Shown: positions 1-669 of the stretch, piece by piece | Layout of the letters: the number at the start of each line of letters is the position of its first letter | Numbering within the stretch: position 1 is the first letter of the stretch | Source of the DNA: Escherichia coli | GTDB taxonomy: Bacteria; Pseudomonadota; Gammaproteobacteria; Enterobacterales; Enterobacteriaceae | NCBI RefSeq assembly: GCF_003334255.1 | Contig: NZ_QOWU01000199.1 | Reading direction: 5' to 3' (one strand) | DNA length: 669 nucleotides | The notes under the pieces: generated by a model | The model's database searches: none | What the model was told of the DNA's origin: nothing | Seen by the model: the letters and a program-made list of their open reading frames with translations, nothing else | Program-made: the position numbers and the translations under genes

Positions 1-63
1 GACATCAGTACCCGTGATGAAGGCGGGGGCGGAAAGGTCGTGGTTATCGGGCGGCAGGGGTAA
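1..63 (+). CDS. I: Tail assembly protein, lambda gpI-like; 3' end only (5'-partial, upstream of window)
   Basis: Frame +1 reads DISTRDEGGGGKVVVIGRQG then TAA at 61..63. The Gly-rich stretch followed by VVVIGR matches my recollection of the lambda gpI C-terminus, and the position immediately upstream of a J homolog fits lambda gene order (K-I-J). Only 20 codons are visible, so the call leans on synteny plus a short motif. Confidence 0.7.
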   Translation, partial: DISTRDEGGGGKVVVIGRQG

Positions 64-109
64 AAAGAATAAAAAAATCCCGCAGTGATCGCGGACAGGA
101 ACTGCGGGA
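64..109 (-). terminator. Rho-independent terminator-like hairpin oriented for the minus strand
   Basis: Perfect inverted repeat CCCGCAGT (79..86) / ACTGCGGG (101..108), extendable by a T:A pair at 78/109, with a 14-nt loop (87..100). On the minus strand the stem is followed directly by ATTTTTTTATTCTTTTT (complement of 78..64). On the plus strand no U-tract follows the stem, so it is not a plus-strand terminator. Confidence 0.5.
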
Positions 110-168
110 GAGTTACGAAGATTAAGTGTAAGGAATTATTCTTATGTCACGACAAAAAAAATTAACGC
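64..168 (-). ncRNA. Candidate ~100-nt small RNA in the I–J spacer, antisense to the tail operon (hypothetical)
   Basis: Bounded by the candidate minus-strand promoter and the minus-strand terminator. The minus strand has no ORF longer than a few codons across 110..305. The region is AT-rich (about one-third GC by hand count over 111..240) against GC-rich flanking coding sequence. I do not recognise it as a named sRNA. Confidence 0.2.
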
Positions 169-174
169 AGCGAA

Positions 175-202
175 ATTATCAGCGCCACAGTCAGTTTGTG
201 AA
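175..202 (-). promoter_or_regulatory. Candidate sigma70 promoter on the minus strand (-35 TTCACA, 16-nt spacer, -10 GATAAT)
   Basis: Minus-strand sequence reads TTCACA (202..197), then a 16-nt spacer, then GATAAT (180..175); each hexamer matches consensus at 5 of 6 positions. AT-rich context. The predicted start near 167..169 would give a transcript ending at the terminator at 64..109. Motif match only, no expression data. Confidence 0.2.
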
Positions 203-292
203 AATGTGAAGATATTCAGAATTTTTATTCAGTCATGATACAGGCATCCTCCGGGGTGCCTGTTGTTTTTGTGAGTGAACAATTATCACGGT

Positions 293-299
293 AAGAGGT
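293..299 (+). promoter_or_regulatory. Shine-Dalgarno / ribosome binding site for the J-like CDS
   Basis: AAGAGGT at 293..299 lies 6 nt upstream of the ATG at 306..308. The in-between ATG at 301..303 is followed directly by TAA and is not the start. Confidence 0.6.
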
Positions 300-305
300 G
301 ATGTA

Positions 306-669
306 ATGGGCAAAGGCGGCGGCAGGGCGCACACACCGCGCGAGGCGAAGGATAATCTCAAATCCACGCAGATGATGAGTGTGATTGATGCGATTGGTGA
401 GGGACCGATAGAAGGTCCGGTGAAGGGACTGCAGAGTATTCTGGTGAACAAAACCCCGCTGACGGACACGGACGGTAATCCCGTGATACACGGTGTGACC
501 GCCGTCTGGCGTGCCGGGGAGCAGGAGCAGACACCACCGGAAGGCTTTGAGTCCTCCGGAGCTGAAACTGTACTGGGTGTGGAAGTGACGAAGGCAAAAC
601 CGGTGACACGCACCATTACGTCAGCGAACATTGACCGCCTGCGGGTGACCTTCGGGGTGCAGTCACTGG
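306..669 (+). CDS. J: Tail tip / host specificity protein, lambda gpJ-like; N-terminal 121 codons (3'-partial, continues beyond window)
   Basis: ATG at 306 with SD upstream; open frame +3 to the window end. Translation MGKGGGRAHTPREAKDNLKSTQMMSVIDAIGEGPIEGPVKGLQSILVNKTPLTDTDGNPVIHGVTAVWRAGEQEQTPPEGFESSGAETVLGVEVTKAKPVTRTITSANIDRLRVTFGVQSL is colinear with the lambda J N-terminus as I recall it (MGKGSSKGHTPREAKDNLKSTQLLSVIDAISEGPIEGPVDGL…RAGEQEQTPPEGFESSG…TRTITSANIDRLRFTFGVQ), with long identical blocks. Codon usage is GC-rich and enterobacterial in character. Confidence 0.9.
   Translation, partial: MGKGGGRAHTPREAKDNLKSTQMMSVIDAIGEGPIEGPVKGLQSILVNKTPLTDTDGNPVIHGVTAVWRAGEQEQTPPEGFESSGAETVLGVEVTKAKPVTRTITSANIDRLRVTFGVQSL

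Follow-up and report, generated by a model that had tools for sequence, protein, structure and literature searches.

The expanded spacer between the gpI-like and gpJ-like tail genes of the window (the whole 669-nt stretch of DNA that was analysed) is very probably a non-coding moron, namely a minus-strand gene for an Hfq-binding regulatory RNA of the PasB family. The homology, position, strand, promoter and terminator signals, conserved core and distribution on which this assignment draws were observed directly for the window. PasB-family sRNAs are already known; the allele in the window is common but undescribed, and its RNA extends a known class of prophage sRNAs and is not a new kind of system. 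The new points are modest: the probable identity of PasB with EcOnc22–24, the recognition of an allelic cassette with a shared core and A-R-N tract, and the size of the family. Feature coordinates are collected in Table 1.

Table 1. Features of the I–J junction in the window (positions numbered from the first letter of the window).
Feature	Position	Strand	Basis and details
gpI-like tail tip assembly gene, 3' end	1–63	+	sequence; last 20 codons (...TRDEGGGGKVVVIGRQG), stop TAA 61–63
I–J spacer	64–305		242 bp
sRNA module (promoter, RNA body, terminator), extra relative to lambda	64–228	−	partial-coverage matches, mosaic joins
Predicted primary transcript, PasB-family sRNA	71–168	−	98 nt, 5'-GCGUUAAUUUUUUUUGUCGUGACAUAAGAAUAAUUCCUUACACUUAAUCUUCGUAACUCUCCCGCAG...CUGCGGGAUUUUUUU-3'
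U7 tail of terminator	71–77	−	terminator scan; ends 7 nt from I stop codon
Intrinsic terminator hairpin	78–109	−	9-bp arms UCCCGCAGU / ACUGCGGGA at 109–101 and 86–78, inverted repeat 100% complementary, then ATTTTTTTAT
Conserved single-stranded core, candidate seed	115–135	−	UUCCUUACACUUAAUCUUCGU; most conserved block of RNA body, unpaired in centroid fold
Proposed seed, core part	135–116	−	UUCCUUACACUUAAUCUUCG
A-R-N tract, candidate Hfq distal-face site	135–143	−	AAGAAUAAU
-10 hexamer GATAAT	175–180	−	promoter scan; sigma-70-type
-35 hexamer TTCACA	197–202	−	promoter scan; 10/12 matches together with -10, 16-nt spacer
Intrinsic-terminator-like hairpin upstream of J	240–273	+	terminator scan; ACAGGCAUCC-UCCG-GGGUGCCUGU then UGUUUUUGUG; hairpin proper 240–263, then TGTTTTTGTG
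Shine-Dalgarno AAGAGG of J	293–298	+	sequence; 7 nt before ATG
gpJ-like tail tip / host specificity gene, 5' part	306–669	+	ATG 306, opens MGKGGGRAHTPREAKDNLK

The layout of the junction agreed with the preliminary description, which had reported a 242-bp gap between a gpI-like stop and a gpJ-like ATG. At near-identical RefSeq loci, gene I is annotated as 'tail assembly protein' or 'tail tip assembly protein I' and gene J as 'phage attachment tail tip protein J', and gpJ-like relatives are encoded on 474 IMG/VR stretches, the best of them with 97–99% identity. The lambda junction, given there as a few tens of bp, is indeed short: with the end of gene I at 15444 and the first base of J at 15505, the spacer measures 60 bp. 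A GC profile was computed, and the estimate of about 31% for positions 111–240 between GC-rich flanks held, the value being 31.5% against around 60% on either side (61.9% for 1–63 and 59.1% for 306–669); the spacer as a whole has 39.3%.

PasB was identified in EPEC O127:H6 E2348/69 as an 83-nt minus-strand RNA (NC_011601.1, 1466343 to 1466261; Pearl Mizrahi et al. 2021, PMC8550237, Table S6). It is encoded in prophage PP6, where it is flanked by E2348C_1436 and E2348C_1437 and runs antisense to each of them, and was validated by northern blot using the probe AATCCCGCAGTGATCGCGGAGCT (PMC8550237). Its level falls when hfq is deleted (log2 fold change −6.8 and −2.4) and is higher in the non-activating condition (PMC8550237). 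With the column meanings read from the legend of Table S6, its summary row gives 37 RIL-seq interactions, and PasB is apparently the second RNA in ~99–100% of its chimeras (PMC8550237). The corresponding RefSeq locus of E2348/69 is the I–J junction: the tail assembly gene ends at 1466255 and gpJ starts at 1466496, with a 240-bp spacer between them and the edge of the PasB gene 6 nt past the I stop. This spacer aligned with the window end to end, PasB corresponding to approximately window 153 to 69 on the minus strand, and 20 of the 23 bases of the northern probe match window 76–95.

Identity between the window and E2348/69 was 95% in gene I, 90% over 64–94, 54% over 95–155, 93% over 156–228 and 90% over 229–305, and the two RNAs were identical at 80 of 106 aligned positions. 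Thus by homology (75.5% RNA identity, flanking spacer segments at 90–93%) as well as by location (I–J spacer, opposite strand, 3' end by the I stop) the window RNA belongs with PasB, and since its body diverges from that of PasB, the window copy was treated as a distinct allele. Locus, strand, promoter block, terminator stem, U7 tail, core motif and the 6–7 nt between the 3' end and the I stop are shared, whereas the 5' body, the A-R-N tract and the terminator loop differ.

Promoter and terminator scans placed a complete set of transcription signals on the minus strand of the spacer. The promoter of the window was recognised by consensus match only; comparison with other copies was performed after a one-base re-registration against the upstream sequences. 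Of 61 unique upstream sequences that were scored, 40 shared the -35 at the matching offset, and among 62 unique upstream sequences the -10 read TATAAT in 37, AATAAT in 16, TATCAT in 6 and GATAAT in 1. Both hexamers lie at a fixed distance from a start, GCGUUA, that is conserved across alleles. The published 5' end of PasB corresponds to about window 153 and thus lies 15 nt downstream of the promoter-based start, which points either to processing of the RNA or to an inaccuracy in one of the two positions. As a separate observation, the window carries GATAAT where most copies have TATAAT, which is a point against the model of its expression.

When the predicted 98-nt RNA was folded, the centroid structure had the terminator hairpin preceded by ~58 nt of unpaired sequence. 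The terminator has the form expected for the PasB family, with perfect 9-bp arms and a U7 tail. Across 26 alleles, 84% of cells in the stem were paired, with the pairs counted on the stated structure; G-C to A-U changes on both sides were found at two pairs, most pairs being invariant and covariation therefore thin. RNAalifold on a MAFFT alignment of the same 26 alleles returned 3 pairs only, because differences in loop length misalign the stem. A scan of the window with Rfam 15 at a permissive E-value gave no family at its gathering threshold (best match MicX, 21 bits versus 75), with AgvB, AsxR, STnc100 and Esr41 among the families lacking a qualifying match, and in the I–J spacer of Sakai Sp15 nothing reached threshold. 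Matches from the Rfam scan inside J were archaeal snoRNA noise.

The family was sampled by two scans of IMG/VR, using a terminator pattern and a promoter-block pattern, respectively. These yielded 193 copies of the module, comprising 65 unique upstream-plus-RNA sequences and 50 unique RNAs of 90–103 nt, which fall into a window type, an E2348 type, a Sakai type and others, plus hybrids. The classes have in common the start GCGUUA, the stem CCCGCAG/CUGCGGG, the U-tail and a core that reads AAYUCCUUAnnnUUAAUCUUCRU, and they differ in the 5' body and in the loop of the terminator. Zhu, Shabalina and Storz (2026, bioRxiv 10.64898/2026.05.13.724894) proposed as the seed of PasB a conserved single-stranded region upstream of the terminator. 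The window RNA has such a region, its core being both conserved in the alignment and free of pairing in the centroid structure. Adjoining the core on its 5' side, 46 of the 50 unique RNAs carry at least three consecutive A-R-N triplets, the sequence of the tract varying by allele, while shuffled sequences gave a mean of 1.3–1.8 such triplets. Judged by sequence, this pattern resembles that of an Hfq distal-face site.

The RNA of the window type was found at 1749 places in 1254 of 5426 complete E. coli genomes and that of the E2348 type at 999 places in 956 of them; the exact RNA of the window had one 100% match, in E. coli 2013C-3033. Zhu et al. reported 1158 matches to PasB, usually one per genome, gave its range as 'Escherichia and Shigella', described the RNA as having no known function, and distinguished variants that differ by few nucleotides, of which PasB-2 is C27A (bioRxiv 10.64898/2026.05.13.724894). 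The commonest E2348-type sequence in the IMG/VR set differs from E2348 PasB only at C27A and thus matches PasB-2. Given 999 places here against 1158 published matches, the published variants probably cover the E2348-type class only, and the 1749 places of the window type would have gone uncounted as PasB in that tally. The window-type allele is at least as common as the published type, so BLAST counts with E2348/69 PasB probably understate the family. No annotated feature lay under the sRNA and spacer matches, among the matches listed. A scan of genome contigs with the 17-mer ATAAAAAAATCCCGCAG produced chance matches in unrelated phyla; among the matches listed, real similarity was confined to two Escherichia albertii contigs.

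Matches to the whole spacer were obtained at 6268 places in 1890 of the 5426 complete E. coli genomes and in 147 phage records, mostly of Stx-converting phages. Many of the genome matches were limited to spacer positions 1–165, equivalent to window 64–228. In IMG/VR the module is followed by either of two segments. The first, found in the window, carries the hairpin at 240–263 and has the J ATG ~235 nt past the terminator pattern; the second is unrelated and longer and contains a strong hairpin of another sequence (AAAACCCCGGTATCTGCTGATACCGGGGTTTCTCTTT), the J ATG then lying ~336 nt past the terminator pattern. The occurrence of the module with two alternative downstream segments makes positions 64–228 a mosaic unit.

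Spacer lengths were surveyed at 76 loci whose J N-terminus was 97–99% identical to that of the window. The spacer measured 341–343 bp in 44 of these, 851–852 bp in 14 and 240–241 bp in 12. In the 851-bp type an antisense SodC gene replaces the sRNA promoter block (NCBIfam PRK10290, 218 bits against a cut-off of 165), and the presence of sodC at the same junction in other prophages marks it as a genuine moron site. Spacers of 66 and 198 bp, obtained with an ORF heuristic, were considered as short lambda-like spacers and rejected; at these loci gene I and the RNA body, as far as the promoter block, have given way to unrelated coding sequence.

A moron was taken to be additional DNA between two genes that adjoin each other in related phages, flanked by a promoter and a terminator of its own that permit expression from a repressed prophage (Juhala et al. 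2000, as relayed in PMC4104026). The window has such additional DNA (242 versus 60 bp) and the signals for both promoter and terminator, expression in uninduced cultures being known from the homologues in EPEC and EHEC. A protein-coding gene was not found: the spacer holds no conserved ORF, and the best candidate frame is startless in the window and variable in length. The module is therefore a moron only in an extended, non-coding sense. Classical lambdoid morons share its lower GC content, own promoter and terminator and prophage expression; their cargo, as with the prophage sodC at the I–J junction, is a protein and not an RNA.

The preliminary description had read the spacer as a moron or an acquired regulatory module, and had counted ubiquitous homologous spacers without any transcription signal as evidence against this. 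Comparison of the junction with lambda and with prophages showed the homologous spacer to be widespread, yet carrying transcription signals, and the ~165 bp that are extra relative to lambda have their own promoter and intrinsic terminator, so that the reading is supported. It needs refinement in three respects: the cargo is a gene for a non-coding, Hfq-dependent sRNA and not a protein gene, the added gene is encoded on the minus strand and so runs antisense to the tail operon, and the added module comprises 64–228 only, 229–305 being the positional counterpart of the 60-bp spacer of lambda.

In the proposed working of the RNA, the sigma-70 promoter (TTCACA-16-GATAAT, 202–175) would fire toward gene I and the transcript, ~98 nt and perhaps trimmed to ~83 nt, would end at the terminator (hairpin 109–78, U7 77–71). 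The 5' two-thirds are predicted to be single-stranded and to present the A-R-N tract followed by a YUCCUU...AAUCUUC core, which would serve as the seed. In a lysogen, with the late operon silent, the sRNA would be made from its own promoter. Hfq would grip it via the U-tail and the A-R-N tract, and the RNA would base-pair in trans with mRNAs of the host and of prophages, the probable sites being UAAGGAG sequences that resemble a Shine-Dalgarno. By analogy with homologues, from which the expression, the size of ~83–85 nt, the Hfq dependence and the 37 RIL-seq interactions are taken, the window allele would be expressed likewise; its seed would be the core, and repression the presumed effect of pairing on its targets. 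The shared core together with the A-R-N tract offers a concrete seed for mutation.

The RNA could instead act mainly in cis, pairing with the late I–J mRNA at induction, through RNase III cleavage or interference by convergent transcription, and thereby tuning J expression or tail-tip stoichiometry, with any trans role secondary. Such action appears unlikely as the main role, and is compatible with the trans-acting sRNA model. It would fit the perfect complementarity of the RNA to ~98 nt of the late I–J transcript, the invariable placement of the gene at the I–J junction and antisense to the late operon, the orientation of the promoter towards oncoming late transcription, and the travelling of the family with the I–J genes through many prophages. 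PasB, however, forms RIL-seq chimeras with many core and accessory mRNAs and is abundant in uninduced cultures (PMC8550237), in which the late operon is off. A short conserved core in a variable body is moreover what is predicted for a trans-acting seed; a cis-antisense RNA, being complementary to its own locus whatever its sequence, has no need of one.

On the plus strand, the hairpin before J folds at −20.9 kcal/mol (z = −4.0), and one of its stem pairs varies C-G / U-G / U-A among copies. It may terminate polymerase not modified by Q before J, or protect the 3' end of the upstream message. A short sense RNA ending at this hairpin was also considered, and the promoter scan found no plus-strand promoter for it. 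Lambda and the 342-bp spacer type have non-homologous hairpins with U-tracts at the same place. The lambda spacer resembles window 229–305 in its order of plus-strand hairpin, U-rich tail and J Shine-Dalgarno, and differs from the window spacer in measuring 60 bp and in having no minus-strand promoter, RNA body or terminator. Since lambda has its own hairpin with a U-tract before J, positions 229–305 are the positional equivalent of its spacer and 64–228 the added module.

The strength of this hairpin and its U-tract at 240–273, the unrelated equivalents in lambda and the 342-bp type and the single compensatory pair series would suit a spacer that is mainly a plus-strand signal for transcription or RNA stability (a terminator, attenuator or 3'-protective hairpin before J), with the extra length as neutral filler or a recombination scar. 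As an account of the whole spacer this is quite improbable: it explains 229–305 only, about as much sequence as lambda has in its entire spacer, and leaves aside the 165 bp at 64–228, which have a promoter and terminator of the opposite orientation and a conserved core and match a detected RNA.

A plus-strand small protein was the remaining candidate for the selected element, translated from the late operon in the frame of 85–165 (MKINVKELF... in other alleles), with the minus-strand RNA incidental. An ATG follows GGGAG or GGGGA in 35 of 64 unique alleles, an N-terminus (M/T)KI(N/K)x(K/M/R)EL(F/L) is common to alleles, and pN/pS is 0.43 in this frame against 1.0–1.4 in other plus-strand frames. 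The proposal is nevertheless highly improbable, as ACG or ACA stands in place of the ATG in the window and in 28 further unique alleles, the window-type class being the commonest in genomes; the window offers a single in-frame start, GTG 85, which falls within the stem of the terminator and has no Shine-Dalgarno; the length runs from 8 to >40 residues because changes in A-run length shift the frame; an equally low value (0.33) was obtained for the minus-strand frame with the same wobble position; strong three-base periodicity is confined to the A-R-N tract (0.07/0.26/0.67), that over the core being weak (0.18/0.24/0.31); and the minus-strand RNA has been detected experimentally in homologues. 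ORFs 85–165 and 144–209 were likewise rejected for the window as coding genes or a type I toxin, start and length being unconserved; in place of the conserved small hydrophobic ORF of a type I toxin-antitoxin system, both plus-strand ORFs are basic and hydrophilic.

EcOnc22, EcOnc23 and EcOnc24 of EHEC O157:H7 Sakai are listed as mutual homologues (Tree et al. 2014, PMC4104026, Table S2). They were crosslinked to Hfq and are encoded in prophages Sp15, Sp14 and Sp11, opposite in strand to I and J; EcOnc22 runs at ~85 nt on northern blots and is destabilised without hfq (PMC4104026). EcOnc22 is entered in a 2021 review as an RNA of unknown function. In NC_002695.2 the coordinates of all three fall inside 240-bp I–J spacers homologous to the window. 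At face value, the coordinates of Tree et al. would put the peaks in the region of the plus-strand hairpin, at 22–84 nt from the start of J and upstream of the sRNA promoter; this placement was rejected in view of a shift of ~+137 bp. The shift was calibrated using AgvB1 (listed at 1941783–1941835, versus an Rfam AgvB match at 1941920–1941981) and the homologous pair EcOnc42/EcOnc21, which gave 135–138 bp. With a shift of 128–146 bp, all three EcOnc peaks lie inside predicted 91-nt RNAs (NC_002695.2, 2902836–2902926, 2676767–2676857 and 2166817–2166907). From this shift we infer that EcOnc22–24 are probably the Sakai alleles of the PasB RNA. They resemble the window RNA in being antisense to I and J inside homologous I–J spacers, and differ from it as a third allele class, ~74% identical. 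The note field for PasB in Table S6 of PMC8550237 is blank, and the equivalence is not remarked on there. Identity of PasB with EcOnc22–24 would merge the EPEC RIL-seq and EHEC Hfq-CRAC literatures on one RNA carried by Stx1 phages.

AgvB, AsxR and the other sRNAs of the PR' moron site (Tree et al. 2014, PMC4104026) are, like the window RNA, prophage-encoded, Hfq-bound and short, with intrinsic terminators, and likewise occupy conserved lambdoid positions as allelic families with conserved 3' and variable 5' parts. Their site, in contrast, is downstream of Q/PR' and not in the tail module, and they have no sequence similarity to the window RNA, their Rfam models giving no match. AgvB and AsxR are anti-sRNAs, and no evidence of sRNA-sponge function was found for the window RNA. 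A regulatory RNA gene skipped by annotation pipelines would explain the four-fold longer I–J junction of many E. coli prophages and Stx phages.

A broader reading would unite PasB, EcOnc22–24 and the window RNA in one large, unrecognised I–J sRNA family, built as a cassette in which promoter, start, core and terminator are fixed and surround a hypervariable body, with every allele holding an A-R-N tract as in class II Hfq sRNAs. Its members would regulate host mRNAs in trans in the lysogen and act as a perfectly complementary antisense brake on the I–J late transcript upon induction, linking host physiology to the supply of the tail-tip/host-range protein. Taken as a whole this proposal is tentative and rather unlikely. 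The family so drawn would occur in about one-third of complete E. coli genomes, often in several copies.

Sequences joined to the promoter block of the minus-strand PasB-family sRNA gene were compared across loci carrying this module. The stretch GTGAAAATGTGAAGATATTCAGAA (window 198-221) forms part of the promoter block region, and in loci L327 and L362 and in v45 and v47, two unique upstream sequences of IMG/VR module copies, the sRNA body and gene I are replaced upstream of it by unrelated coding sequence. This replacement places a recurrent recombination breakpoint at the promoter block.

The promoter block was itself exchanged in 14 of the 76 IMG/VR loci with a J N-terminus near-identical to that of the window. 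These loci have I-J spacers of 851-852 bp encoding an antisense Cu,Zn superoxide dismutase, SodC (NCBIfam PRK10290, 218 bits), and the SodC gene takes the place of the promoter block; the body of the sRNA and its terminator are retained and adjoin gene I. On some contigs the block was present twice, with the copies 160-470 bp apart, and on at least one of these the first PasB-like gene was directly followed by another that belongs to a different allele class, so that one junction can house tandem sRNA genes.

Coordinates of the SodC gene and of paired sRNA promoter blocks on the compared loci
Feature	Locus	Position	Strand	Remarks
SodC gene	L319	about 840-1360	minus	NCBIfam PRK10290; flanked by I (68-649) and J (1501-)
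Paired sRNA promoter blocks	L266	8302 and 8772		
Paired sRNA promoter blocks	L270	1686 and 1865		
Paired sRNA promoter blocks	L284	9949 and 10128		

Among loci with closely related J genes, the most frequent spacer type measured 341-343 bp and was found at 44 loci (L004, on the reverse strand, and 43 others). Here the sRNA module was kept and window 229-305 was exchanged for an unrelated segment of ~180 bp, containing a very strong predicted hairpin, AAAACCCCGGTATCTGCTGATACCGGGGTTTCTCTTT (-29.9 kcal/mol, z = -7.2). This hairpin was bidirectional in appearance. The lambda I-J spacer (L002 255-290, corresponding to lambda 15454-15489) likewise has a plus-strand hairpin, which is GC-rich (-21 kcal/mol, z = -2.8), precedes UUUUGUCAUUU and carries no annotation in the lambda record.

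The RNA has a U8 tract at its 5' end (A8 on the plus strand, window 156-163), and the length of this tract varied from 6 to 9 across otherwise near-identical copies. The published 5' end of PasB lies immediately past this homopolymer, 15 nt downstream of the promoter-predicted start. For the EcOnc sRNAs of O157:H7 Sakai, the published coordinates (Tree et al. 2014, PMC4104026, Table S2) do not coincide with those of the current RefSeq record, NC_002695.2, the offset being about +135 to +146 bp at 1.94 Mb and beyond; direct reuse of the table on that record misplaces the sRNAs.

At the start of J, window 301-308 reads ATGTAATG and contains a start-stop pair, ATG (301-303) and TAA (304-306), the latter sharing one base with the J start codon (306-308). 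The spacing of the Shine-Dalgarno sequence AAGAGG (293-298) fits the J ATG and not the upstream ATG, and a small hairpin predicted at about 284-304 has this sequence in its loop.

Follow-up and report, generated by a model that had tools for sequence, protein, structure and literature searches.

A Hairpin Antisense to a Lambda-like Tail Operon as the Probable Terminator of a PasB / EcOnc22-24 Family Small RNA

What transcript might end at an intrinsic terminator that points antisense to the tail operon in which it lies? The question is raised by a 669-nt stretch of Escherichia coli DNA (the window, by which we mean that whole stretch), which its reading frames and its homology to annotated records identify as the I–J junction of a lambda-like tail operon. 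A sequence-only reading had drawn attention to a hairpin in the spacer between the two genes, and had offered two explanations: either the hairpin ends a non-coding transcript made from the minus strand, or it insulates the tail genes from antisense transcription. With a probability that we put at about 0.88, the hairpin at 78-109 and the U7 tract that follows it (77..71) serve as Rho-independent terminator to a small RNA gene that belongs to the PasB / EcOnc22-24 family. The hairpin finding is correct, and it is already published as the terminator of an sRNA, so that by itself it adds nothing new.

The I–J junction and its hairpins

The Escherichia phage PhiR5_1 is 97.3% identical to the window, and there both genes are annotated, the upstream one as tail tip assembly protein I, a name that it also bears in E. 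coli genomes; about 140 Stx1a-, Stx2a- and Stx2c-converting phages match the window at 80-95% identity. Among 5,426 complete E. coli genomes, 1,748 have the spacer, with as many as 7 copies in one genome; 147 phage records have it too, most of them from Stx phages. It carries no annotation among the matches listed for the E. coli genomes, nor in the phage and genome records inspected. The sequence-only reading had assumed that I stops just left of the hairpin and that J lies to its right on the plus strand, and this proved to be so (Table 1). Its claim that no minus-strand protein gene lies upstream of the hairpin fits the ORF list of the window, which shows none on the minus strand of the spacer between the hairpin and J; those that the minus strand does have all run antisense to coding sequence of J. 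The spacer is 242 nt long (64-305). Since the I–J gap of lambda is only 60 nt, the putative sRNA gene is an inserted cassette.

Table 1. Features of the 669-nt window, in order of position; promoters, seed, sRNA and motif are predictions
Feature	Position	Strand	Remarks
Tail assembly gene I, last 20 codons (…DISTRDEGGGGKVVVIGRQG*)	1..63	+	TAA stop 61-63; annotated in PhiR5_1
U7 tract (A7 on the plus strand)	71..77	-	sRNA 3' end expected here
Putative PasB-family small RNA, about 84 nt	71..154	-	homology to 83-nt PasB; primary start possibly ~168
Probable terminator hairpin of PasB-family sRNA	78..109	-	arms 109..101 and 86..78, loop 100..87; repeat finder, folding
GATC (Dam)	87..90		in loop; 12 of 30 distinct loop variants
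Candidate seed, RNA UUAAUCUUC	117..125	-	most conserved body stretch, near-invariant and unpaired in the folds, adjoining the terminator on its 5' side
UUCCUU (CUCCUU in most variants), anti-Shine-Dalgarno-like	130..135	-	conserved columns; AAGGAA on the plus strand
Short ORF MSRQKKLTQRNYQRHSQFVKM	144..209	+	preceded by AAGGAA; status uncertain
Candidate -10 element P2, TAATTT	159..164	-	start ~153; without a -35
Candidate sigma-70 promoter P1	175..202	-	-35 TTCACA (202..197), 16-nt spacer, -10 GATAAT (180..175); 10 of 12 matches
CRP-like site AAATGTGAAGATATTCAGAATT	202..223		core TGTGA-N6-TCAGA at 205-220, 9 of 10 core positions; upstream of the sRNA promoter
Terminator-like hairpin with a stem of 10 bp and a UCCG loop, then UGUUUUUG	240..271	+	35 nt before J
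Host-specificity (central tail fibre) gene J, first 121 codons	306..669	+	ATG at 306

The arms of the hairpin, TCCCGCAGT at 78-86 and ACTGCGGGA at 101-109, were taken from the sequence and from a repeat finder; they are 9 nt long and 14 nt apart, and are 100% complementary, with 6 G-C pairs. On the minus strand, U7 (77..71) adjoins the stem and leads on to AUUCUUUUU. The plus strand has GAGUUACG after the stem, and no U-run, so that only in its minus orientation does the hairpin resemble a terminator. The sequence-only reading had described a perfect GC-rich stem of 8 to 9 bp, with a U-run in this one orientation, and the description stands. A Rho-independent terminator is recognized by a G+C-rich stem with an immediate U-tract, and both are present here (9 bp, 6 G-C, U7). 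A weak fold had been considered possible for a stem with so large a loop. The folding is strong on both strands: the minus-strand RNA from 115 to 60 has a dG of -15.7 kcal/mol, against -6.4 +/- 2.2 for 200 dinucleotide shuffles, none of which was as good (z -4.24), and the plus-strand RNA of the hairpin has a dG of -17.0 kcal/mol (z -4.0).

The loops of intrinsic terminators are typically of 3-8 nt, a textbook size that the 14-nt loop exceeds; in the minimum-energy fold of the minus strand this loop is partly closed by 2 extra pairs, and other variants have one of 10-11 nt. A consensus scan, by which the window has four terminator-like sites against 0.5 expected, gives a minus-strand match at the same U-tract, and does so by accepting only a nested alternative with 6 bp and a 5-nt loop (95..79 plus ATTTTTTTAT). 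The 3' arm of the terminator is in fact able to pair with a nearer partner on the minus strand within 79-95 (UCCGCG...UGCGGG), and because the loop repeats CCGC, the nested alternative is also present in the E2348/69 and Sakai variants. The GATC site that had been placed in the loop is there, at 87..90, but it does not hold as a conserved feature. The idea of a role for Dam was rejected, as GATC is missing from 18 of 30 loop variants, the Sakai type included.

How well is the hairpin kept among relatives of the window? A 15-nt anchor outside the hairpin led to 70 IMG/VR loci with the spacer, at 70-98% identity, and the conservation set for RNAalifold comprised 30 distinct sRNA-sense sequences. 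The sole consensus helix is the terminator stem, whose 7-bp core (CCCGCAG/CUGCGGG) is kept in all 30, as is a tract of 6-8 U. The outermost two of the 9 bp in the window are not common to the variants at large, the loop is free in sequence with a length of 10-16 nt, and RNAalifold found no conserved 5' stem-loop in the sRNA across the 30 sequences. One core pair, G-C in 27 sequences and A-U in 3, is changed on both sides. The tally of pairs with change on both sides was matched by 128 of 500 shuffles. The covariation is real but thin, probably a single event, and the support comes mostly from invariance. When species-representative genomes were scanned with a degenerate hairpin pattern, the true homologues among the matches listed were two E. 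albertii contigs only, the other matches listed being chance hairpins.

The spacer holds a further hairpin, at 240-271 on the plus strand, which folds at -18.7 kcal/mol (z -4.4). The sequence-only reading had missed this hairpin, as well as the promoter and the body of the sRNA. Its stem is kept among the variants, with changes in the loop and with U-G alternating with C-G. Lambda has an analogous hairpin and T-run in its 60-nt I–J gap (NC_001416 ~15467-15495), so that the hairpin of the window is to be counted with the J junction and lies outside the sRNA cassette. Late transcription has to pass this hairpin. There are also short reading frames on the plus strand. The ORF at 144..209 is probably not a conserved gene. 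A frame beginning MKINVKELF... (window 115-209; L125, L127, L065 and other loci) starts with ATG in most variants and with ACG in the window. Of 39 unique variants, 15 keep this frame open over 39-41 codons and the rest have it truncated; its first 10 codons give a weak codon-like signal in the variation of third positions (8/10 versus 7/20, p = 0.025). A plus-strand small protein was considered and rejected, since the ORFs vary in start, frame and length and have a C-terminal block with invariant third positions, which indicates constraint as DNA or RNA and not as protein.

Published small RNAs from the same spacer

A minus-strand promoter, about 90 nt of sequence, a terminator and no ORF lead one to suspect a small RNA gene. 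Are small RNAs known from this spacer in other strains? PasB of EPEC E2348/69 is an RNA of 83 nt encoded on the minus strand of NC_011601.1 at 1466343..1466261 (Pearl Mizrahi et al. 2021, PMC8550237 Table S6). Its size was confirmed by Northern blot, its level falls in a delta-hfq strain (log2 -6.8), and its 37 RIL-seq interactions give it rank 15 by interaction number (PMC8550237). On that genome PasB is flanked by two plus-strand genes, one for a tail assembly protein, with its end at 1466255, and gpJ, with its start at 1466496. The published 3' end, which was estimated from RNA-seq coverage (PMC8550237), is 1466261, the last U of the homologous U-tract. The Northern probe, AATCCCGCAGTGATCGCGGAGCT (PMC8550237), is window 76-95 plus 3 nt, and so covers the left hairpin arm and the loop. 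In an alignment of the window RNA with E2348/69 PasB, 67 positions of 91 columns are identical; the last 27 nt are the same in both, whereas the sRNA body of the window copy is only ~70% identical to that of PasB.

EcOnc22/23/24 of O157:H7 Sakai are Hfq-CRAC peaks in Sp15, Sp14 and Sp11 (Tree et al. 2014, PMC4104026), with a Northern band of ~85 nt that is destabilised in delta-hfq (PMC4104026). The Sp15, Sp14 and Sp11 loci are I–J spacers, and the RNA is antisense to I and J. Because the coordinates of Tree et al. lie ~140 nt off NC_002695.2 (the offset for AgvB1 is ~138-143 nt), the probe sequence was used instead; when the Sakai coordinates were applied directly to NC_002695.2, this genome-version offset put the Hfq peak on the wrong hairpin, and that placement was discarded. 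In the Sakai spacer the match to the probe, GGGAGAGAACGATGAAGATTAAC..., begins in the 3' stem arm and extends to the right; the homologous part of the window is 106-138. Being plus-sense, the probes for PasB and for EcOnc22/23/24 each detect an RNA of the minus strand which contains the hairpin or borders on it, and the hairpin is therefore, in all probability, the terminator of a PasB / EcOnc22-24 family sRNA. It counts against this that the descriptor of Tree et al. marks no Rho-independent terminator for EcOnc22-24 (PMC4104026).

The window copy has the marks of the family: an antisense position at I–J, homology to the published RNAs and probes, and a conserved 3' stem-loop with poly-U. Of these lines of argument, the structure, the conservation and covariation, the synteny and the probe identity come from the present analysis, and the RNA of 83-85 nt, its Hfq dependence and its ligation to many mRNAs on Hfq come from the work of others on homologues. 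For the window copy itself we infer expression as an Hfq-bound RNA of ~83-85 nt. As to the two explanations offered at the outset, the PasB and EcOnc22-24 probes bear out the end of a non-coding minus-strand transcript; insulation would come about with any terminator of such a gene. An annotation of the 'empty' 242-nt spacer should show a pasB-family sRNA gene and the terminator that ends it. No Rfam family was found by cmscan for the window (E up to 10) or for an array of four such cassettes (E up to 1); the weak matches to MicX, GcvB and anti-hemB align to generic terminators only, and are far below the gathering scores.

In pathogenic E. coli, both PasB and EcOnc22-24 are abundant and bound to Hfq, and by comparison of sequence and synteny the EPEC RNA and the EHEC Sakai RNAs are one sRNA family from the same I–J locus. 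The row for PasB carries no note of an EHEC homologue (PMC8550237), and EcOnc is absent from the 2026 Pas preprint. In a 2021 review, the target of EcOnc22 is given as 'unknown'.

Promoters, tandem cassettes and a possible mechanism

Where would the small RNA begin? By a consensus scan the window has two promoter-like matches, against 0.6 expected. The candidate P2 predicts an RNA of ~83 nt, and the published 5' end of PasB, 1466343, corresponds to window 154; every listed variant has TANNNT at the place of P2. The candidate P1, which the scan places 70-100 nt upstream of the terminator, predicts a start at ~168 and an RNA of ~98 nt; among the variants its -10 element reads TATAAT, GATAAT, AATAAT or CATAAT, and its -35 element is not conserved. 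For Sakai the predictions are ~92 nt from P1 and 75 nt from P2, versus the band of ~85 nt. In the window variant, P1 is the better predicted core promoter. There may be two starts, or the P1 transcript may be trimmed at its U-rich 5' end.

A CRP site was defined as TGTGA-N6-TCACA at an activating distance from a promoter, and CRP-like matches in the window number one, against 0.01 expected. The 22-bp block is invariant even in variants of 70% identity, and the distance from the site to TAAYGC is exactly 42 nt in 39 of 39 unique variants; the length of the sRNA body varies by 14 nt. The predicted centre of the site is at about -60.5 from the P2 start and -44.5 from the P1 start. For CRP, the class I position is -61.5, to which the first of these values is close. 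Spf is CRP-repressed. PasB is higher in overnight LB than in virulence-activating medium, contrary to Spf (PMC8550237), and this contrast in medium, taken with the repression of Spf, is a suggestive but circumstantial hint of CRP control.

The predicted fold of the sRNA consists of an open body and the terminator, whose stem and poly-U very probably also form the 3' Hfq-binding module. The seed proposed for PasB is directly upstream of the terminator (Zhu, Shabalina & Storz 2026 preprint). By the pattern of conservation, UUAAUCUUC is the stretch of the window sRNA that would meet its targets, and UUCCUU may have an anti-Shine-Dalgarno role.

Some spacers hold more than one such unit. Among 66 loci, 58 have one unit, with a spacer of 235-254 nt; four have two (L036, L039, L060 and L123; 417-475 nt), and four have four (L021, at 660-1600, L022, L055 and L098; 904-912 nt). 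The units recur every ~220-230 nt, and each has an inverted terminator, a -10 element and the CRP-like block, but the bodies differ, and one tandem unit has a different stem (TCTCCCGT/ACGGGAGA). Of 5,426 complete E. coli genomes, 67 have the four-unit array, an example being that of E. coli O91 RM7190 (NZ_CP015244.1 2095771-2096682); a search of 50,697 phage records found it in none. The cassette has thus multiplied in tandem with differing seed regions and with a CRP-like site in every copy. The preprint of Zhu et al. 2026 contains nothing on tandem PasB copies, promoters, CRP or EcOnc22-24. The tandem cassettes, the invariant CRP-like site and the equivalence of PasB with EcOnc22-24 are apparently unreported.

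How might the system work? A cassette of ~240 bp would have been inserted, inverted, between the stop codon of gene I and the hairpin that precedes J. In the lysogen, with the late operon silent, RNA polymerase would start within the spacer, using the -10 element at 164..159, the one at 180..175, or both. It would transcribe leftward for ~84-98 nt and stop at the U-tract (71-77), a few bases short of running antisense into I. The product would have an unstructured body with UUAAUCUUC and a CUCCUU-like motif, then the terminator stem and poly-U, which is the usual layout of an Hfq-dependent trans-acting sRNA; the stem and poly-U would serve as the module for the proximal face of Hfq, leaving the open body to pair with targets in trans. 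For the window copy, the promoter used, the seed and the targets are assigned here by inference from its sequence and its homologues.

One may go further, and see the I–J spacer as an expandable site for sRNA cassettes, with units of about 220-240 bp that are induced by cAMP-CRP in the lysogen and that pair or collide with the late mRNA. The arrays are observed; CRP control and an interplay in cis are conjecture, and the reading as a whole we put forward tentatively, thinking it rather doubtful. The RNA of every unit would be complementary to the late tail mRNA over its whole length, so that the sRNA and the late transcript would pair or collide at induction. If this were true, such encounters might trim the expression of J, or the late mRNA might mop up the sRNA.

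Alternative readings and related systems

What other work might the hairpin do? The sequence-only reading had raised a role in the plus-strand late mRNA, where the stem could be a 3' stabiliser or processing site after I, or could mask the RBS of a short ORF. The plus-strand RNA does fold equally well, many variants have GGAG in the 3' arm or its flank before the ATG of the MKINV... frame, and the excess of third-position change in the first 10 codons points the same way. A mirror hairpin in the opposite transcript is, however, inevitable for any terminator, and the invariant tract of 6-8 U makes sense on the minus strand only. The ORF of the window has ACG and no ATG, the variants run from 10 to 56 codons without always keeping the ATG, and a minus-strand RNA ending at the hairpin has been detected in two strains by two laboratories. 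It is quite improbable, then, that the hairpin acts mainly in the late mRNA.

We give an even smaller chance to the element being an insulator only, blocking stray antisense transcription into the tail genes, with the short RNA as a functionless by-product. One can point to the terminator lying 7 nt from the I stop, and to there being no function yet demonstrated for PasB or EcOnc22-24. Yet parts of the RNA body are near-invariant where the variants have diverged elsewhere, the RNA is Hfq-dependent and has been caught on Hfq in chimeras with 37 partners, and in the arrays the entire cassette, promoter and upstream site included, is duplicated with differing bodies. None of this is what one would look for in an insulator alone. 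It is hardly credible that the hairpin ends a protein-coding transcript of the minus strand, for instance that of an 88-aa, 132-aa or 83-aa ORF antisense to J. Minus-strand ORFs are indeed found upstream of the hairpin, at 225-491, 233-631 and 358-609, but long frames antisense to a gene such as J are not unusual, none of these is annotated in the inspected records, the promoter lies between them and the hairpin, and the RNAs detected, of 83-85 nt, are too short for any of them. The terminator of a PasB-family small RNA is the reading that we retain.

How does the small RNA of the window compare with those of other systems? OOP of lambda is likewise a short RNA with an intrinsic terminator, made from the strand opposite to that of a phage mRNA and hence fully complementary to it. 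It comes from the immunity/replication region, and acts in cis on the cII mRNA via RNase III. In contrast to this action in cis, PasB has only trans partners on Hfq documented. AgvB and AsxR, anti-sRNAs of EHEC prophages, are also short and bind Hfq. Their genes are inverted cargo of the late region in lambdoid prophages, and each RNA joins a variable 5' part to a terminator module that is conserved. They differ in sitting downstream of PR'/stx and not at I–J, and in having an unrelated sequence. Their conserved ~42-nt 3' region (EcOnc01, 02, 03; …GTATCTCATGC…TTGCCCGAACCC…) does not occur in the window, nor did cmscan (E up to 10) match the window to RF02702/RF02703. Membership of the AgvB/AsxR family was rejected on both grounds, location downstream of PR' and different sequence.

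EcOnc22/23/24 share with the window the position and orientation in the spacer, the stem, the U7 tract and the UUAAUCUUC stretch, but have a loop of their own, CUCCGCUAACU, without GATC, and differ from the window in the 5' body and the -35 region. The likeness to PasB of E2348/69 takes in the same antisense I–J locus, the stem, the core of the loop with its GATC, U7, the -10 elements and the block upstream of them. In the window copy the loop is longer by 5 nt, and identity to PasB is about 74% overall. The bodies differ in that the window has UUAAUCUUCGU and UUCCUU where PasB has UUGAUCUUCAU and CUCCUU. With a body so diverged from that of PasB, the window RNA may have a different set of targets.

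Follow-up and report, generated by a model that had tools for sequence, protein, structure and literature searches.

A divergent allele at the PasB / EcOnc22-24 small RNA locus between tail genes I and J of lambdoid prophages of Escherichia coli

Introduction

Does the short spacer that separates two tail genes of a lambdoid prophage encode a small RNA on the strand opposite to these genes, and if so, to which family would this RNA belong and on what would it act? The question was raised by a stretch of 669 nucleotides from Escherichia coli (GCF_003334255.1, NZ_QOWU01000199.1), hereafter the window, for which a prediction made from the sequence alone had proposed an orphan small RNA (sRNA) transcribed antisense between tail genes I and J, from a sigma70-like promoter to an intrinsic terminator. 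The structure of this unit, its relatives in phage and bacterial genomes, its correspondence with published sRNAs and its possible function are described below.

Genomic context of the spacer

The window matches lambdoid, mostly Shiga-toxin-converting, phages and prophages of E. coli. BLAST returned 147 phage records, with a top identity of 97.3%, and 1,890 of the 5,426 complete E. coli genomes carry matches, distributed over 6,154 places with up to 11 per genome. Besides the unit under study, three features could be delimited:

1..63, plus strand: 3' end of the tail assembly gene I, with a TAA stop codon at 61-63
240..270, plus strand: hairpin ACAGGCAUCC-UCCG-GGGUGCCUGU followed by UUGUUUUUG, a T-run (fold z = -3.3), which is not part of the sRNA
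306..669, plus strand: 5' part of the tail tip / host specificity gene J, with ATG at 306 (translation MGKGGGRAHTPREAKDNLKST...), open to the end of the window

Gene I aligns with the equivalent end of the tail assembly protein coding sequence of strain E2348/69 and matches proteins annotated as 'tail tip assembly protein I' by BLAST, and the product of J matches annotated gpJ. The stop codon of I and the start codon of J thus bound an I-J spacer at 64-305. With these two codons and a U-tract at 71-77 of the minus strand, the antisense position between the two tail genes stands as originally described.

A conserved promoter region on the minus strand

The promoter proposed for the minus strand was recovered by a promoter scan with both of its hexamers, which together match the sigma70 consensus at 10 of 12 positions:

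203..231, minus strand: A/T-rich conserved block upstream of the -35
197..202, minus strand: -35 hexamer TTCACA, 16 nt from the -10
175..180, minus strand: -10 hexamer GATAAT

Promoter-like sites sharing this -10 numbered two in the window against 0.6 +/- 0.8 in shuffled sequences, and the exact pair of hexamers was unique in the window and absent from all 200 shuffles. As judged from sequence comparison, it is conservation, rather than the scan, that marks the promoter as more than a chance occurrence. Related loci were gathered from IMG/VR by means of two anchors, the promoter block and the terminator, and the set obtained with the terminator, in which the promoter played no part in the selection, comprised 47 distinct sequences. 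In this set TTCACA was kept in 46 sequences and the 16-nt spacing likewise in 46, and the -10 hexamer read TATAAT in 42, GATAAT in 2, AATAAT in 2 and GATAAA in 1. The hexamers are conserved no better than their neighbours, so that the comparison establishes a conserved promoter region within which they are not singled out. Since TATAAT is found in 42 of the 47 homologues, GATAAT represents a slightly weaker variant, and the rare G at its first position probably weakens the promoter of the window.

Among the related loci, the best conserved part of the spacer extends from 161 to 231. It includes the A/T-rich block at 203..231, which may be an UP-element-like sequence or the site of a regulator. 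The RNA body (~95-160) and the J-proximal part (232-305) are mosaic, and among the IMG/VR loci no part of the spacer varies more than the body.

Terminator and anatomy of the predicted RNA

Downstream of the promoter, the minus strand displays the following elements:

71..168, minus strand: predicted primary sRNA transcript of ~98 nt
71..153, minus strand: stretch equivalent to the published 83-nt PasB of E2348/69
117..135, minus strand: single-stranded core with UUCCUU (135..130) and UUAAUCUUC (125..117), candidate seed
79..108, minus strand: intrinsic terminator hairpin, CCCGCAGU (108..101), a 14-nt loop and ACUGCGGG (86..79)
71..77, minus strand: U7 tract, expected Hfq-binding 3' end

The terminator was called by the scan at 95..79, in agreement with the original prediction, and RNAfold favoured the longer stem listed above, which pairs 108..101 with 86..79 and is followed by an A and the seven U. 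The hairpin cannot terminate gene I, because its A-run comes first when the plus strand is read. The scan also returned three other terminator-like sites elsewhere in the window. Transcription would start near G168, 7 nt after the -10, and would end at the U-tract, which gives ~98 nt for a unit announced as about 100 nt. The absence of coding potential was likewise upheld: there is no minus-strand open reading frame (ORF) of at least 20 amino acids between promoter and terminator, and by eye the frames found there consist of two or three codons. The predicted RNA folds with -18.7 kcal/mol (z = -2.2), and its centroid structure leaves the 5' two-thirds unpaired, the terminator being the sole stable helix. 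The poly-U tail has a known role in Hfq binding (Otaka 2011, Ishikawa 2012, as cited in PMC4104026).

The related loci yielded 150 promoter-to-terminator units, which reduce to 42 distinct sequences and, together with two Sakai-type sequences, to 38 distinct predicted RNAs of 91-102 nt. All of these are built on a common plan: GCGUUA and a U-run at the 5' end, a variable middle, AUCUU, the hairpin and six to eight U. The AUCUU motif, the only 5-mer outside the terminator common to the 38 RNAs, usually reads AAUCUUC and is preceded by UCCUU or a close variant, and columns 117-122 and 130-134 show little or no variation. The seed of PasB has been located just upstream of the terminator (Zhu et al., bioRxiv 10.64898/2026.05.13.724894). 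In the terminator, the stem CCCGCA/UGCGGG is kept in 38 of 38 RNAs and the loop differs by insertions and deletions. The comparison across homologous spacers that had been proposed as a check gave no covariation support for this stem, because it is invariant. The anatomy of the unit, the homology of its locus, promoter and terminator, and their conservation can be read directly from the window and its relatives.

The locus is that of PasB of EPEC

The unit had been described as an orphan, a qualification that had to be abandoned, as a named family, PasB / EcOnc22-24, exists at this locus and is absent from Rfam. PasB of the EPEC O127:H6 strain E2348/69 is an 83-nt RNA encoded on the minus strand (1466343->1466261) of prophage PP6 (Pearl Mizrahi et al. 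2021, PMC8550237, Table S6). It lies between E2348C_1436 and E2348C_1437, opposite to the tail operon, and was validated by Northern blot with the probe AATCCCGCAGTGATCGCGGAGCT (PMC8550237). In the RefSeq record these two genes are I (tail assembly protein) and J (gpJ). The probe matches the window at 76-95, in 20 of its 23 nt, and an alignment of the two spacers, in which window positions 161-305 and the 3' arm of the terminator are almost identical to E2348/69, carries PasB over to 153->71. The published 5' end thus maps 15 nt inside the start at ~168 deduced from the promoter. This difference between 83 and 98 nt may reflect processing after the 5' U-run, an underestimate based on coverage, or a misplaced start.

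The window RNA and PasB share the I-J spacer, the strand and a 3' end adjoining the stop codon of I, a near-identical promoter block (161-231), identical terminator 3' arms and U-tracts, the UCCUU and AUCUUC motifs, the overall length and the layout. They differ in the body (~95-160), whose sequence is unlike that of PasB, in the terminator loop (14 nt in the window, 11 nt in PasB) and in the -10 hexamer, which is GATAAT in the window and TATAAT in PasB. A blastn search of PasB against the window returned nothing at word size 28, and at word size 11 only the last 25 nt. A published survey of these RNAs used blastn with word size 28 and a query coverage above 75% (Zhu, Shabalina and Storz 2026, bioRxiv 10.64898/2026.05.13.724894), which is a search threshold and not a biological definition. 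The window gives no match at this word size and is therefore classed as an allele of the PasB locus that has diverged, not as PasB in the narrow sense. The same survey reports only PasB variants of a few nucleotides, PasB and PasB-2 differing at position 27 (bioRxiv 10.64898/2026.05.13.724894), and from this, together with the word size and the coverage applied, it appears to have counted only the type represented by E2348/69. The entry for PasB in Table S6 of PMC8550237 has no remark on an EHEC homologue, such as is made there for PasA and PasD.

PasB ranks 15th by number of RIL-seq interactions, and its stability depends on Hfq (PMC8550237, main text), with log2 fold changes of -6.8 and -2.4 in Table S2, which were taken as those of the hfq mutant versus the wild type. 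PasB is abundant (baseMean 482 and 1,082), in contrast to the flanking genes I and J, which are almost unexpressed (4.8 and 15), from which it follows that PasB is expressed from the lysogen independently of the tail genes. Under the activating condition, PasB was recovered as the 3' partner in RIL-seq chimeras with bfpB, bfpI, ftsZ, galE, ler, perB and rplX, and the ftsZ fragment spans the 5' UTR and the start codon (PMC8550237).

Correspondence with EcOnc22-24 of EHEC Sakai

A second set of published RNAs was found to point to the same spacer. EcOnc22, EcOnc23 and EcOnc24 of EHEC Sakai, which are mutually homologous, are carried by prophages Sp15, Sp14 and Sp11 (Tree et al. 2014, PMC4104026, Table S2). 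They are ~85 nt long on Northern blots, bound by Hfq and destabilised without hfq (PMC4104026). Their published positions adjoin three identical 240-nt I-J spacers in NC_002695.2, on the strand opposite to the tail genes. Without correction, the peaks fall 22-84 nt from the start of J, where no transcription unit is visible on that strand. Table S2 refers to an older version of the genome, and the shift between versions was calibrated here, not taken from the paper. The positions of AsxR and AgvB, found in the current version with Rfam models, indicated that coordinates at 1.27 and 1.94 Mb are displaced by +135 to +146. At 2.93 Mb the calibration is indirect: the shifted EcOnc15 (= StxS) falls on an RNA ending at an intrinsic terminator, and unshifted it would fall on the stx1 promoter region. 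At 2.9 Mb, the homologous pair EcOnc08/21 and EcOnc42 gave an ambiguous calibration, since there is no one-to-one assignment of peaks that lie on a single long RNA. Once shifted, the peaks of EcOnc22-24 cover the RNA body of the spacer, approximately at window 140..80.

The Sakai locus shares with the window the spacer, the strand, the terminator stem, the U-tract, the AAUCUUC motif and the -10 region, which reads AATAAT in Sakai. It has a third body sequence, and its -35 region is unlike that of the window. It is very probable, although not proven, that EcOnc22-24 represent the same locus as the window RNA and PasB. PasB and EcOnc22-24 are probably one locus under two names, a link that is not stated in the source papers on either. 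In a 2021 review the targets of EcOnc22, with EcOnc23 and EcOnc24 as synonyms, are given as unknown (PMC7873438). The transcription of homologous loci as PasB and EcOnc22-24 supports the original reading of an ORF-less promoter-to-terminator unit as a prophage sRNA, which by homology would be expressed in the lysogen.

As a side observation of more general use, mapping the EcOnc coordinates of Table S2 onto NC_002695.2 without correction misplaces the sRNAs, with an offset of about +135 to +146 nt.

Other RNA families considered

A search of both strands of the window against Rfam 15, down to E = 10, gave nothing above the gathering threshold, on the plus strand or on the minus strand. PasB and EcOnc22-24 have no entry there. 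The best-placed weak match, to MicX of Vibrio cholerae (RF01808) at 71-272 of the minus strand, reached 21 bits for a threshold of 75 (E = 0.026), and is explained by the two terminator-like hairpins at its ends and not by homology. Matches to archaeal snoRNAs inside J were dismissed as sub-threshold noise.

AgvB, AsxR and HnrS resemble the window RNA in being short Hfq-binding cargo of lambdoid EHEC prophages, often in several copies, and the AgvB/AsxR group, like the present family, combines a conserved part with a variable one. They differ in location: AgvB and AsxR form a convergent sRNA pair downstream of PR', HnrS precedes the packaging and head genes, and the window RNA is found between I and J. 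AgvB and AsxR (RF02702, RF02703) gave no match to the window even at E <= 10, and the same models do detect both RNAs in Sakai. The 66-nt HnrS (EcOnc10-12), also multicopy and prophage-borne, was rejected because of its position, as given in the supplementary methods. PasA, PasC and PasD are tied to the Q / lysis region and not to tail genes. EcOnc54 of Sakai prophage Sp6 was set aside as well; it maps to a moron between tail genes L and K that also carries a transcriptional regulator and an antirepressor. In Sp6 the I-J region itself is replaced, gene I being truncated and followed by the effector-like espX7 in place of J.

DicF, from the cryptic prophage Qin, is like PasB a short, prophage-encoded and Hfq-dependent RNA acting on host mRNAs. 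The ftsZ mRNA is the classical target of DicF, and its 5' region is found in the RIL-seq chimeras of PasB; the two are compared for mode of action and not as a family. DicF has no sequence relation to the window, is processed from the dicBF operon transcript instead of having a promoter-terminator unit of its own, and occupies another position in its prophage.

Alleles and prevalence

The loci examined carry at least three alleles of the RNA body, distinguished by their sequences: W (window), E (E2348/69) and S (Sakai). Recombinants among the three bodies occur. W and E have no 28-mer in common in the body, and variants v2 and v1 of the E allele correspond to the published PasB and PasB-2. The S allele differs from the window in its -35 region, as noted above. 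Among the 5,426 complete E. coli genomes, these sequences were distributed as follows:

W body: 1,253 genomes, 1,749 places
E body: 887 genomes, 907 places
S body: 542 genomes, 1,246 places
W body behind sodC, without the promoter: 541 genomes, 717 places
promoter and W body, at least 95% identical to the window: about 770 genomes

The W body reaches up to seven copies in a single genome, and E. coli 2013C-3033 (NZ_CP027323.1) is 100% identical to the W allele and its promoter over 137 nt. No published name for the W allele, the commonest of the three, was found in the literature, where it seems to be uncharacterised.

A wider scan, with each species represented by one genome, returned nine matches: six were unrelated terminators, one was E. 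albertii, the only species other than E. coli in which the element was found, and two were probable contaminant contigs. These two, labelled as a Collinsella metagenome-assembled genome (W allele) and as Parendozoicomonas haliclonae (460 nt, S allele), contain I-J spacers of the E. coli type, and most likely result from contamination or mis-binning rather than from a true occurrence in these organisms.

Proposed function and alternative explanations

We consider that the minus strand at 71-168 probably specifies a small regulatory RNA which is non-coding, depends on Hfq and belongs to the PasB / EcOnc22-24 family. Judging from its sequence, the W allele is most likely an Hfq-dependent sRNA that acts in trans and is expressed in the lysogen. 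Transcript size, Hfq dependence and RNA partners have been established in the literature for sister alleles only, and are extended to W by analogy. The classical layout of an Hfq-dependent sRNA, combined with the RIL-seq chimeras of PasB, makes trans post-transcriptional regulation in the lysogen the most likely function. As a moron of lambdoid prophages, the gene would occupy the I-J spacer and would be transcribed from its own sigma-70 promoter against the silent tail operon, up to the terminator abutting the stop codon of I. In the lysogen the RNA would be bound by Hfq through its terminator hairpin and U-tail, and its open, A/U-rich body, with UUCCUU and AAUCUUC, would pair with host or virulence mRNAs in trans. 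The conserved stretch formed by UCCUU and AAUCUUC is the likely contact surface and would contain the seed. As the W body differs from both characterised alleles, its set of targets is probably different from theirs. Pairing predictions, computed as unconstrained duplexes and as duplexes within 18-nt windows, were no better for the W, E and S alleles with the chimera regions of ftsZ, ler and perB than for shuffled sRNAs, and gave no convincing pairing of the W allele with ftsZ.

A more elaborate reading, which we regard as unlikely, would assign two jobs to the RNA. In the lysogen it would be a trans-acting Hfq sRNA whose W, E and S bodies are exchanged as cassettes between a fixed promoter and a fixed terminator, each prophage thereby having its own host targets, and after induction its pairing with the late transcript of I-J would lead to cleavage or to a slower polymerase, and would thereby set the level of J relative to the upstream tail genes. 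An action chiefly in cis, with regulation in trans as a secondary effect, is highly unlikely: J expression would be tuned by pairing of the antisense RNA with the late I-J transcript or by a collision arising from its transcription, or, as a variant, the tail operon of the lysogen would be insulated by the hairpins. Along ~98 nt between I and J, the late polycistronic mRNA is perfectly complementary to the RNA, and the same spacer holds the terminator-like plus-strand hairpin at 240-270, located between the sRNA promoter and J, in which the pair 247-256 is C-G in 32, U-A in 17 and U.G in 15 of 64 loci and is never broken; as U.G pairs can form only in plus-strand RNA, this hairpin seems to be selected on that strand. 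The sRNA, however, overlaps neither the ribosome-binding site of J, ~140 nt away, nor the coding region of I, and PasB was found in Hfq chimeras with the unlinked ler, perB, ftsZ, bfpB and galE. The variability of the body would fit changing targets in trans, but says little on pure pairing in cis, since an antisense RNA remains complementary whatever its sequence.

The window could also hold a silent or decaying copy, that is, a PasB homologue without useful expression. This is conceivable because the -10 is weakened, with a G at its first position that is found in only 2 of the 47 distinct homologues, and because the promoter-less W bodies behind sodC in 541 genomes indicate that a body can persist without its promoter. 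We nevertheless hold it to be improbable, given that GATAAT and TTCACA at 16 nt still match the consensus at 10 of 12 positions, that the terminator, the U-tract and the conserved motifs are intact, and that the W body and promoter are kept with at least 95% identity in about 770 genomes. A chance association of promoter-like hexamers with a hairpin that serves gene I or the structure of the genome, and no RNA gene at all, is extremely improbable: consensus scans do yield false positives, and three other terminator-like sites are present in the window, but the hairpin on the plus strand is preceded and not followed by an A/T run, the hexamers and their spacing are conserved across dozens of mosaic spacers, and homologous RNAs were detected on Northern blots in two pathotypes. 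That the plus strand encodes a small protein, or a type I toxin for which the minus-strand RNA would be the antisense regulator, can practically be dismissed. The candidate is a 21-codon ORF at 144-209 (MSRQKKLTQRNYQRHSQFVKM), whose ATG is preceded at 9 nt by an AAGGA motif and which overlaps the 5' end of the RNA and the promoter. Its ATG is replaced by ATA in the commonest W variant, the E allele cannot be aligned in this region, and the peptide, being basic and hydrophilic, does not resemble type I toxins; this ORF is probably not a gene.

The finding of an sRNA at this position is in itself ordinary, the family having already been detected in EHEC (2014) and in EPEC (2021). The family is, however, larger and more varied than the published survey implies, with three bodies set between one promoter and one terminator, and, in view of the PasB chimeras with ler, perB, bfp and ftsZ, differences between alleles could alter the input of the prophage to the control of virulence and cell division.

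Other features of the spacer

A possible plus-strand promoter overlaps the -35 of the sRNA at 177-205, with TTATCA (177-182), a 17-nt spacing and an extended -10, TGTGAAAAT (197-205). It lies below the threshold of the scan, is not conserved in the Sakai allele and has no RIL-seq or CRAC entries. Together with the hairpin at 240-270 it would yield a divergent RNA of ~60 nt. A Q-modified polymerase would read through this hairpin.

In the commonest class of spacers (95 of 164 IMG/VR loci), the J-proximal part corresponding to window 232-305 is replaced by a module ~100 nt longer. This module includes a strong hairpin, AAAACCCCGGTATC TGCT GATACCGGGGTTT, which is terminator-like in both directions. 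In this class the mosaic joint is located directly after the conserved block holding the sRNA promoter.

Finally, the I-J spacer may also house sodC, coding for a Cu/Zn superoxide dismutase, on the same strand as the sRNA, as in the E. coli O157:H7 FRIK944 locus (886-1600), and the corresponding junction is found in 541 genomes. The stop codon of sodC is followed by a hairpin of its own and then by a W-like sRNA body and terminator. Homology with the window begins at the predicted transcription start, the promoter being replaced, and the sRNA body at these loci may form a 3' trailer of sodC.

Follow-up and report, generated by a model that had tools for sequence, protein, structure and literature searches.

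The window analysed here (the whole stretch of 669 nt) corresponds by homology to the place where tail gene I meets tail gene J in a lambdoid (Stx-type) prophage of E. coli; it matched Escherichia phage PhiR5_1 at 97.3% and many Stx1a, Stx2a and Stx2c phages at about 92%. The 3' end of the gene for the tail tip assembly protein I occupies positions 1–63 of the plus strand (stop TAA at 61–63), and the I coding sequence of PhiR5_1 ends equivalently. The 5' part of the gene for the tail tip/host specificity protein J follows on the same strand at 306–669, with an ATG at 306 that agrees with the annotation of PhiR5_1, CFT073, E2348/69 and Sakai, and with a Shine-Dalgarno sequence, GAGGTG, at 295–300. 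Just 3' of this Shine-Dalgarno sequence lies a two-codon ATG-TAA (301–308), whose stop overlaps the start of J (ATGTAATGG); in Sp15 the start codon of J is GTG instead of ATG. A 21-codon open reading frame on the plus strand of the spacer (144–209) was rejected because its internal A-run differs in length among homologs.

A scan of the spacer revealed a promoter-like site and an intrinsic terminator on the minus strand and a further terminator on the plus strand. The presence of both minus-strand elements indicates a transcription unit that runs leftward, in antisense orientation to the late operon. Matches to the spacer were found in 1748 of 5426 complete E. coli genomes, at up to seven places per genome. 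The strong intrinsic terminator of the plus strand (240–272; a stem of 10 pairs at 240–263 followed by a T-rich tail) stands between the control region of the leftward small RNA (sRNA) gene and J, and in tandem arrays it is present in a single copy adjoining J, outside the repeated module. Lying inside the late operon, this terminator may act in the lysogen as an insulator of J or of the sRNA promoter. CFT073-type spacers have another hairpin (CCCCGGTATC...GATACCGGGG) in its place.

The leftward unit can be compared with PasB, which in E2348/69 is an 83-nt RNA of prophage PP6, encoded on the minus strand at NC_011601.1 1466343->1466261 and detected with the Northern probe AATCCCGCAGTGATCGCGGAGCT (Pearl Mizrahi et al., 2021, PMC8550237, table S6). 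This RNA was validated by Northern blotting, found bound to Hfq by RIL-seq and shown to be Hfq-dependent (PMC8550237), and its gene has been described as lying within a phage structural-gene operon (Zhu, Shabalina and Storz, 2026, bioRxiv 10.64898/2026.05.13.724894). In the E2348/69 genome we located it in the I-J spacer, between genes annotated as "tail assembly protein" and "tail tip protein J." Alignment places its 3' end at window position 71 and its 5' end at 153, so that the ends of the gene in the window (71–153, minus strand, approximately 153->71) are taken over from the E2348/69 annotation. Over its first 20 nt the probe is identical to positions 76–95 (20/23 matches overall). The two RNAs are 73% identical over 83 nt, with the last 25 nt identical, and the upstream regions (154–228) agree at 70 of 75 positions. 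The intrinsic terminator of the sRNA (71–109, minus strand) is composed of a perfect 9-bp inverted repeat (stem arms 78–86 and 101–109) and a U-run (71–77), and RNA folds show it as a stable 3' hairpin. Given its place in the I-J spacer, its antisense orientation to the tail genes and its homology, including the 3' stem-loop and U-tail, the window is judged from sequence to carry a diverged gene of the PasB family of Hfq-dependent sRNAs, with the repeats under study directly upstream of it. PasB is among the most widespread prophage sRNAs of pathogenic and extraintestinal E. coli.

The window variant and the E2348/69 PasB share the locus, the terminator, the 3' end, the upstream region and a UCCUU...AUCUUC core before the terminator; they differ in the RNA body (73% identity), and their longest common exact word is 25 nt. 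The window thus represents a diverged variant of the CFT073/PhiR5_1 lineage, which a search with the E2348/69 sequence at a word size of 28 could miss. The control region is better conserved than the RNA it drives (93% identity to E2348/69 at 154–228 vs. 73% at 86–153), and within the RNA the conserved parts are only the short UCCUU...AUCUUC stretch and the terminator. Folds of the RNA from either start consist of the terminator hairpin and a largely open region ahead of it, in agreement with the location that Zhu et al. suggest for the seed (bioRxiv 10.64898/2026.05.13.724894). A search of Rfam at a permissive threshold gave no family at its gathering score; the best match, MicX (21 bits vs. 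75), aligned solely the two terminator hairpins. An identity as an anti-sRNA of the AgvB/AsxR type was rejected, since those RNAs lie downstream of PR' and not in the tail region.

The first-pass annotation had pointed to two pairs of short direct repeats upstream of this gene. One of them is exact, with TGTGAA at 197–202 and 205–210 (8-bp period) and nowhere else in the window. The 13-bp period reported for TATTCAG is also correct, but the two copies lie at 213–219 and 226–232, one position before the coordinates originally given. The repeats are intergenic, as proposed, within the non-coding spacer between the stop of I and the ATG of J, and they do overlap the minus-strand promoter-like site TTCACA (202->197)-16-GATAAT (180->175). 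This site matches the sigma-70 consensus at 10 of 12 positions, and two such sites were found vs. 0.6 expected. The further suggestion that the repeats contribute to a -35 region holds for the first TGTGAA, which reads exactly as the -35 hexamer TTCACA (197–202, minus strand), but this hexamer is lineage-specific, being kept in only four of ten lineages.

The shuffling control proposed in the same annotation gave a mixed result. When the 238-bp spacer was shuffled 2000 times with dinucleotide frequencies preserved, 0.6–0.9 close exact direct repeats of 6 nt or more were expected, vs. three observed (P = 0.025–0.057), and a single direct repeat of at least 7 nt was unremarkable (P = 0.15–0.22). 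The close direct repeats are thus only marginally beyond chance.

Homologs were sampled independently of the repeats by scanning viral contigs for the terminator word ATAAAAAAATCCCGCAG, which yielded 120 loci with 66 distinct 270-nt segments. Four of these segments share the anchor only, and one (L028) has a PasB body with a replaced upstream region; the other 61 and the window make up the 62 homologs compared below, and clustering at 90% over window positions 71–196 divided them into ten lineages. Conservation of the repeat units across homologous spacers, named earlier as a check, was not observed: the first TGTGAA was kept in 39/62 homologs and the second TATTCAG in 14/62, while adjacent bases were kept. 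At the first TGTGAA only one of six positions is invariant in the ten lineages, and its substitutes include ACAGAA, GCCGGA, TGCAGA and ACTGAA, among others. At the second TATTCAG (226–232), two of seven positions are invariant, and the alternatives among the 62 homologs are TATTCCG (26), TATGCCA (11) and TATTTAT (5). The duplication as such is kept in four of ten lineages for TGTGAA and in three of ten for TATTCAG. The second TATTCAG is located at a mosaic junction, as CFT073-type genomes match the window at 60–228 only and diverge after TTTTAT; it is a non-conserved flank at a recombination junction, with no sign of a function.

Tandem sites of the OmpR/PhoB type have a period of 10–11 bp. 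The repeats studied here have periods of 8 and 13 bp and unconserved partner copies, and for these two reasons tandem response-regulator sites (OmpR, PhoB, ArcA and CpxR, partly compared by hand) were rejected; no tandem-binding regulator considered fits the observed periods. This, together with the lack of conservation of the partner copies, makes the duplication best treated as coincidence. It is scarcely credible that a regulator recognizing direct repeats binds each of the two pairs, although both pairs exist and 6-mer repeats are slightly enriched (P ~0.03–0.06). The direct repeats appear to be a misleading cue, and the actual signal would be an inverted pair that takes one copy from each repeat.

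The possibility that the repeats are protein-binding half-sites had also been raised earlier. The second TGTGAA and the TCAGA of the first TATTCAG are indeed invariant and half-site-like, but these arms pair as an inverted dyad, TGTGA-N6-TCAGA, and not with their direct-repeat partners. The dyad is a 22-bp element of the CRP type, AAATGTGA-AGATAT-TCAGAATT (202–223, core 205–220, centre 212/213), which contains the second TGTGAA (205–210) and the first TATTCAG (213–219) and can be summarized as AAATGTGA-N6-TCAGA. Positions 202–210 (AAATGTGAA), 212, 216–220 (TCAGA), 223–226 and 228 are invariant in all ten lineage representatives. Variation is found at the dyad centre (213–215) and at 221–222, and the bases between the arms are AGATAT, AGAGTT, AGAAAT, AGAAAA, ATAAAC or AGAATT. 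A T-rich flank, TTTTAT (223–228; 223–226 and 228 invariant), forms the distal edge of the box, and the mosaic junction comes immediately after it. Across the homologs, the stretch from the box to the -10 elements is free of indels.

In the block 202–228, 20 of 27 columns are invariant in the ten lineages, vs. 14% outside it, and mean pairwise identity is 0.89, vs. 0.63 in the RNA body, 0.65 at 154–201 and 0.45 beyond 228; since the homologs are related by descent and recombination, these values are not independent trials. The box was kept in 62 of 63 distinct PasB-body homologs. In the remaining one (L028, variant u13), the box, the first TGTGAA and the xATAAT element are replaced by unrelated sequence with a breakpoint at about window position 167; this natural "promoter swap" keeps a TAnnnT hexamer (TAATGT).

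The conservation bears on the earlier caution that the repeats could be chance in low-complexity DNA. This caution was justified for the duplication itself, but not for the surrounding region, which is the best-conserved block of the spacer and lies immediately upstream of an experimentally validated sRNA family. Consequently, although the 7-mer repeat (P = 0.15–0.22) and the marginal 6-mer count would allow it, we consider it very improbable that everything seen here is chance in an A/T-rich spacer, without regulatory meaning. The interpretation of the dyad as an operator is well supported by the conservation pattern.

A box without a dedicated regulator would be either an A/T-rich, promoter-proximal upstream element or a recombination "linker" between lambdoid modules that is kept uniform. 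Such an explanation would account for the mosaic junctions at the distal edge of the box (after 228), for the duplication and shuffling of modules as units bounded by the box, and for its T-rich and A-rich flanks. However, variation is confined mainly to 213–215 and 221–222, whereas two 5-bp arms are invariant at a fixed spacing even though the neighbouring sequences of the lineages are only 45–65% identical, a pattern better explained by base-specific contacts than by recent common ancestry; besides, an UP element does not need arms containing G/C. For these reasons we regard an upstream element or linker as quite improbable.

The distribution of the core was examined in 1.14 Mb of fetched loci. 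The motif TGTGA-N6-TCAGA occurred 123 times at a constant spacing from the PasB terminator, and there were 17 further occurrences. Of these 17, 15 have the same extended context, about 180–240 bp from another copy, and lie upstream of further PasB-like modules; the other two are unrelated, vs. about 2.2 expected by chance in this amount of DNA. When each species, represented by one genome, was scanned for AAATGTGAA-N5-TCAGA-N2-TTTT, Escherichia albertii was the sole enterobacterial match, with a CFT073-type spacer. The other 26 matches were scattered over unrelated phyla in a chance-like manner (about 9 expected at uniform composition), and a wider family for the box beyond E. albertii was therefore rejected.

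Comparison with the motifs of known regulators, which the first-pass annotation had recommended, gave a CRP-like match for the inverted dyad. With no more than one mismatch allowed, TGTGA-N6-TCACA is matched in the window solely by TGTGAAGATATTCAGA (205–220), 0.04 matches being expected per window. With an approximate CRP matrix, built from 16 classic sites, the dyad at 202–223 scored 16.0 bits, which is above 15 of the 16 leave-one-out scores and was reached by 1 in 1000 shuffled windows; all lineage variants of the box scored 16–18 bits. The 22-bp two-fold site with invariant arms and a variable centre in ten lineages also has the symmetry of a CRP site. The predicted site resembles cAMP-CRP promoters in this two-fold architecture, in the TGTGA-N6-TCACA core, in the A/T-rich flanks and in the sigma-70 promoter downstream. 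It differs from the known ones in its right arm, which is invariably TCAGA and not the CRP-preferred TCACA, and in the location of its gene inside a phage late operon, in antisense orientation. Among CRP-controlled sRNA genes, cyaR is activated and spf, encoding Spot 42 (Spf), is repressed by cAMP-CRP; as in these two cases, the putative site at PasB lies upstream of a promoter for an Hfq-dependent sRNA.

Other regulators gave poorer fits. FNR and CRP-S were rejected with four and three core mismatches, respectively. Comparison by hand also excluded palindromes of the Cra, GalR and TyrR types, since TCAGA is preceded by a variable base and a central CG is lacking, and the lambda CII motif TTGC-N6-TTGC, as the transcribed strand has no TTGC repeat. 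An operator for a regulator other than CRP, host- or prophage-encoded, that recognizes the TGTGA/TCAGA dyad would nevertheless explain several features: the right arm that is never TCACA, the near-invariance of A210, G211 and A212, which CRP alone does not require, the distance of -44.5 from the best promoter match, which is non-canonical for CRP, and the rise of PasB in static overnight LB, which also fits stationary-phase or low-oxygen regulators. Against it stand the score of the box as a strong CRP site in every lineage with the approximate matrix, the mismatches to FNR and CRP-S and the poor fit to the Cra, TyrR and GalR-type consensus sequences; moreover, a phage regulator with several operators would be at odds with the absence of other copies in about 1.1 Mb of flanking phage DNA. 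We thus consider a non-CRP regulator rather unlikely, and we favour, with modest confidence, CRP acting as an activator.

Two candidate -10 elements lie downstream of the box on the minus strand. The first, P1, is the scan-derived GATAAT at 175–180, with a predicted start at about G168 that would give a 98-nt RNA. Its hexamer in the 62 homologs is TATAAT (35), AATAAT (13), TATCAT (6), GTGCAT (5), GATAAT (2) or CATAAT (1), and it is therefore xATAAT or TATCAT in 57/62, while the -35 is conserved only in window-like lineages. The first TGTGAA would thus serve as the -35 of another sigma-70 promoter, one close to consensus and confined to this lineage. The GATAAT of the window (ATTATC on the plus strand) is rare, being found in two of the 62 distinct homologs, most of which have the consensus TATAAT; owing to this hexamer the window copy may be a slightly weaker promoter. 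The second candidate, P2, is TAATTT (TAnnnT) at 159–164, which was recognized by conservation: T164, A163 and T159 are invariant in all ten lineages, and TAnnnT is present in 62/62 homologs (variants TAATTT, TAGTGT, TACAGT, TACTTT, TAATGT and TACCGT). Its predicted start, at about 152–153, coincides with the inferred position of the annotated PasB 5' end, an end that was set by RNA-seq coverage and might have arisen by processing.

The centre of the box (212.5) lies at -44.5 from the P1 start (~168), at -59.5 from the annotated 5' end (153) and at -60.5 from the P2 start. CRP sites are centred at -41.5 in class II promoters and at -61.5 in class I promoters such as lac P1, with further positions at helical-turn steps. 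With respect to P1, the best sigma-70 match, the box is therefore at neither a class II nor a class I position. The distance from the box centre to the first base of the TAnnnT -10 is 48.5 bp, vs. 49.5 bp between the CRP centre and the -10 of lac. On these grounds we lean towards P2 with class I-like activation as the arrangement that would operate at PasB. The use of P2 alone would leave the conserved xATAAT at 175–180 without explanation, and the PasB 5' end could also result from processing of a P1 transcript at the U-run.

According to the mechanism that we propose, the PasB gene would be a self-contained insert between I and J, comprising terminator, RNA and promoter. cAMP-CRP, the catabolite regulator of the host, would bind the 22-bp dyad at 202–223 upstream of this leftward gene and activate its transcription when preferred sugars are absent, acting in a class I-like geometry from about -60 relative to the annotated 5' end. 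Published expression data can be set beside this catabolite control. PasB levels were higher in overnight static LB (the "non-activating" condition) than in DMEM at 37 °C in mid-exponential phase (the "activating" condition), and Spot 42 showed the opposite behaviour, with about fivefold higher levels in DMEM (PMC8550237). The opposite responses of PasB and the CRP-repressed Spot 42 agree with activation by CRP; SdsR and FnrS also rise in static LB, so that growth phase and oxygen confound the contrast (PMC8550237). The element appears to be ordinary in kind but undescribed for PasB, as neither PMC8550237 nor bioRxiv 10.64898/2026.05.13.724894 gives a promoter or regulator of this RNA. A CRP-type operator would supply a concrete and easily tested hypothesis for PasB regulation, on which these papers are silent.

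Eleven of the 120 loci carry two to four boxes, in modules about 180–240 bp apart: four boxes in L071 (687–1510), L019, L060, L072 and L086, three in L044, and two in L009, L010, L062, L084 and L119. The I-J spacer of L071, of about 900 bp, contains four modules; their RNA bodies differ, and every one has a box, a -10-like element and its own terminator on the minus strand. Every module of an array has its own box and only the last one adjoins J, which argues for assigning the box to the leftward RNA genes instead of J; for the same reason, a rightward J promoter using the box was rejected. As judged from their sequences, the multi-box loci are arrays of diversified sRNA genes.

The sRNAs EcOnc22, EcOnc23 and EcOnc24 have been reported in Sp15, Sp14 and Sp11 of E. 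coli O157 Sakai (Tree et al., 2014, PMC4104026, Table S2). They are mutually homologous, crosslinked to Hfq, about 85 nt long on Northern blots and destabilized without Hfq (PMC4104026). In the current Sakai record, the coordinates given there correspond to three I-J spacers of 240 bp with identical sequence (L153 at 2902691–2902930, L155 and L156), on the strand opposite to that of the tail genes. Calibration on AgvB1 shows an offset of +139 for this record at 1.94 Mb, and the same offset was assumed at 2.17–2.90 Mb; with it, the EcOnc22 peak lies at about 2902853–2902913, inside the PasB-like RNA. In L153 the box is at 2902784–2902799, AATAAT at 2902824–2902829 and TACTTT at 2902840–2902845, and the U-tail ends at 2902926. 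These RNAs resemble the window gene as Hfq-associated RNAs of about 85 nt in the I-J spacer, antisense to the tail genes, with the same box upstream; they differ from it in that lineage B has no TTCACA -35, an AATAAT -10 and AGAGTT at the box centre. EcOnc22–24 are probably PasB-family RNAs of lineage B, an assignment that rests on the offset calibration and not on published sequence. The Pas papers (PMC8550237; bioRxiv 10.64898/2026.05.13.724894) do not mention this equivalence.

A conserved CRP-type operator, if real, would tie PasB, EcOnc22–24 of O157 and the multi-copy arrays into one family of modules. Only tentatively, as a possibility that we hold well short of conviction, we extend this to the suggestion that, in lambdoid prophages of Escherichia, the I-J spacer serves as a cassette site for sRNA genes of a single family under CRP control, which includes PasB and EcOnc22–24. 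The box and terminator ends would be fixed, the RNA body (the seed) would diversify, and modules would be duplicated and exchanged into arrays of up to four under one catabolite signal.

Phage morons, reportedly described by Juhala et al. in 2000, are autonomous inserts among the late genes of lambdoid phages, in which a gene is flanked by a promoter and a terminator. The PasB unit resembles them in being compact, in having a promoter and a terminator to itself and in lying between two conserved late genes, with mosaic junctions on both sides, and if the proposed regulation is true, it would be a tail-operon moron switched on by carbon limitation in the lysogen. Unlike phage morons, it carries a small RNA and not a protein gene as cargo, is antisense to the operon and forms arrays of up to four modules.

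Follow-up and report, generated by a model that had tools for sequence, protein, structure and literature searches.

Positions 306 to 669 of the analysed window, a stretch of 669 bases of Escherichia coli DNA that spans the junction of two tail genes in a lambdoid phage or prophage, very probably are the 5' end (codons 1-121) of a lambda-type J (TipJ) gene, which diverged long ago and evenly from lambda J and belongs to a lineage distinct from that of lambda. J, which in lambda-like siphophages is a trimer and provides both the hub of the tail tip and the central fibre, is among the best-studied phage proteins. The fragment itself is real, ordinary and already known, and its allele class is already annotated as gpJ/TipJ. 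The 242-bp spacer upstream of it appears to carry, on the opposite strand, a small RNA (sRNA) gene of the published PasB type that has so far gone unannotated.

The initial annotation had recognised a gpJ-like N-terminal domain at 306-669, and this was borne out independently by searches with BLASTP, PDB, NCBIfam, PHROG and Pfam. Translation of positions 306-668 on the plus strand returned the protein sequence as quoted there, MGKGGGRAHTPREAKDNLKSTQMMSVIDAIGEGPIEGPVKGLQSILVNKTPLTDTDGNPVIHGVTAVWRAGEQEQTPPEGFESSGAETVLGVEVTKAKPVTRTITSANIDRLRVTFGVQSL, with 121 residues and free of stops. In a BLASTP comparison with lambda J (NC_001416 15505-18903, NP_040600), 92 of the 121 residues were identical (76%) and 104 scored as positives (86%), with 0 gaps and E = 9e-62, and the alignment was colinear, residues 1-121 lying on residues 1-121. 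The same colinear match was obtained with the top PDB sequences, all of them the lambda 'Tip attachment protein J' (9e7m and 8iyk/8iyl/8k35/8xcg/8xci, E around 1e-55). The sole NCBIfam match was NF049904 (lambda_TipJ), with 242.8 bits over profile positions 1-121 of 1163; its curated cut-off of 1950 bits is a whole-protein score that a fragment of 121 residues is too short to reach, and the full-length J of the nearest relative, Escherichia phage PhiR5_1, scored 2312.5 bits. The fragment further matched PHROG 31 'central tail fiber J' (E = 6e-65) and PHROG 1727 'tail protein and host specificity'. Residues 86-121 aligned with positions 3-38 of 126 in the Pfam model PF24801 (FNIII-A_GpJ, E = 8.6e-8), a placement consistent with the limits of this domain in lambda, residues 72-215 (PMC10721106). 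A search of 5.8 billion proteins gave 323 matches at E <= 1e-5, the best of them 97-98% identical. All matches with a named source were labelled J, TipJ or phage tail protein, or carried an uninformative label (hypothetical, DUF1983), and nearly all of them came from Escherichia, Shigella and Salmonella. The best matches are therefore tail proteins, and the identity to lambda J lies well above chance level. Identity, reading frame and homology of the fragment were thus observed directly.

The surroundings of the fragment agree with this assignment. The window opens with the 3' end of the tail assembly gene I (positions 1-63, plus strand, frame-1 translation), whose last 20 codons, DISTRDEGGGGKVVVIGRQG, are followed by the stop codon TAA at 61-63; the counterpart at the C-terminus of lambda gpI is ...EISTADEGDGGQVVVIGR, and in relatives the stretch 1-63 is annotated as 'tail (tip) assembly protein I'. 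The start codon ATG of J occupies 306-308. A Shine-Dalgarno sequence, AAGAGG, was read directly from the sequence at 293-298 on the plus strand, 7 nt 5' of the ATG, and is kept in relatives. The J reading frame is absent from the listing of open reading frames because it continues past the end of the window. Synteny in the window itself consists of the 3' end of gene I upstream of J; the order V-G-T-H-M-L-K-I-J, followed by lom or tail-fibre genes, is seen in the relatives only. At 301-306 an ATG-TAA 'start-stop' minicistron shares its last base with the start codon of J (ATGTAATG). PhiR5_1, NCTC9112 and E2348/69 have kept this minicistron, which lambda lacks (GAGGAATG) and which may be incidental.

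A hub protein of this type need not come from a phage. The N-terminal region is shared with the F2-pyocin tail fibre and other J-like proteins, which followed lambda J among the PDB matches together with the J-like proteins of other phages (E 6e-12 to 2e-8), and a split hub organisation also occurs in RcGTA (PMC10721106). The fragment might then belong to the J-like hub of a non-phage tail-like particle, an F-type tailocin or a gene-transfer agent. Lambda J (76% identity) and Escherichia prophage J (98%), however, are both far closer to the fragment than these proteins are, and the DNA relatives of the window are all lambdoid phages or prophages with a complete tail module and lom, which makes such an origin barely conceivable.

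Somewhat more weight has to be given to the reading in which J has decayed or been truncated in a defective prophage, so that the fragment looks like an intact start but the gene no longer makes a functional tail tip. Many J proteins in the databases are short or partial (90-210 aa), some of them on complete chromosomes; E. coli often carries cryptic lambdoid prophages, and a single genome can have as many as 11 copies of this junction; and the window ends at codon 121. Against decay speak the start codon, the Shine-Dalgarno sequence and 121 open codons, as well as dN/dS values of 0.06-0.09 relative to close relatives, from which the fragment differs by 10-16 silent and 2-3 replacement changes. 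In addition, the J proteins of the closest relatives are full-length (1157-1176 aa), one of them in the isolated phage PhiR5_1. We thus regard a decayed J as unlikely and the 5' end of a lambda-type J gene as the preferred reading.

The initial annotation had described the fragment as conserved blocks interspersed with divergent patches relative to lambda J, and the alignment reproduced every one of them. Four blocks are identical to lambda J: HTPREAKDNLKSTQ (aa 9-22, nt 330-371), EGPIEGPV (aa 32-39, nt 399-422), RAGEQEQTPPEGFESSG (aa 69-85, nt 510-560) and TRTITSANIDRL (aa 101-112, nt 606-641). In the three patches the window reads GGRA, TDTDGNPVIHG and VTKAKPV, and lambda reads SSKG, LDTEGNTNISG and VKYDTPI, respectively. 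This pattern had been called a mosaic. Taken literally, the blocks would be recent lambda-derived segments and the patches the foreign J background into which they were recombined within the first 121 codons. The patchy identity to lambda J invites such a reading, lambdoid phages are famously mosaic, and the J genes of relatives show sharp jumps in identity further downstream.

The silent sites do not bear this out. Over the J fragment, DNA identity to lambda is 74%, and at third codon positions it is 50%. Among 91 degenerate codons that encode the same amino acid in both genes, 44 carried a silent change, 24 of 51 inside the blocks and 20 of 40 outside. The estimates after Nei-Gojobori were dS = 1.16, dN = 0.16 and omega = 0.14 for the whole fragment, with dS values of 1.32 inside the identical blocks and 1.07 elsewhere; the blocks are hence as silently diverged as the rest. 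The longest exact nucleotide match to lambda J was 14 nt. A maximum chi-square scan against lambda found no breakpoint, either at third positions (p = 0.86) or over all sites (p = 0.70). Nor were the 29 amino-acid differences clustered: they formed 41 runs versus 45.1 expected (runs test with random shuffling, p = 0.19), and the longest stretch without a difference, 17 residues, did not stand out either (p = 0.18). Homology to lambda J is far beyond chance, but the block-and-patch layout is not. The third-position differences formed slightly too few runs (51 versus 61.6 expected, p = 0.03), which would suit a mosaic; we take this as a weak hint of local rate variation, one that no breakpoint backs up. 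A recombinational mosaic within the first 121 codons is on these grounds very improbable, and the earlier suggestion of segments with different histories is not upheld.

Judged from the silent sites, whose divergence was observed to be uniform, the pattern instead points to a single old divergence (dS around 1.2), even along 363 bases and filtered by purifying selection. The lambda-like blocks look identical because amino-acid change is not tolerated there, the silent sites being nearly saturated. An entropy comparison over all homologues (p = 9e-13) was partly circular, as most of these belong to the clade of the window or to that of lambda, and it was replaced by a test on the independent Salmonella-type clade. 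The sites that differ from lambda were more often variable in that clade (18 of 29, compared with 35 of 92; odds ratio 2.7, p = 0.03), which fits a site-specific constraint.

The same initial annotation had proposed a distinct lambdoid lineage and not lambda itself, and here the comparisons agree with it: DNA identity to lambda is as low as stated above, and members of the window's own lineage reach 95-98%. The homologues over the 121 residues fell into three groups. Members of the first share 88-98% identity with the window and 69-77% with lambda; in the second, the lambda group, the corresponding values are 72-76% and 95-98%; the third consists of more distant Salmonella-type sequences. At the DNA level the whole window matched 147 phage records. 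PhiR5_1 was the best of them (97.3%), followed by phage JLK-2012 (around 93%) and then by many Stx1a-, Stx2a- and Stx2c-converting phages at around 92% or less. The junction was present in 1890 of 5426 complete E. coli genomes, about a third, with identities of up to 96.7%. An identical match was found neither among phages (at most 97.3%) nor among complete E. coli genomes (at most 96.7%) or plasmids (at most 96.6%, partial). Exact-pattern scans returned nothing better: two loci at 89-90% in IMG/VR, none in the GTDB species genomes, and 14 loci in metagenomes, where identity was at most 91.6% overall, or 97% if the J part alone is counted.

The three closest relatives of the window J are those of prophage PP6 of E2348/69 (WP_000514675.1), of PhiR5_1 (XSB41336.1) and of a prophage of NCTC9112 (WP_126502615.1). 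Within the fragment each shares 98% amino-acid identity with the window (2-3 differences) and 95-97% DNA identity, none being identical, and all three have the enlarged I-J gap with an antisense sRNA, as in the window. The J lineage of the window is a common one and is also found in long-tailed Stx1a/Stx2c-converting phages, in PP6 of the enteropathogenic (EPEC) strain E2348/69 and in PhiR5_1. The J protein of lambda (8IYK, 8IYL, 8K35, 8XCG, 8XCI, 9E7M) resembles that of the window in being colinear from Met1, encoded by the gene after I and assigned to the same domains; it differs in 29 amino acids, in a DNA identity of only 74% and in near-saturated silent sites. On metagenome contigs, from human gut and other sources, the best match varied with the part of the window: two contigs (L022 and L014) were 96-97% identical over the J part, and their I and spacer part was 88% identical or unmatched. 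These contig-dependent best matches reflect reassortment on a fine scale, in which closely related prophages differ around the I-J spacer.

The window covers 121 of about 1150 J codons; in a lambda-type J, the hub domains HDII, HDIII and HDIV, FNIII-1/2, a helical shaft, the central fibre and the C-terminal receptor-binding domain would follow beyond its end. The receptor-binding domain of J lies far downstream of the hub part (PMC10721106; PMC11101478). In the three closest relatives, whose J proteins were compared at full length, identity to lambda J is 71-85% over residues 1-500 and 14-44% after residue 1000. Among themselves these proteins reach 95-100% identity throughout most of the first 700 residues, apart from a single bin of 100 residues at 91-92%. 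In PP6 of E2348/69, residues 701-800 are 92% identical to lambda, whereas the neighbouring bins reach 58% and 39%. After residue 1000, PhiR5_1 and E2348/69 are 100% identical and NCTC9112 is only 22-24% identical to either, so that the C-terminal receptor-binding regions differ among proteins with nearly the same N-terminus. The jumps in identity after approximately residue 700 are true recombination junctions, by which the hub is decoupled from the receptor-binding domain. As these junctions lie after approximately residue 700, host range cannot be read from the window, in agreement with the initial annotation: near-identical N-termini are combined with last stretches of around 150 residues that are either 100% or only 22-24% identical.

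The structural role of the N-terminal part of J has been described for lambda. Cryo-EM showed that J assembles as a trimer together with gpL and gpI to build the tail tip (PMC10721106; PMC11101478), and the earlier view of the N-terminus as a structural tail-tip component agrees with this hub role. The N-terminus of lambda gpJ is an HDII-insertion domain that is interrupted by the Ig-like FNIII-A (residues 72-215), which separates beta4 (residues 65-71) from beta13, and the C-terminal iron-sulfur domain of gpL provides the missing N-terminal part of the HDII-insertion fold (PMC10721106). Upon binding of LamB, the HDII-insertion domains (HDII-ins1 and HDII-ins2) rotate or shift together with HDII-HDIII; their movement leads to the release of the gpI plug and the opening of the tube (PMC11101478). 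Because the alignment to lambda J is ungapped, residues 1-71 and 72-121 of the window correspond to the HDII-insertion strands and the start of FNIII-A. In lambda numbering, codons 1-71 (306-518, plus strand) encode the N-terminal strands of the HDII-insertion hub domain, as assigned by the ungapped 1:1 alignment to the gpJ chains 8iyk_J and 9e7m, and codons 72-121 plus one base (519-669, plus strand) encode the first third of the Ig-like FNIII-A ('HDII-ins2'), matched by PF24801 and cut by the end of the window; the limits of both domains are those of PMC10721106.

From this correspondence we infer, by transfer from the lambda structures through the alignment, the contacts of the window J with gpL and gpI and its movement on opening. 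Residues 1-71 would form the N-terminal strands of an HDII-insertion domain that is completed by the C-terminal iron-sulfur domain of gpL, and residues 72-121 would begin the inserted Ig-like FNIII-A domain. The HDII-insertion domain and FNIII-A would both bind the gpI plug through beta-sheet augmentation and would move as rigid bodies once a receptor is bound at the far C-terminal end and the tube opens. A dN/dS of 0.14 is the constraint expected of such a multi-partner assembly interface. The patches at aa 5-8, 52-62 and 92-100 might be the places where gpI and gpL are contacted, with surfaces specific to each lineage. [quoted passage not shown] Unlike in lambda, all hub domains and the plug of T5 reside in one polypeptide. 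The likeness is structural and known from the literature only; at the sequence level, no match of pb3 to the fragment was seen.

Between the two tail genes lies an intergenic region of 242 bp (64-305), which contains an antisense sRNA cassette. The corresponding spacer in lambda comprises 60 bp (I ends at 15444 and J starts at 15505), and in the alignment around 180 bp of the gap are without a lambda counterpart. Sequence comparison identifies the antisense element as a putative sRNA of the PasB type, a member of a published family that is unannotated here. PasB of the EPEC strain E2348/69 is an Hfq-dependent sRNA, and it is for this allele that expression and Hfq dependence have been shown, by northern blotting and RIL-seq (PMC8550237); the literature on PasB comprises Pearl Mizrahi et al. 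(2021; PMC8550237) and a preprint by Zhu, Shabalina and Storz (2026). The gene was mapped to NC_011601 1466343..1466261 on the minus strand, in prophage PP6 (Table S6, PMC8550237), where it sits between I and J in antisense orientation. By alignment, its 83-nt equivalent in the window occupies 71-153 on the minus strand, and the primary transcript may start near 168. The PasB northern probe AATCCCGCAGTGATCGCGGAGCT (Table S6, PMC8550237) matches window positions 76-95.

The candidate gene has the signals expected at both ends. A terminator scan and folding predicted a Rho-independent terminator at 71-108 on the minus strand, with arms at 101-108 and 79-86 followed by an A and a run of seven U (78-71 on the RNA). 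This terminator was invariant across seven loci, as was the sequence ACTGCGGGATTTTTTT, and its stem-loop and U-tract have the layout of an intrinsic terminator and Hfq module; an ATCTTC motif 5' of the terminator was likewise conserved in the seven loci. A sigma-70-type promoter-like site (TTCACA, a 16-nt spacer and GATAAT; 175-202, minus strand) was found by a promoter scan as a consensus match of 10 out of 12. Its TTCACA is invariant and the ATAA core of its -10 element nearly so in the seven loci, and relatives read TATAAT. The window and E2348/69 PasB therefore share the I-J slot, the antisense strand, the terminator, the U-tract and the promoter-like site, but their RNA bodies are only 72% identical (64 of 89 aligned columns, 4 gaps), with flanks at 91-95%. 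The published PasB variants are described as only a few nucleotides apart, and the allele of the window may or may not be among them. Of the 5426 complete E. coli genomes, about 1235 contain this allele at an identity of at least 95%, and none of them has it annotated.

Rfam 15 holds no model for PasB. The Rfam matches at E <= 1 were treated as chance, namely MicX (E = 0.026; 21 bits, where the gathering score is 75) and, within J, two models of archaeal snoRNAs at around 15 bits. A CA-rich antisense stretch in the I-J gap was considered as the anti-sRNA AgvB and rejected, as AgvB is located at the PR' moron site (Tree et al. 2014); the supplements of the same study contained nothing usable on an EcOnc sRNA near sodC or tail genes. 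An open reading frame of 21 aa at 144-209 on the plus strand, MSRQKKLTQRNYQRHSQFVKM, is preceded at a distance of 9 nt by an AAGGA motif. E2348/69 lacks the ATG of this frame, which also overlaps the 5' end of the sRNA and the promoter-like site; the frame was rejected and is probably not a gene.

A second structure in the gap lies on the plus strand. A G+C-rich hairpin (240-263; terminator scan with 10 pairs, 6 of them G-C) is followed by TTGTTTTTGT, so that the element at 240-273 is terminator-like. It is located within the late operon and directly precedes the ribosome-binding site of J. In the seven loci the stem was kept, with a variable loop and one change from G-U to G-C, and lambda has an analogous hairpin before J, AAACCGCCTGCGGGCGGTTT followed by TGTCATTT.

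In a prophage of the O157:H7 strain PNUSAE146743 (L007, 737-1587), a sodC cassette for a Cu,Zn superoxide dismutase replaces, on the antisense strand, what lies between the sRNA and the start of J (window positions 174-305). This sodC lies on the same strand as the sRNA, with a PasB-like element around 100 nt downstream of its stop codon, and in O157:H7 the sodC transcript may end in the PasB-like sRNA, which would then have both roles. Since a sodC cassette takes the place of part of the gap in O157:H7, we tentatively suggest that the I-J gap might behave as an exchangeable antisense cargo ('moron') slot, occupied by the sRNA alone in the window and by sodC with the sRNA in O157:H7, and that the sRNA body diverges much faster than the neighbouring tail genes; we hold this to be possible, not probable.

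These results bear on how lambdoid tail genes and their spacers are read. A patchy protein identity to lambda J should not be taken as mosaicism without a check of the silent sites. Residues 1-700 of J serve as one conserved lineage marker, and the host-range information resides in the recombining C-terminal third. If gpI and gpL are indeed contacted through the three patches, these would sort lambdoid tails into groups compatible in assembly and would keep recombination junctions out of the hub. The enlarged I-J spacer appears to harbour a PasB-type sRNA gene that has been overlooked by annotation pipelines and by Rfam. Should the spacer indeed act as a cargo slot, different prophage lineages would carry different sRNA regulatory seeds.
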